Assembly (NCBI GenBank): GCA_964408705.1 | Contig: CAYPAI010000001.1 | Span: 63,750 to 127,749 of the forward strand | Length of the DNA: 64,000 bases | Direction: 5' to 3' | DNA from: Candidatus Woesearchaeota archaeon | GTDB lineage: Archaea > Nanobdellota > Nanobdellia > SCGC-AAA011-G17 > PNOQ01 | Part shown: one piece after another, positions 1 to 64,000 of the stretch | Position numbering within the stretch: the first letter of the stretch is position 1 | Layout of the letters: every line of letters begins with the position of its first letter | The notes under the pieces: model-generated | Database searches by the model: none | Told to the model about the DNA's origin: nothing | Seen by the model: only the letters and a program-made list of their open reading frames with translations | Made by a program: the position numbers and the translations under genes

Positions 1-49
1 ACAAAAAAATAAAAAAAATAATCAAGAATCATGTTAAATTGGAGTTAAA

Positions 50-382
50 ATGGACAAAGAAAAAGGAATAGGAGTAGAGTTGAATACTTCCAAGGAAAAA
101 TTACAAGAACTTAGCCAAGAGTTAGTAAAACATAGGATTAAGGTTAGAGGAAGAGTTGTAACTGGAAAAGTTGTTTCAAAAGATACTCATGGGACTGCAA
201 AAATAGAGTGGTCAAGAATCCACCCCATTCCTAAGTATGAAAGATTTGAGTATAGGAAGTCTGGAGTAAAGGCACATATGCCAAAATGTTTGAATGTTGA
301 AGTTGGAGATCTTGTTAAGGCAATAGAGTGTAGGCCTATCAGTAAAACTAAAAAATTTGTAATAGTGGATAAAATAAAATGA
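50..382 (+). CDS. rps17: 30S ribosomal protein S17 (uS17)
   Basis: 110 aa; OB-fold S17 pattern (HRIKVRGRVVTGKVVS...VEVGDLV); sits at the position S17 holds in the archaeal spc cluster. Confidence 0.8.
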   Translation: MDKEKGIGVELNTSKEKLQELSQELVKHRIKVRGRVVTGKVVSKDTHGTAKIEWSRIHPIPKYERFEYRKSGVKAHMPKCLNVEVGDLVKAIECRPISKTKKFVIVDKIK

Positions 383-780
383 AAGCAATAAATGCAAAGA
401 TACCAAAATGTATAGTAAGAGGGTCAAAAATGGAAGTTTGTGATAACTCTGGTGCAAAGATAGCATATTTAGTTTCCGTGAAGGGTTCAAAAACTGTAAA
501 AGGAAGATATCCTTCCGCAGGAGTAGGAGATTTAGTTAAAGTTTCAATAATTAAAGGATCTCAAGATATAAGAAAACAACTTGTAGATGCTATAGTAGTT
601 AGACAAACCAAAGAGTATAAAAGACCAGATGGTACAAGAATCAAGTTTAACGATAATGCTGTAGTGGTCTGTAAGGATGAAAAAGGGAATCCTAAAGGTA
701 CAGTTTTTAAAGGACCTATTGCAAAAGAAGCAACTGAGAGGTGGGCAGCAGTTAGTAAAGTTGCAAAAATAGTAGTATAA
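379..780 (+). CDS. rpl14: 50S ribosomal protein L14 (uL14)
   Basis: 133 aa; typical L14 motifs (VCDNSGAK, GDLVKVSI); follows S17. Confidence 0.9.
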   Translation: MKAINAKIPKCIVRGSKMEVCDNSGAKIAYLVSVKGSKTVKGRYPSAGVGDLVKVSIIKGSQDIRKQLVDAIVVRQTKEYKRPDGTRIKFNDNAVVVCKDEKGNPKGTVFKGPIAKEATERWAAVSKVAKIVV

Positions 781-781
781 A

Positions 782-1162
782 ATGAAATCGATATTTTCAA
801 CAAGCTGGAAATCTAGTAAACAACCTAGAAAGCAACATAAATATGTACATAATGCTCCAAACCACATCAGAAAAAAATTGGTTTCAACAAACCTTTCAAA
901 GGAATTAAGAGAAAAATATGGTAAAAGGAATATTCCAATCAGAAAAGGAGATAAGGTAAAAGTTATGAGAGGGAAATTCAAGGGAAAGCTTGGAGAAGTT
1001 ATAAAAGTGGATTTAAAAAATCTAAAAGTTAATGTTGAAAAACTTGAATTATTAAAAAAAGATGGAAATAAGGCACCATGCCCCATATCTCCTTCAAATT
1101 TAATGATTACGGAAATAAAATTAGACGATAAAAAAAGAAAAAAATTATTGGAAAGGAAATAA
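782..1162 (+). CDS. rpl24: 50S ribosomal protein L24 (uL24)
   Basis: 126 aa; KOW motif (IRKGDKVKVMRGKFKGKLGEV); follows L14. Confidence 0.8.
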   Translation: MKSIFSTSWKSSKQPRKQHKYVHNAPNHIRKKLVSTNLSKELREKYGKRNIPIRKGDKVKVMRGKFKGKLGEVIKVDLKNLKVNVEKLELLKKDGNKAPCPISPSNLMITEIKLDDKKRKKLLERK

Positions 1163-1163
1163 A

Positions 1164-1865
1164 ATGGGAAAAAGTCATATAAAAAGATTAGCAGCACCTA
1201 AAACTTGGCCTATAAGTAGGAAGTCTAGCATGTGGGTATCAAGACCTACTACTGGAACACATAAGCTAAACATGTGTGTAGCCCTAGATGTTTTAATTAA
1301 AGAAATCTTAAAGATTTGTAAAACAACTAAAGAATTAAAATATGCATTAGCTAAAGAGCAGATCAAAGTAGATGGTGTATTAAGGAAGGATAAGAATTTC
1401 CCCGTAGGGATTATGGATGTGGTTCAAGTAAAAGATAAGTTTTATAGGATACTTTTTAACACAAATGGAAAAATAATGGCCATACCTATTAAAAAAGAAG
1501 AATCAAAAATAAAACCAAAGAAAATTATCAATAAAACCTCTTTGAAAGGGAAAAAGTTGCAAATCAATCTGTATGATGGCTCAAACCTTAACGACTATAA
1601 AAATAAAGTAAACACATATGATACCTTACTGTTTGAAGAGAATAAGATAAACAAAAAGATATCCTTTGAAGAAGGTGCATTTGTTTACATCACGGGTGGA
1701 AGCCAGATTGGTAAGAGTGGTATCTTAAAAAAAATAGAAAAGTCTAAAGATTTTCAACCTAAAAAGATAATATTTAATGATGGAACAAATGATTTTGAGA
1801 CATTGAAAGATCATGCTTTTGTTATCGGAAAATCTAAACCATTAATCAGCTTGTCAGATGAATAA
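1164..1865 (+). CDS. rps4e: 30S ribosomal protein S4e (eS4)
   Basis: 233 aa; N-terminus MGKSHIKRLAAPKTWPISRK is typical of S4e; follows L24. Confidence 0.85.
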   Translation: MGKSHIKRLAAPKTWPISRKSSMWVSRPTTGTHKLNMCVALDVLIKEILKICKTTKELKYALAKEQIKVDGVLRKDKNFPVGIMDVVQVKDKFYRILFNTNGKIMAIPIKKEESKIKPKKIINKTSLKGKKLQINLYDGSNLNDYKNKVNTYDTLLFEENKINKKISFEEGAFVYITGGSQIGKSGILKKIEKSKDFQPKKIIFNDGTNDFETLKDHAFVIGKSKPLISLSDE

Positions 1866-2373
1866 AATGAAAGATATTAGGATAGAGAAGATTACCCTAA
1901 ATATGGGAATGGGTGAAGCAGGAGACAAATTAAAAAAAGCAACAAAGCTACTTAATAAAATTTCAAATAAAAAACCCGTTTTAACTAAATCTTACAAAAG
2001 AATTCCTACGTGGGGAGTAAGGCCTGGCTTAGAGATAGGGGCAAAAGTTTCGGTTAGAGGAAAAGAGGCTAAAGAATTGTTTGAAAGATTGGCAAGTGCT
2101 ATAGATAAAAAAGTAAAACCTACTTCATTTGATAATCAGGGTAATTTTTCATTTGGAATCAAAGAGTATATCGATATTCCTGAAGTTGAGTATGATCCAG
2201 ATTTAGGTATAATTGGATTGGAAGTTGCAGTAACTTTAGAAAGAGCAGGATATAGAGTAAAAAAAAGAAAATATAATCGGGCTAAGATTGGTAAGTCCCA
2301 TATCATCACAAAGGAAGACTCAATAGATTATGTTCAAAATAATTTTGGAATAAAAATAGGCGGAGATGAATAA
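1858..2373 (+). CDS. rpl5: 50S ribosomal protein L5 (uL5)
   Basis: 171 aa; [12 protein letters not shown] and [15 protein letters not shown] motifs; cluster position. Confidence 0.85.
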
Positions 2374-2605
2374 ATTGACAACAAGCGACCATAGAAAGGC
2401 ATTCAAACAACTTAAAGCAAAACCTGCAAAATTAACTAAATTTATCAAACATAATAAGCCGAAAAAAAGAACTTGTGGTATTGCATTAAGGAAATGTAGA
2501 GAATGTGGGAGAAATGGTGCCCATATTCAAAAATATGGTCTTAAATTATGCAGGCAATGCTTCAGAGAAGTAGCTAAAAGTTTGGGATTCAAAAAATATA
2601 GTTGA
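2366..2605 (+). CDS. rps14: 30S ribosomal protein S14, zinc-binding type (uS14)
   Basis: C-terminal CxxC...CxxC ([25 protein letters not shown]). The ORF is longer than typical S14, so the true start may lie further inside. Confidence 0.75.
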
Positions 2606-3006
2606 GGATAAAAATGGCATTAAATGATACACTAGCAAACGCAATGTCTCACATATTAAATTGTGAGAGAAAAAGTAAAACTTCATGTAATATAAAAAAC
2701 TCTTCAAGAGTTATTAAATCAGTTTTAACCATTCTTAAAAAAAATGGATATATTGAAGATTTTAAACCTGTTAAAACAGTAAGTGGAGAAGTTTTAGATG
2801 TAACTTTAAGTGGTTCAATCAATAACTGTGGAGTCATTAAACCTAGGTTCCCAGTTAAAAGAGGGGACTATGAAAAATTTGAAAAAAGATATCTTCCGGC
2901 GAGAGACTTTGGAATAATAATTGTTTCAACACCCAAGGGATTGATGATACATAATGAAGCAATAGATAATAAAACAGGGGGGAGATTAATCGCTTATTGC
3001 TACTAA
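2602..3006 (+). CDS. rps8: 30S ribosomal protein S8 (uS8)
   Basis: [21 protein letters not shown]-terminus and [10 protein letters not shown]-terminus are typical of S8. Confidence 0.85.
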
Positions 3007-3007
3007 A

Positions 3008-3553
3008 ATGTCAAAATTGAATATTAAAGATAGGATAACTATTCCTGATGGAATTGAAGTTGATATTGAAGAAACAACTATTTCAGTAAAAGGTCCTAAA
3101 GGAGAAATAACAAAAAGGTCGTTCTATCCAGGGTTAGAAATAAAAAAGGAAGATAAGGAAGTAGCTTTTGAAATAAGGAACGCATCTAAAAGAGAAAAAA
3201 TGATGATGAAAACTCTTGAAGCACACTTTAATAATATGTTAAAAGGTGTTATTGAAGGTTTTGAATATAAATTAAAAATTTGTTCAGGACATTTTCCAAT
3301 GACAGTAACTCTTCAATCAAATGAAATAGTAATAAAAAACTTCTTAGGCGAAAAAGTTATAAGAACTTCCAAAATCTTAGAGGGTGTTGATGTTAAAATA
3401 GAAAAAGATATAATAACGCTATCTGGAATAGACATAGAATCTGTTGGGCAAACTGCTGCAAACTTAGAAAGGTCTACTAAAATAAAAAATAGAGATAGAA
3501 GAAGATTCCAAGATGGGATATTTATTACTGAGAAATCTGGAGTAAAAATATGA
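3008..3553 (+). CDS. rpl6: 50S ribosomal protein L6 (uL6)
   Basis: 181 aa; two-repeat L6 pattern (ISVKGPKGEITKRSF); cluster position. Confidence 0.85.
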   Translation: MSKLNIKDRITIPDGIEVDIEETTISVKGPKGEITKRSFYPGLEIKKEDKEVAFEIRNASKREKMMMKTLEAHFNNMLKGVIEGFEYKLKICSGHFPMTVTLQSNEIVIKNFLGEKVIRTSKILEGVDVKIEKDIITLSGIDIESVGQTAANLERSTKIKNRDRRRFQDGIFITEKSGVKI

Positions 3554-4221
3554 AAGAATCCTTAAAAATAAGAAAGGAATTAAAATCAAGAAAACCTAAT
3601 TTTGTTAGAGGAGACTTTAATAAAGAAAAATCTAAAACAAGATCCAAATGGAAAAGACCAAGAGGCCTTCATAACAAAAGAAGATTAAAGAGAAAAGGAC
3701 ATCAAAAAAATCCGTCAGTAGGATTTAAATCGCCTAAAGAAGTTAGGAACTTAACAAAAAATGGATTAAAGCCTATCCATATCTATAATATTAATGATTT
3801 AAATAAAATAAAAGATAACACCTATCTTCCTATAATCTCTTCAAAAGTTGGCCTAAAAAATAAACTTGAAATTTTAGAAAAGTGTTTGTCTAATGGCATA
3901 GCTGTTTCAGCCATAAAGGATATTAAAAAGTTTATAGAAGAATCTAAAAACAAACTTAAGGATAAAAAAGAAGTTTCTAGGACGAGAATAGAAAAGAAGA
4001 AAAAAGAAGCTGAAGACTTAGCAAAGAAGAAAAAAGAAGCTGAAGACTTAGCAAAGAAGAAAAAAGATTCTTCAAAAGATAAACAAAAAAAAGTTGAAAA
4101 AGAAGTCCTGGGATCTAAACAAAAAAAAGAAAAGGCATTAGAAAAAAATTTAATTAAAAAAGACACAACTCAATCCAAAGGGGGCCATCAGGCAAGTAAT
4201 GTTCCTGGGACTAAACAATGA
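3550..4221 (+). CDS. rpl32e: 50S ribosomal protein L32e (eL32) with a long K/E-rich C-terminal extension
   Basis: The N-terminal ~130 aa match the L32e pattern (KFVRGDFNKEKSKTRSKWKRPRGLHNKRRLKRKG). The C-terminal ~90 aa are low-complexity K/E/A repeats (KKKKEAEDLA x2). Confidence 0.75.
   Translation: MKESLKIRKELKSRKPNFVRGDFNKEKSKTRSKWKRPRGLHNKRRLKRKGHQKNPSVGFKSPKEVRNLTKNGLKPIHIYNINDLNKIKDNTYLPIISSKVGLKNKLEILEKCLSNGIAVSAIKDIKKFIEESKNKLKDKKEVSRTRIEKKKKEAEDLAKKKKEAEDLAKKKKDSSKDKQKKVEKEVLGSKQKKEKALEKNLIKKDTTQSKGGHQASNVPGTKQ
3995..4068 (+). repeat. 30-bp tandem repeat (~2.5 copies) inside the rpl32e 3' extension
   Basis: aagaagaaaaaagaagctgaagacttagca occurs twice in tandem, followed by a partial third copy; it encodes KKKKEAEDLA repeats. 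Confidence 0.7.
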
Positions 4222-4676
4222 AACTAAACAAGCAAAAAAAACTTGCATCAAAAGTTTTCAAAAGAGGTATGAAGAGGATTAAATTTAACTCAGAAAAACT
4301 TGGAGATATAAAGGAAGCAATAACTAGATCAGATATTAGGGCACTAAGAATAACAAAAGCAATAATACCTACTCAAAAAAAATCTGTATCTAGATCAAAC
4401 GCAAGAAAGACCTTGAAACAGAAAAGAAAAGGTAGAAAAGTTGGAACTGGATCTAGGGAAGGTAAAAGCACTGCAAGATTATCTAAAAAAAGAAAATGGA
4501 TAAATAGAGTAAGGATCCAAAGGGAGTTTGTTAAAGAATTGAGAAACAAAAAGAAAGTTTCTTTACCTACTTACAGATCAATATATTCAAAAATTAAAGG
4601 AGGGTTTTTCAGAAGTAAAAACCACATAAAAACCTACTTAACTGAAAATAAATTATTTGAAAATGTCAAGCAATAA
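4218..4676 (+). CDS. rpl19e: 50S ribosomal protein L19e (eL19)
   Basis: 152 aa; basic, L19e-like N-terminus (KLNKQKKLASKVFKRGMKRIKF); cluster position. Confidence 0.8.
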   Translation: MKLNKQKKLASKVFKRGMKRIKFNSEKLGDIKEAITRSDIRALRITKAIIPTQKKSVSRSNARKTLKQKRKGRKVGTGSREGKSTARLSKKRKWINRVRIQREFVKELRNKKKVSLPTYRSIYSKIKGGFFRSKNHIKTYLTENKLFENVKQ

Positions 4677-5244
4677 AACCTATACTGTAAAAGTTAGAAG
4701 GAAAAGGGAAAGAAAGACTAACTATAGAAAGAGAGTTAAATATATCTCTTCAGGAAAAACCAGGATTGTTTTAAGAGTATCTAACAAAAATTTAAAAATA
4801 CAAGCAATAAACTTTGGCGAAAAAGGTGATATTTGTATTGGTGGAGTAAACTCTTTAGATCTTAAATCATTAGGTTGGAATGCCCCTACTGGAAATTTAT
4901 ATTCCTCATACCTTACAGGTTTACTTTTTGGATCTAAATTAAAATCAAAAATTAAAGAAGGGATAATTGATACTGGACTTAGGACAGTAAGAAAAAATAC
5001 AAGACTTTCTGCAGCAATAAAAGGCATAAGTGATTCTGGAATAGACATTCCTTTTTCAGAAGAAATATCCCCTTCTGAAAATAAACTCAATGGAGAGTTA
5101 ACTGCACAATATTCAAAAAAATTGAAATTAGAAAATGAAAATAAATTTAAATCACAATTTTCAAAATATTTAAAAGATGGAGTCAATCCTGAAGAAATAC
5201 CTAATTTATTTGAAAAAACTAGAAAAAAATTAATTGGAGCATAA
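4657..5244 (+). CDS. rpl18: 50S ribosomal protein L18 (uL18)
   Basis: 195 aa; RKRERKTNYRKR N-terminus and L18 fold pattern; precedes S5. Confidence 0.8.
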   Translation: MKMSSNKTYTVKVRRKRERKTNYRKRVKYISSGKTRIVLRVSNKNLKIQAINFGEKGDICIGGVNSLDLKSLGWNAPTGNLYSSYLTGLLFGSKLKSKIKEGIIDTGLRTVRKNTRLSAAIKGISDSGIDIPFSEEISPSENKLNGELTAQYSKKLKLENENKFKSQFSKYLKDGVNPEEIPNLFEKTRKKLIGA

Positions 5245-6006
5245 ATGGAACGAAGAAGAAAACCTAAATTTCAACATAAAAAACTTAGTGAAAAAGAAAG
5301 GCAAGCGGCAATTAGAGAAAGAGTTATCTCTGAGTGGGTTCCAAAAACAGAGTTAGGTAAAAAGGTAAAGTCAGGAGAAATAACAGAGATAGATAATGTA
5401 CTAGATAGTGGTATGAAAATTCTTGAACCACAAATAGTTGATGTATTATTACCCGATTTGGAATATGATTTGATTACAGTAGGGCAATCTAAAGGTAAGT
5501 TTGGGGGAGGCAAGAGGAGTATATGGAAGCAAACCCAGAAAAAAACTAGTGAAGGGAATAAACCTAAATTTTCAACTATTGCAATAGTTGGAAATAGAAA
5601 TGGTTATGTTGGCCTAGGAAGAGGTAAGGCTAAAGAGACTGTTCCTGCTAGGGAAAAAGCAATACGTAATGCTAAACTTAGTTTGATGAAATTAAGAAGA
5701 GGATGTGGTTCTTGGGAAGGTGTTCCTGGTACAAACTCAATTCCTTTTGAAACTCAGGGGAGATGTGGTTCCGTCAGGTTGAGATTGATTCCTGCACCTT
5801 CAGGAACAGGATTAGTTGCACATAAAGAAATACAAAAAATATTAAAATTTGCAGGAATCAAAGATGTGTATTCAAAAACAAAAGGTCAAACTAAGACTCA
5901 AATAAACTTAGTAAAGGCATGTATCCAAGCCTTCAAAAATCTAAATTCAATGAAAGTAAAAAAAGAAATGATAAGTGTTGTGGGATTGAAGGAAGGTAAA
6001 ATATGA
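5245..6006 (+). CDS. rps5: 30S ribosomal protein S5 (uS5)
   Basis: 253 aa; S5 dsRBD and C-terminal motifs (VGNRNGYVGLGRGKAKE, GSVRLRLIPAPSGTGLVA). Confidence 0.85.
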   Translation: MERRRKPKFQHKKLSEKERQAAIRERVISEWVPKTELGKKVKSGEITEIDNVLDSGMKILEPQIVDVLLPDLEYDLITVGQSKGKFGGGKRSIWKQTQKKTSEGNKPKFSTIAIVGNRNGYVGLGRGKAKETVPAREKAIRNAKLSLMKLRRGCGSWEGVPGTNSIPFETQGRCGSVRLRLIPAPSGTGLVAHKEIQKILKFAGIKDVYSKTKGQTKTQINLVKACIQAFKNLNSMKVKKEMISVVGLKEGKI

Positions 6007-6461
6007 CTAAGATTGCAATTATTAGGATAGCTGGAGAACAAGGGTTGAATAAGAAAGTTAAAAATACTTTTAAACTCTTAAACTTGCATAAAAAAAATTC
6101 TTGTATAATTATAACTTCTTCAGATTCTGTACAAGGGATGATTAATGTCATAAAAGATCATGCAACATGGGGAGAAGTTAATGATGCTACTATCAAGGAT
6201 CTTTTAGAAAAAAGGGGAAGACTTCCTGGTAAACAGAGATTAAGTGAAAAGTATGATAAAAAAGCTATTGAAGAGATGGCAAATAACCTAGAGGGAAGTA
6301 AAATAACAATAAAAGAAATTCCAGGATTAAAACCATTTTTTAGATTAAACCCACCAAGAAAGGGGTATGGTGCTAAAGGAACTAAAAAGCCTTTTTCATT
6401 AGGTGGTGCATTAGGATATAGAAAGGATAAAATAAATAATTTAATAAAAAATATGTTATAA
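6003..6461 (+). CDS. rpl30: 50S ribosomal protein L30 (uL30)
   Basis: 152 aa; L30-like N-terminus (IAIIRIAGEQGLNKKVKNTFKLLNL); follows S5. Confidence 0.8.
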   Translation: MTKIAIIRIAGEQGLNKKVKNTFKLLNLHKKNSCIIITSSDSVQGMINVIKDHATWGEVNDATIKDLLEKRGRLPGKQRLSEKYDKKAIEEMANNLEGSKITIKEIPGLKPFFRLNPPRKGYGAKGTKKPFSLGGALGYRKDKINNLIKNML

Positions 6462-6462
6462 A

Positions 6463-6882
6463 ATGTCAGTTAATAAAAGAAAAAAAAATACCAGAATGCG
6501 GGCAAAAACTACCCATGGATATGGTTCTATGAAAAAAAATCGTGGAGCAGGTAATCGAGGAGGAAGGGGTCTTGCTGGAACTGGTAAAAGGGCAGATCAG
6601 AAAAAACCAACTATTTTGAAAAATTATGGTTTAGCTTATTTTGGTAAAAAAGGTTTTAAAAATCAGAGGAGAGTAGGCATAAAAAGAAAGATATTAAACC
6701 TTGATCAATTAGACTTAACTAAAAAAGAAGGAGAGTTTTATGTTTTTGATGCATCTACTTATGATAAAATATTGGGAAAGGGCACCTTAAAAAATAAAAT
6801 AAAAATTAAATGTAAATCATTTTCAAAACTAGCAATTGATAAAATAGAAAAAGCTGGCGGAGAAGCTATAATATGTTCTTAA
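6463..6882 (+). CDS. rpl15: 50S ribosomal protein L15 (uL15)
   Basis: 139 aa; Gly/Arg-rich N-terminus (GAGNRGGRGLAGTGKR) typical of L15; precedes secY. Confidence 0.8.
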   Translation: MSVNKRKKNTRMRAKTTHGYGSMKKNRGAGNRGGRGLAGTGKRADQKKPTILKNYGLAYFGKKGFKNQRRVGIKRKILNLDQLDLTKKEGEFYVFDASTYDKILGKGTLKNKIKIKCKSFSKLAIDKIEKAGGEAIICS

Positions 6883-8315
6883 AAAATTTGATGGGGTACT
6901 TACCTGAAGTAATAGGGCCTAGTCATAAACCTTCATTTAATGAAAAATTAAAATGGTCAGGGATAATGTTATTTGCTTTTTTTGCATTATCAATGATCCC
7001 TCTTTTTGCATTAGGGGAGAACTCTCTTCAACAATTTGAACAATTATCTATAATTCTTGGTGCAAGTTTTGGTTCAATAATCTCTTTAGGTATTGGACCT
7101 ATTGTAACTGCATCTATCGTCCTTCAACTTTTAACAGGTTCCGGAATTTTAAATATTGATGTTTCATCTCCAGAAGGAAAAAAATATTTTCAAGGACTTC
7201 AAAAACTATTGGCAATATTCTTTATATTCTTAGAAGGGGCTATCTATGTCCTAATGGGAGGTTTAACTCCTGCAGTCACCTTATCTCCTTCATTGTTTAA
7301 GATGGCACAACTTGTACTTATATTCCAGTTATGTTTAGGAGGATTACTTGTACTTTTCATGGATGAAGTAATATCTAAATGGGGATTTGGGTCTGGAGTC
7401 AGTTTGTTTATTGCAGCAGGAGTGTCTCAGCAAATTTTTGTAAGGGCATTTTCTCCATTAACTCAGTTAGGTACAATGGCATTTGGTTCTGGAGAATCTC
7501 CAATCGGAAGTGTATGGGTTTTACTAAGTGCCATAATGAATGCCGATTTGTTAGGTGCAGCAATGCCTTTTTTCGCAATTCTCTTTACATTAATTGTGTT
7601 TGCATTAGCAGTTTACGCACAAGCAATGAAAGTAGAGATACCTTTATCTTTCGGTAGAGTTAGGGGCCATGGTATAAGATGGCCTTTAAGATTTATATAT
7701 ACTTCAAATATTCCAGTTATTTTGGTTGCTGCATTTATGGCAAATATTCAACTTTGGGCAAGATTGATGCAAAACAAGTCTGAGGGTAGTGCAGGAGTTA
7801 TGGCATGGCTATCTGAACATTTTTTTGGACACTTTGCAGGAAGTGTACCTATTTCAGGATTAGTTTATTGGACTTATCCTCCAAACTTGGTAGAATATTT
7901 CTTAAATAGTTCCATGTCAGGATCGTGGAGCTTAGAACCTTTAACTCAAGCTTTAGTATATACTTTATTTATGGTTTCTGGTGCAGTAGTATTCTCTATC
8001 TTTTGGGTACAAACTGCAGGAATGGATGCTAAATCTCAAGCTAAAAAGATTATGTCTTCAGGATTACAAATGCCAGGATTTAGAAGAGATCCAAGAGTAT
8101 TAGAAACTGTGCTAAACAGGTACATTGGCCCTTTGACTATAATGGGGGCAATTGCTGTAGGGGCGTTAGCTGCAATTGCGGACCTAAGCGGGTCTTTAGC
8201 TAGAGGAACAGGAATTCTTTTAGCAGTAATGATAATTTATAGACTATATGAAGAAGTTGCACAACAACATATGATGGATATGAATCCAGGATTAAGAAAA
8301 ATGATGGGAGGGTAA
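6873..8315 (+). CDS. secY: Preprotein translocase subunit SecY
   Basis: 480 aa; 10-TM protein with conserved SecY segments; holds the canonical position after L15. Confidence 0.9.
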   Translation: MFLKNLMGYLPEVIGPSHKPSFNEKLKWSGIMLFAFFALSMIPLFALGENSLQQFEQLSIILGASFGSIISLGIGPIVTASIVLQLLTGSGILNIDVSSPEGKKYFQGLQKLLAIFFIFLEGAIYVLMGGLTPAVTLSPSLFKMAQLVLIFQLCLGGLLVLFMDEVISKWGFGSGVSLFIAAGVSQQIFVRAFSPLTQLGTMAFGSGESPIGSVWVLLSAIMNADLLGAAMPFFAILFTLIVFALAVYAQAMKVEIPLSFGRVRGHGIRWPLRFIYTSNIPVILVAAFMANIQLWARLMQNKSEGSAGVMAWLSEHFFGHFAGSVPISGLVYWTYPPNLVEYFLNSSMSGSWSLEPLTQALVYTLFMVSGAVVFSIFWVQTAGMDAKSQAKKIMSSGLQMPGFRRDPRVLETVLNRYIGPLTIMGAIAVGALAAIADLSGSLARGTGILLAVMIIYRLYEEVAQQHMMDMNPGLRKMMGG

Positions 8316-8349
8316 CTCTTAAAAAGAAACAAACTTCCAAAAATTAACA

Positions 8350-8790
8350 ATGGTATTAGAAAATTTTTTTCAAAACACACTAGGATGGGCAATAGAATGG
8401 TCTCCATTAGGAGGATTATTCATAGTTAGTTTCATATTAACTCTCTTAGTAACACTAGTCTATAAGTATATGACAGATCAAGAGTTACTAAAATCGATAA
8501 AACAAGAAATGAAAGAAATTAGGAAAGAAATGAAACTATTTAAGGAAGACCCGACTAAGATGATGGAGTTACAAAAAATATCCATGGAAAAGTCAATGGT
8601 CCAAATGAAAAACACTTTTAAACCAATGCTCATTACATTTATTCCACTTATACTTGTGTTTGGCTGGCTTAGAGAAGTATATGCTACACTAGAAATAAGT
8701 TTTTTAGGGATGTCCAGTTGGTTACTGATATATATTATCTTTTCAGTAATCTTCAGCGCGACTTTAAGAAAAATTTTAAAGGTACACTAA
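8350..8790 (+). CDS. DUF106/EMC3/TMCO1-like (Oxa1 superfamily) membrane protein
   Basis: 146 aa; three TM helices with an amphipathic K/E-rich coiled loop. It occupies the slot held by the DUF106 gene in archaeal spc operons, but directly after secY with no adk and with no cmk before L34e. Confidence 0.45.
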   Translation: MVLENFFQNTLGWAIEWSPLGGLFIVSFILTLLVTLVYKYMTDQELLKSIKQEMKEIRKEMKLFKEDPTKMMELQKISMEKSMVQMKNTFKPMLITFIPLILVFGWLREVYATLEISFLGMSSWLLIYIIFSVIFSATLRKILKVH

Positions 8791-8791
8791 A

Positions 8792-9055
8792 ATGCCATCA
8801 GGAAAACATAAATCAAGAACATTAAGGAGAATTTTTGTAAGAACTATTAGTGGTAATGTCACTAAACACTTCAGAAAAAGAAAATTAAAAAGAAGCTCTT
8901 GCGGAACTTGTGGTACTGCCCTAAAAGGTGTACCTAATAAAATACAATCTAAGCTTAAAAATTTATCAAAAACTAAAAAAAGACCAGAACGTCCTTTTGG
9001 GGGCGTACTTTGTTCATCATGTATGAGGAAAAAAATAATTAAGCAGGTAGAATAA
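8792..9055 (+). CDS. rpl34e: 50S ribosomal protein L34e (eL34)
   Basis: 87 aa; N-terminus SGKHKSRTLRRIFVRT and a CxxC...CxxC zinc ribbon. Confidence 0.75.
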   Translation: MPSGKHKSRTLRRIFVRTISGNVTKHFRKRKLKRSSCGTCGTALKGVPNKIQSKLKNLSKTKKRPERPFGGVLCSSCMRKKIIKQVE

Positions 9056-9056
9056 A

Positions 9057-9332
9057 ATGTTTGAAGTAGGGAGAGTTTGTGTTAAAATTGCAGGACGTGA
9101 TGCAGGTAAAACTGCAGTAGTAGTAGATAATCTGTCAGAAGAAAATATCCTTATTGATGGTAATGTTAGGAGAAGGAAATGTAATGCTAAGCATTTAGAA
9201 CCTTTAAAAGATGTGCTTAAAATTAAAAAGGGTGCTTCAACAAGTGAAGTGCACAAGGCTATGCATGCCGCAAAAATTAAGGTTGAAACAAAAACTAAAA
9301 CTAGAAAAAATAAAGGTAAAACTAAAAAATGA
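9057..9332 (+). CDS. rpl14e: 50S ribosomal protein L14e (eL14), KOW domain
   Basis: 91 aa; EVGRVCVKIAGRDAGKTAVVVD KOW pattern; basic tail. Confidence 0.7.
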   Translation: MFEVGRVCVKIAGRDAGKTAVVVDNLSEENILIDGNVRRRKCNAKHLEPLKDVLKIKKGASTSEVHKAMHAAKIKVETKTKTRKNKGKTKK

Positions 9333-9700
9333 ACGAAAAAGAAAGATTTGCAGCATTAGAACAACAAATAATTCAACAAAATTTTATGAATTTAAAAAAC
9401 CAGCTTGCTACACTTAACATGCAAACTGAAGAATTGATGAAGATAAAGGAAGATTTAATCAGTATCAAAGATATTGAAAATAGGGAAACTTTTGTGCCAA
9501 TGGGTGCAGGGATATTTTTAGAATCTGAATTGAAAAAACCAAAAGAAGTAATATTAAACGTTGGTGCAAACGTTCTAGTAAAAAAAGACTTTGATTCTGC
9601 TAAAGATATACTAACTAAACAAATCGATGAATTAAGGAATATTAAATCTCAATTAGAAAATGAATTATCTAAGATGGAGATGGGTATTCTTTCATCATAA
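9329..9700 (+). CDS. pfdA: Prefoldin alpha subunit
   Basis: 123 aa; coiled coil flanking two beta-hairpin motifs (FVPMGAGIFLES and VILNVGANVLVKKD), which distinguishes the alpha from the beta subunit. Confidence 0.55.
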   Translation: MNEKERFAALEQQIIQQNFMNLKNQLATLNMQTEELMKIKEDLISIKDIENRETFVPMGAGIFLESELKKPKEVILNVGANVLVKKDFDSAKDILTKQIDELRNIKSQLENELSKMEMGILSS

Positions 9701-9737
9701 CACATAGCTTATTAAACAATATACTACTTCCTTTCTT

Positions 9738-11048
9738 ATGACAAGTGATTTTCTTGAATACTATTCTAAAAGAGAAGTACAAAACAATATAGCCTTAAAC
9801 TGTGAAGACAGAGAACTGGCTGCTAAACTAGGTGATAAGGGTTTTTCTAAAAGACCAAATGTCCTTCAATATGGTGGAGAGGTTTTGGACTTTGTAAAGA
9901 GAGGGGCAACTTCCTTCCATATCTCCGAAGAGCATTGGAAAGATCCTTTAATGTTAGTCCCTGGCATGAACAAAAAAAATTTAGATCAATTAAGAAAAGG
10001 GTGGGATTTAATCTTAGATATAGATAGCCCTGATCTTAAAGACTCTAAGATTATAACTTACTACTTAATTGAAGCATTAAAGTTTAATGATGTTAAGAAT
10101 ATATTTGTAAAATATTCAGGAAATAAAGGATTTCATATCGCAATACCTTTTCAATCATTTCCTAGTGAAGTTAATGGAGTTCCAACTAAAGATCTTTTTC
10201 CAGAAGGACCCAGGATTGTAACTGCTTATCTCTTAAATATGATCAAACCTCATATGGAAAAAGAATTCGGAAATAAGGTTTCAGATATTTTCAAGGTAGA
10301 CACTGGTTTAATCTCCAATAGACACATGTATAGGGCGCCATACTCGCTACATGAAAAGAGTGGATTAGTTAGTGTCCCTATAGATAAGGAAGAAGTTTTA
10401 AGTTTTGATAAGGCTAAAGCATTACCAGATAGAGTAGATTCTTCTGATAAGTTTTTAGGAGACAAAATACTTGTAAAGGGTGACGCCAAAAATTTGATTC
10501 TCCAAGCATTTGACTGGAATTCTAGAAATTTAAGAAGTGAGATTAAGGAAATACCAAAAAAAGAATATAAGGATTTGGAAGAAGAAATCTTACCTTCTGC
10601 ATTTCCCCCATGCATAACAAAAGGATTAGAGCAAATGGAAGATGGTAAAAAAAGATTTTTATTTATACTTATCAATTTTCTTAAAAATACTGGATATAGT
10701 TTTGAAAAGTTGGAAGAAGTAGTAAGGACATGGAACCAAAAAAATGAAGAACCTCTTAGGGAAGGATACATCATATCTCAGTTGAATTGGCATAAGAGAC
10801 AGTCAGAAAAAGTCCTACCACCTAACTGTCCACATTCTTCTCAAAATTCTGAGATGAATTATTATAAAGACTTAGGGCTTTGTAATCCTGACCACTTGTG
10901 TTTAAAGGGTAAAAACCCTACAAATTATGCGATTAGGAAATCAATTATCTTAAAAAATAGTAATAAAAGTAAGCTTTATAAATCAGATATGAAAACTAGG
11001 TCTAATGGGAAGAATAAAGACAACAATGATAAAGAGTATAACTCTTAA
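9738..11048 (+). CDS. priS: DNA primase, PriS catalytic core fused to a C-terminal Cys-containing helical (PriL-CTD-like) domain
   Basis: 436 aa. Archaeo-eukaryotic primase motifs are present: LILDIDSPD (DxD), YSGNKGFHIAIPF (SGxRGxH) and RHMYRAPYSLHEKSG. The C-terminal ~170 aa are helical and carry four Cys (PPCITKG, NCPHS, GLCNPDHLC). Confidence 0.75.
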   Translation: MTSDFLEYYSKREVQNNIALNCEDRELAAKLGDKGFSKRPNVLQYGGEVLDFVKRGATSFHISEEHWKDPLMLVPGMNKKNLDQLRKGWDLILDIDSPDLKDSKIITYYLIEALKFNDVKNIFVKYSGNKGFHIAIPFQSFPSEVNGVPTKDLFPEGPRIVTAYLLNMIKPHMEKEFGNKVSDIFKVDTGLISNRHMYRAPYSLHEKSGLVSVPIDKEEVLSFDKAKALPDRVDSSDKFLGDKILVKGDAKNLILQAFDWNSRNLRSEIKEIPKKEYKDLEEEILPSAFPPCITKGLEQMEDGKKRFLFILINFLKNTGYSFEKLEEVVRTWNQKNEEPLREGYIISQLNWHKRQSEKVLPPNCPHSSQNSEMNYYKDLGLCNPDHLCLKGKNPTNYAIRKSIILKNSNKSKLYKSDMKTRSNGKNKDNNDKEYNS

Positions 11049-11190
11049 ACTTTTTAAGGAAAATCCTGATAAATTTAAAAAAGAATTTTCAGAAAATAAA
11101 AAAATTGTTAAAGACTTGGTTAGTGCTAAATCTAAAAAATTAGAGAATATTATAGCAGGATACATGACCAGGTTAGCCAAACAAAATTAA
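11005..11190 (+). CDS. rps17e: 30S ribosomal protein S17e (eS17)
   Basis: 61 aa; MGRIKTTMIKS...KKLENIIAGYMTRL matches the S17e N-terminus (MGRVRTKTVK...AGYVTHL). It overlaps the primase 3' end in another frame. Confidence 0.75.
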   Translation: MGRIKTTMIKSITLKLFKENPDKFKKEFSENKKIVKDLVSAKSKKLENIIAGYMTRLAKQN

Positions 11191-11218
11191 ATTTTAGATA
11201 TTCCTTAACATATTCAAG

Positions 11219-11572
11219 ATGACTGAAAAAGACTTAAAACCCGAAGATAATTCTAAGGACAACTTAGATAGTATAACTAATGTTGAAAAAGATAATAATA
11301 TTGTTTTTATAGGTGGGAAGCCCTTTATGAATTATGTAACTGGAGTAGTCATGCAATTTACAACTCAAAATGCAAGCGAGATTATAATCAAGGCTAGAGG
11401 AAAATTTATATCTAGGGCAGTTGATGTTGCAGAAGTTGCAAGTAGAAGATTTTTAGAAAATACTTGTAAAATAAAAGATATTATGATAGATAGTGAAGAA
11501 TTCCAAAATAAAGAAGGAAAAAGAGTTAGAGTTTCTACTATTGAAATAATATTATCTAAAAAACTAGGTTAA
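11219..11572 (+). CDS. albA: DNA/RNA-binding protein Alba
   Basis: 117 aa; Alba core (NIVFIGGKPFMNYVTGVVMQF...ASEIIIKARGKFISRAVDVAEV...STIEIIL). Confidence 0.8.
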   Translation: MTEKDLKPEDNSKDNLDSITNVEKDNNIVFIGGKPFMNYVTGVVMQFTTQNASEIIIKARGKFISRAVDVAEVASRRFLENTCKIKDIMIDSEEFQNKEGKRVRVSTIEIILSKKLG

Positions 11573-11623
11573 TAATTCTAGAAAGTTTTAAATATTGAAT
11601 AATTAATTTTTAGCCGAGGTGAA

Positions 11624-13342
11624 ATGGACTTTTTAACAATTTTAAGTTCCTTGGAACAAGGATTATTGACAGACATAGGTTTCTTAATAATCATAGCAAC
11701 ATTACTCGCATTTTTAGCTAAACTCCTAAAACAACCACTTATACCTGCATATATCTTAGCTGGAGTAATTCTTGGACCTTTAGTATTTGGAGTTATAAGA
11801 GATGAAGTTTTGATTAGGCACATTGCAGAATTAGGTATTGCATTTCTATTGTTTGTAGTAGGGCTTGAAATTAATCTTAAAAAACTAAAATATGTGGGAA
11901 ATGTGGCTACAATTGGGGGTTTAATCCAAGTTACACTAGTTTACGTAATTGGGTATCTTGCAGCATTAAGGCTAGGTTTTGGTCAATTTGAAGCTGTAAT
12001 TTTAGGACTAGTTGTTACATTTAGTAGCACTATGATCGTAATTAAACTTTTATCAGACAAGGGAGAAATAGATACTCTTCATGGAAAAATTGTACTTGGA
12101 ATACTAATCATTCAAGATATTATTGTGATCTTGGCATTAGCATTAATCTCGACATTTGGTAATTTTGATCCAATGCTTATATTTTATGCATTAATGAAAG
12201 GACTTAGTTTGTTTGTTTTAGCCTTTGCGTGTGGTAAATTTATTTTCCCAAGAATATTTAGATTTGCAGCAAAATCTAACGAGCTTTTATTCCTCTCTTC
12301 ATTAACAGTTATGTTTATATTTTCAATAATTGCATATATGTTAGACTTTTCAATAGCAATAGGTGCTTTTTTAGGAGGATTAACTCTTGCGCACCTACCT
12401 TATCATCTTGATATAATCGGAAAAGTAAATCCTATAAAAAGTTTCTTTGCAACAATTTTCTTTGTAGCGATAGGTATGGAACTTGCACCTTTTTCGATTA
12501 CCCAAATGCTTTTGCCATTGTTAGTATTATTTTTTATAATAATGTTAATTAAACCAACTATATTATTTTTAATCACTATGTTCTTTGGTTATGAAAAAAG
12601 AACCTCTTTTTTAACAGGACTGAGCTTAGCGCAAAATAGTGAGTTTTCAATAATATTAATATCATTGCCTTTTGTGTTAAATCTTATTTCAAAAGAATTA
12701 TTTTCTTCAGTTATTTTTTTAACAGTTTTGACAATGATTTTAACATCATATCTATTAGAATTTAAGAGTTCTATCTATAACGTATTTAGTCCTTTTTTAA
12801 CTTTATTTGAAAAACTACCCATTCCAGGTAAGAAAAAATTAGAATATTTGAAGAGGTCTAAACATAAGGAAGTTTTACTTATAGGCAGACATAGGATGGG
12901 TGGAATTTTCTATGATACTCTTACTAGACTGAGAAAAAGTATAATAGTTATAGATAACAATCCAGATATCATAAGAAAAATGGTGAATAGGGAAGAATCA
13001 TGTATTTATGGTGATTTGACTAGTCCTGAAGTTTTACAAAAAGCAAACTTAGAAAAAATAAAGATCATAATCTCTACAGTACCTAATGAAGAGGATAGCA
13101 TATTCTTACTAAATCATGTAAAAAAACTTAATCCAAAGATTAAGTTGTTAGTTACTGCAAGCCACGCTTATGAAGCAAATAAATTATACAAGTTAGGTGC
13201 AGACTACGTTATTTTGCCTAATATTTTAAGTGGGGAAAAAGTTTCACTAATGTTAAAAAACTCATTAAAAGATAAATCTTATTTAAGAAAGATGAAGAAT
13301 AAACATACTAAATTTTTGAACAAGTTAAATCGTTCTGACTAA
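11624..13342 (+). CDS. CPA2-family K+(Na+)/H+ antiporter with C-terminal RCK/TrkA-N domain
   Basis: 572 aa; ~12 TM helices followed by a Rossmann-like RCK segment (LLIGRHRMGGIFYDTLTRLRKSIIVIDNNPD); Kef-type architecture. Confidence 0.7.
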   Translation: MDFLTILSSLEQGLLTDIGFLIIIATLLAFLAKLLKQPLIPAYILAGVILGPLVFGVIRDEVLIRHIAELGIAFLLFVVGLEINLKKLKYVGNVATIGGLIQVTLVYVIGYLAALRLGFGQFEAVILGLVVTFSSTMIVIKLLSDKGEIDTLHGKIVLGILIIQDIIVILALALISTFGNFDPMLIFYALMKGLSLFVLAFACGKFIFPRIFRFAAKSNELLFLSSLTVMFIFSIIAYMLDFSIAIGAFLGGLTLAHLPYHLDIIGKVNPIKSFFATIFFVAIGMELAPFSITQMLLPLLVLFFIIMLIKPTILFLITMFFGYEKRTSFLTGLSLAQNSEFSIILISLPFVLNLISKELFSSVIFLTVLTMILTSYLLEFKSSIYNVFSPFLTLFEKLPIPGKKKLEYLKRSKHKEVLLIGRHRMGGIFYDTLTRLRKSIIVIDNNPDIIRKMVNREESCIYGDLTSPEVLQKANLEKIKIIISTVPNEEDSIFLLNHVKKLNPKIKLLVTASHAYEANKLYKLGADYVILPNILSGEKVSLMLKNSLKDKSYLRKMKNKHTKFLNKLNRSD

Positions 13343-13356
13343 TTAACAAACATATA

Positions 13357-13429
13357 TGGCGCCACCCGGAATCGAACCGGGGACCTCCTGCGCATGAGAC
13401 AGGCGTTCTAACCGCTGAACTATGGCACC
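13357..13429 (-). tRNA. tRNA-Met (anticodon CAT; elongator Met or Ile2-type)
   Basis: Hand-folded cloverleaf. Acceptor GGUGCCA/UGGCGCC (G3:U... U3:G70 wobble), D-stem GTTC/GAAC with GG in the loop, anticodon loop CTCATGC, T-arm CCCGG-TTCGATT-CCGGG, discriminator A. No CCA encoded and no intron. Confidence 0.7.
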
Positions 13430-13468
13430 GCCTTAAATTTAGAAAAAAACTTATTTTAAAAATCTTTC

Positions 13469-13690
13469 TTATTTGTCTTTAAATAATACATCATCGATTC
13501 TTCTATAATTATCCTTATTTTGACCATAAGAGTGATGATACTTACTAGTTAACTCATCATTTTCAATTAAGTAATTTTGTCTTTCTTTAAGATTATTAAA
13601 ATATTTAACTTCGAAATCTCCATTACTCAACTTTCTAACATACCATGAGTCTATCTTCATCAATATATTGGAGTTAGGTTTGTTGGACAT
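13469..13690 (-). CDS. Hypothetical small protein
   Basis: 73-aa ORF between the tRNA-Met and HIT genes; no recognisable motif. Confidence 0.3.
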   Translation of the reverse strand: MSNKPNSNILMKIDSWYVRKLSNGDFEVKYFNNLKERQNYLIENDELTSKYHHSYGQNKDNYRRIDDVLFKDK

Positions 13691-13717
13691 CTTATTAGTA
13701 AATATCTAACTATATAA

Positions 13718-14122
13718 TTATAAAAGTTTTTGTATTTTTTCCCTTATCTTTTTAAATTCTTCTGCACTAGGAATTGTATTCTCACAACTAAACTTAATTT
13801 TGTCTCCCTTATTTCTTGGGATTATATGGTAATGTACATGTGGCACTATCTGTCCTGCTGCACGTTTATTATTTTGATTTACATTATATCCTTGATTTAG
13901 TTTTAGGATTGCTTTTGCTATCTTTTGTGTTGTTTTCATAACTGCACTCGCAGTTTCTTTATCCATTTCATCCATAGTTTCATAATGTTTCTTAGGGATT
14001 ACTAAACTATGGCCTTCTGAAGCAGGACTAGCATCTAGGAAAGCATAAGTTTTACTATCTTCGTAAAGTTTTGTTGAAACAGCTTCACCTTTTAAAATTT
14101 TACAAAAAATACATTTTTCCAT
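13718..14122 (-). CDS. HIT-family (histidine triad) nucleotide hydrolase
   Basis: 134 aa; CIFCKI N-terminus and HVHYHIIPR histidine-triad motif. Confidence 0.8.
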   Translation of the reverse strand: MEKCIFCKILKGEAVSTKLYEDSKTYAFLDASPASEGHSLVIPKKHYETMDEMDKETASAVMKTTQKIAKAILKLNQGYNVNQNNKRAAGQIVPHVHYHIIPRNKGDKIKFSCENTIPSAEEFKKIREKIQKLL

Positions 14123-14169
14123 TTTTAGTCTTAGTAAATAAATAAATAAATACTATAAAAAATTAACTA

Positions 14170-14240
14170 TGGACCTACCGGGAATCGAACCCGGATCTCA
14201 AGACTGCCAGCCTTGTGTGATACCACTACACTATGGGCCC
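14170..14240 (-). tRNA. tRNA-Ala (anticodon GGC)
   Basis: Hand-folded. Acceptor GGGCCCA/UAGGUCC with the G3:U70 Ala identity pair; the C6:A67 and U13:U22 pairs are mismatched. Anticodon stem CAAGG/TCTTG with loop CTGGCAG; T-arm CCGGG-TTCGATT-CCCGG; 71 nt. Confidence 0.6.
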
Positions 14241-14245
14241 ATTAA

Positions 14246-15700
14246 CTATCCCTTTAACACACCCATAGGTCTCAGCCTGACAACTAAATTACCTATTCCT
14301 GCATCATGGCTTGCTTGAACTACTTCATCTACATCTTTGTAGGCACCTGGTGCTTCTTCTGTAATCCCTTTCCAGCTCCTACTCTTAATATAAATCTTTC
14401 TTCCTTCTAATTCTTTCTTAACTACATCGGCAGAGTATACTTTATTAGCTTGGTGTCTTGACATCGTCCTGCCTGCACCATGGGCAGTACTACCAAATGT
14501 TTCTTTCATGGAGTTTTTACTTCCAACTAACACATAAGATGCTGTACCCATGCTGCCCGGTAGGATAATTGGTTGTCCAACTCTTTTATAGGTTTGAGGA
14601 ATGTCTCCTGCATCTGGGCCAAATGCCCTAGTTGCACCCTTTCTGTGCACATAAACTTTAACTTCTTTCCCTCCAAACTCATGTCTTTCTAATTTAGCCA
14701 TATTATGAGCAACATCATAGACAGTATTAATTTTGACTTTACTTCCAAATATTTTATTAAATGATTCCCTAACTTGATGTGCAATCATATGTCTATTGCA
14801 CCAGGCAAAATTAGCTGCAGCACTCATTGCCTTAAAATAATCTTTAGCAATCTTACTGTTTGCAGGAGCATATGCAAGCTCTTTGTCTGGAATAGTTTTC
14901 ATGATCTCAGGTAAAGTATCTTCCATTTTTCTTAAATAATCTGAACAAACTTGGTGACCAAGTCCACGACTACCACAGTGAATCATAATTGCAACATCAT
15001 CTTTTTCTAGCCCAAATGTTTTTGCAGCATTTTTATCTAGAATTTTATCTATATATTGAATCTCTAAAAAATGGTTTCCTGCACCTAATGTCCCTAACTG
15101 ATTTTTTCCTCTTGATTTAGAATGTATACTAATCTTAGAAGGATCTGCACTTTTCATTTTCCCGTTTTCTTCACAGAACTCTAAGTCTTCCTTAATACCA
15201 TATCCATTTTTAACAGCCCAAAATGCACCATTTTTCAAAACATTATCTAATTCTTTTTCATTTAACCTTAGGCTAGATTTAATTCCAACTCCGCAAGGAA
15301 CTTTGGTGAACAAGAGATCTAACAATTCATTTATTTTGCCTTCAACATCTTTTCTTTTGAGATTAGTTCTCAACAACCTAACTCCGCAATTAATATCATA
15401 TCCAATCCCACCAGGAGATATAATCCCGTGTTTAGAATCAAAAGCAGCAACGCCCCCTACTGGAAAGCCATACCCCATATGTACATCTGGCATTACCATA
15501 GCTTTTCCAACAATACCTGGTAAACTAGCTACATTCTTTATTTGGATAATGCTTTTTTCATCGAGTGTGTCGATTAAATCTTCAGAAATATAAATCTCAA
15601 CTGGGACATTCATATCTCCTTCCTTATCTAACACATACTTAAATGAGTTTACCTTTCTTAATTTATCCTTCAATCTTTCCATTTTAAATATCCAATACAA
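14246..15700 (-). CDS. rtcB: tRNA-splicing ligase RtcB
   Basis: 484 aa; conserved RtcB segments (PDVHMGYGFPVGGVAAF, metal-binding His and Cys). Confidence 0.9.
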   Translation of the reverse strand: MYWIFKMERLKDKLRKVNSFKYVLDKEGDMNVPVEIYISEDLIDTLDEKSIIQIKNVASLPGIVGKAMVMPDVHMGYGFPVGGVAAFDSKHGIISPGGIGYDINCGVRLLRTNLKRKDVEGKINELLDLLFTKVPCGVGIKSSLRLNEKELDNVLKNGAFWAVKNGYGIKEDLEFCEENGKMKSADPSKISIHSKSRGKNQLGTLGAGNHFLEIQYIDKILDKNAAKTFGLEKDDVAIMIHCGSRGLGHQVCSDYLRKMEDTLPEIMKTIPDKELAYAPANSKIAKDYFKAMSAAANFAWCNRHMIAHQVRESFNKIFGSKVKINTVYDVAHNMAKLERHEFGGKEVKVYVHRKGATRAFGPDAGDIPQTYKRVGQPIILPGSMGTASYVLVGSKNSMKETFGSTAHGAGRTMSRHQANKVYSADVVKKELEGRKIYIKSRSWKGITEEAPGAYKDVDEVVQASHDAGIGNLVVRLRPMGVLKG

Positions 15701-16100
15701 CTAATGCGTAACAATTTCCTTTTTTTTCAATAATTTCCATGTCTGAATATGTTACTGCCTTAATATCTCCATGGGTTTCATATTTTGAAATATCATCTCC
15801 ACTAAGCTCTGCAATGAGTGTGTACTTTTTACCTTTATGTATTCTTAATACCTCTACTCTACCCCCAATAAAGTCTTCAGAATCTATCAGTATTATCAAT
15901 CTTTCCAAAAAATCGTATAGCAAAGACTCTTTACCTTTGCTCTTTATTTTAAATTTCTTTTTTTTATTTAATTTTATTTTTGTTACATCTGTTAATATAT
16001 TATATGTTGCTAAAGCTGCATTAGAAAAAACTTCTTCTAAATCCTTTCCTTTTGCTTTAAATTTTATATCCGCAGTATGTGGGAGATATTCAAAAACCAT
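15684..16100 (-). CDS. Archease (RtcB activator)
   Basis: 138 aa; MVFEYLPHTADIKFKA N-terminus typical of archease; overlaps rtcB by 17 nt on the same strand. Confidence 0.75.
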   Translation of the reverse strand: MVFEYLPHTADIKFKAKGKDLEEVFSNAALATYNILTDVTKIKLNKKKKFKIKSKGKESLLYDFLERLIILIDSEDFIGGRVEVLRIHKGKKYTLIAELSGDDISKYETHGDIKAVTYSDMEIIEKKGNCYALVVLDI

Positions 16101-16265
16101 AGTCTATCCACATTCACTTTCGTTTAAAAAAACTTTCTTTTATTTCTGAACTACAAAAAAGGTTAAAAATAACTAAAGTGGAGAAAAATCTTTAATTATA
16201 TCTCATTCTTAAAATTGTGTTTTAACTTAATCTAATTTTTTTATTTTTCAAAACTTATTTATACT

Positions 16266-17438
16266 ATGCTTTTAAAATACTTTAAAATGAAAGAACTATC
16301 CGAAAGAGAAGTTGAATTGCCTGACGCAATGATTGGGAGATTACAAAAAATAGCTTCGGAATCTAAGGACATAATCTCGCTAGGCCCTGGTGAACCTGAC
16401 TTTCCAACTCCTAAACCAATTCTTGATTTTGCCAAAAAATCTATAAAAAATTCTACTCACTACACTGCTGCAGAGGGTATGACTGAGTTAAGAGAAGCTA
16501 TATCAAAAAAATTAAGGAAGGATAACAAAATAAAACTAGCAAAAGAAAATGTCTTAGTGTCATCAGGAAGTCAAGCTGCAATATTTTCTGCATTGTTATC
16601 AACATTGGATCCAGGAGACCAAGTAGTTTTGCCAAACCCTTCTTATTTAGGATATACTCCTGCAATAGACTTAGTTAGTGCTTCTCCCTCATATGTTAAG
16701 CTTGAAGAAGAAAATAAATTTGAGATAAACCCGGATGAAGTAAGAAATGCAATAAACAAAAAGAAAACTAAAGTTTTGATATTAAATTCCCCTTCAAACC
16801 CTACAGGTAATATAATCAGAAAAAAGATTTTAGAAGAATTAGCAGATATTGCAGTAGATAATGACCTTTACATCTTTTCGGATGAAGCTTATGAAAAAAT
16901 AGTTTATAATAAAAAACTTTATTCAATAGGTTCACTAAATGGTATGAAAAAACATGTTATAACCTTCCAAACATTTTCAAAGAGTTATGCCATGGCAGGA
17001 TTTAGATTAGGATATGCAGCAGGACCAAAGGAAGTAATTGATGCTATGGCAAAGACCTCACATTATATAACGGTTTGTCCACCTCATATTGCCCAATTGG
17101 CAGGACTAAATGCATTATCTGTAAACCCAAAATATATAGACCGTATGGTTAATGAATATAAACGGAGAAGAGATTTTATTGTAAGGAGACTTAATGACCT
17201 TGGCCTACCTACTCTAAACCCAGATGGAACTTTTTACGCCTTTTCAAATATTCAAGATTATTCTAATAACAGTGTAAAATTTGCTAAAAATTTGATTAAG
17301 GATATTAAGGTTGCAACTGTTCCAGGTTCCGAGTTTGGTAAGTTTGGAGAGGGATATTTAAGATTTAGTTATGCAACAGATTATAAACTAATACATAAGG
17401 CAATGGCGAGATTAGAAGATTATTTGAAAACTAAATAA
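16266..17438 (+). CDS. Class I/II PLP-dependent aminotransferase (aspartate/aromatic type)
   Basis: 390 aa; SLGPGEPDFPTP, NSPSNPTG and SKSYAMAGFRLGY (PLP lysine region). Confidence 0.8.
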   Translation: MLLKYFKMKELSEREVELPDAMIGRLQKIASESKDIISLGPGEPDFPTPKPILDFAKKSIKNSTHYTAAEGMTELREAISKKLRKDNKIKLAKENVLVSSGSQAAIFSALLSTLDPGDQVVLPNPSYLGYTPAIDLVSASPSYVKLEEENKFEINPDEVRNAINKKKTKVLILNSPSNPTGNIIRKKILEELADIAVDNDLYIFSDEAYEKIVYNKKLYSIGSLNGMKKHVITFQTFSKSYAMAGFRLGYAAGPKEVIDAMAKTSHYITVCPPHIAQLAGLNALSVNPKYIDRMVNEYKRRRDFIVRRLNDLGLPTLNPDGTFYAFSNIQDYSNNSVKFAKNLIKDIKVATVPGSEFGKFGEGYLRFSYATDYKLIHKAMARLEDYLKTK

Positions 17439-17580
17439 TTATTTTTTTTCTATTTTTCCAGCTCTCCTCTTTCCACCTTTTTTATACTTAGTGTATCTAG
17501 ATTTGGCCTTTTTATCTCTTTTAGATTTTCTCTTTCCATAATGTGGATCATCAGACATATTATTACCTAAGTTTATCTAT

Positions 17581-18273
17581 TTAAATTTCTTTTCCATATT
17601 TCTCTGTTTTGATATTTTCTTTATTAATCCCTATCTCTTTTAATTTTTCAATAATAAAATTAACAAAACCTAGAGGACCACAAATATAAAATAAAGAATT
17701 TTTATCTTCAATATTATCATTTATTTCTTGAGTAGTTAATCTTCTTTTGGGGTTTTCATGAGATTTATCTTCATTTGTAAGAATTATTAGTGGGTCAAAA
17801 TTATCATATTTTTCTTTTAATTCCTCTATCTCTTGTCTGTATATCACTTCTTCTGTTGTTTTTGCACTGTATAGTAGTTTAACCTTGTTCCTATAGTTAT
17901 TATCTAATATAAACCTCATAATACTATGCAATGTACTTATTCCTGACCCTCCTGCAATAAGAACTATATTTTTATCAGTATCCCCATTGAAGGTGAAACT
18001 ACCAAAAGGGCCTTCGACAATGACAGCATCATTAACTTTTAGCCTATCTATCTCTTTTGTAAACTTTCCATCATCATACACTTTAATTGTTAAAGTAATC
18101 TCATCAGTTTCTCCGCCTGCTGAAGAAATAGAATAAACTCTAGAAAATTCAACCCCAGGTATACTTAGTTTAATACACTGGCCTGATATAAATCTAAGTT
18201 TAGTATCTAGCTTAAGAGTGAATATCTTAGTGTCTTTTGTATTTTGTTCAATCTTTTTTATCACTGCATCCAT
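17581..18273 (-). CDS. FAD/NAD(P)-binding oxidoreductase, ferredoxin-NADP reductase-like (PyrK-like fold, no Fe-S cysteines)
   Basis: 230 aa; RVYSISS (RxYS FAD-binding) and IAGGSGIS (NAD-binding GGxGxxP-like) patterns; lies downstream of the GDH-family gene. Confidence 0.55.
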   Translation of the reverse strand: MDAVIKKIEQNTKDTKIFTLKLDTKLRFISGQCIKLSIPGVEFSRVYSISSAGGETDEITLTIKVYDDGKFTKEIDRLKVNDAVIVEGPFGSFTFNGDTDKNIVLIAGGSGISTLHSIMRFILDNNYRNKVKLLYSAKTTEEVIYRQEIEELKEKYDNFDPLIILTNEDKSHENPKRRLTTQEINDNIEDKNSLFYICGPLGFVNFIIEKLKEIGINKENIKTEKYGKEI

Positions 18274-18295
18274 GTTAAAATAAAGAAAGAGAAGA

Positions 18296-19402
18296 TTATT
18301 TATGCTTTTTGATTCGTGTAATAGCTATCTTTGTAGCTGCCTCTCGCGTAGATACATTATTTTTTTCTGCAGCATCTAAAATTAACTTTGTATTTTTTAT
18401 TATTTTTTTTTCTACTAATTTAAACATGGTAGAGAGTTTATATCCTTTGTATTCTGCATAAGAACTAATAACTCCTCCAGCATTTGCAATTATATCTGGA
18501 ATAATTAGTATTTTTCTTTTATTTAATTTATATTCGATATTTGGTGATATAGGTATATTTGCAGCTTCAACAATTAATTTTGATTTTATGAATTTGTAAT
18601 TTTTAGCATTTATGACATTAGGTAATGCTCCAGGAATAATAACATCAACTTTTAAACTAAATAATTTTCCAATTGGTAATACCTTTCCTGGCCTGTACTT
18701 AGTTACACTTCCTTTTTCTTTTTTGGTTTTTAATAACTTTCTATAACCTAGTCCATCTTTATTATAAATTGTCCCTTTAGAATCTGAAACAGCAATTATT
18801 CTAACTCCTGCTTCTTCTAAATGTTTCATAGTAAATGTACCTACATTACCAAATCCTTCTATAGCTGCAGTAGGATTTTTTATTTTTAGATAATCTATTG
18901 CAACTAATGCTGCCTTTGCAACCCCATAACCTGTACTACCAGATTCATGAGGTAACCCACACTTTTTTCCAGGACTTATACAAAAAGTGGAAGGTTTTCC
19001 TGTACAGGAGTTCATACTCCCATTTGCTTTAGCATAGGTTGCCATTTCATTTTCCCCAATATTCATATCGGGAGCAGCAATATATTCCTTAGGAGAGATA
19101 TTCTTCAAAGATTTTGCAAATGATTTAATTAATATGTTTTTTTTATTAGGAGAAATCTTTCTATCATCTGCAACAATTCCTGCCTTAGCCCCTCCAAAGG
19201 GAAGGTTTGATAATGCACATTTTAGAGTCATTGCTCTAGCGAGCTTTGAAACCTCCTCAATAGTAACAGAAGGGGTCATTCTTATTCCGCCTTTTCCTGG
19301 CCCCATCTTAGTATTATCGATTACAAGGAAACCATTCAACCCTATCTTAGAATCATGAATCTCAATTATTTTTTCAGGACCTAATTCATCACGAGTTATC
19401 AT
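18296..19402 (-). CDS. Glu/Leu/Phe/Val-family amino acid dehydrogenase (glutamate dehydrogenase-like)
   Basis: 368 aa; catalytic-lysine region LPFGGAKAGI and NAD-binding GFGNVG. Confidence 0.75.
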   Translation of the reverse strand: MITRDELGPEKIIEIHDSKIGLNGFLVIDNTKMGPGKGGIRMTPSVTIEEVSKLARAMTLKCALSNLPFGGAKAGIVADDRKISPNKKNILIKSFAKSLKNISPKEYIAAPDMNIGENEMATYAKANGSMNSCTGKPSTFCISPGKKCGLPHESGSTGYGVAKAALVAIDYLKIKNPTAAIEGFGNVGTFTMKHLEEAGVRIIAVSDSKGTIYNKDGLGYRKLLKTKKEKGSVTKYRPGKVLPIGKLFSLKVDVIIPGALPNVINAKNYKFIKSKLIVEAANIPISPNIEYKLNKRKILIIPDIIANAGGVISSYAEYKGYKLSTMFKLVEKKIIKNTKLILDAAEKNNVSTREAATKIAITRIKKHK

Positions 19403-19437
19403 TCTTTAATAAACTAAATAAAGAATTTAAATAACTT

Positions 19438-19932
19438 TTGTTAACCTTAATCAAAAAAGATATAAACATTAAAAATGAAATTAAAATTATGTTTGTAGAA
19501 TCATATTTCATATTAATTGTATTAATAAGCTTAGGGATAATTATCTCACTATACTTAATCCTAACCAGACGTAGTTCTAAGTCATTAGTATGTCCAACAG
19601 GATACCGGTGCAATGATGTTGTAAACACAAAATGGTCAAAACTTTTTGGAAAAATACATAATGATACATTGGGTATAATTTTCTATATTATTTTATCCAT
19701 TTTGATGATATATTTGTCAGTTGGTTCATTAATCATAGATCTGGCTAACATAGGGTACTTACTTTTTTCTAGTTCTATTTTTATTTCTTTTTTAGCTGCA
19801 ACATATTCTTTATTTTTACTCGGAATACAATTTTTTGTTATTAAAAAGAGATGCCTCTATTGTATTATTATGGCAATAATTAATTTAACTATTTTATTTT
19901 TATTATATAATCTTTATTTTATGTTTTATTAA
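19438..19932 (+). CDS. Vitamin K epoxide reductase (VKOR) family disulfide oxidoreductase
   Basis: 164 aa; 4-5 TM helices. Loop cysteine pair plus VKOR signature (CPTGYRCNDVVNTKWSKLFGKIHNDTLG) and a CxxC redox centre in the last TM (CLYC). Confidence 0.6.
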   Translation: MLTLIKKDINIKNEIKIMFVESYFILIVLISLGIIISLYLILTRRSSKSLVCPTGYRCNDVVNTKWSKLFGKIHNDTLGIIFYIILSILMIYLSVGSLIIDLANIGYLLFSSSIFISFLAATYSLFLLGIQFFVIKKRCLYCIIMAIINLTILFLLYNLYFMFY

Positions 19933-20927
19933 TTTACCCAATTAGATAATCCCTTTTCTTTTGAGTCTAATTTTTCTATTAATCTATTAATATTATTTTC
20001 TGAAAAATCGTGTGAAGACAAAATGTCTACTATCTTAGATATATTGGGTTCACTCCACTTAAGATTGTATTTCTTAAGTACTGGCATATTCTTAAATGTC
20101 GAAGATATACTTTTCCAATCAAAAGGAGGATTAATTTCTGAAAATATTTTATTAGGTGTTCTGTGTTCTTTAACTAACTTTAATGCTTTTTTTGGACCTA
20201 TCCCCTTAACTCCTTTTGGATTATAATCTGTACCTACCAGTATAGAGATTGCTAGCAATTGTTCTCTATTTATCTTCAGATTATCAAGAACAGTTTTTAA
20301 TTCAATTAATTCAGGGTGGTTTGTGGTATATATTCCCTTAACTTTTCTCCGGGGAGATATTGTAAGGTTTCTGATTAAGCGAGGAGCAGAATAAATTAAA
20401 GAATCTGTGTCTTGAGAAACCACTCCATAAACATCCCTTTGTTTTGCCATAAATGAAGCTTGAGCCTCTGCTTCAGAGGGGGCTTGGATTACAGGTAACC
20501 CTAATGCTTCGATAAATTTTTTTGATTCCTCAGTTATACTTTTATTTAGCCTAGTAAACTGTTTACTATATTTAAGCATACTATCTACATCTCGTTTGGA
20601 CATTGCTTTTTTAAACCTAGACTCCGCAATAACCTTTCTTTCCTCTCTAATCTGGCTCTCTTTGAATTTTAATGCAGGTGGCTTCCCATCAAAAATAAAA
20701 CATAATTTAATCCCTTCACTCATAAGTTTTGGTATTCTTGTAGACAACCCCATTAAGTGAGATGTTACTCTTTGTTTACTATCCATCAAAGGAGTACCAT
20801 CCGATTGTCTTATTGAACTCAAAAATTGATATAACACATTACTAGAGTCTACTGCTAAACTTTTTCCACAAAGGTCTGTAAGAGAAATTTCCTTTTTTGG
20901 AATTAAAGAGGATATTGCAATGCCCAT
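19929..20927 (-). CDS. fen: Flap endonuclease 1
   Basis: 332 aa; XPG-N and XPG-I motifs (LAVDSSNVLYQFL, FIFDGKPP, VVSQDTDSL) and a C-terminal PIP-like tail. Confidence 0.85.
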   Translation of the reverse strand: MGIAISSLIPKKEISLTDLCGKSLAVDSSNVLYQFLSSIRQSDGTPLMDSKQRVTSHLMGLSTRIPKLMSEGIKLCFIFDGKPPALKFKESQIREERKVIAESRFKKAMSKRDVDSMLKYSKQFTRLNKSITEESKKFIEALGLPVIQAPSEAEAQASFMAKQRDVYGVVSQDTDSLIYSAPRLIRNLTISPRRKVKGIYTTNHPELIELKTVLDNLKINREQLLAISILVGTDYNPKGVKGIGPKKALKLVKEHRTPNKIFSEINPPFDWKSISSTFKNMPVLKKYNLKWSEPNISKIVDILSSHDFSENNINRLIEKLDSKEKGLSNWVN

Positions 20928-21535
20928 TATACTTTTTCAACTACCTCTCGATTATAAGAAGAATATTTTATTAGGTGGGTGTTATCATCAATAGTATATC
21001 CTTCAACTTCAAGTTTGTCATTAAATTGTATTGTACTTAGTGATGCTTCATGTAAACTAAAAAAATCCATTTCCTTCATCCCTAATTTTAGTGCCCTTAA
21101 AATTAAAAACCTTAGGAAACGTCCATGTGAAACTAACAGAATATCCTCTTTTGAGTGATTTGTTTTTAGATGTTCTAAAAAATTTTGTGCCCTTTTTTCT
21201 AGGTCATAAAAATTTTCCCCATTAGAAGGAGTGTATTCATGTTCAAGTAAACCCGTCTTAACTAACTCTTTTTCTAGTTCCTTTCGTGTAAGCAGGTCTC
21301 CGTGATCATGTTCCCTTATCTCATCAGTATAACTTACTTCTGTTTTTTTTAAGTATGGTTTTAGAATTTCGAAAGTTTGTTTTGCTCTAAGCCAAGTACT
21401 ACAGTATATTTTATCAATTTTTTTATTTTTTAAAGAAACTCCTAACCTTTTTACTTGCTCTACTCCTAACTTTGCTAGAGGAGAATCCCTTGTCCATCCT
21501 TCTTTTTCACCGTGTCTTACTAAATAAATTTTCAT
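20927..21535 (-). CDS. Histidine phosphatase (phosphoglycerate mutase-like) family protein
   Basis: 202 aa; LVRHGE catalytic motif and a C-terminal SHG motif. Confidence 0.7.
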   Translation of the reverse strand: MKIYLVRHGEKEGWTRDSPLAKLGVEQVKRLGVSLKNKKIDKIYCSTWLRAKQTFEILKPYLKKTEVSYTDEIREHDHGDLLTRKELEKELVKTGLLEHEYTPSNGENFYDLEKRAQNFLEHLKTNHSKEDILLVSHGRFLRFLILRALKLGMKEMDFFSLHEASLSTIQFNDKLEVEGYTIDDNTHLIKYSSYNREVVEKV

Positions 21536-21536
21536 C

Positions 21537-23834
21537 TTAAAAGTCGAATAAACTCTTTTGTTTCTTTCCCTCCATTACTTCCTTGAAACTTATACCATAA
21601 AACTCTAAAACTGCATTAGCTATTGGTTTTATCTGCTTATCTACATAATGCTTGTAATCTAGTCTATGGTTTAACATCTCCTTTGGCTCTGGCCCATCTA
21701 TTGTAATAAAATATTCTATTTTTGAGCTTTTAATCTTCTTCAATTTTCTTGCTGCCTTTACATGAGGGGGAGTGATCTTTGTATAATCTTCAGGATTTTT
21801 TCTTAATGATTTGATATATACTAATTTTTTATCTAGTTTACCATCTTGAAGTTCCTTAACATATTTATTAATAAACTTTGTCGGATCCTTTTTGTGGAAA
21901 ATTTTATCAAATAATTTTTCCTGAAATTCCTTTGCAGCTTCTGTCCAGTCAGATCTTTTCACTTCTAACCCAACAAATTGAATCTCTTCCTTTTTTTTAT
22001 TTTTTATTAAACCTGCATATCTCTTTTTTGCACCAGCACTACCTGACCTTAGTTTTGGCATTAAAAATCTGAGATAACACTTTTCAAATTCCATCTCTAA
22101 AAAACTTTTCAAACCATACTTTTTCATTACAAGATTGTCAAAATCTAAATTAATTTTTCTTTCCAAATCATCCCCAAGCTTAATTGCCAATTCATAATCT
22201 TCAATTTTTGAATTAATAAAATTTGAATCTGTATCTTGATATATAACTTCATATCCTTCTTCTTCTAACAATAACTTTGTCCTCTTCAAAATATCTTGCC
22301 CAAATAGAGTTATCGAATTAGCTATTTTAGGATTAAAAAATCTACAGTTAGGATTTGCTAATACTCCAAAAAATGAGTTCATAAGAATTTTAATTGCCCA
22401 TCTTGCTAACTCGTTTTTGTTTTTTCTTGCAGATTCACGGTGTTCCCACAAATCTTGGATGATTTTAGGGAGAATTCCTTCCTCTTTGTTGAAATAAACA
22501 TTTGCAGGAGTCTTTATTGCGTTTATTTTTTTCTTTTCAGAGTAGGAGGCAGGGTCAATATTGAATGTCCGAATTATTGAAGGATAAAGTGATTTGAAAT
22601 CCAATACTACTATATTATCATATATTCCTGGTTTGGAACTCATTACATAGCCTCCGGCTATAGGTTTTTCTTTAACTTTAAATATTGAAGTTGGACAAAC
22701 TATCCCTTTTTTTCTTGCTTCAGGTAAATATAAAAAATCTAATGAAGCTATAGATGCACTTACCCTATCTAAAGGCATACCCGTTATTAAACTCCTTTGA
22801 ACTGTTAAATCTAATAAAGTGCCTTTGTAAAGAATATCGTAAACCAGAATACAATCCATGAGATTATAGTCTACTAATTTATTTAAATCATTTTTGTATA
22901 ATGTATCAATTTTATTATATTTTTCTGCCCCAGTAGTTTCTATTAACTTAGATTTTCCTAAAACTTTATGTGCAGCAGTGTTTAGTTTATAGTCTTCTAC
23001 CTTGATAAAAGAAGTCTTGAGAAGTTCCATCCCATCTAACACTACTCTCCCTTCAAAATCTGCCTTGCTTGATCTAAAAAAATCTTTTTCGATTCTTAAT
23101 TTAGAAACAGAATTATCCCTATTCAAATTAAAAGGTATGTTGTACTTTTTGAACTTGTCTTTTAGATACTTTAAATCAAAATCTATAAGGTTCCATCCGG
23201 TTATTATATCTGGGTCAAAGACTAGTATTTCTTCCCTAAATGCATCTAAAAGATCTTCTTCTCTGTTAAAAGATATTGCTCCATTGATCTTCTTTTTAGA
23301 TTTTAAAAAAACTTTTTTATAGTCTTTTGAAAATAATCCTATACAATATAACTCTTTTCCATCAGAACTAGTCTCTATATCAATAGATAATACCTTAAGA
23401 TTATTGGGTATATATTTGCAAGGTTTTAGTTCTGGATCAAAATATACTCTATCTATGTTATCATGAGAAACTTCATAATCTCCATCTATATCTATTGACA
23501 TTTTTATATTATTATCCATAAGAAATCTATAGGGATATTTTACATCTGCCTCATATGTGTGTATATCTTCAGCTATTGAAGTTTTATATTCTTTCAATTC
23601 GTAAATATTTGGAAATTTTATTTTTGAAACCTTATTTCCTTCAAAATTTTTTAATTTTGTTTTTTCAAATTCTCCTTCCTTTAGGTGTTTAATATCTTTC
23701 TCTTTAACAAAAAAATAAGGAGAATACTTTTTTATTGCAACAAATGATTCTCCATTTTCTAATCTACCATAAAGTAAAACATGGGACTTTCCTTGGATAT
23801 TCTTGTGAGACGAGTATATTATGAATCCTTTCAT
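21537..23834 (-). CDS. polB: DNA polymerase B (family B)
   Basis: 765 aa; exonuclease motif I (LSIDIETSS), KILMNSFFGVL (KxxxNSxYG) and YQDTDSNFI (YxDTDS). No intein is apparent. Confidence 0.9.
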   Translation of the reverse strand: MKGFIIYSSHKNIQGKSHVLLYGRLENGESFVAIKKYSPYFFVKEKDIKHLKEGEFEKTKLKNFEGNKVSKIKFPNIYELKEYKTSIAEDIHTYEADVKYPYRFLMDNNIKMSIDIDGDYEVSHDNIDRVYFDPELKPCKYIPNNLKVLSIDIETSSDGKELYCIGLFSKDYKKVFLKSKKKINGAISFNREEDLLDAFREEILVFDPDIITGWNLIDFDLKYLKDKFKKYNIPFNLNRDNSVSKLRIEKDFFRSSKADFEGRVVLDGMELLKTSFIKVEDYKLNTAAHKVLGKSKLIETTGAEKYNKIDTLYKNDLNKLVDYNLMDCILVYDILYKGTLLDLTVQRSLITGMPLDRVSASIASLDFLYLPEARKKGIVCPTSIFKVKEKPIAGGYVMSSKPGIYDNIVVLDFKSLYPSIIRTFNIDPASYSEKKKINAIKTPANVYFNKEEGILPKIIQDLWEHRESARKNKNELARWAIKILMNSFFGVLANPNCRFFNPKIANSITLFGQDILKRTKLLLEEEGYEVIYQDTDSNFINSKIEDYELAIKLGDDLERKINLDFDNLVMKKYGLKSFLEMEFEKCYLRFLMPKLRSGSAGAKKRYAGLIKNKKKEEIQFVGLEVKRSDWTEAAKEFQEKLFDKIFHKKDPTKFINKYVKELQDGKLDKKLVYIKSLRKNPEDYTKITPPHVKAARKLKKIKSSKIEYFITIDGPEPKEMLNHRLDYKHYVDKQIKPIANAVLEFYGISFKEVMEGKKQKSLFDF

Positions 23835-23880
23835 TATAAATTAGATAGTAAGTAGATTTTTAAAGTTTTATTTTTTAAAT

Positions 23881-24756
23881 ATGTGTATGGAAAATTGGAT
23901 CAAGGCTGGAGAAATTGCTTCAAAAGTTAGAAGATATGGTAAGAATTTGATAAAACCTGGTGTATCTTTTTTAGATGTAGCGAATAAAGTTGAATTAAAA
24001 ATTTCAGAATTAGGTGGCAAACCTGCATTCCCTGCACAGTTTTCAATAAATAATATTGCTGCCCATTACACACCTATTGTTGGAGACTTAAGTAAATTTG
24101 AAAAAGGTGATTTGGTTAAGTTTGATCATGGAGTTCAAATAGATGGTGCAATTGCAGATACTGCCATTAGTGTTGATCTTGGTAATCACTCTAAATTAAT
24201 CAAAGCCTCTGAAACTGCACTTAAGGTTGCAATTGATAATGTGAAACCAGGAATTACTAATGGAGAGATTGGTGCACTAATAGAAGAAACAATTGTAAGC
24301 AAAGGATTTAAACCAATTAAAAATTTGTCAGGACATGGTTTAAGCGAGTATACTGTCCACACTCCACCTAGTATGGTTAATTATGACAGTGGCGAAAGGG
24401 TTAAACTAAAAAAAGGACAAATTATCGCAATAGAACCCTTTGCTAGCACCGGGACAGGGTTAGTCACTGAAGGAAAAGGATCCGAGATATATTCATTGAT
24501 CAGTCAAAATCCTGTAAGAAATACTCAAGCAAGAAATATTTTAAAATTTATAAAATCAGAGTATAAGATGCTTCCTTTTGCTAAAAGAAATTTATTAAAT
24601 GATTTCAGTAAATTTGAGATTGCAATTGGAATTTCTAATTTGATAAAAAGGGGTATATTGATGGAATATGGTGTCCTTCCCGAACAAGATCCTTCTTCAT
24701 TAGTTGCTCAAACCGAACATACCATCATAGTTGGAGAGACAATTACTACAAAATAA
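23881..24756 (+). CDS. map: Methionine aminopeptidase type 2 (archaeal)
   Basis: 291 aa; pita-bread-fold metal-ligand pattern (AAHYTP, DGAIADTA, HGLSEYTVH, EPF). Confidence 0.85.
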   Translation: MCMENWIKAGEIASKVRRYGKNLIKPGVSFLDVANKVELKISELGGKPAFPAQFSINNIAAHYTPIVGDLSKFEKGDLVKFDHGVQIDGAIADTAISVDLGNHSKLIKASETALKVAIDNVKPGITNGEIGALIEETIVSKGFKPIKNLSGHGLSEYTVHTPPSMVNYDSGERVKLKKGQIIAIEPFASTGTGLVTEGKGSEIYSLISQNPVRNTQARNILKFIKSEYKMLPFAKRNLLNDFSKFEIAIGISNLIKRGILMEYGVLPEQDPSSLVAQTEHTIIVGETITTK

Positions 24757-24795
24757 CTTTTTTAATAAAAAAAATAAGTTATCAAACAAAGTTTC

Positions 24796-27087
24796 TTAGC
24801 CCATATAGTTTTGAGATTCTCTTATTGCAGCCCCTCTTGCAACTCTTAAATATTTTTCTTCTATTTCTTTGTATTTTTTGATATCTGTTTCAGTTATTGA
24901 TGGCTTTATCTTTTCAAATGCTTTTTTAAAATCACCCATAGTTATCTCACTGGCTTTGATATCTTTCCTTAATGCAATCATTCCAGCTTCCCTACACACT
25001 GCTTCTAAATCTGCTCCAGAATAATTTTCAGTAGCTTCCGCCATACGTTTTAAATTAATATCTTTAGCAAGTTTCATTTTGTGTGTATGTACTTTGAATA
25101 TTTCTTCCCTACCTTTTTTGTCCGGGACAGGTACATGTAGTATCCTATCAAATCTACCTGGTCTTAATAATGCAGGATCCACTTTATCAGGACGGTTTGT
25201 TGTACCAATAACTACTACTTCATTCAAATCTTCAAGACCATCCATTTCTGATAAAAATTGACTAACTACTCTTGAAATAGACTCATTATTTTCTGACCCA
25301 GTAGAAGTAATAGAATCTATCTCGTCAAATAAGATTATTGTAGGAGAAGTCTCTCTTGCCTTAGAAAAAATCTTTCTTAAACCTTTTTCTGATTCTCCTA
25401 CCCACTTGGACATAAGCTCCGGACCTTTCACTAAAATAAAATTGGATTCTGATTCTCCCGCAACTGCTTTGGCTAATAATGTTTTACCTGTCCCCGGAGG
25501 ACCATAAAGTAAAATACCTTTGGGAGGACTAATCCCTATTCTCTTAAACGATTCTGGATGTTCTATTGGCCACTCTACTGCTTCTTTTAGTTGGGTTTTA
25601 GTTTCCTCCAATCCCCCTACATCTTCCCACTCTGTGTTTGGTTTTTCCACTAAAACTTCTCTCATTGCAGAAGGCCTTACTAATTTTAGTGCTTCCCTAA
25701 AATCTTCATTTGTAATTCTGATCTTGTTTAGGTTTTCTTCTGAGATTTTTCCTTTATCTTTCATATTTAATTCAGGAAGAATTCTCCTTAATGAATGCAT
25801 TGCTGCTTCCTTTGCTAATGCTTCTAAATCTGCGCCAGCAAATCCATGAGTTAATCTTGAAATTTCCTTAAGATTTATTGATTTGTTAAGTGGCATATTT
25901 CTAGTATGTATCTTTAAAATGACTAGCCTTCCTTTTTGATTTGGAACTCCAAAGGATATTTCTCTATCAAATCTTCCAGGCCTTCTTAATGCAGGATCTA
26001 ATGAGTTTGGACGATTTGTTGCCCCCATAACCACTACATTACCACGGTTATTTAAACCATCCATTAATGTAAGTAGCTGTGCAACTACTCTTCTTTCAAC
26101 CTCTCCATGAGTCTCTTCACGTTTAGGAGCTATTGCATCTAATTCATCTATAAAAATAATTGATGGTGCTTTTTCAGAAGCTTCTTCAAATATTTTCCTT
26201 ATCTTTTTTTCAGATTCACCATAAAACTTATTCATAATTTCTGGACCATTAATTAATATAAAATTGGAATCTGATTCATTTGCAACTGCTTTAGCTAATA
26301 ATGTTTTACCTGTCCCAGGGGACCCATATAATAAAATACCTTTAGGAGGCTCTATACCTAGCTTTTGGAATAATTCTGGATGTTTCATTGGCCATTCTAC
26401 CATCTCTCTTACTTTTTTTATTTCTTCATCCAATCCTCCAATGTCTTCATAAGTTACATCAGGTACTGCAGCATCTTCTCTTACTTCTAATGCTTTTGAA
26501 CTAAGAACTATCTCTGTGTTCTCAGTAATGATTACTGGAGACTTTGAAGGGTTTATATCTGCAACAACAAATTTTAGGCTTCCAATTGAACCCATAAACC
26601 CTGAATTAAACACATCTTGAAAAATATCCCCAAAAACTTCCTCAAATGGGCTTCCAGATAAAGTGGATCTCCTCCTATTTGATCCACCAAGGGAAATAAT
26701 ATCTCCTTTAACTACAACTCTGCCTAATAGGCTTTTAGTAAGCATTCCTGAATCTGCCCTGATCATAATTCCTTTTTGAGAAGGAGCAATTGTAACTTTT
26801 TTAGCTTCCTTAACTTCAATTTTCCTAATATTAACATAATCTCCTATCCCTGTCTTTGCATTTCTTCTTAAAATTCCATCCATCCTTATAACAGACTCCC
26901 CTATATCTGTCGGATATGCTCTATCTACAATCCCTACTGTTTTTCTTTCCCCTTCTATCTCTACTATGTCTCCTGGCCTAACTTTAATATCTCTCATATC
27001 TTGGGAGTCGATCCTTACTATTCCTTTATACGCTTCCTCTTGCATAGCTTCCATTACTCTCAACTTTACTTCTTCTTTCTTTGTCAT
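24796..27087 (-). CDS. cdc48: Cdc48/VCP-like AAA+ ATPase (double AAA domain)
   Basis: 763 aa; N-domain plus two Walker A boxes ([15 protein letters not shown] and [15 protein letters not shown]) and SRH regions. Confidence 0.9.
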
Positions 27088-27088
27088 A

Positions 27089-27478
27089 TTATTCTTCCAT
27101 CTCCTCTGAGAAACTTAAACTTAATCTTCCAGGCCTATCTAAACATAATTTCATAATCTTATCCATTTCTTTCTCCATTCTATTAAACTGTTCTTCAAAC
27201 TCAATAATTTCTTTTGGTATTGTGACTGAAAAACTGTTACCAACCATTCTTAGCTTAACGTGAAACTCTCTATCTTTTAATTTCTTAAACTCTTCATAAT
27301 CTTTTATATCTGAAGGATGGTACCACTTTTCTTTACACCTAGGGCATTCAGAATATCTAACATTGAATCCTTCTTTGACTATTAAATCCTTGTTTGTTTT
27401 TACAACACACTGGTTGCACATTATTTCTGCATCAAATAAATCATTCATTTTAAGTATATACGGGTGGTATATACTCAA
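27089..27478 (-). CDS. Zinc-ribbon plus SpoVT/AbrB-like (swapped-hairpin) domain protein
   Basis: 129 aa; CNQC...CPRC zinc ribbon, then VKLRMVGNSFSVTIPKEI (the AbrB/MazE K-x-GNS-x-VTIPKE signature). It ends 2 bp before the cdc48 start, co-directional. Confidence 0.5.
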   Translation of the reverse strand: MSIYHPYILKMNDLFDAEIMCNQCVVKTNKDLIVKEGFNVRYSECPRCKEKWYHPSDIKDYEEFKKLKDREFHVKLRMVGNSFSVTIPKEIIEFEEQFNRMEKEMDKIMKLCLDRPGRLSLSFSEEMEE

Positions 27479-27532
27479 TATATAAACTTTTCTATAAGTA
27501 AATTTAATAAATAATAAAGTTAAGATTAACCT

Positions 27533-28480
27533 ATGATTGAATACTTACTTTTGTTAGTTGGATTTGTAATCTTAATTAAAGGTGCCCATTATTTTATAGA
27601 GGGTTCTTCATATCTAGCAAAAAGAATAGGCGTTTCCCCTTTAATCATAGGTCTTACTGTAGTTGCGTTTGGTACTTCCTTGCCGGAGTTTATCATCAAT
27701 ATATTTTCCGCAATAAATGGGTCGAATGATCTTGCATTAGGAAACATTATTGGGAGCAATATTTCAAATACTTTATTGATCTTAGGAATTTCTTCATTAT
27801 ATTATCCTTTGCTCATAAAAAAATCTATAGTTTGGAGAGAAATACCTTGGGCATTATTTGCAAGTTTATTGTTACTTTTTTTAGTAAATGACTCTTTATT
27901 TGGATATACTTCCCAAATTAGTTCAATTGATGGATTAATTCTTTTAGGAGTATTTTGTTATTTTTTATATTCTATGTATAATTCTTCTAAAAAAGATAAA
28001 AAACTAAACTTAGAGATAAGAAAACACAACGATTTTGTTATTTCATTGATGATTTTGGGAGGATTGGTAGGATTGTTTTTTGGTGGCAACCTTATTGTTA
28101 AAACTGCCCTGGAAATAGCTAAAACTTTTGGAATAAGTGAGTTTTTGATTTCCTCAACAGTTATTGCCTTAGGGAGTTCTCTTCCTGAGCTTGTGGTGTC
28201 TTTGACTGCAATATTCAAAAAAAATATAGACCTTGCAGTAGGAAATATAATAGGGTCCAATATATTTAATATTCTTTATGTCTTAGGCGCAACTTCCTTA
28301 GTAAAGCCGATTATATTTTCAAGTTTCATTAATTTTGATATCATATTCCTAATCTTAATTACTTGTTTACTTTTTATTTCAATGTTTAACTCAGAAAAAC
28401 ATATCCTTGAAAGAAAAGAAGGTTTACTCTTTTTAGTCTTATATGTAATTTACTTGTTTATTATACTCCTCAGAGGCTAG
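27533..28480 (+). CDS. Ca2+/cation antiporter (CaCA family, YrbG/NCX-like)
   Basis: 315 aa; two alpha-repeats (GTSLPEF and GSSLPEL) and 10 TM helices. Confidence 0.8.
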   Translation: MIEYLLLLVGFVILIKGAHYFIEGSSYLAKRIGVSPLIIGLTVVAFGTSLPEFIINIFSAINGSNDLALGNIIGSNISNTLLILGISSLYYPLLIKKSIVWREIPWALFASLLLLFLVNDSLFGYTSQISSIDGLILLGVFCYFLYSMYNSSKKDKKLNLEIRKHNDFVISLMILGGLVGLFFGGNLIVKTALEIAKTFGISEFLISSTVIALGSSLPELVVSLTAIFKKNIDLAVGNIIGSNIFNILYVLGATSLVKPIIFSSFINFDIIFLILITCLLFISMFNSEKHILERKEGLLFLVLYVIYLFIILLRG

Positions 28481-28514
28481 TAATCTTTTAATATTACTAA
28501 ACTAACTCACTACC

Positions 28515-29114
28515 ATGGATTTTTTAGATGAATTAAAAAGTGGTATAGTCCTTATTTATGGTCCTGCTGCTAGCGGTAAAACTACTTTAGCATTACAAAG
28601 AACCTTAGAACTTTCAAAAAAGGGGAAGGTTTTATTTTTAGATACTGAAAATACTTTTTCATTAGAAAGAATTGAACAAATGGATGAAAAGTATAGAAGA
28701 TATATGGGTAATATTTTAATTGTGAAACCAAAAAGTTTTGAAGAACTTAATAAAAAAATAGAAATTTTTGAAAAAATATCAAATAAATTTAATATGATCA
28801 TACTAGATAGTTTTGGAATATTTTATAGATTGCATCTCCAGGAACGAGGACATTCTGAAGCAAATGAAATTGCAATAAAAATTCTTAGAAAATTGAAACA
28901 CATATCTGGAAAGATTCCAGTTATAATGACAAACCAAGTTTATGAAAACTCTGAAGGACGTCATGTTTTAGGTGGAAAAATGATTAGAAACTTTTCAGAT
29001 TTTATTTTAGAATTAAACTTGAAACCGCGAGTTATCCATATTAAAAAACCCAATACTGAAAGATTTAATTTGAAAATTGAAAATAAAGGACTTATTTTTT
29101 CTTCCCAGGATTAA
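28515..29114 (+). CDS. radB: RadB-like RecA-superfamily ATPase
   Basis: 199 aa; Walker A (GPAASGKTT), Walker B region (MIILDSF) and the short RadB-like length. A KaiC/RadA paralog is an alternative. Confidence 0.6.
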   Translation: MDFLDELKSGIVLIYGPAASGKTTLALQRTLELSKKGKVLFLDTENTFSLERIEQMDEKYRRYMGNILIVKPKSFEELNKKIEIFEKISNKFNMIILDSFGIFYRLHLQERGHSEANEIAIKILRKLKHISGKIPVIMTNQVYENSEGRHVLGGKMIRNFSDFILELNLKPRVIHIKKPNTERFNLKIENKGLIFSSQD

Positions 29115-31251
29115 ATATATATCTACATTTGGGAAATCTATCACAAGCATAAAATGAACCATACACACTCTTCCTAATAATCAATTTACCTTCTTCACAT
29201 TTTTGGCACTTTTTTGATTTTGGTTTTTGTTTTGGTTTTTTTGTTGAACAGTCTTTATTTAAACATAACTTCTGAGGTTGCCTTGCTTTTCTAATTATTA
29301 AACCAAGTGGAAACTTACATTTTTCACAAATCTCCTTTGCAGGTTTTAAGAATACACCTTTGGGAAGCCCGATTGTAGTTTTACAACCTTTTTCATATTG
29401 ATCACATGCAATAAATGGGCCAAACTTACCCCTCCTTAAACCTAAACTTCCTTTCTTACAGTTTGGACAAGTTCCAAAAATATCTTCACCTTCAGTTGCT
29501 TTTAATAATTTTTTTCCTATTTTTGATTCATTTTCTTTAAATTTTTTTAGAATAGTTATTAAAACTTTTTTAGCAGCTGTAATTACTGTTTTTTGTTTTT
29601 TCTTGCCTTCCCTTATTTTATCCATATCTTCTTCAAAACTTTTTGTTAATTTTTCATCAATTATTTCAGGAGAGTATTTATCAAGAGTTTGGATAAGTTT
29701 CATACCTAGTGCCGTTGCTTCTAATCTCACACCATCTATGTATTTTCTTTGATATAGTGCATCTAAGATTAAAGCCCTTGTTGCCTTTGTCCCCAAGTTT
29801 AGATCTTCCATCTCTTTTATTATTGACGCTTGATTATATCTTGCAGGTGGTTGTGTTTCTTTTTCGTCTGAATTTATTTTTAAATTTTTGACTTCATCTC
29901 CTTTTTCCAACATGGGTAAGAATATTTCCTTAGTTAAGGCATATTTATAATATTCATACCATCCTTTCTTTAAAATTCTAGATCCTGAAAATGAAAATTT
30001 CTCATTATTTACGTCTAGTGTTACTACAGTGCTTTCTTTTTCTGCAACATCTCCAAAAACTGCTAAAAATCTCCTTACTATTAAAGAGTATAATTTTAAA
30101 TTTCTTCCAGATAACTTAGAAAATTCTCCTGTAGGATATATTGCTGGATGTGCAGGATCGCTCTTTTTTCCTTCTTTTGGTTTGGCATTCTTTTGAGCTA
30201 ATATTTTATCGCAAATCGGAGATATATTCTTTTGTTTTGATAATTTTTTTAATATCTTTTTATACCCTATTGACTTGGGTAATTTTTGTGAACTTGTCCT
30301 TGGGTAGGATATCATTCCACTAGTATACAATTTTTGTGCAATTTGTGAAGTTTCTTTTGGACTTATCTTAAACACTTTGTAGGATTCTGTTTGTAAGGTT
30401 GTTAAATCGAATGGAATAGGTGGTTGAACCTTTGTTTTTCTTTTTTTTAAATCAATTATCTTTGCAGGTTTTTTAATAGTATTTTTTAATACTTTATTGA
30501 CTATATCTTTTTTTAGAATCTTTCCTTTTTTATATTTTGCAAATATTTTTGTTTTTCTTACTGTACCGCTTAAATTAATTTCCCAATATTTAGTTGGTTT
30601 AAACTTTTTTATTGCCTCTTCCTTCTTTACAATTAATTTTAAAGTTGGCCCTTGGACCCTTCCAGTAGACATTATTCTAAAGCGGTTTGTTGCATGTTTT
30701 ATCGCGTTCATTAATGCATTGCTTATATTTATACCATAATACCAATCTAAGTAATGTCTAGTCTCTCCAGCATGTATTTGGGAAAACTCAAGGTGTTTGT
30801 TTGCACCTTCATATGCTTCTATCAACTCATCTTTTGTGAGGGTTGAAAATTTCATACGCCTTGCATCTTTTTTCCCACACACAAACCTTACTATATTATA
30901 TCCTATTACTGAACCTTCTCTATCATAATCAGTAGCTACTGTAAATTTATCTGCCTTCTTTGCTAAATCTTTTAATACATCTAAATATTTTTTAGTAAAC
31001 TCAGAATTTTTATCTATTTCATGTTTGGGCATCCATTCAACTTCAAAAGTGGGATATCCTTTCGCTAATTTTGTTTTTTTTAACCCATATAAATGACCAA
31101 CTGCACACCCTACAATTATCTTTTTACCTTTATATTTTAACTCATAATAATTCACAGAATTAGTCTTTTTTCTTTTAGGTTTACCATTTGCTAAAGCTAG
31201 GGCTATTTTTTCAGCCTGTGCAGGTTTTTCAGTTATAATTAACTCGACCAT
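29092..31251 (-). CDS. topA: DNA topoisomerase, type IA (TopA/Topo III) with C-terminal zinc ribbons
   Basis: 719 aa; Toprim N-terminus (MVELIITEKPAQAEKIA), an active-site Tyr region, and three to four C-terminal CxxC...CxxC ribbons. Confidence 0.85.
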   Translation of the reverse strand: MVELIITEKPAQAEKIALALANGKPKRKKTNSVNYYELKYKGKKIIVGCAVGHLYGLKKTKLAKGYPTFEVEWMPKHEIDKNSEFTKKYLDVLKDLAKKADKFTVATDYDREGSVIGYNIVRFVCGKKDARRMKFSTLTKDELIEAYEGANKHLEFSQIHAGETRHYLDWYYGINISNALMNAIKHATNRFRIMSTGRVQGPTLKLIVKKEEAIKKFKPTKYWEINLSGTVRKTKIFAKYKKGKILKKDIVNKVLKNTIKKPAKIIDLKKRKTKVQPPIPFDLTTLQTESYKVFKISPKETSQIAQKLYTSGMISYPRTSSQKLPKSIGYKKILKKLSKQKNISPICDKILAQKNAKPKEGKKSDPAHPAIYPTGEFSKLSGRNLKLYSLIVRRFLAVFGDVAEKESTVVTLDVNNEKFSFSGSRILKKGWYEYYKYALTKEIFLPMLEKGDEVKNLKINSDEKETQPPARYNQASIIKEMEDLNLGTKATRALILDALYQRKYIDGVRLEATALGMKLIQTLDKYSPEIIDEKLTKSFEEDMDKIREGKKKQKTVITAAKKVLITILKKFKENESKIGKKLLKATEGEDIFGTCPNCKKGSLGLRRGKFGPFIACDQYEKGCKTTIGLPKGVFLKPAKEICEKCKFPLGLIIRKARQPQKLCLNKDCSTKKPKQKPKSKKCQKCEEGKLIIRKSVYGSFYACDRFPKCRYIFNPGKKK

Positions 31252-31304
31252 TGAGAAGGTAGTTTAAATATTACTTTAATAAATGTTTTGGAAAAATAAA
31301 AAAA

Positions 31305-31556
31305 TTAAATGTGCTCCTTTTTTAACTCAAAGTTAGTTGCACATTCTTCCGAACAAAATCTGTAAACTTTATCCCTTATCTCTTCCTCTACAAAGTCTGT
31401 ACCTTGGATTACCTTTTTACACTCAACACAGGAAGATTCATCTATATTTTCTTCATACCCTTTCATAAATCCTTCTTCTACTTCATCTATTTCGTCAGCT
31501 TCTTCAAGCTCATTAGCCTTATCATATACATCAAAATCTTCATTGTCTCTTGTCAT
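31305..31556 (-). CDS. Acidic small protein with TRASH/YHS-like zinc-binding motif
   Basis: 83 aa; Glu/Asp-rich N-terminus, then CVECKK...19 aa...CSEEC. Confidence 0.35.
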   Translation of the reverse strand: MTRDNEDFDVYDKANELEEADEIDEVEEGFMKGYEENIDESSCVECKKVIQGTDFVEEEIRDKVYRFCSEECATNFELKKEHI

Positions 31557-32838
31557 TTTTTAGATATCCTCCAATTTTTCTTTTATAACGCATGTACTTT
31601 CTTAATGGGCGTGGGATAAAAATTGTCCCTTCCTTTTTTTGAAAATTTTCTATAATCCCTACCATTGTCCTAGAAGTTGCAACCATTGTATTATTTAGCA
31701 TGTGTACAAACTTTTTATCTTCACCATCATTATACCTTATATTTAATGGTATTGACTGATAATCTGTAGTATTGCTTGCTGATGTTATTTCTTTATATGA
31801 TTCTTGCCTGGGAAACCATGCCTCTATATCATATTGTTTTGATTGTTTATGCCCAAGTTCTCCTGAACATATTTCTATCACTCTGTAAGGTATTTTTAAT
31901 TTTTTATAAAACTCTTCGCTTATCTTTTGCATTTCTTCGAGATGATTATAGGAATCTTCTTCTGTTGAAATGACTACTTGCTCAACTTTGTAAAATTGAT
32001 GCATTCTAAATAGGCCCTTTGTGTCTACACCATGGGATCCTATCTCCTTTCTAAAACAAGGAGTAATTGTACATAACTTCAAAGGCAATTCATTTTTTTC
32101 AAATATTTTATCTTTGTATAATGATACTAAAGGGTGTTCTCCTGTTCCGATTAAGTAAAGGTCTTCTTTTTCTAAACCATAAATCACTTCTTCAAATTCC
32201 CCAAGATTAACAACTCCATTCAGGGTTTTTTTATTTAACATCAAAGGACATACCACTGGTTTAAAACCTTTTTTCACTAAAAAATCCATACCATACCTTT
32301 GTAAACTTAAATCTAATGATGCGAGATCCCCCATTATATAATTAAAACCTTGTCCGACATTAGATCTTCCTTTTTTAAAATCTACAAGATTTATTTCCTC
32401 TAGGAAATCGCCGTGAGACCTTAACTCAAAGTTATAACTTGGTTTTTTTCCATAAAACTTGAATGGTACATTGTCCGATTCTTTTTCTCCCTTTGGTACT
32501 GAACTATGAATAATATTTGGAATTTGAGATAAGTTTAAATCCATCTCTTCATTTAGCCCTTTCATCTCTTTTTCTATAATCTCTAATTTTCTAGGAATTT
32601 CTTTTGCTTGTCTTATTATCAAATCTACCTTTTTCCCTTCTCTTTTGAACACCCTAATCTGCTCAGTTAAAATATTCCTTTTACTTCTTAGTTTATCTGA
32701 TCTTTGCTTTAAATTTCTCCAACGTACGTCTAAATCTATTAGATTATCGACGATATCTTTTTTTTCAGAAAGACCCCGTTTATCTAAAGATTTTTTAATA
32801 ATAGAAGTTTTTTCCCTTATCACCTTAATGTTTAACAT
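31540..32838 (-). CDS. serS: Seryl-tRNA synthetase
   Basis: 432 aa; N-terminal coiled-coil arm and class II motifs (motif 2 region FRKEIGSHGVDTKGLFRMHQFYKVEQ; motif 3 GLGHKQ...). Confidence 0.85.
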   Translation of the reverse strand: MLNIKVIREKTSIIKKSLDKRGLSEKKDIVDNLIDLDVRWRNLKQRSDKLRSKRNILTEQIRVFKREGKKVDLIIRQAKEIPRKLEIIEKEMKGLNEEMDLNLSQIPNIIHSSVPKGEKESDNVPFKFYGKKPSYNFELRSHGDFLEEINLVDFKKGRSNVGQGFNYIMGDLASLDLSLQRYGMDFLVKKGFKPVVCPLMLNKKTLNGVVNLGEFEEVIYGLEKEDLYLIGTGEHPLVSLYKDKIFEKNELPLKLCTITPCFRKEIGSHGVDTKGLFRMHQFYKVEQVVISTEEDSYNHLEEMQKISEEFYKKLKIPYRVIEICSGELGHKQSKQYDIEAWFPRQESYKEITSASNTTDYQSIPLNIRYNDGEDKKFVHMLNNTMVATSRTMVGIIENFQKKEGTIFIPRPLRKYMRYKRKIGGYLKNDKRQ

Positions 32839-32966
32839 AGCAAATCCCTAAAAGAATTAGTTATATAAAGTTTTTGTTATCTAATAATTCAGCTAAAACA
32901 AACATTGTTCCAGAATCGCTGGTTTGCAAAATATAAACCTTTAAATAGAGATGGGAGTTATCATGT

Positions 32967-33260
32967 ATGAGACATATGGGTACAGAAGTTAAAAAACAAA
33001 CTGATATTTTCGAGGTATTTTTTAGACGAAAACCGGCCATGATTTTAGTGGCTTTAAGGAATAATCCTAAAGCTAGGTATGGTTCTGTTCTTGCTAAAGA
33101 AGTTGATTGTACTTATTCTCATGCTGTAAAAATTCTACAAGAGATGGAAAAAAACAAGCTAGTTACTTTTGAAAAGAAAGGTAGGATTAAAACAATAGAG
33201 CTGACTTCACCTGGTGAAACAGTTGCAGACCATATTGAAAGAATTAGAGAAATATTATAA
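32967..33260 (+). CDS. Winged-helix transcriptional regulator (ArsR/PadR-like)
   Basis: 97 aa; HTH segment (YGSVLAKEVDCTYSHAVKILQEMEKNKLV) followed by a wing. Confidence 0.5.
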   Translation: MRHMGTEVKKQTDIFEVFFRRKPAMILVALRNNPKARYGSVLAKEVDCTYSHAVKILQEMEKNKLVTFEKKGRIKTIELTSPGETVADHIERIREIL

Positions 33261-33262
33261 TT

Positions 33263-33565
33263 ATGTCTTTTAGCAAAAGTTTTCCGAGAACTAACTCCAA
33301 AAGTTCATATCCAGTTTGGGAAGAAATTTTTTTGAATTCTGAAGAAGAATCTTTAGTTGAAGAGGAAGCATACTCAGAGAATATAAAGATTATGAAGAAA
33401 TGTTTGGATGATGCTAAATTAATTATTTCTAATCAAGGACTAAAACCTTATCAAACCGATATTGTAAATCTTGCAATATCTTTATTTGAAAAGAATTCTT
33501 CCCATTTAGTATACTGGAAAGAATCTAAATGCAAGGAAAAATTTGATAAAAAGTATAAACTTTAA
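33263..33565 (+). CDS. Hypothetical protein
   Basis: 100-aa ORF with an acidic N-terminus; 2 bp after the wHTH gene. Confidence 0.3.
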   Translation: MSFSKSFPRTNSKSSYPVWEEIFLNSEEESLVEEEAYSENIKIMKKCLDDAKLIISNQGLKPYQTDIVNLAISLFEKNSSHLVYWKESKCKEKFDKKYKL

Positions 33566-33566
33566 T

Positions 33567-35888
33567 CTAACCACAACAACATCTTATTCCACAATCAAAA
33601 GGTCCATAACAATAATCATCCCCCCAATCATCAAAATCTGTATTACACCCCAGAGGATATTGTACTTCAAATTGGCAAAGATCATAATAATTAGTTGCCT
33701 CATACCAATATGACATATCATGATTACAACTATCTGGCGAGTTTCCTCCGTAATACTTCCATCCTCCGCCTGATTGATCTACGTCTCCCATCATATACCA
33801 CCAGTTTATATAATTACCCCATTGACAGTTGTCTTGGCAATTAAGTCCTTTACTTTGGCAGAACTCCTCACAATTTCCTTCATTTAATTCGTCCTGGTTA
33901 CAATCATGCTCAAAAGTGAACGGAGTTTGTTCCCCATGATGATCATACAATTGTCCTCCTGGATAAGGTGCAGAGCCATCTGGACAATGAGGATAACCGT
34001 CTTCTTGATCACCATTCCAATCACAATCATAAACTTCTGAGTCTTGTGTTCCTTCTGGATAAGTAGAATAACTTACTGGCCATCCTTGATGCTCATGACA
34101 ATTGTTTGGCCAGTTTCCCCAAGTTGAACTCCATCCGCACTCGCTATGGCATACTTCATACCAATTATTCCCAGATAATTCACAACCAGGCCCTCCCCAT
34201 TCGGCATCTCCATTACAAACTCCTGCGCAGTCAAATTCTCCAAACCCTCCACACTCTCCCGTGCAATCTGATTGGGAGTTTCCACCACAAGTCCCTGTAC
34301 AGTCTATTTCTAATCCTCCTCCGCACTGTCCTGAACAGTCTGCCCAAACATCTCCTTCTACTTCACAAACACAACTACCATGCTGGTTAGTATTTACTCC
34401 ATCTCCATTACATACTCCACAATCATCCCTTTCTGAAGATCCTCCACAAACTCCAAAACAATCTTGTTCTGCATTGCCCCCACACTGTCCTGAACAGTCT
34501 GCCCAAACATCTCCTTCTACTTCACAAACACAACTACCATGCTGGTTAGTATTTACTCCATCTCCATTACATACTCCACAATCATCTATTTCGGCTGAAC
34601 CTGCACAAATACCAAAACAATCTTGTTCTGAATTACCCCCACATTGTCCTGCACAATCTACTTCTGTGTCTCCGTCACACACGCCTGCACAATCTTCACA
34701 GCTAGAGTGGCAACTATCAAGATAATATCCACAAAAGCCACATTCATCTAGCACTTTAGTTCCCCCACAAACTCCTGCACAATCTACTTCCTGTGTACAT
34801 TCTCCATCGCAATCATACTGATTGTCTGGATAGTTCTCAGGGTATATGCAACTTGTTGATGTTGTTGCAGTATTTTGATAATTACACCCATCTTCATCAG
34901 TGCATCCTGAATAAGTTGTATGGAAGCAATTACCCCATTCCGTAGGAATTTGTGACCCAGTAGTATCTGAAATAATTCTGGCATTGTTATTGTCAAAACA
35001 AACCTCAGAACCTATCGAACTATACTCAATTTCTAAAATTAATTGTGTTTCTTTATTTATTGTTAGTTCAGACGATCCACACTCTATACAATCGGCAGGT
35101 ATAACTTGACCACTTATTGAAAATGCGAGAACCATAGGATTTCCTGCTTTAGAAGATATTATAAAATCATTCTCCTCAACACTCCCTCCTGACACATCTT
35201 CTAATTCAAGTCCTTCAACATTAAATTGTATTCCTGCGACATTCGTATTGCTAGTCATATAAACCTTTATTTTTTTGTTGATTGTATCTACTTCTAGTAT
35301 TTCAACTTTCGCAGCAGGTTCAGTCCTTAGTGGGTCTTCTTCTGGAAAGTTTGCATCCACATTCGTGCCAGTGTAAAGAACAGGATCTAAAACATCATAC
35401 ACAGACAATGCCTCTGCATCTGCATAGTGGTCACAAATCCAAGTTTCGCCCTGGTGATGACCATACCTTATACAATTTGCCATTTTAATGTACCAAGGGG
35501 TACCTCCTCCTCCACTTTCTTCACAATCACAAGTCTCGCAATTCATACACTCATCTTGGCCATTTACGTTGCAAGAATTACAACAAACACAATTACTTCC
35601 CAGATTTGCACCCACTATCCCTTTAGGTTTTTCAACAAAACAATCTTCACCTTTAAATTCGTGTGGTCCAAATCTTTCCCAACCTTTGCACGAAATTCCT
35701 TTCTTTATTAATTCAAATGAAGAAGGCGCATTACCTTGGATCCTATCTATCTCTAAACTTATACGTTCAACAATTCTTTGGACAGCATTATCTCTGGGGT
35801 CTTGAGATTGCCTAGAAAACTCGGTACATCCTGAAATAAATAAAATACTGATTAATAATAAACTTAAAACTAAATTACCTCTTTTCAT
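33567..35888 (-). CDS. Large secreted/surface Cys-rich repeat protein with cohesin-like domain (putative lipoprotein)
   Basis: 773 aa; signal peptide with lipobox-like ISGC. Dozens of CxGxCGG...DxCGVCNGDG Asp-rich, Ca-binding-like repeats. The central segment resembles a cohesin/Ig-like beta-sandwich (VEILEVDTINKKIKVYMTSNTNVAGIQFNVEGLELEDV). More than 100 Cys in total. Confidence 0.6.
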   Translation of the reverse strand: MKRGNLVLSLLLISILFISGCTEFSRQSQDPRDNAVQRIVERISLEIDRIQGNAPSSFELIKKGISCKGWERFGPHEFKGEDCFVEKPKGIVGANLGSNCVCCNSCNVNGQDECMNCETCDCEESGGGGTPWYIKMANCIRYGHHQGETWICDHYADAEALSVYDVLDPVLYTGTNVDANFPEEDPLRTEPAAKVEILEVDTINKKIKVYMTSNTNVAGIQFNVEGLELEDVSGGSVEENDFIISSKAGNPMVLAFSISGQVIPADCIECGSSELTINKETQLILEIEYSSIGSEVCFDNNNARIISDTTGSQIPTEWGNCFHTTYSGCTDEDGCNYQNTATTSTSCIYPENYPDNQYDCDGECTQEVDCAGVCGGTKVLDECGFCGYYLDSCHSSCEDCAGVCDGDTEVDCAGQCGGNSEQDCFGICAGSAEIDDCGVCNGDGVNTNQHGSCVCEVEGDVWADCSGQCGGNAEQDCFGVCGGSSERDDCGVCNGDGVNTNQHGSCVCEVEGDVWADCSGQCGGGLEIDCTGTCGGNSQSDCTGECGGFGEFDCAGVCNGDAEWGGPGCELSGNNWYEVCHSECGWSSTWGNWPNNCHEHQGWPVSYSTYPEGTQDSEVYDCDWNGDQEDGYPHCPDGSAPYPGGQLYDHHGEQTPFTFEHDCNQDELNEGNCEEFCQSKGLNCQDNCQWGNYINWWYMMGDVDQSGGGWKYYGGNSPDSCNHDMSYWYEATNYYDLCQFEVQYPLGCNTDFDDWGDDYCYGPFDCGIRCCCG
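34300..34700. repeat. Near-identical tandem direct repeat (~157-bp unit, ~2.5 copies) inside the Cys-rich protein gene
   Basis: Two ~110-bp blocks (about 34326-34437 and 34483-34590) are almost identical (ctgtcctgaacagtctgcccaaacatctccttctacttcacaaacacaactaccatgctggttagtatttactccatctccattacatactccacaatcatc). A partial third copy follows. Confidence 0.7.
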
Positions 35889-35921
35889 ACTTTTTTAAAT
35901 ATATTTCCATATATAAAATTA

Positions 35922-35996
35922 TGGGCCCGATGGGATTTGAACCCACGACCCCTTGGTTAAGAGCCAAGTGCTCTAACCAAACTGAGCTACGGACCC
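35922..35996 (-). tRNA. tRNA-Lys (anticodon CTT)
   Basis: Hand-folded 75-nt cloverleaf. Acceptor GGGUCCG/CGGGCCC, D-arm GCTC-AGTTTGGTTA-GAGC, anticodon stem CTTGG/CCAAG with loop CTCTTAA, T-arm GTGGG-TTCAAAT-CCCAT, discriminator A. Confidence 0.8.
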
Positions 35997-36090
35997 ATAA
36001 AAAAAGTTAAATTATTTCATTTAAAAAAGTACCTACTTTTTAGTTTGAAATTACAAAAAATATAAAAACCACATATATTCTTCTAATTAT

Positions 36091-36462
36091 ATGATAAACA
36101 CTCTGAATTTAATGAGGATCTTAAGAAGGCCCAAAAACTATTTTTTAGGATACACTAGAAAAACTAATGGAAAAACAGATAAAACATTATCTGAAATTAT
36201 TCAAAAATTAAAAGATATTAAACCCCAGGGTTATTTTTTTGGAGAAAAAAATGATGGACTTGTGTCTTATCTTGGAACTTCTGAAAATCCCGAAGAATTT
36301 TCTAAGATTAGGGAAGGTTATTTTCGTAGAGGGCGTTTGAATTTCGAAGTATATAAGAATAGCCAAGGAAAAAGACTATATTATGTAGATGGCAGTTATT
36401 CTAAAGGGAAAGATACTTTAGATATAAAAATAAAAGTTTTTAATAAAAATATAATCTTTTGA
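36091..36462 (+). CDS. Hypothetical protein
   Basis: 123-aa ORF, basic; no recognisable motif. Confidence 0.3.
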   Translation: MINTLNLMRILRRPKNYFLGYTRKTNGKTDKTLSEIIQKLKDIKPQGYFFGEKNDGLVSYLGTSENPEEFSKIREGYFRRGRLNFEVYKNSQGKRLYYVDGSYSKGKDTLDIKIKVFNKNIIF

Positions 36463-36468
36463 TATGTA

Positions 36469-37221
36469 CTAATTTATTTGAAAAATTATCCATTTATAGA
36501 AAATAGATACTAAGATTAAAAAATAAACTAGATTATAACCCCAAAGCAGGTTATGTTTGAATGGTAAAAAGGCATATGCAAATACCATAATCAATGCCAT
36601 ACCTAAACTTAATAAAAAATATACCAAGTAATTTCCATAAACATAATCTAAGGCGTGTTCTTTCATATCTATGCAGTTTTCTGTCAAACATACTTTAGTT
36701 TGTTCTTGTCCTTCCAGGTCAGTTATAGTGTATGTACTCATGCCTTGAACATAAACCCCTACTAGAAACGTTCCAAATAGGATAAATGCCCCTATAAAAA
36801 AGAAAGATGTGTGTTTGATCACTGAACTTATATCCATCTTTTGGATTAGTTTTTCTTGTGGATTTTCTTCTTTGCCTTGGTTTATAACTGGAAATTTTGC
36901 TTTTTTAAATACACTATCTACTTTTTCTTTCTTCCATCCCTTAACTGACAATGCAAGCCTTATCTGGCTTTCACTTATTCCTTTTTTAAGAGAACTGTTT
37001 ACAAAATTTAGTAATGGTTCTTTTTCTTCTATTATCTTCTTATTTTTAGGGTTTAGCCTAAATTTATTTTTCTCTAAGAATCTATATGCAGAATTTACGT
37101 CTTCTCTTGACCAGCCATTTTCTAGTAAAATCTTTATTAATTCTTCTTTTTTATATCCTCTTTTTTGATTTTCCTTAATATAACTGACTAGTTGAAGATT
37201 AACCATTAATTTATTTTTCAA
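36469..37221 (-). CDS. Membrane protein with two N-terminal ~35-aa repeats
   Basis: 250 aa; repeats GYKKEELIKILLENGWSREDVNSAY and GISESQIRLALSVKGWKKEKVDSVF, then 3-4 TM helices. Confidence 0.4.
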   Translation of the reverse strand: MKNKLMVNLQLVSYIKENQKRGYKKEELIKILLENGWSREDVNSAYRFLEKNKFRLNPKNKKIIEEKEPLLNFVNSSLKKGISESQIRLALSVKGWKKEKVDSVFKKAKFPVINQGKEENPQEKLIQKMDISSVIKHTSFFFIGAFILFGTFLVGVYVQGMSTYTITDLEGQEQTKVCLTENCIDMKEHALDYVYGNYLVYFLLSLGMALIMVFAYAFLPFKHNLLWGYNLVYFLILVSIFYKWIIFQIN

Positions 37222-37283
37222 TTCTAAATTTAAATAGTTTACTGAATCGAAATTTATTTAAATAAAAAAAAGAAATCTAACCT

Positions 37284-37997
37284 ATGAAGATAGAACTTAC
37301 AAAAAAACCACAAGGAGTTACAATTGTAGAAGGGTTCCCCGGATTTGGACTGGTTGGAACAATCTCTACTGAATTTTTATTAGATCATCTTGATGCAGAA
37401 AAGATAGGATATATTTGGTTTAGTGAAATAAATCCAATGGTTGCAGTACATGATAAAAAGATAATTGATCCCCTTGGGATTTTTTATAATCGGAAAAATA
37501 ATATTGTAATCCTGCATGCATTAACTAATGTTAATGGTCTTGAGTGGAAACTTGCAGATGCAATCACTTTGCTAGCCAAAAAACTTAAGGCAAAAGAAGT
37601 AATAAGTTTGGAAGGAGTAGGTGCAATAGGTAATGTTGAAAAAAAGGGGAGTCCCGGGGCCTACTATTATTCTTCGAAAAATAATAAAAAATGGGGTGCA
37701 GTTGGTATTACCTCACTAGATGAAGGGATTGTAATAGGTGTTACTGCAAGTCTTCTCTTGAAAATGAAATCTACTCCATTATCTTGCATATTTGTTGAAA
37801 CTAATTCAAAACTACCTGACAGTAGGGCTGCAGCAAAGATTATAGAGACATTAGATAAATATCTTAGATTGGGTGTTGATGCTAGTCCTCTATTAAAAAA
37901 GGCACAATTATTTGAAGGAAAAATAAAAAATATTATGCAAAGTTCTCATAATTTTAAAAAAACAAAAGAAAAAAAACAACTTAGTTATATGGGTTAA
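37284..37997 (+). CDS. PAC2-family proteasome assembly chaperone (PbaA/PbaB-like)
   Basis: 237 aa; N-terminal VEGFPGFGLVGTISTEFL matches the PAC2 G-x-PG-x-G-x-VG signature. Confidence 0.55.
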   Translation: MKIELTKKPQGVTIVEGFPGFGLVGTISTEFLLDHLDAEKIGYIWFSEINPMVAVHDKKIIDPLGIFYNRKNNIVILHALTNVNGLEWKLADAITLLAKKLKAKEVISLEGVGAIGNVEKKGSPGAYYYSSKNNKKWGAVGITSLDEGIVIGVTASLLLKMKSTPLSCIFVETNSKLPDSRAAAKIIETLDKYLRLGVDASPLLKKAQLFEGKIKNIMQSSHNFKKTKEKKQLSYMG

Positions 37998-38141
37998 TTG
38001 CATATAAATATTTAAACAATTATTTGAATTGGGCCTATTAAAGGTGATATCATTTCTAAGGAAAAACACTATGGCATCGGGATAGATGAATCTAATCATG
38101 GCAGAACGCCCGAAATATATGTTTCTGCACTATCTAAAAAT

Positions 38142-38645
38142 TTGAATGATATTGTACGTAGATCCAATATCTTAACTAAGAAAAGAAGAAGAAAGATAAA
38201 TCTGGATAACTTGATATCAGATATAGATAATATCAGATTTGTTGTACTTTATCAAAAACACATAAACACCTTCGGTATAAACAGTGTTAAAGTTCCAGTA
38301 GTTACCAAATTAATAAACTCTTACAACAATAAGATAGACATAGAAAAAACAAAAATTATAGTTGATGGGTCTCCCCCTCCTTCAGTAAATGAAGATATTC
38401 ATTTTGTCTTATCTAAAACATATGGAAAAAACCTTTCGAGGTCACAAATACAGTTTATAGATGAAGCAGACAAATACTATAACATTGTAAATGTTGCAGA
38501 TAGTATCGCTTATCAGTTAAATAAAGCATATTCTGATGTAATTGAAGGCAAAGGGGGTCCTTTTGAAGAAAAGAGAGTAAACTTTGATCTGGTTTGTGAT
38601 TCCAAGCCCAGTAGAAAACAAAAATATCTTAGAAAAATATTATAA
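38142..38645 (+). CDS. Candidate divergent RNase HII; the ORF probably extends upstream to about 38028 with a non-ATG start
   Basis: The ORF as given starts at TTG. The in-frame upstream sequence encodes HYGIGIDESNHGRTPEIYVSAL, resembling the RNase HII N-terminal catalytic motif (GIDEAGRGPVIGPLV). Further similarity: TKKRRRKI (cf. DSKKLSPKRRE) and DEADKYYNIVNVADSIAYQLNKA (cf. ADAKYPVVSAASIIAK). The extended length of ~206 aa fits RNase HII. Confidence 0.4.
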   Translation: MNDIVRRSNILTKKRRRKINLDNLISDIDNIRFVVLYQKHINTFGINSVKVPVVTKLINSYNNKIDIEKTKIIVDGSPPPSVNEDIHFVLSKTYGKNLSRSQIQFIDEADKYYNIVNVADSIAYQLNKAYSDVIEGKGGPFEEKRVNFDLVCDSKPSRKQKYLRKIL

Positions 38646-38837
38646 AACCTTTAATCAATAATTAAAGATTATAAGTCTTGAATATTTTAGGTTTTGATTA
38701 AAAGTTATATCATTAATATAACTTAAAAGTTTTAAGCAATAATTAAATCTAAGTGACTTTACTGTTTTATCGTCGGAAAATTAAAAAAGTTTATATATGG
38801 GTTAGACTATTTTTATGTCATTATAGACATCAAGGAG

Positions 38838-39104
38838 GTGAATAGTTTGGGAAAGATTGTTGCTAAAAAAGTTGTAGAAAGGAAATCTGGTTACTTATAC
38901 TATGTAGATGGTAATGGTAATGTTTGTGAAGCTAAAATGGCTAGAGGTGGTAAAAAGAAGAAAGCCGTAGCTAAGAAAAAAGCTGTTAAGAAAAAAGCTG
39001 TAGCTAAGAAAAAAGTAGTTAAGAAGAAAGCAGTTAAGAAGAAAGCAGTTAAGAAGAAAGCAGTTAAGAAGAAAGCAGTTAAGAAGAAGAAGAAGAAGAA
39101 GTAA
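38838..39104 (+). CDS. Small nucleic-acid-binding-like protein with histone-H1-like K/A repeat tail
   Basis: 88 aa; GTG start with a strong GGAGGTG Shine-Dalgarno sequence. The ~35-aa N-domain (KIVAKKVVERKSGYLYYVDGNGNVCEAKMARGG) is followed by (KKKAV)n repeats and a poly-K end. Confidence 0.5.
   Translation: MNSLGKIVAKKVVERKSGYLYYVDGNGNVCEAKMARGGKKKKAVAKKKAVKKKAVAKKKVVKKKAVKKKAVKKKAVKKKAVKKKKKKK
39021..39101 (+). repeat. 15-bp tandem repeat x4 plus (aag)7 inside the K/A-tail gene
   Basis: aagaagaaagcagtt occurs four times in tandem, then aagaagaagaagaagaagaag. Confidence 0.7.
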
Positions 39105-39142
39105 TTTCTTCTTTTTAAAATTATAAAGGGGGTTTAACTTTA

Positions 39143-39382
39143 ATGAGTTTTAGTTTGATTTTAGGATTTTTAGGACTATTTATTATCTTTATTGCATATG
39201 TACTGAACAATTGGAATAAATTTAAAAAAAACAAGAGATATTTCTATTTACTCAATATTCTTGGTTCTTGTTTTTTAGCATATTACTCTTTCGAAATATC
39301 TAGTATACCTTTTTTAATTTTACAAGTGTTTTGGATTTTAGCTTCATTATACTCTTTATTTTTTGATTCTAGCAAGGTATAA
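39143..39382 (+). CDS. Small two-TM membrane protein
   Basis: 79 aa; two hydrophobic helices; SD-like AAGGGGG upstream. Confidence 0.35.
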   Translation: MSFSLILGFLGLFIIFIAYVLNNWNKFKKNKRYFYLLNILGSCFLAYYSFEISSIPFLILQVFWILASLYSLFFDSSKV

Positions 39383-39411
39383 TATGTAATAATATTATAT
39401 ATTTACCCTAG

Positions 39412-39439
39412 GGTTCGCATAACATATATTATGCGAACT
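39412..39439. other. dif/att-like recombination site candidate (11-6-11 imperfect palindrome)
   Basis: GGTTCGCATAA-CATATA-TTATGCGAACT. The arms are reverse complements (10/11) and resemble the bacterial dif XerC arm (GCGCATAA-TGTATA-TTATG...). It lies 37 bp upstream of the Xer-type recombinase gene and is followed by a T-run. Confidence 0.4.
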
Positions 39440-39476
39440 TTTATATAGTATTTTTATCAAAAATTAACTAAAAGAG

Positions 39477-40316
39477 GTGTATTTGGTGAAAAAATACTTA
39501 GATAAACTTGAAATTGAATTAAAATTGAGGGGTTTTTCAAAAAGAACCCTCAATACATATTTTACCAATGTTAGATTATTTCTTAACCAATTAACTAAAA
39601 ATCCTGAAGAAACCACTGAAGATGATATAAAATTATATTTTGCAAACCTTATTGCCAATAACCTGTTAAGTCCTAGGTCCATTGCAGTAAAGAAAGCATC
39701 CTTAAAATTTTTTTATGAAGAAGTTTTAGGTAAAAAGATAATTAATCTGAAAACACCCAAAATACCTAAATCTATCCCTGTGTTTTTAACAAAGGATGAA
39801 ATTAAGAAATTGTTTATTGCTTCTTCTTCTAAAAAATCTCTTTTGATCATGAAATTACTTTATTCTACAGGGTTACGTGTAAGCGAATGTGTAAATCTAA
39901 AAACATCTGATTTAGAAATTGAAGAAGGAGTGGGGTGGGTTAGAAGAGGTAAGGGTGATAAAGATAGGGCCATATTCTTTCCAAAATCACTAGGCCGTGA
40001 CTTAAATAAGTATATCCAAACTTTATCTGAAACTGAGCAATATTTGTTTCCTGGAGGGGATAAGGGACACTTATCTACTAGAAACATACAAAAAATAATA
40101 AATTTGGCTGCAAAAAAGGCAAAAATCCCTAAAAGAGTGACTGCACATAAACTAAGACATAGTTTTGCTACCCATAATTTAGATAAGGGGGTAGACATAA
40201 GGATTATCCAAGAGTTATTAGGACATTCAGATCTATCTACGACTCAGATATATACTCATGTTTCCAAGGAACAGTTAAAAAAAGTAAAAAATGTACTTGA
40301 TGAGTTAGAATATTAG
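39477..40316 (+). CDS. xerA: Tyrosine recombinase, XerC/XerD/XerA-like (site-specific integrase)
   Basis: 279 aa; GTG start. N-terminal SAM-like core-binding domain; C-terminal catalytic R...HxLRH...Y region (HKLRHSFATHNLDKGVDIRIIQELLGHSDLSTTQIYTHV). Confidence 0.8.
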   Translation: MYLVKKYLDKLEIELKLRGFSKRTLNTYFTNVRLFLNQLTKNPEETTEDDIKLYFANLIANNLLSPRSIAVKKASLKFFYEEVLGKKIINLKTPKIPKSIPVFLTKDEIKKLFIASSSKKSLLIMKLLYSTGLRVSECVNLKTSDLEIEEGVGWVRRGKGDKDRAIFFPKSLGRDLNKYIQTLSETEQYLFPGGDKGHLSTRNIQKIINLAAKKAKIPKRVTAHKLRHSFATHNLDKGVDIRIIQELLGHSDLSTTQIYTHVSKEQLKKVKNVLDELEY

Positions 40317-40457
40317 TTTTAATCAATACTTAAATGTTTTTGGCAGTTTTTCCCCTACCAAATATAACTTCTACAAATAAACCAACTCCTTACACATACT
40401 AATCCAAATTTAATTCCATTTAGGATAGATAGATTATATCTCTTCGTCCCCTTATTT

Positions 40458-40610
40458 GATTTATGCTACAGGCATTTCTAATCCAAATATTGCAACAATT
40501 ATGGATAAAATAACATATACTATTAGTTGCCAAATAATTGTTATAGCGACTACATTCCAGAAGTTATTCTTTATCCACTTCCAATCAAAATTTGTTAATT
40601 TCTTTTTCAT
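40458..40610 (-). CDS. Small membrane peptide (below the ORF-track size cutoff)
   Basis: ~50 aa (MKKKLTNFDWKWIKNNFWNVVAITIIWQLIVYVILSIIVAIFGLEMPVA), read by eye; overlaps the next small membrane ORF by 4 nt. Confidence 0.25.
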
Positions 40611-40813
40611 TTTTTATTAATATATTCCCACCAATATCCCACTAGTATTGGTACAAATCCTAAGTAGATCCATGATATTTCCTTAAACCATGCTCCATAT
40701 ATTATCACAATTAGTGCAATAATATTAAGTACATATTGCATTGGGTCATGCCTTTTAAAAAACCAACTAAAAAAGCCTTGTTTTGTGTTTTTTCTTTTTA
40801 CTATCTCTAACAC
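40607..40813 (-). CDS. Small two-TM membrane protein
   Basis: 68 aa; two hydrophobic helices and a W-rich C-terminus. Confidence 0.35.
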   Translation of the reverse strand: MLEIVKRKNTKQGFFSWFFKRHDPMQYVLNIIALIVIIYGAWFKEISWIYLGFVPILVGYWWEYINKK

Positions 40814-40924
40814 CTCTCCTCTTTTCCTATTTGTATAATATTTAAAGTTTTTGATTAACTTTTTAGTGTATATTTTAGGTTATAGTATCAAAAGATTTAA
40901 TAAGGAGTTAACTTAAATATTAAC

Positions 40925-41512
40925 ATGGTTTTTAAATTTTTTAAAACAAAAAGTTCAAAATTAGATAAAAAATTTAAAGAAATTAATAATAGTTTAACCA
41001 GTTCTTTTTTAAAAATAAAGGAAGATATTTTATCAATAAGTACCCATTTAGGAGATCTCCATACTCACAAAGAAAATCATAGTGAGTTAATCAAGGAATT
41101 AGATTCTCGAATTAAAACATTAGAAAATTTTATTGAAGATATACTTTCTAACCAGCCACGTGTCCAAACAACCCACGTGTCCAAACAAACACAAACAAAT
41201 GTCCGTCCAAAACGGATGTCCGTTCCTGTCCAAACAGAAGTTTTAGAAAGTTTAAAAAGACTAACACCCATGGAAAGGTCATTAGTATGGGCACTTTTAA
41301 ACACAGATATAAGGCTTAGTTATAGTGACCTCTCAAGGATACTTGGCAAAGACGAGTCTACAGTGAGAGGACAAGTTAGCAACATAAAAAGGAAAACGGA
41401 TGACCTTGTGTTAGAACAAAGTGAGAACAGCGGACAAAAAAGATTTTATGTTGAAGAAAGAGTAAAAAACAAAATAATGAGAAAATATAAGGTTAAAGGC
41501 AGGAAAAAATAG
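40925..41512 (+). CDS. Coiled-coil plus C-terminal HTH protein (paralog A)
   Basis: 195 aa; N-terminal heptad-like coiled coil, a low-complexity Q/T/P linker, and a C-terminal HTH (LTPMERSLVWALLNTDIRLSYSDLSRILGKDESTVRGQVSNIKRK). Confidence 0.45.
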   Translation: MVFKFFKTKSSKLDKKFKEINNSLTSSFLKIKEDILSISTHLGDLHTHKENHSELIKELDSRIKTLENFIEDILSNQPRVQTTHVSKQTQTNVRPKRMSVPVQTEVLESLKRLTPMERSLVWALLNTDIRLSYSDLSRILGKDESTVRGQVSNIKRKTDDLVLEQSENSGQKRFYVEERVKNKIMRKYKVKGRKK

Positions 41513-41602
41513 AATAGTGAGAGTAAATTATAACGCTTAACTGTAAAAATACCCATATTTTAAGATAATGCCTCAAAAAAAGATAAAAAGTGAGAGTAAA
41601 TT

Positions 41603-42190
41603 TTAAGAAAACCTTGTTTGATTGGGATCTTTGTGATAGTAAAGGTTAGTTAATTTTTCTTTAAGATTTAATTCCTTAAAATCTTGGTGAATAGTGAGAG
41701 TTATTGTACGATTATTGAGTTTTTTCTTTAAAAGAGGTAACCCTTTCCTTATTATAGAGCTAATATAACTCCTAATGCACCCCATAGAAAGGTTTAATTT
41801 TGAAGATAAATCATTGTAATTAACATTTCTGCCTAAATCCTCCTCTAATTGATATATTGTCAAAAACACTAAGAACTCTTGATTAGTGAGATTATCTATT
41901 CTTTTTTCTAAAGTTTTCTTTAATGATTGAATGTTTAATGAATGATTATTTGTTGAATGATTATTTGTTGAATGATTGAGTGAATAGACCCCTTCATTTC
42001 CAGTGGAACTTTTACTCTGATCGAGAGGTATTTGAAGAGTAGGAGCCTCGTTCCCACCATATTTACCACTTTGGCTAATTTTCTCTAATATTTTATCCAA
42101 TTTAGCTTCAATACCTTCTACCCTCTCGCTTAATGAAGAAATATCTTCTTTTACCTTTGTGAAAGATTGTCTTACCTTATCTTGAAACAT
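41603..42190 (-). CDS. Coiled-coil plus C-terminal HTH protein (paralog B)
   Basis: 195 aa; same architecture and length as paralog A (VKEDISSLSE vs IKEDILSIST; HTH LTNQEFLVFLTIYQLEEDLGRNVNYNDLSSKLNLSMGCIRSYISSIIRK). Contains HSTNN tandem repeats. Confidence 0.45.
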   Translation of the reverse strand: MFQDKVRQSFTKVKEDISSLSERVEGIEAKLDKILEKISQSGKYGGNEAPTLQIPLDQSKSSTGNEGVYSLNHSTNNHSTNNHSLNIQSLKKTLEKRIDNLTNQEFLVFLTIYQLEEDLGRNVNYNDLSSKLNLSMGCIRSYISSIIRKGLPLLKKKLNNRTITLTIHQDFKELNLKEKLTNLYYHKDPNQTRFS

Positions 42191-42283
42191 TTACAAGTGA
42201 GTGAACTAAAATAAGTATAAATAGATTATTGTGAATAACTAGGTGTTTAGTTGTTGTTTAATGAATGAATAACGAGTGCATAA

Positions 42284-42556
42284 CTAAATGGATAAAGTTT
42301 TATATTGATCATATATTTTTGATTTTAAGATCCATTTTTTTCGAGAAAGATACTGTTTACCGTCGGTGTTTTTATTTATTTCTTTAATAAATCCTTCATT
42401 TTTTAATTCTTTTAATAGCCTTAATATAAACTCTTCATCCCTTATCATTTCTTCAGCGATATTTGATGTATATAGAGGTTGGAAGTGATTATCATAGATT
42501 ACTGAGAGTATGTGTTCTTTTATTTTTTTTATTTTATCTTTGCTTAATCTAGACAT
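42284..42556 (-). CDS. Small winged-helix DNA-binding protein
   Basis: 90 aa; HTH-wing pattern (YTSNIAEEMIRDEEFILRLLKELKNEGFIKE...GKQYL), like small wHTH regulators of archaeal plasmids and viruses. Confidence 0.45.
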   Translation of the reverse strand: MSRLSKDKIKKIKEHILSVIYDNHFQPLYTSNIAEEMIRDEEFILRLLKELKNEGFIKEINKNTDGKQYLSRKKWILKSKIYDQYKTLSI

Positions 42557-42613
42557 AATTATACCTATCTCGAGAAGTATTTAAGTTATTCGTTTAAAGG
42601 GAAAAGTTGTTGA

Positions 42614-42805
42614 TTAACAACAACTGTGGTATAATTTTTTTAAACCCATCAAAACAAAACTTATTGCAACAACTTCTTCTAGTACAAGAATTGCTTGCCA
42701 CAAAGATATACCTAATCCTAGTAAGATAATTCCTTTTGCAACCAACATACTCTTACTACAACAGCTGTGACACATTTTCTGATCTTTGCTCTTTTTTTTA
42801 ACCAT
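42614..42805 (-). CDS. Small membrane peptide with terminal Cys motifs
   Basis: 63 aa; MCHSCCSKS at the N-terminus and HSCC at the C-terminus flank one or two TM helices. Confidence 0.35.
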   Translation of the reverse strand: MVKKKSKDQKMCHSCCSKSMLVAKGIILLGLGISLWQAILVLEEVVAISFVLMGLKKLYHSCC

Positions 42806-42848
42806 CTTATCACCTCTAATTTAATCTTAGAGTTATACTTTATATATT

Positions 42849-43403
42849 TTACTCATATATATTAAACTCGTCTTTGGAACACATTATCGCCATAAATAAT
42901 CCTGCTCCCTTACTTTTAGAATCTTTTATTTTTTTAAACTCTTCAAGATCTTTTGATGAGGCTATACATCTCTTATGAGGGTGCGAATGTAACCATCCTA
43001 TGGTTCCTTCAGGACAAGAAAGATATGTTACGCTGTTAAAACTTTGATGGATTATTTTAGGAATGAAGATATCCTCTATATAATATTCCCTGTTATAATT
43101 ACCAATTAGGCATGCAACAATTTCAACATCTTGGTTCGACAAATACTCTTCCTTTAGTTTATTATAACTTTCTCCAAGGAAAACTATTAAAAATCCTTCA
43201 CCAACTATGGAGTTATTAACTATTTGTTTGGATTCTATACTACTCCCTATAACCTCCCCCAGAGGGTATCCTATGATGAGGTATGCTGTTGTCATTATTA
43301 TTAAAAAAAATGCAATAGTCTTTGTGAATCTGTGCTTATTCTCTTCTTCTTCAGTTAAGACTTCTTCAGTTAAGATTTCATCTAATTCTTTTTTTGAAAA
43401 CAT
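42849..43403 (-). CDS. Membrane-anchored JAMM/MPN+ (JAB) metalloprotease-like protein
   Basis: 184 aa; acidic N-terminus, one TM helix, then a JAB core with E...HSHPHKRCIASSKD (the HxHx7Sx2D zinc-ligand motif) preceded by conserved Glu (EIVACLIG...YYIED). Confidence 0.55.
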   Translation of the reverse strand: MFSKKELDEILTEEVLTEEEENKHRFTKTIAFFLIIMTTAYLIIGYPLGEVIGSSIESKQIVNNSIVGEGFLIVFLGESYNKLKEEYLSNQDVEIVACLIGNYNREYYIEDIFIPKIIHQSFNSVTYLSCPEGTIGWLHSHPHKRCIASSKDLEEFKKIKDSKSKGAGLFMAIMCSKDEFNIYE

Positions 43404-43507
43404 TCTTTACATATCTTTCTTTCTTGGTCATAACACCTTTTGCATGCCTGGCCTCCACAAAGAGTGCAAGTACCCTCTGACAAGTTCACCATACACCTAT
43501 TACACAT
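43382..43507 (-). CDS. Small zinc-ribbon peptide overlapping the JAMM gene start (not in the ORF track)
   Basis: ~41 aa read by eye (MCNRCMVNLSEGTCTLCGGQACKRCYDQERKICKECFQKKN). It has four to five CxxC pairs. Its 3' end overlaps the JAMM ORF start in another frame. Confidence 0.3.
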   Translation of the reverse strand: MCNRCMVNLSEGTCTLCGGQACKRCYDQERKICKECFQKKN

Positions 43508-43765
43508 AATCAACCTTTTCATAATTAGTATAGTTAGTTTTTCGTTTATATTCTTTTATGTTTAAGTGGAGCCTTAATTAATTACAGAGTGGTATCGGGT
43601 TCTAAAATATAGGTGGTAAAAATTGTAACTAACTTGACAAATATATATAAATGGATAAAAAAAATTAAATAAATATGTTAAAAGAACTTCATATCTTAAA
43701 AATTATGAAAGATGAGAACTGTAGCTGGGAAGAGGCTACTGAAAAGAAAAAAGAAATTATAGACC

Positions 43766-44191
43766 TTAATGAGTTTCTTGTTTAGTTTTATCTGCCTTAA
43801 AATGTGGTAACCTTATATGAGGGGGAAGATTCAATTCTTGAGAAAGATTTAGTGCCTTGATATTACACTTTGCAAGAATAGTGTTAAGGATAGATGTTGT
43901 TAAACTTTGTGATAGTTTTTTATCCTTTTTCCAATCTGCTAAGATTTCTTTTACTTTTTCTGGTTCTTCCATATACAATACTGAACCATCTAAGCCTATC
44001 TGTCCAACCTCTGGCTCATACTTTATACCATAACTAAAACTAAATTTTAATACTTCTTCAGATTTACTAAGAGTTAGGCTTTCTTGTTCTACATTGGTAA
44101 TTGCTAAACTATTCTTGATTTCAACTTTTCCTGAAAGTTTAGTAATTTTTTGTGCATCTATTTTATCTATATTTAATCCTATAACTGGCAT
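43766..44191 (-). CDS. Hypothetical conserved-looking protein
   Basis: 141-aa ORF downstream of argS on the same strand; no motif recognised. Confidence 0.35.
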   Translation of the reverse strand: MPVIGLNIDKIDAQKITKLSGKVEIKNSLAITNVEQESLTLSKSEEVLKFSFSYGIKYEPEVGQIGLDGSVLYMEEPEKVKEILADWKKDKKLSQSLTTSILNTILAKCNIKALNLSQELNLPPHIRLPHFKADKTKQETH

Positions 44192-44235
44192 AATTTCACC
44201 TTGTCTTTGTCTTCTAGAGATATTTATAAAAGTTT

Positions 44236-45909
44236 CTACATTCTTGCCGGGATATCTATTCCTAATATCTTAAGCCCATTCCCTAAGGTAATCTTTGTAC
44301 ACTTCACTAAACTTAATCTTGCATTGGTTAGTGTTGATTCTTCATTTTCTAAAATTTTACAAGACTGGTAATATGTATTGAATTTTTTACAAAGTTCAAC
44401 AAGATAATTACAAAGTAAAGAGGGTTTGTGTTCTCTTGCACTTTTTTCTATTATTTTAGGATATTTGTTTATTTGTTTGATTAGGCTTAACTCCACGGGG
44501 GCGTTCAATGTCGAGAACTTTATTTTTTTGTGGATTTTGCCTTTTTTCAATATTGAGTTTATCCTTGCACCAGTATACTGCAAATATGGCCCAGTCTCAC
44601 CTTCAAATTTAATAGATTCTTTAGGATCGTATGTGAAATTTTTTAAAGGGTCATATTTCAACATAAAAAACTTTATTGCACCCATTCCAATTATTTCTGA
44701 AGTCTGCCTTAAAATTTGACTAGGTAAATTTTTATTTCTCTTTTTTATTTCTTTTTCTGCCATATCTTTCATTTTATCTGCAAGAGTGTCTGCATCTACA
44801 ATATTTCCTTCTCTTGACTTCATTTTTCCATGGGGTAAACTAATATACCCATAAGACAGGTGGAAAAGTTTTTTAGTAAAATTGTAATTTAATCTCTTTA
44901 AAATTTCGAATAGAGTTTTGAAATGATATTCTTGTTCATTAGCTACTACATATATCATTTCATCCATGGAATAATCTTTATTTCTTAAATCTGCAAGAAT
45001 TATATCTTGAGTGATATATATTGATGTACCATCTGCCCTCATTACTACTTTTTCACCGAGGTTTTCCTTTTTTAAATCTACAATTATATTTCCTTTTTCG
45101 TCTTTTTGAAATAATCCTTTAGTTAATCCTTCATCTATTATTTTTTTCCCAAGGCCGTAATGATTACTTTCAAAATAGGTTTTGTCTATTTTTGTTCCAA
45201 ATCTTTTGTAAGTTTTATTGATCCCTTCTACCCCCCATCTGTTTAATTTTTTCCATAAGTCGGTCACTTTTTTGTCTTTTTGTTCCCATTTGACTAATAA
45301 CTTGCTCAACTCTTCATTTAATTTTTTATTTAATTTTGCCTTTTTTTCATAAAGAACATAATAATCTCCTACAAAATGGTCCGATTTCTTATCTGGGGCC
45401 TTGTTTTTACCATAATTAAGATATGCAAACATAGACTTACAAATATGAATACCTCTATCATTAATTATATCTACTCTTATTGCATTATTTCCGACGGCCT
45501 TGTTTAATTCAATTAGGGAATTACCTAAAAGCATATTCCTAACATGACCTAGGTGGAGAGGTTTGTTAGTATTTGGACCAGGTGATTCAATAACTACTAC
45601 TTTTTTGGTTTGTTTTTTGTGGCCATAATTTTTGTTTTTAGTTATCACTTGAGAAATTGTTTTTTTAAGGAGGGTGGATTCTTTTATAAAAAAATTTAAA
45701 TATGGCCCTACTGCTTCGATCTTAGAAATATAATTTGGTTTTTTTAGTTTTGATTTTAATGTTTTAGCCTCTTTGACAGGGTTGCTTCCTATTTTAAAAC
45801 AAGGTAAGGAGTAGTCTCCCATCTTTTCAGAAGAAGGTCTTTCTAGATTTATTTGTTTTAATCCTAACTGTTTTTTTAAGAAGTTTGCAATATTTTTTTC
45901 AAAGTCCAT
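44236..45909 (-). CDS. argS: Arginyl-tRNA synthetase
   Basis: 557 aa; class I HIGH region (PNTNKPLHLGHVRN) and a C-terminal DALR anticodon-binding domain. Confidence 0.9.
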   Translation of the reverse strand: MDFEKNIANFLKKQLGLKQINLERPSSEKMGDYSLPCFKIGSNPVKEAKTLKSKLKKPNYISKIEAVGPYLNFFIKESTLLKKTISQVITKNKNYGHKKQTKKVVVIESPGPNTNKPLHLGHVRNMLLGNSLIELNKAVGNNAIRVDIINDRGIHICKSMFAYLNYGKNKAPDKKSDHFVGDYYVLYEKKAKLNKKLNEELSKLLVKWEQKDKKVTDLWKKLNRWGVEGINKTYKRFGTKIDKTYFESNHYGLGKKIIDEGLTKGLFQKDEKGNIIVDLKKENLGEKVVMRADGTSIYITQDIILADLRNKDYSMDEMIYVVANEQEYHFKTLFEILKRLNYNFTKKLFHLSYGYISLPHGKMKSREGNIVDADTLADKMKDMAEKEIKKRNKNLPSQILRQTSEIIGMGAIKFFMLKYDPLKNFTYDPKESIKFEGETGPYLQYTGARINSILKKGKIHKKIKFSTLNAPVELSLIKQINKYPKIIEKSAREHKPSLLCNYLVELCKKFNTYYQSCKILENEESTLTNARLSLVKCTKITLGNGLKILGIDIPARM

Positions 45910-45952
45910 ATTTAAAATGGGAGATGTGTTTTTTTAAATCTTGCTGAAGATA

Positions 45953-46216
45953 TTAAATAATATCTTCTTCAGAAACAACAACAAAATCGCCTACAGCAAT
46001 AACTGAACTATGTGGGACTAATAAATTTCCATGATCGTCCCTTTCTAAATCTAAGTTATCTGCCAAGTGTGTTGGGTTCCTTAATTCAAGATTTAAAATC
46101 TCACCTGTTCGGGATTCGAAAACAATATTTCCGACTTCTCCAAACTTTTTGCCAGTTTTACTGACAACTGTTTTCCCTAAGATTTGTTTTGAATATTTTC
46201 TTTCTTCGCTTGCCAT
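45953..46216 (-). CDS. PRC-barrel domain protein
   Basis: 87 aa; ILGKTVVSKTGKKFGEVGNIVFESRTGEILNLEL pattern. Confidence 0.55.
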   Translation of the reverse strand: MASEERKYSKQILGKTVVSKTGKKFGEVGNIVFESRTGEILNLELRNPTHLADNLDLERDDHGNLLVPHSSVIAVGDFVVVSEEDII

Positions 46217-46267
46217 GATATAAAGGGTAAGTATTAATTGTTTATAAAATTTTTCTTAAAATAGAAG

Positions 46268-46558
46268 TTATTTTACAGTATCTTCTATATACTCTTTACT
46301 ACTTTCTAAAACGTTTTCTATGATCTCTACATCTTTTATTTCTTCTACTATTGCTGCACCAGTCTGTATAATTTCATTATCAGTGCTTATTTTACTTTCA
46401 GAATTTATTGCACCAATTACAAATAGAAATGCAACAGATATTATTAATATTACTAGTACTGATTTTGCAAAAGTTTTTACGAAAATATGTTTAGACATCT
46501 CTAAGACTAGTAATGAAATAATTAAAACAACTATTATAGTTAATACTTCCATAATCAA
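46268..46558 (-). CDS. Small membrane protein
   Basis: 96 aa; two TM helices plus an acidic tail. Confidence 0.35.
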   Translation of the reverse strand: MIMEVLTIIVVLIISLLVLEMSKHIFVKTFAKSVLVILIISVAFLFVIGAINSESKISTDNEIIQTGAAIVEEIKDVEIIENVLESSKEYIEDTVK

Positions 46559-46559
46559 G

Positions 46560-47022
46560 ATTTAATTTATCTAGTATTTAAATATATTGTTAAGGTACTA
46601 CCCCCTCACCTACTTTTCAAATGGAAATCCTATATTTTTTAGATTTTGATTTTTTTCCCTTGGAAAATGTCTAATCTTTTCTTGATTTTATGTATTTTTT
46701 TAAGGATATATCGTCTATAAAACTTGAATATTTTTTTTATTTATTTTTTTAAAGTATTTCTTAACTAGAAGCCGTAATATACCATTATTTTTAAGAATTG
46801 ATATTTTTGTTTTTAAATTTTAATTTATATGTTTTATTATTATATTATATTTATATTGTAATTTATATTTTTTATACTGTTACTACTTTTTAGTTTCCAA
46901 AAGAAAAGTAGGTGTTTAGTTTGAGGATGTTGTTATTTTTTGTTTCCACAGGAAATATAGGCCTCAGGGTATATTTCATAATATGAAAATTCTTAAATAA
47001 TAATTTTGAGTAAACTTTCAGA
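46560..47022. other. Predicted chromosomal replication origin (oriC) with ORB-like dyads and AT-rich DUE
   Basis: A 460-bp noncoding region directly upstream of orc1/cdc6. Perfect dyads TTTTCC-CTT-GGAAAA (46653-46667) and TTTCC-ACA-GGAAA (46943-46955), matching the archaeal mini-ORB core (TTCCAnnGGAAA). Half-site GTTTCCAAAAGAAAAG at 46893-46908. A ~150-bp stretch of more than 90% A+T lies between them (46735-46890). Confidence 0.5.
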
Positions 47023-48231
47023 ATGGTAAAGGAAGACATAAGTGGTTTTTTTGAAGAATATCTTTCTAAAGAATCTATTTTTAAAAATAAAAAAGTTTTA
47101 CAATTTAGCCATACCCCTGACAACATCCCCCACAGAGAAGAGCAAATAAAAGAGATTGCATCAATTCTTGCACCTTCATTAAGAGGTGAAAAACCTTCCA
47201 ACCTTTTCTTATATGGTAAAACTGGTACAGGTAAGACACTTTCAATGTTTCATGTTATCAAGAATTTGGAAAAAATTGCAAAAACCAAAAAAATAGGTTT
47301 AAAAGTTTTTTATCTGAACTGTAAACTAAAACGAGTTGCAGATACAGAATATAGATTAATTGCTGCACTTGCGAGAGATTTTGGTGAAGATGTTCCAATT
47401 ACAGGATTACCCACTGATGAGATATACAGGATATTTATGGAAAGGATAGATAGAAAAGAGATGAATTTAATTTTAGTTTTGGATGAGATTGATCAACTAG
47501 TCAAAAAAGCAGGAGATGAAATATTATATAACCTTACTAGGATAAACTCCGAATTAAAAAAAACACAAATAACTGTAGTTGGAATATCTAACGATCTGCA
47601 ATTTGCTAATTATTTGGACCCAAGGGTTAAATCTTCCTTAACTGAAGAAGATATCAACTTCCCATCATATAATGCATTACAATTGCAAGACATCCTATCA
47701 GAAAGGGCCAAGTCTGCCTTCAAAAGTAAAGTAGTTGAAGAAGGAGTTATAAGTAAATGTGCAGCTTATGCTGCGAGGGAACATGGGGATGCAAGAAGGG
47801 CATTAGATTTACTAAGAGTTGCAGGAGAGTTGGCTGAAAGAAATAATGAAAGCAAGCTTAAGATAGATTTTATTGATAATGCTGAAGAAAAAATAGAGAG
47901 AGATTTAATATATGATGTCATAAAAACATTACCAAAACAGTCTCAAGCAACACTTCTTGCAATTTTTAAGTTGAACCGAGACTCACAAGATAAGATTTTA
48001 ACAGGAGATGTTTATGAAACTTACAAGTCTTATTGTATTGCTTCAGGTCTAAAAACACTAACTCAAAGAAGGCTATCTGATCTTATTGCAGAGTTAGATT
48101 TATTGGGAATAATTAATGCGAGAGTTGTTAGCAAAGGAAGATATGGAAGGACAAGGGAAATAAAGTTGGCAGTGCCACAAACTAATTTACCTTCATTAAA
48201 TAAGGAGTTAAAAGGATGGTTGGGACTGTAA
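47023..48231 (+). CDS. cdc6: Orc1/Cdc6 replication initiator
   Basis: 402 aa; AAA+ Walker A (LFLYGKTGTGKT), Walker B (LVLDEID) and a C-terminal winged helix. Confidence 0.9.
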   Translation: MVKEDISGFFEEYLSKESIFKNKKVLQFSHTPDNIPHREEQIKEIASILAPSLRGEKPSNLFLYGKTGTGKTLSMFHVIKNLEKIAKTKKIGLKVFYLNCKLKRVADTEYRLIAALARDFGEDVPITGLPTDEIYRIFMERIDRKEMNLILVLDEIDQLVKKAGDEILYNLTRINSELKKTQITVVGISNDLQFANYLDPRVKSSLTEEDINFPSYNALQLQDILSERAKSAFKSKVVEEGVISKCAAYAAREHGDARRALDLLRVAGELAERNNESKLKIDFIDNAEEKIERDLIYDVIKTLPKQSQATLLAIFKLNRDSQDKILTGDVYETYKSYCIASGLKTLTQRRLSDLIAELDLLGIINARVVSKGRYGRTREIKLAVPQTNLPSLNKELKGWLGL

Positions 48232-49853
48232 ATGAAAAAATAACTAACCTCCTGAAGAAAGGATTTTTAGTTGGTCCAGATTTAATTAAGGAGTTAGAGG
48301 ATCCAAACTTAGATACATTAAGTGACATACCTTATGAAGATCGGCCTTCAGTAATAACAAAAGACATCCATGATTATTTTTTAAAAAAACCAAATAAAAT
48401 AAATATCTCTTGGAAGGATTTTGAAAAAGCAAGAGTTAATTTTGAAAAAGGCAAAGATAAGAAAACCTATCCTTCCTTGCTAAAGTTAACAAATTATAAA
48501 GATAATAAGGAAAAGTTAGACAAGCTCTTGAGTGAAGTTAAAAAACCAGTTAAGCCCATTATATCTCTTGAGAAAAATCCTTCTACTGTTCCAATTGTTT
48601 TGAGGAATTATACAGATAAAAAAACAAAGATTAATGTTAATACTTTTGTTGAACATTATAAACTAAGATATAACTTCTTGAGGAAACTGTTACAGGCCAG
48701 GCAAGACCTGAGTGGTGCAGTGTCTATAGATAGATTGAACCATCGGCGTAAAGGAGATAAAGTTTCTACAATTGGGATGGTCTATTCTAAAGAATATACA
48801 AAAAATAAGCACCTCCTCCTTGAAATAGAAGATATTACTGGTAGGGTAAAATGTTTAGTTATGAATTCTAAAAAAGATCTTTTTGAACTTTCTAAAGATA
48901 TTGTGTGTGATGAAGTGATAGGGTTGAAAGGGACAGCAGGAGATGGCCTAATATTTATTGAAAATGTTTATTTTCCAGATGTTCCTGCCGGAGAAATTAT
49001 TAAAAAAGGGCAGAAGGAAGAATATATAGCATTTATTTCAGATATCCAAATAGGTTCCAAAAAATTTCTTAAGAAGAGTTTTATGAGATTTATAGACTGG
49101 ATAAATGGAGAATATGGTTCAAAGGAACAAAAAGAAGAAGCATTAAAAATAAAATACTTGTGTGTAGTTGGAGATGTTGTAGATGGAGTAGGAATATATC
49201 CAGGACAAGAATCAGATTTAGAGATAAAAGATATTTATGATCAATATAAGGAGTGTGCAAATGTTTTTTCAAAGATAAGGAAAGACATACACATAATTAT
49301 ATCTCCAGGGAACCATGATGCCGTCAGATTGGCAGAACCTCAACCTGTTTTTGAAAGAAGCATGTCGGAGGATTTGTGGGAAATGGAAAATGTAACTCTT
49401 GTTACTAATCCGGCAACAGTTAATGTGGGGGCGACGGAAACATTTGAAGGACTTGATGTATTGATGTACCACGGATTTAGTTTTGATTTTTATGTAGATT
49501 ATTTAGATAATATACGGAACAAGGGGGGTTATGACAGCATTTGTGTTTTAATGAAGATGTTGCTACAAAAGAGACACCTAGCACCAACTCACACATCAAA
49601 TCTTTCAGTGATAGATCCTGAAGAAGATTATATGGTAATAGAAGATATACCCGATATTTTTGTTACAGGTCATGTGCACAAGGCAAAAATAGACCAATAT
49701 GGTAAGACTACACTAATTAATAGCAGCTGTTGGCAAGCTAAGACAGACTACGAGGAGAAGTTAGGACATACTCCTGAGCCAGCAAGAGTTGCAATAATTA
49801 ATATGAAAACAAGGGAGACAAAATTTATGAAATTTTTAGTAGAAGATGAATGA
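48216..49853 (+). CDS. dp1: DNA polymerase D small subunit (DP1, 3'-5' exonuclease)
   Basis: 545 aa; OB fold plus calcineurin-like phosphoesterase motifs (GDVVDGVG, GNHDA, GHVH). Confidence 0.85.
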   Translation: MVGTVNEKITNLLKKGFLVGPDLIKELEDPNLDTLSDIPYEDRPSVITKDIHDYFLKKPNKINISWKDFEKARVNFEKGKDKKTYPSLLKLTNYKDNKEKLDKLLSEVKKPVKPIISLEKNPSTVPIVLRNYTDKKTKINVNTFVEHYKLRYNFLRKLLQARQDLSGAVSIDRLNHRRKGDKVSTIGMVYSKEYTKNKHLLLEIEDITGRVKCLVMNSKKDLFELSKDIVCDEVIGLKGTAGDGLIFIENVYFPDVPAGEIIKKGQKEEYIAFISDIQIGSKKFLKKSFMRFIDWINGEYGSKEQKEEALKIKYLCVVGDVVDGVGIYPGQESDLEIKDIYDQYKECANVFSKIRKDIHIIISPGNHDAVRLAEPQPVFERSMSEDLWEMENVTLVTNPATVNVGATETFEGLDVLMYHGFSFDFYVDYLDNIRNKGGYDSICVLMKMLLQKRHLAPTHTSNLSVIDPEEDYMVIEDIPDIFVTGHVHKAKIDQYGKTTLINSSCWQAKTDYEEKLGHTPEPARVAIINMKTRETKFMKFLVEDE

Positions 49854-52800
49854 TTTAAATAAATATGATGAAGGCATAGATAAAAAAGTTAAAAAAGCAT
49901 ATGATCTTGCTAAATCTGCAAAGTTAAAAAGAATAGATCCTTCGGAGCGGATCGAAATACCTTTAGCTAAAAACATGGCAGAGAGGGTTGAAGGTTTGAT
50001 AGGTGTTGCTGCACCTCAAATAGTTGGGAAAGGCCTACCCCAAAGAATAGAACAATTAGAAAAAGAAAATGGGAAGTTGGATTGGAGAGTCGGATTAAAA
50101 ATAGCATACGAAGTTGCTAGTGAAAAATTTTGTAAATTTGAAGATAAAAAAGAAGCAATAGAGGTTGGTATAAGAGTGGGGTTTGCTTATGTTACTGTAG
50201 GAGTTGTAGCAAGCCCTTTAGAAGGTTTTACTGGGATAAAGATTAGAAAGAGAAAGGATGGAAAGGAATATCTTGCATTGTGCTACGCAGGGCCGGTAAG
50301 GAGTGCAGGAGGTACTGCTGCCTCTGTTTCGGTATTAATAGCAGATTATTTAAGAAAAAAAATGGACTATTCTAAGTATGATCCAACTCCTGAAGAGGTG
50401 AAGAGGGCAGTAATAGAGTTAACAGATTATCATGAGAGGATAACAAATTTACAATATTTTCCTAGTCCTGAAGAAATTGAGAACATGGTTTCAAATTTAC
50501 CTGTTCAAATAGATGGGGATCCGACCGAAAAGTTGGAAGTTTCAAACCACAAAGATTTGGATAGGATTGAAACCAATAGGATAAGAGGTGGTTTTTGTTT
50601 AGTGTTGGGGGAGTGCCTTTGCCAAAAGGCAAAGAAAGTAAATAAACAACTAGAAGATTGGGGAGACGAGTTAGGAATGGGAGATTGGGATTTTATGCAT
50701 TCTTTTTGTAAAATTCAAACAAAATTAAAAGCAAAAGAAAAAGGTATACAAGATTCAACTGAAAAAATTTCACCAGACTTTACTTTCATAAAAGATATTG
50801 TTGCAGGAAGGCCCGTTTTAACATACCCTTTGAGAGAAGGTGGATTTAGATTAAGATATGGGCGTTCGAGAACTACTGGGCTTAGCTCAGTGGCTATACA
50901 CCCTTTAACTATGAAGATCCTTAATAATTACATTGCAATAGGTACTCAACTCAAAATGGAGAGGCCAGGAAAAGGAACTGCCTTAAGTTCTTGTGATTCA
51001 ATAGAAGGCCCAATTGTAAGATTAGACAACGGGGAAGTTATTTTTTTAAAAGAAGAAGACTATGATAAATTTAAAAATAACATAGATAAGATCTTGTTTT
51101 TAGGAGACATATTAATTCCCTATGGAGATTTTTTGAATAGAGCACATGTGTTAGTCCCTCCAGGGTATTGTGAAGAATGGTGGATAAAAGAAATAAAAAA
51201 TAAAAAAAGATCCCCTCAAGAGTTAGAAGTTGAAACAAAGATTAACCTTTCATTGTTGAAACAACTATACAATGACCCTATAAAAACAAATATTTCTGTA
51301 AAAGATTCTTTTACTATTTCTGAAAAGTTGGGAGTCCCGTTTCACCCAAAATATACATTCCATTGGAAAGATATCTCTGTAAAAGAATTATTAATCCTTT
51401 TGAGCAAAGTTATAAAATCTACTATAAAACGAGGAGAGGAGTTTAAATTAATTTTTCCACTACATGAAGAAGAATTAGAAAAACATATTTCTCTTAAAAA
51501 GATTCTTGAAAAAGTAGGCGTTCCTCATAAATTAGTTTCTAATGAATATTTAATAATTGAAAAAGAATGGGCAGAGTCTTTTTTGGTAAATCTTGGATTG
51601 TACAAAGAGGGGGCTGATTTAAAAAAAACCATAGAAGAAATAGATACTTCTAATGAAGTTTTACAAATAATAAATAATCTTTCTGAAATAAAAATAAGGG
51701 ATAAATCTGGAGTTTTCGTTGGTGCAAGAATGGGTAGGCCTGAAAAGGCAAAAATACGTAAATTAAAAGGTAGCCCCCACGTATTGTTTCCAGTAGGTAA
51801 TGAAGGGGGTAGATTAAGATGTTTCCAATCTGCATTGGAGAAAGGAAAAATTAATGCAGAGTTTCCCCTCAAACATTGTGAAAAGTGCGATATAGAGACA
51901 GTATATCCTTCTTGTCAAACTTGTAAAAATAAAACTACTCCAAGATATTATTGTAGACTTTGTAAAAAGGTTTTAAGCGAAGAGGTTTGTCCAAACCATG
52001 GAAAAGGGACAAACTATAATTTTAGGAGTATAAATATTTCTGAGTATTATTCTAGTTCTTTAAAAAAGCTAGGAATAAACAATTCTCCCGATTTAGTAAA
52101 GGGTGTGAGGGGAATGTCTAGTGATAGCAAAGATGTTGAAAATTTGTCTAAAGGATTACTTAGGGCAATACACAATATTCATGTAAACAAAGATGGTACA
52201 GTTAGGTATGATATGACGGAATTAGCATTAACACACTTTAAACCTAAGGAAGTTGGAACTAGTGTAGAAAAATTAATTAAACTGGGATATACTAAAGATG
52301 TTTTAGGAAAAGAATTAACCGACGAAGACCAAATTTTACAAATTTATCCTCAAGATGTTATTTTGCCTTCATGCGAAGAATCAAATGAAGAAGGTTGCGA
52401 TTCAATAATGTATAGAGTTTCTAAGTTTGTAGATGATTTATTGAAACATGTTTATGGGTCAAGTCCATTCTATGAGTTAAAATCTAAATCAGATCTAGTT
52501 GGTCACCTTGTTATAAGTCTTGCACCTCACACTTCTGCAGGAGTGGTAGGAAGGATAATAGGTTTTTCAAAAACCCAAGGAGGTTATGCTAGTCCGATTT
52601 GGCATTGTGCTCAAAGAAGAGATTGCGATGGAGATGAGTGCGGGATCATGTTGTTAATGGATGGTTTATTAAATTTTTCAAGGAAGTATTTACCAGGTCA
52701 CAGGGGTGCAACTCAAGATGCCCCGCTTGTGCTAACTTCAAAAGTTATCTTAACTGAAGTTGATGATATGGTTTTTGATATGGATACTGAATGGGAGTAT

Positions 52801-53370
52801 CCTCTCGAATTTTATGAAGCATGTGAAGAGTATAAGATGCCATGGGACATTAAAATAAAAAAAATAGGTGACAATCTTGAAAATTTTGGAGAATTTATAA
52901 TTGGATATACTCACGAAACAGATAACTTAAACGATGGAGTAAGATATAGTGCCTATAAGCAAATTCCAACGATGCAAGAGAAAGTTCTTGGCCAGATGGA
53001 TCTTGCCGAAAAAATAAGGGCAGTTGATGAAGATGATGTTGCAAGACTAGTAATAGACCGGCATTTCATCAGAGACATAAAAGGTAATCTTAGGAAGTTT
53101 AGTATGCAGGAGTTTAGATGTGTGGCTTGTAATACAAAATATAGGAGGACACCTCTTAATGGAAAGTGCACTAATTGCAAGGGCAAACTTATTTTTACTA
53201 TTTCAGAAGGTAGTGTTACAAAATATTTGATGCCTTCATTACAACTTGCAGAAAAATATAATCTTCCAGAATATACTTCCCAAACTTTAGACTTACTTAA
53301 AAGAAGAATAGAGAGTTTTTTTGGAAAAGAAGAAGACAGGCAAGAAGGGTTAAGTAGGTGGGTTCTTTGA
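49846..53370 (+). CDS. dp2: DNA polymerase D large subunit (DP2)
   Basis: 1174 aa; conserved DP2 segments and Cys clusters (CEKCDIETVYPSCQTC, CRLCKK...CPNHG, CVACNTK...CTNCKG). No intein. Confidence 0.85.
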   Translation: MNDLNKYDEGIDKKVKKAYDLAKSAKLKRIDPSERIEIPLAKNMAERVEGLIGVAAPQIVGKGLPQRIEQLEKENGKLDWRVGLKIAYEVASEKFCKFEDKKEAIEVGIRVGFAYVTVGVVASPLEGFTGIKIRKRKDGKEYLALCYAGPVRSAGGTAASVSVLIADYLRKKMDYSKYDPTPEEVKRAVIELTDYHERITNLQYFPSPEEIENMVSNLPVQIDGDPTEKLEVSNHKDLDRIETNRIRGGFCLVLGECLCQKAKKVNKQLEDWGDELGMGDWDFMHSFCKIQTKLKAKEKGIQDSTEKISPDFTFIKDIVAGRPVLTYPLREGGFRLRYGRSRTTGLSSVAIHPLTMKILNNYIAIGTQLKMERPGKGTALSSCDSIEGPIVRLDNGEVIFLKEEDYDKFKNNIDKILFLGDILIPYGDFLNRAHVLVPPGYCEEWWIKEIKNKKRSPQELEVETKINLSLLKQLYNDPIKTNISVKDSFTISEKLGVPFHPKYTFHWKDISVKELLILLSKVIKSTIKRGEEFKLIFPLHEEELEKHISLKKILEKVGVPHKLVSNEYLIIEKEWAESFLVNLGLYKEGADLKKTIEEIDTSNEVLQIINNLSEIKIRDKSGVFVGARMGRPEKAKIRKLKGSPHVLFPVGNEGGRLRCFQSALEKGKINAEFPLKHCEKCDIETVYPSCQTCKNKTTPRYYCRLCKKVLSEEVCPNHGKGTNYNFRSINISEYYSSSLKKLGINNSPDLVKGVRGMSSDSKDVENLSKGLLRAIHNIHVNKDGTVRYDMTELALTHFKPKEVGTSVEKLIKLGYTKDVLGKELTDEDQILQIYPQDVILPSCEESNEEGCDSIMYRVSKFVDDLLKHVYGSSPFYELKSKSDLVGHLVISLAPHTSAGVVGRIIGFSKTQGGYASPIWHCAQRRDCDGDECGIMLLMDGLLNFSRKYLPGHRGATQDAPLVLTSKVILTEVDDMVFDMDTEWEYPLEFYEACEEYKMPWDIKIKKIGDNLENFGEFIIGYTHETDNLNDGVRYSAYKQIPTMQEKVLGQMDLAEKIRAVDEDDVARLVIDRHFIRDIKGNLRKFSMQEFRCVACNTKYRRTPLNGKCTNCKGKLIFTISEGSVTKYLMPSLQLAEKYNLPEYTSQTLDLLKRRIESFFGKEEDRQEGLSRWVL

Positions 53371-53430
53371 AATAAAGAATATATGCAAATAAGATAAAAT
53401 TTATAAAAGAGTATAGATTAATATTTTATT

Positions 53431-54549
53431 ATGGGTATTCTATCTAAGAAAAATAATCAAGATTCTTTTTTTGTTTTAGATGAGGAAAATAAAAAATTAA
53501 GAGAGACAGTGTCTAGTCTCCGAAAGGAACTTGATGTCTATAAAACTCCACCTCTGATTGTGTGTGATGTAGTCAAAGTAATGGATAGTAAAATAATAAT
53601 CAGGTTACAAAACGGAAACAAATTTTTAGTTAACCTTAGTCCTTCATTAATACAAAGGATAAAACCTGGTCAGAGAGTTTTAGCAGAGCAGAAATCCTTA
53701 ACTGTGGTAGAAATTCTTGAAAATATCAAAAATTTTGATGTTGAAAATTTTGTGATTATGGAAAAACCAAAGATTTCTTGGGAAGATATAGGTGGATTGG
53801 ATGATCAAATTCAAGAGATACATGAAGTGGTAGAATTGCCACTGAAGAATCCCAACTTATTTAAGAAAGTAGGAATCCACCCCCCAAAAGGAGTTTTATT
53901 GTACGGCCCTTCCGGCACAGGTAAAACTATTTTGGCTAAGGCAGTTGCAAAAAGTACAAATTCAACATTTATAGAAATAGTAGGTAGTGAATTAGTTCAA
54001 AAGTTCATAGGAGAGGGTGCAAAATTAGTTAAAGATATTTTTGATTTGGCTAGAGAGAGGGCCCCTTCAGTCATATTTATAGATGAGTTAGATTCAATTG
54101 CTGCAGAAAGGGTTGAGATGGGTACTAGTGGGGAGAGAGAAGTCCAAAGGACTTTTATGCAACTTCTAAGCGAGATAGATGGTTTTGATTCATTAGATAA
54201 TGTTAAGATAATTGGTGCTACTAATCGGATTGATGTATTAGACAGTGCGATAATTCGTCCAGGAAGATTAGATAGGTTAATACACATGCCTCTCCCAGAG
54301 GAAAAAGCAAGGGAAGAGATATTTAAGATACATTCAAGAGATATGAGGTTTTCAAAAATAGATGTTCCTAAACTAAGTGTGTTGACCGAAGGTTTTTCAG
54401 GGGCAGAGATAAAATCTATGTGCACAGAGGCAGGTTATTTTGCAATAAGGAATAAGAGAACTATTGCAACTATGGGAGATTTTTTATTGGCAATAGAAAA
54501 GATAAGACAGGAAGAAATAGATATAGAGCCAATTAAAATGTTTGGTTAA
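53431..54549 (+). CDS. pan: Proteasome-activating nucleotidase (PAN)-like AAA ATPase
   Basis: 372 aa; N-terminal coiled coil plus OB fold, then a single AAA domain (GVLLYGPSGTGKT, IDELDS, SRH). Confidence 0.75.
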   Translation: MGILSKKNNQDSFFVLDEENKKLRETVSSLRKELDVYKTPPLIVCDVVKVMDSKIIIRLQNGNKFLVNLSPSLIQRIKPGQRVLAEQKSLTVVEILENIKNFDVENFVIMEKPKISWEDIGGLDDQIQEIHEVVELPLKNPNLFKKVGIHPPKGVLLYGPSGTGKTILAKAVAKSTNSTFIEIVGSELVQKFIGEGAKLVKDIFDLARERAPSVIFIDELDSIAAERVEMGTSGEREVQRTFMQLLSEIDGFDSLDNVKIIGATNRIDVLDSAIIRPGRLDRLIHMPLPEEKAREEIFKIHSRDMRFSKIDVPKLSVLTEGFSGAEIKSMCTEAGYFAIRNKRTIATMGDFLLAIEKIRQEEIDIEPIKMFG

Positions 54550-54650
54550 ACCATGGAAGATTTTTTGATTTTCTTTTTGTCCATTACGAGTATTTTAGTG
54601 ATATATTGGGTTCTTTTTGGGGAAAGAGCATTTAAAGATAAATTTAAAAA

Positions 54651-55187
54651 ATGAGATTGTTTATAGGATTAATCTTGCCAAAAGAAGTAAGAGATTTTCT
54701 TTTTAATGTTCAAAAGATTAATCATTCAAATTTGGCTAAAATTAAATGGGTCCCCAAAAAAAATCTACATCTCACATTAAAATTTCTAGGTGAAGTTGAC
54801 CCTAGTAAATTAGATTTAATTATTTCGAAACTAAATAAAATAAATTTTGAGCCATTTTATGCAAGGGTCAAAAATATGGGTTTTTTTGGAAAAGGGGAAG
54901 ATGTAAAGGTAATTTGGAGCGGAATTACGCCTCTGAAGAAAATAATAAGTTTACAACATAAGGTAGATCAAGAACTATTGAGTGTTTTTAAATTTGACCA
55001 GAGTTTTGTACCTCATATCACCCTAGGGAGAGTTAAAAAAATAAAAAGTGATAAATTTATTTCTACATTTAGTAAATCTAAGAGGGTAGAAAGCAAGGAT
55101 TTCTTAGTAGAAGGGTTTTGTTTAATTCAAAGTAAAGTAACTAAAGATGGATCAAATTATTTTATTTTGGAACAATTTAATAAATAA
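54651..55187 (+). CDS. thpR: RNA 2',3'-cyclic phosphodiesterase (ThpR/LigT, 2H family)
   Basis: 178 aa; two H-x-T-x motifs (HLTLKFLG and HITLGRV). Confidence 0.7.
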   Translation: MRLFIGLILPKEVRDFLFNVQKINHSNLAKIKWVPKKNLHLTLKFLGEVDPSKLDLIISKLNKINFEPFYARVKNMGFFGKGEDVKVIWSGITPLKKIISLQHKVDQELLSVFKFDQSFVPHITLGRVKKIKSDKFISTFSKSKRVESKDFLVEGFCLIQSKVTKDGSNYFILEQFNK

Positions 55188-55216
55188 TTTTATAAATATC
55201 TAGGTTGTAGTTTAAG

Positions 55217-56476
55217 GTGATGGATAAAGGACTTAAAAAAAGTTGGTTGCCTTTAGCAATATTATTAGGAATAGTTTTATCTATGATCTTAGGTACAATT
55301 TATGGCATAGATATATTTCCTAAACGGAACCCCACTATGCCTGAAGAAGGTTGTATTTCTATTTTAGACCGGGGAAATTATCAAGATACGATAGACATTG
55401 TTTTTTTATCAACAAATTATGAAGATGTACCTACATATGCAGAGGATACTCTTGTTTTTTTTGAATCATTTTTAGAAGTTGAACCTTACAAAAGGAATAA
55501 AGATAGGTTTAATTTTTTTAGAATAGAAGAGCCAGGTTTAGATCTTGGGTGCAACTACGAACATGATGCTGTTGTATGTGATCCTTCTAAAGTTAAAAAA
55601 GCTGCAAGCATTTGTCCTTATGATTATCCTGTAGTATTAGTAGATCCAAGGGGTGTTAAGAAATTTAAATCCCATTTAAGGTCTAGTTCGTGGAGAGGAG
55701 TGGTTTCGGTTAATGCTAATGATGATCCTCTTGTGTTTGCCCATGAAGCAGGACACCAAATGTCTGCATTGTTGGATGAGTACACTTGGCAAGGGGGGAC
55801 AATATTTATAGAAGGTCCTAATTGTGATTCAGATAAGCAAAAGTGTTCTAAGTTTGAAGATGTGGATGGTTCCGAGTGTCATATAGGGTGTGTAAATAAC
55901 GAACACGCTAGGCCAGTAGAAGTAGGTATAATGAGAGACTATTGGCAATCTAATAGTTTTGGAGAATATGATGAATATATTATTCATCAGTCTATCCTTG
56001 AGCAGACTGAATTTTCCGAGTATGTACTTCCTAATGAAAATTTAGAGTTATCTCCTATTGAATCATCTCAGGAAGTAGATATTGTCACATTTTCTTGTGG
56101 CCTCAAATTTGGAGAAGTTCAAGAGTCTTGTGAGATTTTGGAGATTTTACCTGGAAGAGGTTATGTTAGTGATATGTTGGGAGATGATTTAACAATTTCA
56201 AATGGAGATTATAGTGTAGGAGTTAGTTATGGGGATATTCGGGATGTATTAATAGTAGAAGGATATAATCCTGAAAAAGGAGAGTTTAGTTTTGAGTATA
56301 AATTTATTGATTTTGAAGATGTTGTGATTTTGCCTAGAGAGAAAGAAGGGGGAATTATAAGTATAATTGGAGAAGGTGGGGTAGTCCTTGATTCAACAGA
56401 GTATGGCTTAGACCAAGATGGAGCAAATTATATAATTAGCGAGCCAGTTTCATTAAATATACCTGAAGTAGTTTAG
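55217..56476 (+). CDS. Membrane-anchored HExxH zinc metallopeptidase, M64-like
   Basis: 419 aa; N-terminal TM anchor; HEAGHQMSALLDEY resembles the M64 HExxH...GL(A)DEY signature; Cys-rich, acidic C-terminal region. Confidence 0.5.
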   Translation: MMDKGLKKSWLPLAILLGIVLSMILGTIYGIDIFPKRNPTMPEEGCISILDRGNYQDTIDIVFLSTNYEDVPTYAEDTLVFFESFLEVEPYKRNKDRFNFFRIEEPGLDLGCNYEHDAVVCDPSKVKKAASICPYDYPVVLVDPRGVKKFKSHLRSSSWRGVVSVNANDDPLVFAHEAGHQMSALLDEYTWQGGTIFIEGPNCDSDKQKCSKFEDVDGSECHIGCVNNEHARPVEVGIMRDYWQSNSFGEYDEYIIHQSILEQTEFSEYVLPNENLELSPIESSQEVDIVTFSCGLKFGEVQESCEILEILPGRGYVSDMLGDDLTISNGDYSVGVSYGDIRDVLIVEGYNPEKGEFSFEYKFIDFEDVVILPREKEGGIISIIGEGGVVLDSTEYGLDQDGANYIISEPVSLNIPEVV

Positions 56477-58713
56477 TCTTCATAGGATTCTTCAATAATT
56501 CTTTTAATTTCTTTTGCACGTTTTACGCCAACTCCTTCAATTTTTTCTAATTTTTTACTATCACACTTAACTATATTTTTTATACTCTTCAAATCTTTTA
56601 GTATGTTTTTTGAAGTAGTAGGGCCAATGCTAGGAAAAGACTCTACAATAAACTCTTGTTGTTCTTTAGTAGTTAGAGGCTTCCGATCTAATCTGACTCC
56701 AAAGTCTTTTGAGTTTGGTTTTTGTTCTCTTAATGAAATTATTCTGAGTAGTTCTGCAGTTTCTTGAGTAGTTTTAGTGTATAGTATAGGTATGCCATAA
56801 GATAGTGCTATAGTAGATAACATTCCCTTTATTGCATTAGGATGTATGTTCCTTACGGAGTATATATCTTCAGTTCCTTCAATGATAATTAATGGTTTTT
56901 CAAAATTTTCCCTTAGGCCCCTTAGCTGGGTAAACAATCTTTTGTCAATTATTGAATTTACAAAGTCTTTGGGTGTTTTTCTTTCTATTCCAATCTTTTC
57001 AGATATAATAAAATCTGCATATACTAGTGGTTTTATTTTTAGATTAATCCCTTGATCATGGATTAGTTTAGTTATTCCAGAGTTTGCTTCTCTAGAATCT
57101 GCATAAATTGTTGTGTTTGTTTTTTCAATAAATTTTTTGAGAGTAGGTTGTTTTTGTTTTGTTAATTCTTTTTTAACTTGATCTAGTACTGAATACATCC
57201 TTTTTTCCTTGTGATGTGCAGACCAAAAATTAGATTCATCTCTTGTATTTTTTGTAACTAATATAATGATTTTACCTTTATCGTGTCTTGCAGTTCTACC
57301 TCTTCTTTGTATTGCCCTTATTGCAGAGGGCACCGGTTCATAAAATATTACTAAATCTACTTTAGGTAAGTCTAATCCTTCTTCGCCAATCGAAGTAGAG
57401 ACTAAACAATTATAAATACTATTTTTAAAATCTTCAAGAATTGATATTTGTTCTTTCTGGTTCAGATTAATACCTTCTTTTTTAGATTGACCTACAAAAA
57501 GTTTTGCATTGAGGCCATTTAACTTATTTAGTTCGCTTTCTAATTCTCTTACAGAATTTCTATAATTATTGAATACTATTATTTTTATATTTGGGTTTTT
57601 TTTAATATGTTTTTTAATTATGTTTTTTAATGTTTCTTGTTTTGGGTGTTTTGATTTATTCTTTTTCAATTTTTCAACTAAGATAAATGCTGATTTGAAG
57701 TTTATGTCTGCAGTTAGGTTTTTTATGGCCTTAGTTTTTTTATTGCAGTCTACGAAAATGGAGTTAAGGTAATTATGTGTAGACTTAACTCCTTGTGTTT
57801 CTAATAAGTCTATAGTGTGCCCTATTTTTAGTATTTCTGCCAAGAGAGATATGGACCTAAATAGGTTATAGTCTTTTATTCCTCTTGCAATTTCTCCTTG
57901 GATTTGTGATTGAGATCTCAAGATTTCTGTTTTAGAAGGTTTTGAAGATAAATTAGCCACTCCTTGCAATTTTAATTTATCTAATTTTGAATGTAACGAA
58001 TCTTCTAGATATTTTTTAATTTTTTTAAACTCTTCAGGCAGTTCTACCATCTCTTTTTCAATTTTAACTTCTTGAACGTAAGGCTTTACATCTGGGTCAG
58101 ACTCTATTCTTATCTCTATTTCCTTAGAATATAAATTTTTACAAACTTCTAATATTTTTTTTAAATCTGAACCAGGTGATGCAGTAAGGCCAATAACTCT
58201 TTCAAAGTTAGAAGTCTTATGGTACTCTTTAGTTATCCAAGTGTAGGAGTAGTCTCGGACTGCCCTATGCGCTTCGTCTAAGATAAGGGTAGAAACTTCT
58301 TTTAGTGAAATATTTTTATTTATTAAGTCATTTTCTATGCATTGAGGTGTGCTTATTATTATTCTTGATTTTTCCCATAGTTCTTTCCGTTTAGAAGGTG
58401 GGACGAGCCCAGTAAACAAAGAAATATCTGATTCATTAGTGCTATCTTTTATTTCATTTAATATTTGATTTGCTAAAGGTTTAGTTGGCGTTAAGAAGAG
58501 AGATTTGCTTAATGGAAAATTTTTTAAGCGACTAATTAAGGCCATAATTGCAACCTTTGTTTTTCCTAGTCCAGTAGGGAGTACAACCAAGGTGTTGTTT
58601 TTTAAACAAGAGTTTAATATTGTTTCTTGATAGAGCCGTGGGTCAAAGGTTATATTTGTCATAATTTTAATTAATCGAATCTGTTTTATAAATCGTTTTG
58701 TTGTGCTTGTCAA
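56473..58713 (-). CDS. hef: Hef helicase-nuclease (SF2 helicase fused to ERCC4/XPF nuclease and HhH2)
   Basis: 746 aa; helicase motifs (PTGLGKT, DEAH in ILDEAHRAV), the ERKxxxD nuclease motif (GIERKTPKD) and a C-terminal HhH pair. Confidence 0.8.
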   Translation of the reverse strand: MTSTTKRFIKQIRLIKIMTNITFDPRLYQETILNSCLKNNTLVVLPTGLGKTKVAIMALISRLKNFPLSKSLFLTPTKPLANQILNEIKDSTNESDISLFTGLVPPSKRKELWEKSRIIISTPQCIENDLINKNISLKEVSTLILDEAHRAVRDYSYTWITKEYHKTSNFERVIGLTASPGSDLKKILEVCKNLYSKEIEIRIESDPDVKPYVQEVKIEKEMVELPEEFKKIKKYLEDSLHSKLDKLKLQGVANLSSKPSKTEILRSQSQIQGEIARGIKDYNLFRSISLLAEILKIGHTIDLLETQGVKSTHNYLNSIFVDCNKKTKAIKNLTADINFKSAFILVEKLKKNKSKHPKQETLKNIIKKHIKKNPNIKIIVFNNYRNSVRELESELNKLNGLNAKLFVGQSKKEGINLNQKEQISILEDFKNSIYNCLVSTSIGEEGLDLPKVDLVIFYEPVPSAIRAIQRRGRTARHDKGKIIILVTKNTRDESNFWSAHHKEKRMYSVLDQVKKELTKQKQPTLKKFIEKTNTTIYADSREANSGITKLIHDQGINLKIKPLVYADFIISEKIGIERKTPKDFVNSIIDKRLFTQLRGLRENFEKPLIIIEGTEDIYSVRNIHPNAIKGMLSTIALSYGIPILYTKTTQETAELLRIISLREQKPNSKDFGVRLDRKPLTTKEQQEFIVESFPSIGPTTSKNILKDLKSIKNIVKCDSKKLEKIEGVGVKRAKEIKRIIEESYED

Positions 58714-59483
58714 GAAAGATAAGAAGATTTTAAGATAAATAATATGAGTATGATTAGTGCAGTGATTCCTGCAAAGACCAAAGTTGTTAAAATGCTAGTT
58801 AGAGTTATTGCAGCTATTGAAAGAATCATAAATGCAAGGCTGAATATATACAAGAAAGGTGATCCAAAAAATATTTTAGAACCATCTAATCCTGAAAAAG
58901 GAACCATTGAAAAGATAGCAACAAAATAAGCAATTTTAGATATTATTTCAAATTGTCCAAGGTTGTGCAGTATTAGCCCAACAAATAGTAATGAAAGTGG
59001 GCCAACTAGATGCATAACTGCATTATCAAAATCAGAAATGTGTTCATATTTTTTATTGGTTCTTTGTATTCTTATTTCAGATATTTCTGAACTACCTACT
59101 GCTGAAAATTTAATTAAGCCATTAGATATGAATGAAAAGATTAATGGAAGAATAACCCCCACATTTATTTTTTTAAATTTTTTCCCAAATATCTTTAAAT
59201 TTGATATTTTTGATCTTTTATTAAACCAGAACCGAGTAATACTCCATAACCTAAATGTCGATTTACAACCATATTGTTTTGCAATAATTTTATGCGAAGA
59301 TTGATAGATTAATAAAACAATTGCTGAAGAAATGACTGAAAGTACCAAATTATTTAGTCCTACTGAAAAGATGAATGTTTCACCATACCCCCATTGCCTA
59401 AATGAAAAAATAAATCCTAAGACAAGTGAAGCTATTGCAATGTTCTTTATCTCAGTTTTATCAATAATTTCAGTTATTTTCAT
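58710..59483 (-). CDS. Multi-TM membrane protein, possibly a degenerate site-2-protease (M50)-like protein
   Basis: 257 aa; 6 TM helices. An LDG motif in a late TM (PFSGLDGSKIF) resembles the M50 motif, but no intact HExxH is present (SHKIIAKQYG instead). Confidence 0.35.
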   Translation of the reverse strand: MKITEIIDKTEIKNIAIASLVLGFIFSFRQWGYGETFIFSVGLNNLVLSVISSAIVLLIYQSSHKIIAKQYGCKSTFRLWSITRFWFNKRSKISNLKIFGKKFKKINVGVILPLIFSFISNGLIKFSAVGSSEISEIRIQRTNKKYEHISDFDNAVMHLVGPLSLLFVGLILHNLGQFEIISKIAYFVAIFSMVPFSGLDGSKIFFGSPFLYIFSLAFMILSIAAITLTSILTTLVFAGITALIILILFILKSSYLS

Positions 59484-60144
59484 TTTTTATTATCTTCATC
59501 ATTTCTTCTTCATGGCCTGCACCAATTATAGCTAGTATTTTCTTATTAGTGTGTGTCATTAATTTATTTAAGTTTTTTGCCATAAATAAATTCCTTTCAG
59601 TTACTAATACTAAATATACTGAGGGGTATTTTTTTTTAAATTCTGATGTTAATTTTTTTATTGTTTTTTTATCTGGTACTTCGTTCAAGTTTATGTTTTT
59701 TATTATTTTTTTATGTTGGCTAAAACTAAATATCTCCTTAACAAATCTCAATTTTTCTATTAGTGTTATTTTCTGAGAAAGTCTCCGTAATGTAAGTCTA
59801 ATGTCTCTATCTATCAACACCATGGGGATCTTTCTTTTTTTTGCAATTTTTATTGCAGAAGTCATATCTGAACCTGGAGAAACTTTTGTAATTTTTCCTA
59901 ACTTTTTACTGGACCAGGCACCAATTATATTAAACAAGAAACCAGTGATTCCAATTTTAGAAATGTCTTTCAATTTCAATTTTCTCTTTTTTTTGGTAAC
60001 TAGTGCTTCAAACCTTAGTGGGTCCAGTTCTAATGCAATTATTTCAGGTTCTTCTTTATCTATAGTTTTCTCTATTTCAAGTACACTTTCCTTAGAGATA
60101 TGGGAGGTCCCCACAAGAACTAGGTTTTTATATATTGGGGGCAT
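59470..60144 (-). CDS. TraB/PrgY/GumN-family protein
   Basis: 224 aa; GTSHIS N-terminal motif and GAGH C-terminal motif typical of the TraB family. It overlaps the downstream membrane-protein gene by 14 nt. Confidence 0.65.
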   Translation of the reverse strand: MPPIYKNLVLVGTSHISKESVLEIEKTIDKEEPEIIALELDPLRFEALVTKKKRKLKLKDISKIGITGFLFNIIGAWSSKKLGKITKVSPGSDMTSAIKIAKKRKIPMVLIDRDIRLTLRRLSQKITLIEKLRFVKEIFSFSQHKKIIKNINLNEVPDKKTIKKLTSEFKKKYPSVYLVLVTERNLFMAKNLNKLMTHTNKKILAIIGAGHEEEMMKIIKNENN

Positions 60145-60205
60145 AGTGTAGAAATATATATAAAGTTTAAAAGACTTCTGGATGATAGTTTAAGGAGGCG
60201 CTATA

Positions 60206-60484
60206 ATGTTAAGAACAAAGAGAGTATCTGATGTAATGAATATGTCTGTTTATACCGATTCTGGAGAGTATTTCGGAGAAATTGAGGAATCGCTTATAAC
60301 TTCAAACAAGATTTTCGGATGGAAAGTAAGATCAACCAAAAGGTCCTATTTGAATAGGGTTTTAGGTGGTGCTAAAGGAGTGATAGTTCCTCACCAGTTA
60401 GTTAAATCTATTGGGGATATAATGATAGTTACTAAGGCAGAAATTCCATCTTATGAGGAAAAAACACCAGAGATTATGAATTAA
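60206..60484 (+). CDS. PRC-barrel domain protein
   Basis: 92 aa; VYTDSGEYFGEIEESLITSNKIFGW pattern. Confidence 0.5.
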   Translation: MLRTKRVSDVMNMSVYTDSGEYFGEIEESLITSNKIFGWKVRSTKRSYLNRVLGGAKGVIVPHQLVKSIGDIMIVTKAEIPSYEEKTPEIMN

Positions 60485-60526
60485 AAACATAAGATTTAAA
60501 TATCTCTATCTTAATTTGATTTTAAA

Positions 60527-61051
60527 ATGGCATCTACATTACAAGGGACAATAGAATTTTTGAAAGAGTTCGGATTGTTTGATGTGATTCTACCATTTCT
60601 GTTAATATTTGCAATAACTTATGCAATTCTTAGTAAATCTGGAATTTTGGGGGAGAATAAAGATAATTTAAATTCAATAGTTTCTCTAGTCTTTGCCTTG
60701 TTAGTAGTATCTGCCAATAAAATCGTAGCAACAATAACTACTGCAATTCCAAATGTGTTGTTACTTGTAATTATAGCTTTTTCTTTCTTATTGTTAGTAG
60801 GAATATTTTATGGAGAAGGAAAGTTTCCAGATCTTGCAGGTTGGAAAAATTGGTTTATTTCTTTAATGTTTATAGGTGTTGTATCAATATTTCTTGGAGC
60901 GTGGACATTAGACTCTGGAGAAAGTTTATTGTCATATCTTTTTGGAAGATTGTATGAAAATGTTGGAAGTGATTTTGCTGGAGGGATAATTCTTCTAATT
61001 GTTGTGGTCTTAGTTATTAAGTACATTACTCAACAACCAAAGAAACCTTAA
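60527..61051 (+). CDS. Membrane protein, tandem paralog 1 of 3
   Basis: 174 aa; 4 TM helices; N-terminus FGLFDVILPFLLIFAITYAILSKSGILG is shared with the next two genes. Confidence 0.4.
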   Translation: MASTLQGTIEFLKEFGLFDVILPFLLIFAITYAILSKSGILGENKDNLNSIVSLVFALLVVSANKIVATITTAIPNVLLLVIIAFSFLLLVGIFYGEGKFPDLAGWKNWFISLMFIGVVSIFLGAWTLDSGESLLSYLFGRLYENVGSDFAGGIILLIVVVLVIKYITQQPKKP

Positions 61052-61055
61052 AAGA

Positions 61056-61607
61056 ATGGTTGATTTTTATTCCCTATTTTATGAGCTTGAAGCTAGTGGG
61101 TTTTATGAATATGTTCTTCCGTTTTTTTTGATTTTTGTAGTAGTTTTCGCAATATTGGAAAAAACAAGAATTTTAGGAATGGATGTTTCATCTAAAAAAC
61201 CAAAAACAAATCTTAATATAGTTCTTTCGATGATTCTTTCGATGATAGTATTATTTAATACAGATTTAATTTATCTTATGAATCAGACATTGTCTAATGT
61301 ATCTTTTTTTATAATTATTTCGGTGTTAGTTATGTTGCTTATTGCGTTATTTCATAATCCTAAGGACGGAAAACCTATGGGATTATCCATGGGGGCAGCA
61401 ACCATACTTGCCTTTACAGGAGTTTTATGGTCTTTAAATACGTCTTATTATGGTTTTGATATGTTGCCGTATTGGTTTTATTTAGATGATTCTATCCTTA
61501 GTTTAATTTTCTTTTTAGCATTATTCGGAATTATAATTTATTTTGTTACAGGGCCTCATGGGTCTTCTCCTAACGAGAAGGTTAAGGTGCTGGAAGTGAG
61601 GGATTAA
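61056..61607 (+). CDS. Membrane protein, tandem paralog 2 of 3
   Basis: 183 aa; N-terminus FYEYVLPFFLIFVVVFAILEKTRILG. Confidence 0.4.
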   Translation: MVDFYSLFYELEASGFYEYVLPFFLIFVVVFAILEKTRILGMDVSSKKPKTNLNIVLSMILSMIVLFNTDLIYLMNQTLSNVSFFIIISVLVMLLIALFHNPKDGKPMGLSMGAATILAFTGVLWSLNTSYYGFDMLPYWFYLDDSILSLIFFLALFGIIIYFVTGPHGSSPNEKVKVLEVRD

Positions 61608-61609
61608 AA

Positions 61610-62110
61610 TTGGCAACGTTCCTAGATATGGGATTATTAGAGTATTTTCTTCCACTATTTAGTTTTATTTTGATTTGGATAGTGCTATATGCGATTCTTC
61701 AAAAGTCTAAACTTCTTGGAGGAAAACCCATATTAGATGGTATAATTGGAATTGTAATTTCTTTAGTAGCTCTTCTTTCAGGAAGTACTTTTGAATTTGT
61801 TAATGCAATTATTCCCGGTTTTGTTATGTTGGGAATTGCCGCAGTAATGGTTTTATTCGCATCTTCAAGTATTTTGAAGGAAGGGATAGCGGACATACCA
61901 CCTCTTCAAGGAATAGTTCTTACCTTGGCCCTTATCATTATTATTTGGTCAATAACCGCAATTTTTGGTCCAGTATTTAATCCTTATTCTGCAGGTGCAG
62001 ACCCTAGTTGGGAAACCTTAAGGACTCTTTTTCACCCAAGAGTTTTGGGTGCAATTTTTATTTTGATAGTTGTGGCTAATACAATTAAGTTGATTGTAGA
62101 AACTAAGTGA
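61610..62110 (+). CDS. Membrane protein, tandem paralog 3 of 3
   Basis: 166 aa; N-terminus LLEYFLPLFSFILIWIVLYAILQKSKLLG. Confidence 0.4.
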   Translation: MATFLDMGLLEYFLPLFSFILIWIVLYAILQKSKLLGGKPILDGIIGIVISLVALLSGSTFEFVNAIIPGFVMLGIAAVMVLFASSSILKEGIADIPPLQGIVLTLALIIIIWSITAIFGPVFNPYSAGADPSWETLRTLFHPRVLGAIFILIVVANTIKLIVETK

Positions 62111-62743
62111 TTATTTGTTTAATTTGGTCGTTATCCTTTCTAAATCTTTAACACTCTTAGTTAAAGGATTTATTATTTTCTCCATAACCTTTTCTAAGGC
62201 CCTTAGTTCAGAACTTACATCGTTAATTCCTTCACCATACTCTGAAACCTTGCCCATTACAGCATTTTGCAAATTTTCTATCCTTGTTTGAGTTCTAATT
62301 ATTTCTTGTTTAATTCCAGAAACATCTGTGTCGATTCTTTCTTTCCATAATTTTAAGTCTCCTACATTTTTTACAAGGTCTTCCCATTTTTCACTGATTA
62401 TAGATTCTGCAATTTCTTCTATTACATCAAAACTTGCCCTTTCAGGAGATGGTTCGGAGATTTGAGGTGTTCCTTCTGCAGGAATTGTGGAAGTTGTCTG
62501 AGTGGGTTGAATAGGGCGTTGTATCATTTGAGGCGCAGGCTGAGGATGAGTCATTGGTTTCAAAGGTATACTTTCTCTTTCCTTGGCTGGATTTTTTTGC
62601 ATACTTGGAGATGGGGCATCTTCTAATCCTGCAGGAATTCCTTCAGGTGTGTTTCCAAATGAGGGTGCATTTATTGCACTCTTAATAGTAGAAATATCTT
62701 CTTTTTCCATCGTCTCTCTTTTTCTATTTGGTAGTTCTGGCAT
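62111..62743 (-). CDS. Pro/Gln/Thr-rich protein with C-terminal coiled coil
   Basis: 210 aa; low-complexity P-rich N-terminal half; a coiled-coil C-terminal half reminiscent of archaellum/pilus accessory (FlaC/D/E-like) proteins, which is a weak call. Confidence 0.3.
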   Translation of the reverse strand: MPELPNRKRETMEKEDISTIKSAINAPSFGNTPEGIPAGLEDAPSPSMQKNPAKERESIPLKPMTHPQPAPQMIQRPIQPTQTTSTIPAEGTPQISEPSPERASFDVIEEIAESIISEKWEDLVKNVGDLKLWKERIDTDVSGIKQEIIRTQTRIENLQNAVMGKVSEYGEGINDVSSELRALEKVMEKIINPLTKSVKDLERITTKLNK

Positions 62744-63110
62744 TTTTTAATTTATTTTTTTCTATAAGTTCTAAAACCTCTTCTTCAGTTATAAAGTTTA
62801 ATGGGTTCCACAGGTTAATATATTTTTCTAAAACTTTTACTTGGTCTTTTCTTGCAAAAAGATTTAATTCCTTTACAACAATTTTAATTGTTTTTTTTAT
62901 GTCAGATATATTTTCCTTTAGCTCTTTTATATCTTCATTGATCAATGAGATATCAGAATTTATTTTTTTATAGTGGTCGATCGTTGTCTGATTTATGGCT
63001 AATAGCCTTTCCCTAGTTAGATTATATTTTCCTTCTATGATCCTTAGCCTTGCATCAACATCTCCTGTTGCAAAGTGGTTGTTTGTTTGATTTTGTTCCA
63101 TTTTTATCAA
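62724..63110 (-). CDS. Coiled-coil protein
   Basis: 128 aa; heptad-rich; overlaps the previous gene by 20 nt. Confidence 0.3.
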   Translation of the reverse strand: MIKMEQNQTNNHFATGDVDARLRIIEGKYNLTRERLLAINQTTIDHYKKINSDISLINEDIKELKENISDIKKTIKIVVKELNLFARKDQVKVLEKYINLWNPLNFITEEEVLELIEKNKLKNARTTK

Positions 63111-63253
63111 TCGAAAATTATTTTAACGTAAATAATATATATTCATATAAATAATAAGCTTTATGTTATTTTTTATAAGTGGTGATTAAATTAGCAAAGG
63201 AAAAATTAAAGGCAGGGGAATACGAACTTCTTAATGAAGGAAAGGAAGAAGTA

Positions 63254-64000
63254 ATGAAAATAAATTTTCTTGGTTTATCTTTTTCACCTTCTTTAGAGAA
63301 TGATTCTTTTACGATGTCTGCGATAATAGATCGAATTATAGAGGTACCAAGTGTTAGTAGGATAATCCTTTCAGGAGATAAAAATTATCAGTATGGGTCT
63401 GATCAAATCCAGATGTTAAGAGAAATAGCAAATATCTATATTTTTTTAACTAGGCAGAAAAAGATTTTGAGTTCTTTTGAAGTAAATCCAGAATATTTTC
63501 AAAAAAGTCCATCCAGGTTTTCGGACTTGGAGTACTTAATTAATAATTTATTAAGGAGTGACCCTCTTGGTTCATATGTAGAAGTAAAAAGACTTATTCG
63601 TGAACAAAAAATAAGAATCAAACATATTAATAATATAAATGATATAAAAGATGAAGAAGCATATCTTTCATTATTAGAATCGGTTTATGGATTGTTAGAT
63701 AAATCTAAACTTGTAGAGTTTGTAAAAGAAGATCTTGATGGTTATTCTTTGGGGGATAGGTCTCTTTATGCAAGGGTGTTTAGGCCAATTATTTCTCCAA
63801 ATTTTATGTTGACTAGGTTGATGTCAAGAATTCCATTGGACGCACAAGAAATAGATGGTTACCCTGTTGATGATGTGACCCATGTTTTAATATTAAAAAC
63901 TAAGGATAATGTGAAGACTACTTACCATCTGATGCCTCCTGAATTCAATTTATCTGAAGACCATACTGAATTGTTAGATCTTGCGAAGACAATATTGTCA
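63254..64000 (+). CDS. Type II/IV secretion-system ATPase (FlaI/PilB/GspE-like), N-terminal part; truncated by the window end
   Basis: The ORF runs to the window edge. An ...YHLMPPEFNLSEDHTELLDLAKTIL segment resembles the conserved YxVxEPxLsxeE...L N-domain signature of archaeal FlaI/TadA-type ATPases. The ATPase core would lie beyond the window. Confidence 0.4.
   Translation, partial: MKINFLGLSFSPSLENDSFTMSAIIDRIIEVPSVSRIILSGDKNYQYGSDQIQMLREIANIYIFLTRQKKILSSFEVNPEYFQKSPSRFSDLEYLINNLLRSDPLGSYVEVKRLIREQKIRIKHINNINDIKDEEAYLSLLESVYGLLDKSKLVEFVKEDLDGYSLGDRSLYARVFRPIISPNFMLTRLMSRIPLDAQEIDGYPVDDVTHVLILKTKDNVKTTYHLMPPEFNLSEDHTELLDLAKTILS

Follow-up and report, generated by a model that had tools for sequence, protein, structure and literature searches.

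The locus considered here raises the question of whether the gap of ~470 bp (46553-47022) between a small membrane-protein gene on the minus strand and the orc1/cdc6-DP1-DP2 genes on the plus strand is the place where chromosome replication starts. DPANN archaea are uncultured and hence no experimentally mapped origin of the Woesearchaeales or their close relatives was found in the literature searched. Genome papers simply rotate the assemblies to orc1 (10.64898/2026.05.13.725050). In our study, the whole 64-kb stretch of DNA (the window, GC ~31%) has been analysed computationally, and the gap is very probably a chromosomal replication origin of the oriC1 type, belonging to a Woesearchaeota-like archaeon (Nanobdellota, DPANN).

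Gene neighbourhood and the initiator

The genes found around the gap are as follows:

44236-45909, minus strand: arginyl-tRNA synthetase
45953-46216, minus strand: PRC-barrel protein
46268-46558, minus strand: 96-aa two-helix membrane protein, likely ATG at 46552
47023-48231, plus strand: orc1/cdc6, 402 aa (Pfam Cdc6_C, Cdc6_lid and AAA)
48216-49853, plus strand: PolD small subunit DP1 (Pfam, NCBIfam)
49846-53370, plus strand: PolD large subunit DP2 (Pfam, NCBIfam)
53431-54549, plus strand: PAN-like AAA ATPase

The orc1, DP1 and DP2 genes are co-oriented and their coding regions overlap. Pfam and NCBIfam agree on the order orc1/cdc6-DP1-DP2 that the original prediction had claimed, and the gene order of the neighbourhood, orc1-DP1-DP2 included, is also kept in relatives. 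An antisense ORF (46890-47201), which had been considered as probably not real, can be set aside as a gene: it has no family match (Pfam included), it is not conserved, comparable ORFs being seen in few relatives only, and it overlaps the conserved ORBs and the start of orc1. A scan of the window at the Rfam gathering thresholds returned three tRNAs only, all of them distant, and no non-coding RNA near the origin.

The Orc1 of the window scored 527.6 bits against the NCBIfam equivalog NF001625 (cut-off 501). In the PDB it matched S. solfataricus Orc1-1 (2QBY_A) with E=2e-109 and A. pernix ORC1 (2V1U) with E=6e-100, Orc1-3 being found at 3.6e-42. Judged by these matches, the initiator of the window is an Orc1-1 orthologue. 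In S. solfataricus Orc1-1, G120/L121 and R341 are named as DNA-contacting residues (PMC3089459); in the alignment with 2QBY_A (constant offset 11) these correspond to G128/L129 and R349 of the window Orc1, and this agreement gives indirect support for binding of the ORBs. Conservation extends to the recognition helix TQRR and the wing GRYG(K/R)T(K/R)EI.

Within the 64-kb window orc1 is present in a single copy, and ORC1 is reported as one of the orthogroups that complete Nanobdellota genomes keep as single copies, being present in 206/208 (10.64898/2026.05.13.725050). The single-copy state in the complete genomes favours one Orc1-dependent origin per genome, which argues against a real but secondary or dormant origin at this locus with the main origin lying outside the window. 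Such an arrangement draws some support from the 64 kb of chromosome in view and from the multiple origins that are common in some archaea (PMC4010727). However, the oriC1 linked to Orc1-1 is the ancestral and most conserved origin type (PMC4010727 and the available text of PMC12141716), and a secondary role of the locus is considered very improbable.

ORB boxes and the A/T tract

Four ORBs were identified in the gap, L1 and L2 on the minus strand and R1 and R2 on the plus strand. These are listed below along with the other elements of the gap; the bit scores are those of the held-out position weight matrix (PWM).

46574..46588, minus strand: TATA-box-like GTATTTAAATATATT, ~29 nt upstream of ATG 46552 of the leftward membrane-protein gene
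46600-46629, minus strand: ORB L1, full-length with G-string, GATTTCCATTTGAAAAGTAGGTGAGGGGGT; 30.7 bits, the top score of the window
46653-46667, minus strand: mini-ORB L2, reading TTCCAAGGGAAA on this strand; core only, without the G-rich extension
46677..46890, no strand: A/T-rich duplex unwinding region, by AT content and nearest-neighbour stability
46814..46857, plus strand: conserved intra-tract motif TAAATTTTAATTTATATGTTTTATTATTATATTATATTTATATT, with the core GTTTTATTATTATAT at 46831-46845
46879..46921, plus strand: R1 leader and box, conserved GTTACTACT..AAG and then R1, kept in relatives
46892-46921, plus strand: ORB R1, AGTTTCCAAAAGAAAAGTAGGTGTTTAGTT; 23.3 bits
46941-46970, plus strand: ORB R2, TGTTTCCACAGGAAATATAGGCCTCAGGGT; 27.2 bits
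46993..47000, plus strand: TATA-box-like TTAAATAA, ~27 nt upstream of the orc1 ATG

The original prediction had named two perfect dyads and one half-site. Both dyads do exist, TTTTCCCTTGGAAAA at 46653-46667 and TTTCCACAGGAAA at 46943-46955, and these are the cores of L2 and R2; the best copies, L1 and R1, had been missed or counted only as a 'half-site'. The pattern TTTCCNNNGGAAA matches at these two dyads only, in 64 kb and on both strands, against an expectation of 0.30, and two or more matches were obtained in 5 of 100 shuffles. Taken alone, the two dyads are thus only marginally beyond chance, and together with the ease with which low-complexity AT-rich DNA aligns this would suit a promoter region of the common AT-rich, divergent type in a genome of 31% GC, with dyads arisen by chance. 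The conserved unit is, however, a ~30-nt ORB of the form TTCCA-N3-GAAA-N3-AGG(T) with a G-rich end, rather than a perfect dyad.

The dyads of the ORBs face the A/T tract and the G-rich ends point away from it, so that in L1 the dyad is proximal to the tract and the G-string distal; the orientation relative to the DUE was judged by the pattern given in the available text of the Ori-Finder-Arch preprint (10.64898/2026.08.15.744077). The core of L2 starts 39 bp inward of the L1 core, and R2 lies 49 bp to the right of R1 and ~80 bp from the orc1 ATG. A repeat finder returned L1/R1 as an inverted repeat spanning the A/T tract (46607-46627 vs 46894-46914, 21 nt, 86% complementary) and R1/R2 as a direct repeat (46887-46912 vs 46936-46961, 26 nt, 81% identical).

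A 30-nt PWM was trained on the sequences upstream of orc1 in 14 related genomes and on nothing else, and the window served as the held-out target of the scan. Four matches of at least 23 bits were obtained in the window, three of them in the 470-bp gap (L1, R2 and R1) and one of 26.2 bits ~5 kb away, and the next-best score in 128 kb of strand was 10.1 bits. L2 gets no score on this matrix, which fits a core-only box. In nine further 20-kb metagenome loci outside the training set, scores above 14 bits were given almost exclusively by the origin boxes and one distal box per locus. A palindromic mini-ORB in DP2 (51355-51384) reached 7.7 bits, is not conserved in relatives and is probably a chance occurrence.

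The arrangement ORB(-)/AT-rich gap/ORB(+) upstream of orc1 was found in all 29 evaluable related loci, 25 of which are non-identical and 15 outside the PWM training. The gaps between the ORBs measure 92-303 bp with 70-96% AT, compared to 52-74% AT for the whole loci. The identity of Orc1 is 71-84% to Candidatus Woesearchaeota MAGs and 53-60% to MAGs of Pacearchaeota, Nanoarchaeota and Aenigmatarchaeota, and the ORB pattern persists down to this lower range. These identities place the organism among the DPANN (Nanobdellota) archaea. L1 is conserved in all relatives. The strongest conservation is that of R2 (consensus TTTCCANNNGAAATATAGGTCYNTG), whose distance to the orc1 ATG is constant in most of them, at -74 to -85. 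L1 and L2 are again 39-40 bp apart in seven relatives (L001, L002, L003, L005, L008, L009 and L014).

Phylogenetic footprinting was carried out on alignments of eight genomes at 71-84% Orc1 identity, and in addition on the two closest among the relatives examined, with Orc1 identities of 84% and of 96%, the latter from the 25 residues that could be compared. Invariant blocks separated by diverged DNA were obtained, namely L1, the TCCA of L2 (as TCCA...G in alignment A1), the intra-tract block, GTTACT..AAG with R1, R2, and the TATA-like element ~27 nt before the orc1 ATG (AATnTTTATAA in alignment A1). The intra-tract block is invariant in alignments A1 and A3, the DNA to its left being diverged, and the leftward TATA-like element is kept in relatives in the same two alignments.

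These observations bear directly on the dyads as chance features of a promoter region. The matrix from other genomes gives three boxes of at least 23 bits in the gap where the background maximum is 10 bits, the G-rich extensions and the exact spacings (39 bp for L1-L2) are conserved, and the pattern is present in all relatives, even the most distant ones. Barring a computational error, the explanation by chance is refuted by the PWM scan and the survey of relatives, and next to no weight is given to it.

The A/T tract between the boxes is the AT maximum of the whole 64-kb window at 50-200 nt and its least stable duplex at 60-200 nt by nearest-neighbour energy. Its AT content is 90.0% over 150 nt (46727-46876), 93% over 100 nt (46777-46876) and 96% in the best 50-nt window; the complete gap between ORB(-) and ORB(+) measures 262 bp and is 85% AT, with a core of 93% AT. 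The tract is hence real, and the description of it as more than 90% AT over ~150 bp was slightly overstated, the value at 150 nt being exactly 90.0%. A TA-rich run lies between the intra-tract motif and R1. The sequence GTTTTATTRTWWTAT (46831-46845) of this motif is unique in the window even if one mismatch is allowed. Of the 14 first-round loci, 8 have it as a single copy with relative position and strand unchanged, and it is likewise a single copy at the orthologous place in L018, L019, L020 and L023, which amounts to at least 11 non-identical relative loci (12 with the duplicate pair L004/L018).

The distal ORB in a winged-helix gene

The fourth strong match of the matrix lies outside the gap:

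41982-42011, minus strand: distal ORB AAGTTCCACTGGAAATGAAGGGGTCTATTC; held-out PWM 26.2 bits, same orientation as L1

This box lies within the reading frame of a gene for a 195-aa protein with a coiled coil and a winged helix (41603-42190, minus strand), ~5 kb from the origin. A single distal box is present in every relative with enough flanking sequence; it always falls in the homologous gene, without a change of reading phase, and its strand is that of L1. The recurrence extends to homologues at 35-39% protein identity. The gene that carries the box stays 2-8 kb from oriC/orc1 in all 13 non-identical checkable loci, the window included. In the AlphaFold model of the protein, order is predicted for a long helix at the N-terminus and for a winged helix of the MarR/ArsR type, and the linker (residues 43-84) is predicted to be disordered (pLDDT <50). 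The box encodes the peptide xSxGNxGV, whose residues are the sole invariant ones in this otherwise hypervariable linker.

The peptide is kept in 114 of 120 homologues. The amino acids seen as residue 1 (S, F, I, V, N, L, T or G) can all be encoded by an NNT codon, and those seen as residue 3 (T, S, I, N, K or M) by an ANN codon; NNT at residue 1 and ANN at residue 3 are what the ORB core T-TCC-A requires. Residue 6 is free (E, K, Q, R, D, V or I) and falls on the variable triplet of the ORB. In the 12 loci with DNA available, the box codons are always TCC, GGA and GGG, and AAT is used in 11/12 and AAC in 1/12. Among the genes of the window, the share of these codons within their families is 7.6% for TCC, 45% for GGA, 18% for GGG and 74% for AAT, giving a joint chance of 0.0045 per independent lineage for TCC-GGA-AAT-GGG; the rare codons TCC and GGG are thus fixed in the embedded box. 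The retention of the peptide, the NNT/ANN limits on its residues and the fixed codons together point to a constraint on the DNA, and on this codon evidence the embedded box is held by selection on the DNA. It would represent a clean case of a protein-coding sequence constrained by a predicted DNA-binding site, and it makes the winged-helix protein, so far uncharacterised, a candidate for a factor linked to replication.

A family could not be assigned to the 195-aa protein. Its Pfam and NCBIfam matches (HTH_11, DnaD_N and sigma region 4) are all below threshold, the PDB profile search gave coiled-coil noise only, and AlphaFold with Foldseek gave a generic MarR/ArsR winged helix at E ~1e-3. The two 195-aa ORFs at 40925-41512 and 41603-42190, which are convergent, could not be established as paralogues either, as these share only a 13-residue N-terminal stretch, SFxKxKEDIxSxS (E=0.01).

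The distal ORB is possibly an accessory Orc1 site, or else it may mark a gene coupled to initiator occupancy. By analogy, one may tentatively speculate that the origin is part of a larger lineage-specific control system, which would comprise a factor-binding motif inside the DUE (an analogue of ucm/UBP) and the distal Orc1 box in the gene, although this extended picture is rather doubtful. If it is true, the distal box could titrate or position Orc1, like datA or the dp1 cluster of Pyrococcus; it could make the expression of a regulator of replication or segregation depend on initiator occupancy, or it could cooperate with oriC through DNA looping.

Origin function, promoter control and known systems

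Those hallmarks of an archaeal origin dependent on Orc1 which can be judged from the window sequence are all found at this locus and are conserved, and the reading of the gap as oriC is therefore supported. The features are the adjacent Orc1-1 gene, ORBs matching the Cdc6-bound Pyrococcus ORB in sequence and spacing, the order ORB(-)/DUE/ORB(+) and the conservation of the footprint. On the pattern of Sulfolobus, Aeropyrum and Pyrococcus, each of the four ORBs would be occupied in a fixed polarity by monomers of the Orc1-1 type, which would contact the TTCCA-N3-GAAA dyad through the winged-helix domain and the distal G-rich part through the AAA+ initiator-specific motif. With L1 and L2 on the minus strand and R1 and R2 on the plus strand, oppositely oriented Orc1 sets would flank the A/T tract and may recruit MCM onto it, and the first melting would be expected in the 93-96% AT core beside R1. 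The sequence elements, their statistical specificity and conservation and the identity of the initiator are established here, and Orc1 binding, MCM loading and firing are predicted.

The TATA-like elements at 46574..46588 and 46993..47000 are putative promoters of the leftward gene and of orc1, respectively. The leftward element lies 12 bp from the G-string of L1, and R2 is ~40 bp upstream of the orc1 TATA; because of these short distances, Orc1 occupancy probably modulates both divergent promoters, including that of orc1 itself. The same proximity, with L1 abutting the leftward TATA and R2 kept, in most relatives, at ~80 bp from the start codon of orc1, would also suit a locus in which the Orc1 sites are genuine and the function is mainly or only transcriptional control (autoregulation of orc1-polD and regulation of the leftward gene), replication starting elsewhere or being driven by recombination. 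A precedent is provided by Thermococcus kodakarensis, in which the canonical oriC and Cdc6 are dispensable as described in the available text of PMC5663688, and a canonical structure is hence no guarantee of use.

The left arm, which is without detectable replication-linked skew, can also be counted in favour of transcriptional control. The raw cumulative GC-skew minimum of the window lies at 46-47 kb, coinciding with the switch of the gene strand, and it is confounded because the skew follows the coding strand here. After correction for the coding strand, the GC3 skew of the left arm is 0.160 for presumed leading and 0.173 for lagging genes, so that the difference vanishes; the values for the right arm, which is short, are 0.345 vs -0.05, with only 5 lagging genes. 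In the left arm 23 genes are co-oriented and 32 opposed, with no bias away from the site. GC skew was hence put aside as an independent test of the origin, being uninformative in the 64-kb window. A purely regulatory role, however, leaves unexplained the inverted ORBs around an extreme A/T tract with its intra-tract motif, as seen in the 29 loci, and regulation and origin function can coexist in known origins. Such a role is regarded as unlikely, and the locus is read as a replication origin whose boxes probably regulate the flanking genes in addition.

With the anatomy defined here, estimates of growth rate from skew and coverage in metagenomes can be given a start point, and concrete DNA substrates become available for the biochemistry of recombinant Orc1 and MCM. 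The locus is the expected kind of element, and the added interest is modest, consisting of the conserved motif inside the DUE and the gene-embedded distal ORB. The arrangement ORB(-)/DUE/ORB(+) is the majority pattern, with 67% of the predicted Cdc6-type archaeal origins, according to the available text of the Ori-Finder-Arch preprint (10.64898/2026.08.15.744077). The present locus resembles the Ori-Finder-Arch/DoriC predictions in having this order beside the Cdc6 gene, and Nanobdellota are already annotated there; in the same available text, no description was found of the 39-bp L1-L2 spacing, the intra-tract motif or the gene-embedded ORB.

The Sulfolobus/Saccharolobus oriC1 is similar in that its Orc1-1 (2QBY_A) is the closest solved relative of the window Orc1 and in that inverted ORBs flank an AT-rich DUE; the polarity of its ORBs is defined, ORB2 and ORB3 being inverted (available text of PMC12141716). 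It has three boxes (ORB1-3), whereas four (2+2) are found here. The ucm inside the DUE of Sulfolobus oriC1 is essential and bound by UBP, and in the sections available the authors ask about analogues in other lineages (PMC12141716). The GTTTTATTRTWWTAT block is a candidate for such an analogue, likened to ucm only by its position in the DUE and its conservation. As ubp is restricted to the Sulfolobales and Desulfurococcales according to the same sections (PMC12141716), any factor binding the intra-tract motif here would be a protein other than UBP.

In Pyrococcus abyssi and P. furiosus, as in the window, oriC is placed directly upstream of cdc6/orc1, followed by the PolD genes dp1 and dp2, and it is built of inverted long ORBs, extra mini-ORBs (13-bp in Pyrococcus) and AT-rich stretches (PMC1904270). 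The P. furiosus ORB1 TTCCAGTGGAAATGAAACTCTGGGGGG (reverse complement of the Cdc6-bound oligo, PMC1904270) has the same TTCCA-N3-GAAA-N9-G-run as L1. Pyrococcus has a second ORB cluster inside dp1, whereas here, within 48216-49853, the PWM gave no match above 6 bits; its place is taken by one distal ORB, located across the origin in an unrelated gene that encodes a winged-helix protein. The host also differs from Pyrococcus, as it belongs to a mesophilic-looking DPANN lineage with 31% GC. The anatomy of this locus provides evidence that the oriC1/Orc1-1 module has been kept almost unchanged in these reduced genomes.

A distal ORB within a winged-helix gene

Apart from the boxes of the predicted origin (oriC), an origin recognition box (ORB) was found embedded in a protein-coding gene of the window, and it was scored on a matrix trained on relatives only.

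41982-42011, minus strand: distal ORB, 26 bits, inside ORF 41603-42190 (minus strand)
41926-41985: short tandem repeats beside the distal ORB

The host gene is conserved and encodes a coiled coil and a MarR-like winged helix, with the box lying in a predicted disordered linker. An in-frame distal ORB is also present in the related loci L007, L016-L020, L023, L024, L027, L030, L033 and L034, and the distance of the ORB-carrying gene from oriC is 2-8 kb throughout. The peptide encoded by the box, xSxGNxGV, is kept in 114 of 120 homologues. From how the amino acids vary and from the fixation of rare codons (TCC, GGG) it is evident that the distal ORB is under selection at the DNA level.

Short tandem DNA repeats, e.g. 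GAATGATTATTTGTT in about three copies, follow the distal ORB immediately and are lineage-specific; they are also found in L007 (about 130-190) and adjoining the distal ORB of L011 and L030. On translation these give low-complexity repeats, NHSTN and PTDR for example, in the same linker as the box, and they could represent a second DNA-level element or simply slippage of the linker. In L034, a more distant relative, the gene carries two ORBs, at 10204-10233 (plus strand) and 10260-10289 (minus strand), which stand face to face with their G-rich ends inward, a polarity opposite to that of the origin boxes.

Neighbours of the ORB-carrying gene

40925-41512, plus strand: convergent 195-aa ORF adjoining the ORB-carrying gene
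39477-40316, plus strand: tyrosine recombinase of the XerA type (260.6 bits on NCBIfam NF040815, whose cut-off is 220)

The convergent ORF has only the N-terminal motif SFxKxKEDIxSxS in common with the ORB-carrying gene (E=0.01) and is possibly its diverged paralogue lacking the ORB. The ORF convergent to the ORB-carrying gene in the distant relatives L033 and L034 is 199-205 aa long and has an HTH_11 match in L033 only. In the window, some 7 kb separate the XerA-type gene from the origin. A similarly sized tyrosine recombinase of the Phage_integrase family (269-282 aa) occupies a comparable place past the ORB-carrying gene in L033 and L034.

Further along, local GC rises to 37-43% at 34001-36000, against 31% for the window, with strongly negative GC skew; this patch lies within a long minus-strand gene (33567-35888), beside tRNA-Lys (35921-35997).

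Genes flanking the predicted origin

46268-46558, minus strand: small membrane protein with two helices, 94-103 aa, assigned to no family
45953-46216, minus strand: PRC-barrel protein, 87 aa
51355-51384, plus strand: perfect palindromic mini-ORB core TTCCATTGGAA, within the gene of the PolD large subunit (DP2)

The membrane-protein and PRC-barrel genes, directly left of the origin, are kept in closer relatives, and the origin box L1 adjoins the predicted promoter of the former. The DP2 palindrome is probably a chance occurrence, since its full-matrix score is low (7.7 bits) and it was not conserved in the relatives searched.

In the sub-clade of L002, L003 and L004 (together with L016-L018), the orc1 frame runs 46-62 codons further upstream (140-190 nt before the aligned start), the N-terminal extension being rich in lysine and glutamate. 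The origin box R2 of these loci therefore lies about 200-240 nt from the aligned orc1 start, yet only about 40-60 nt from the extended one.
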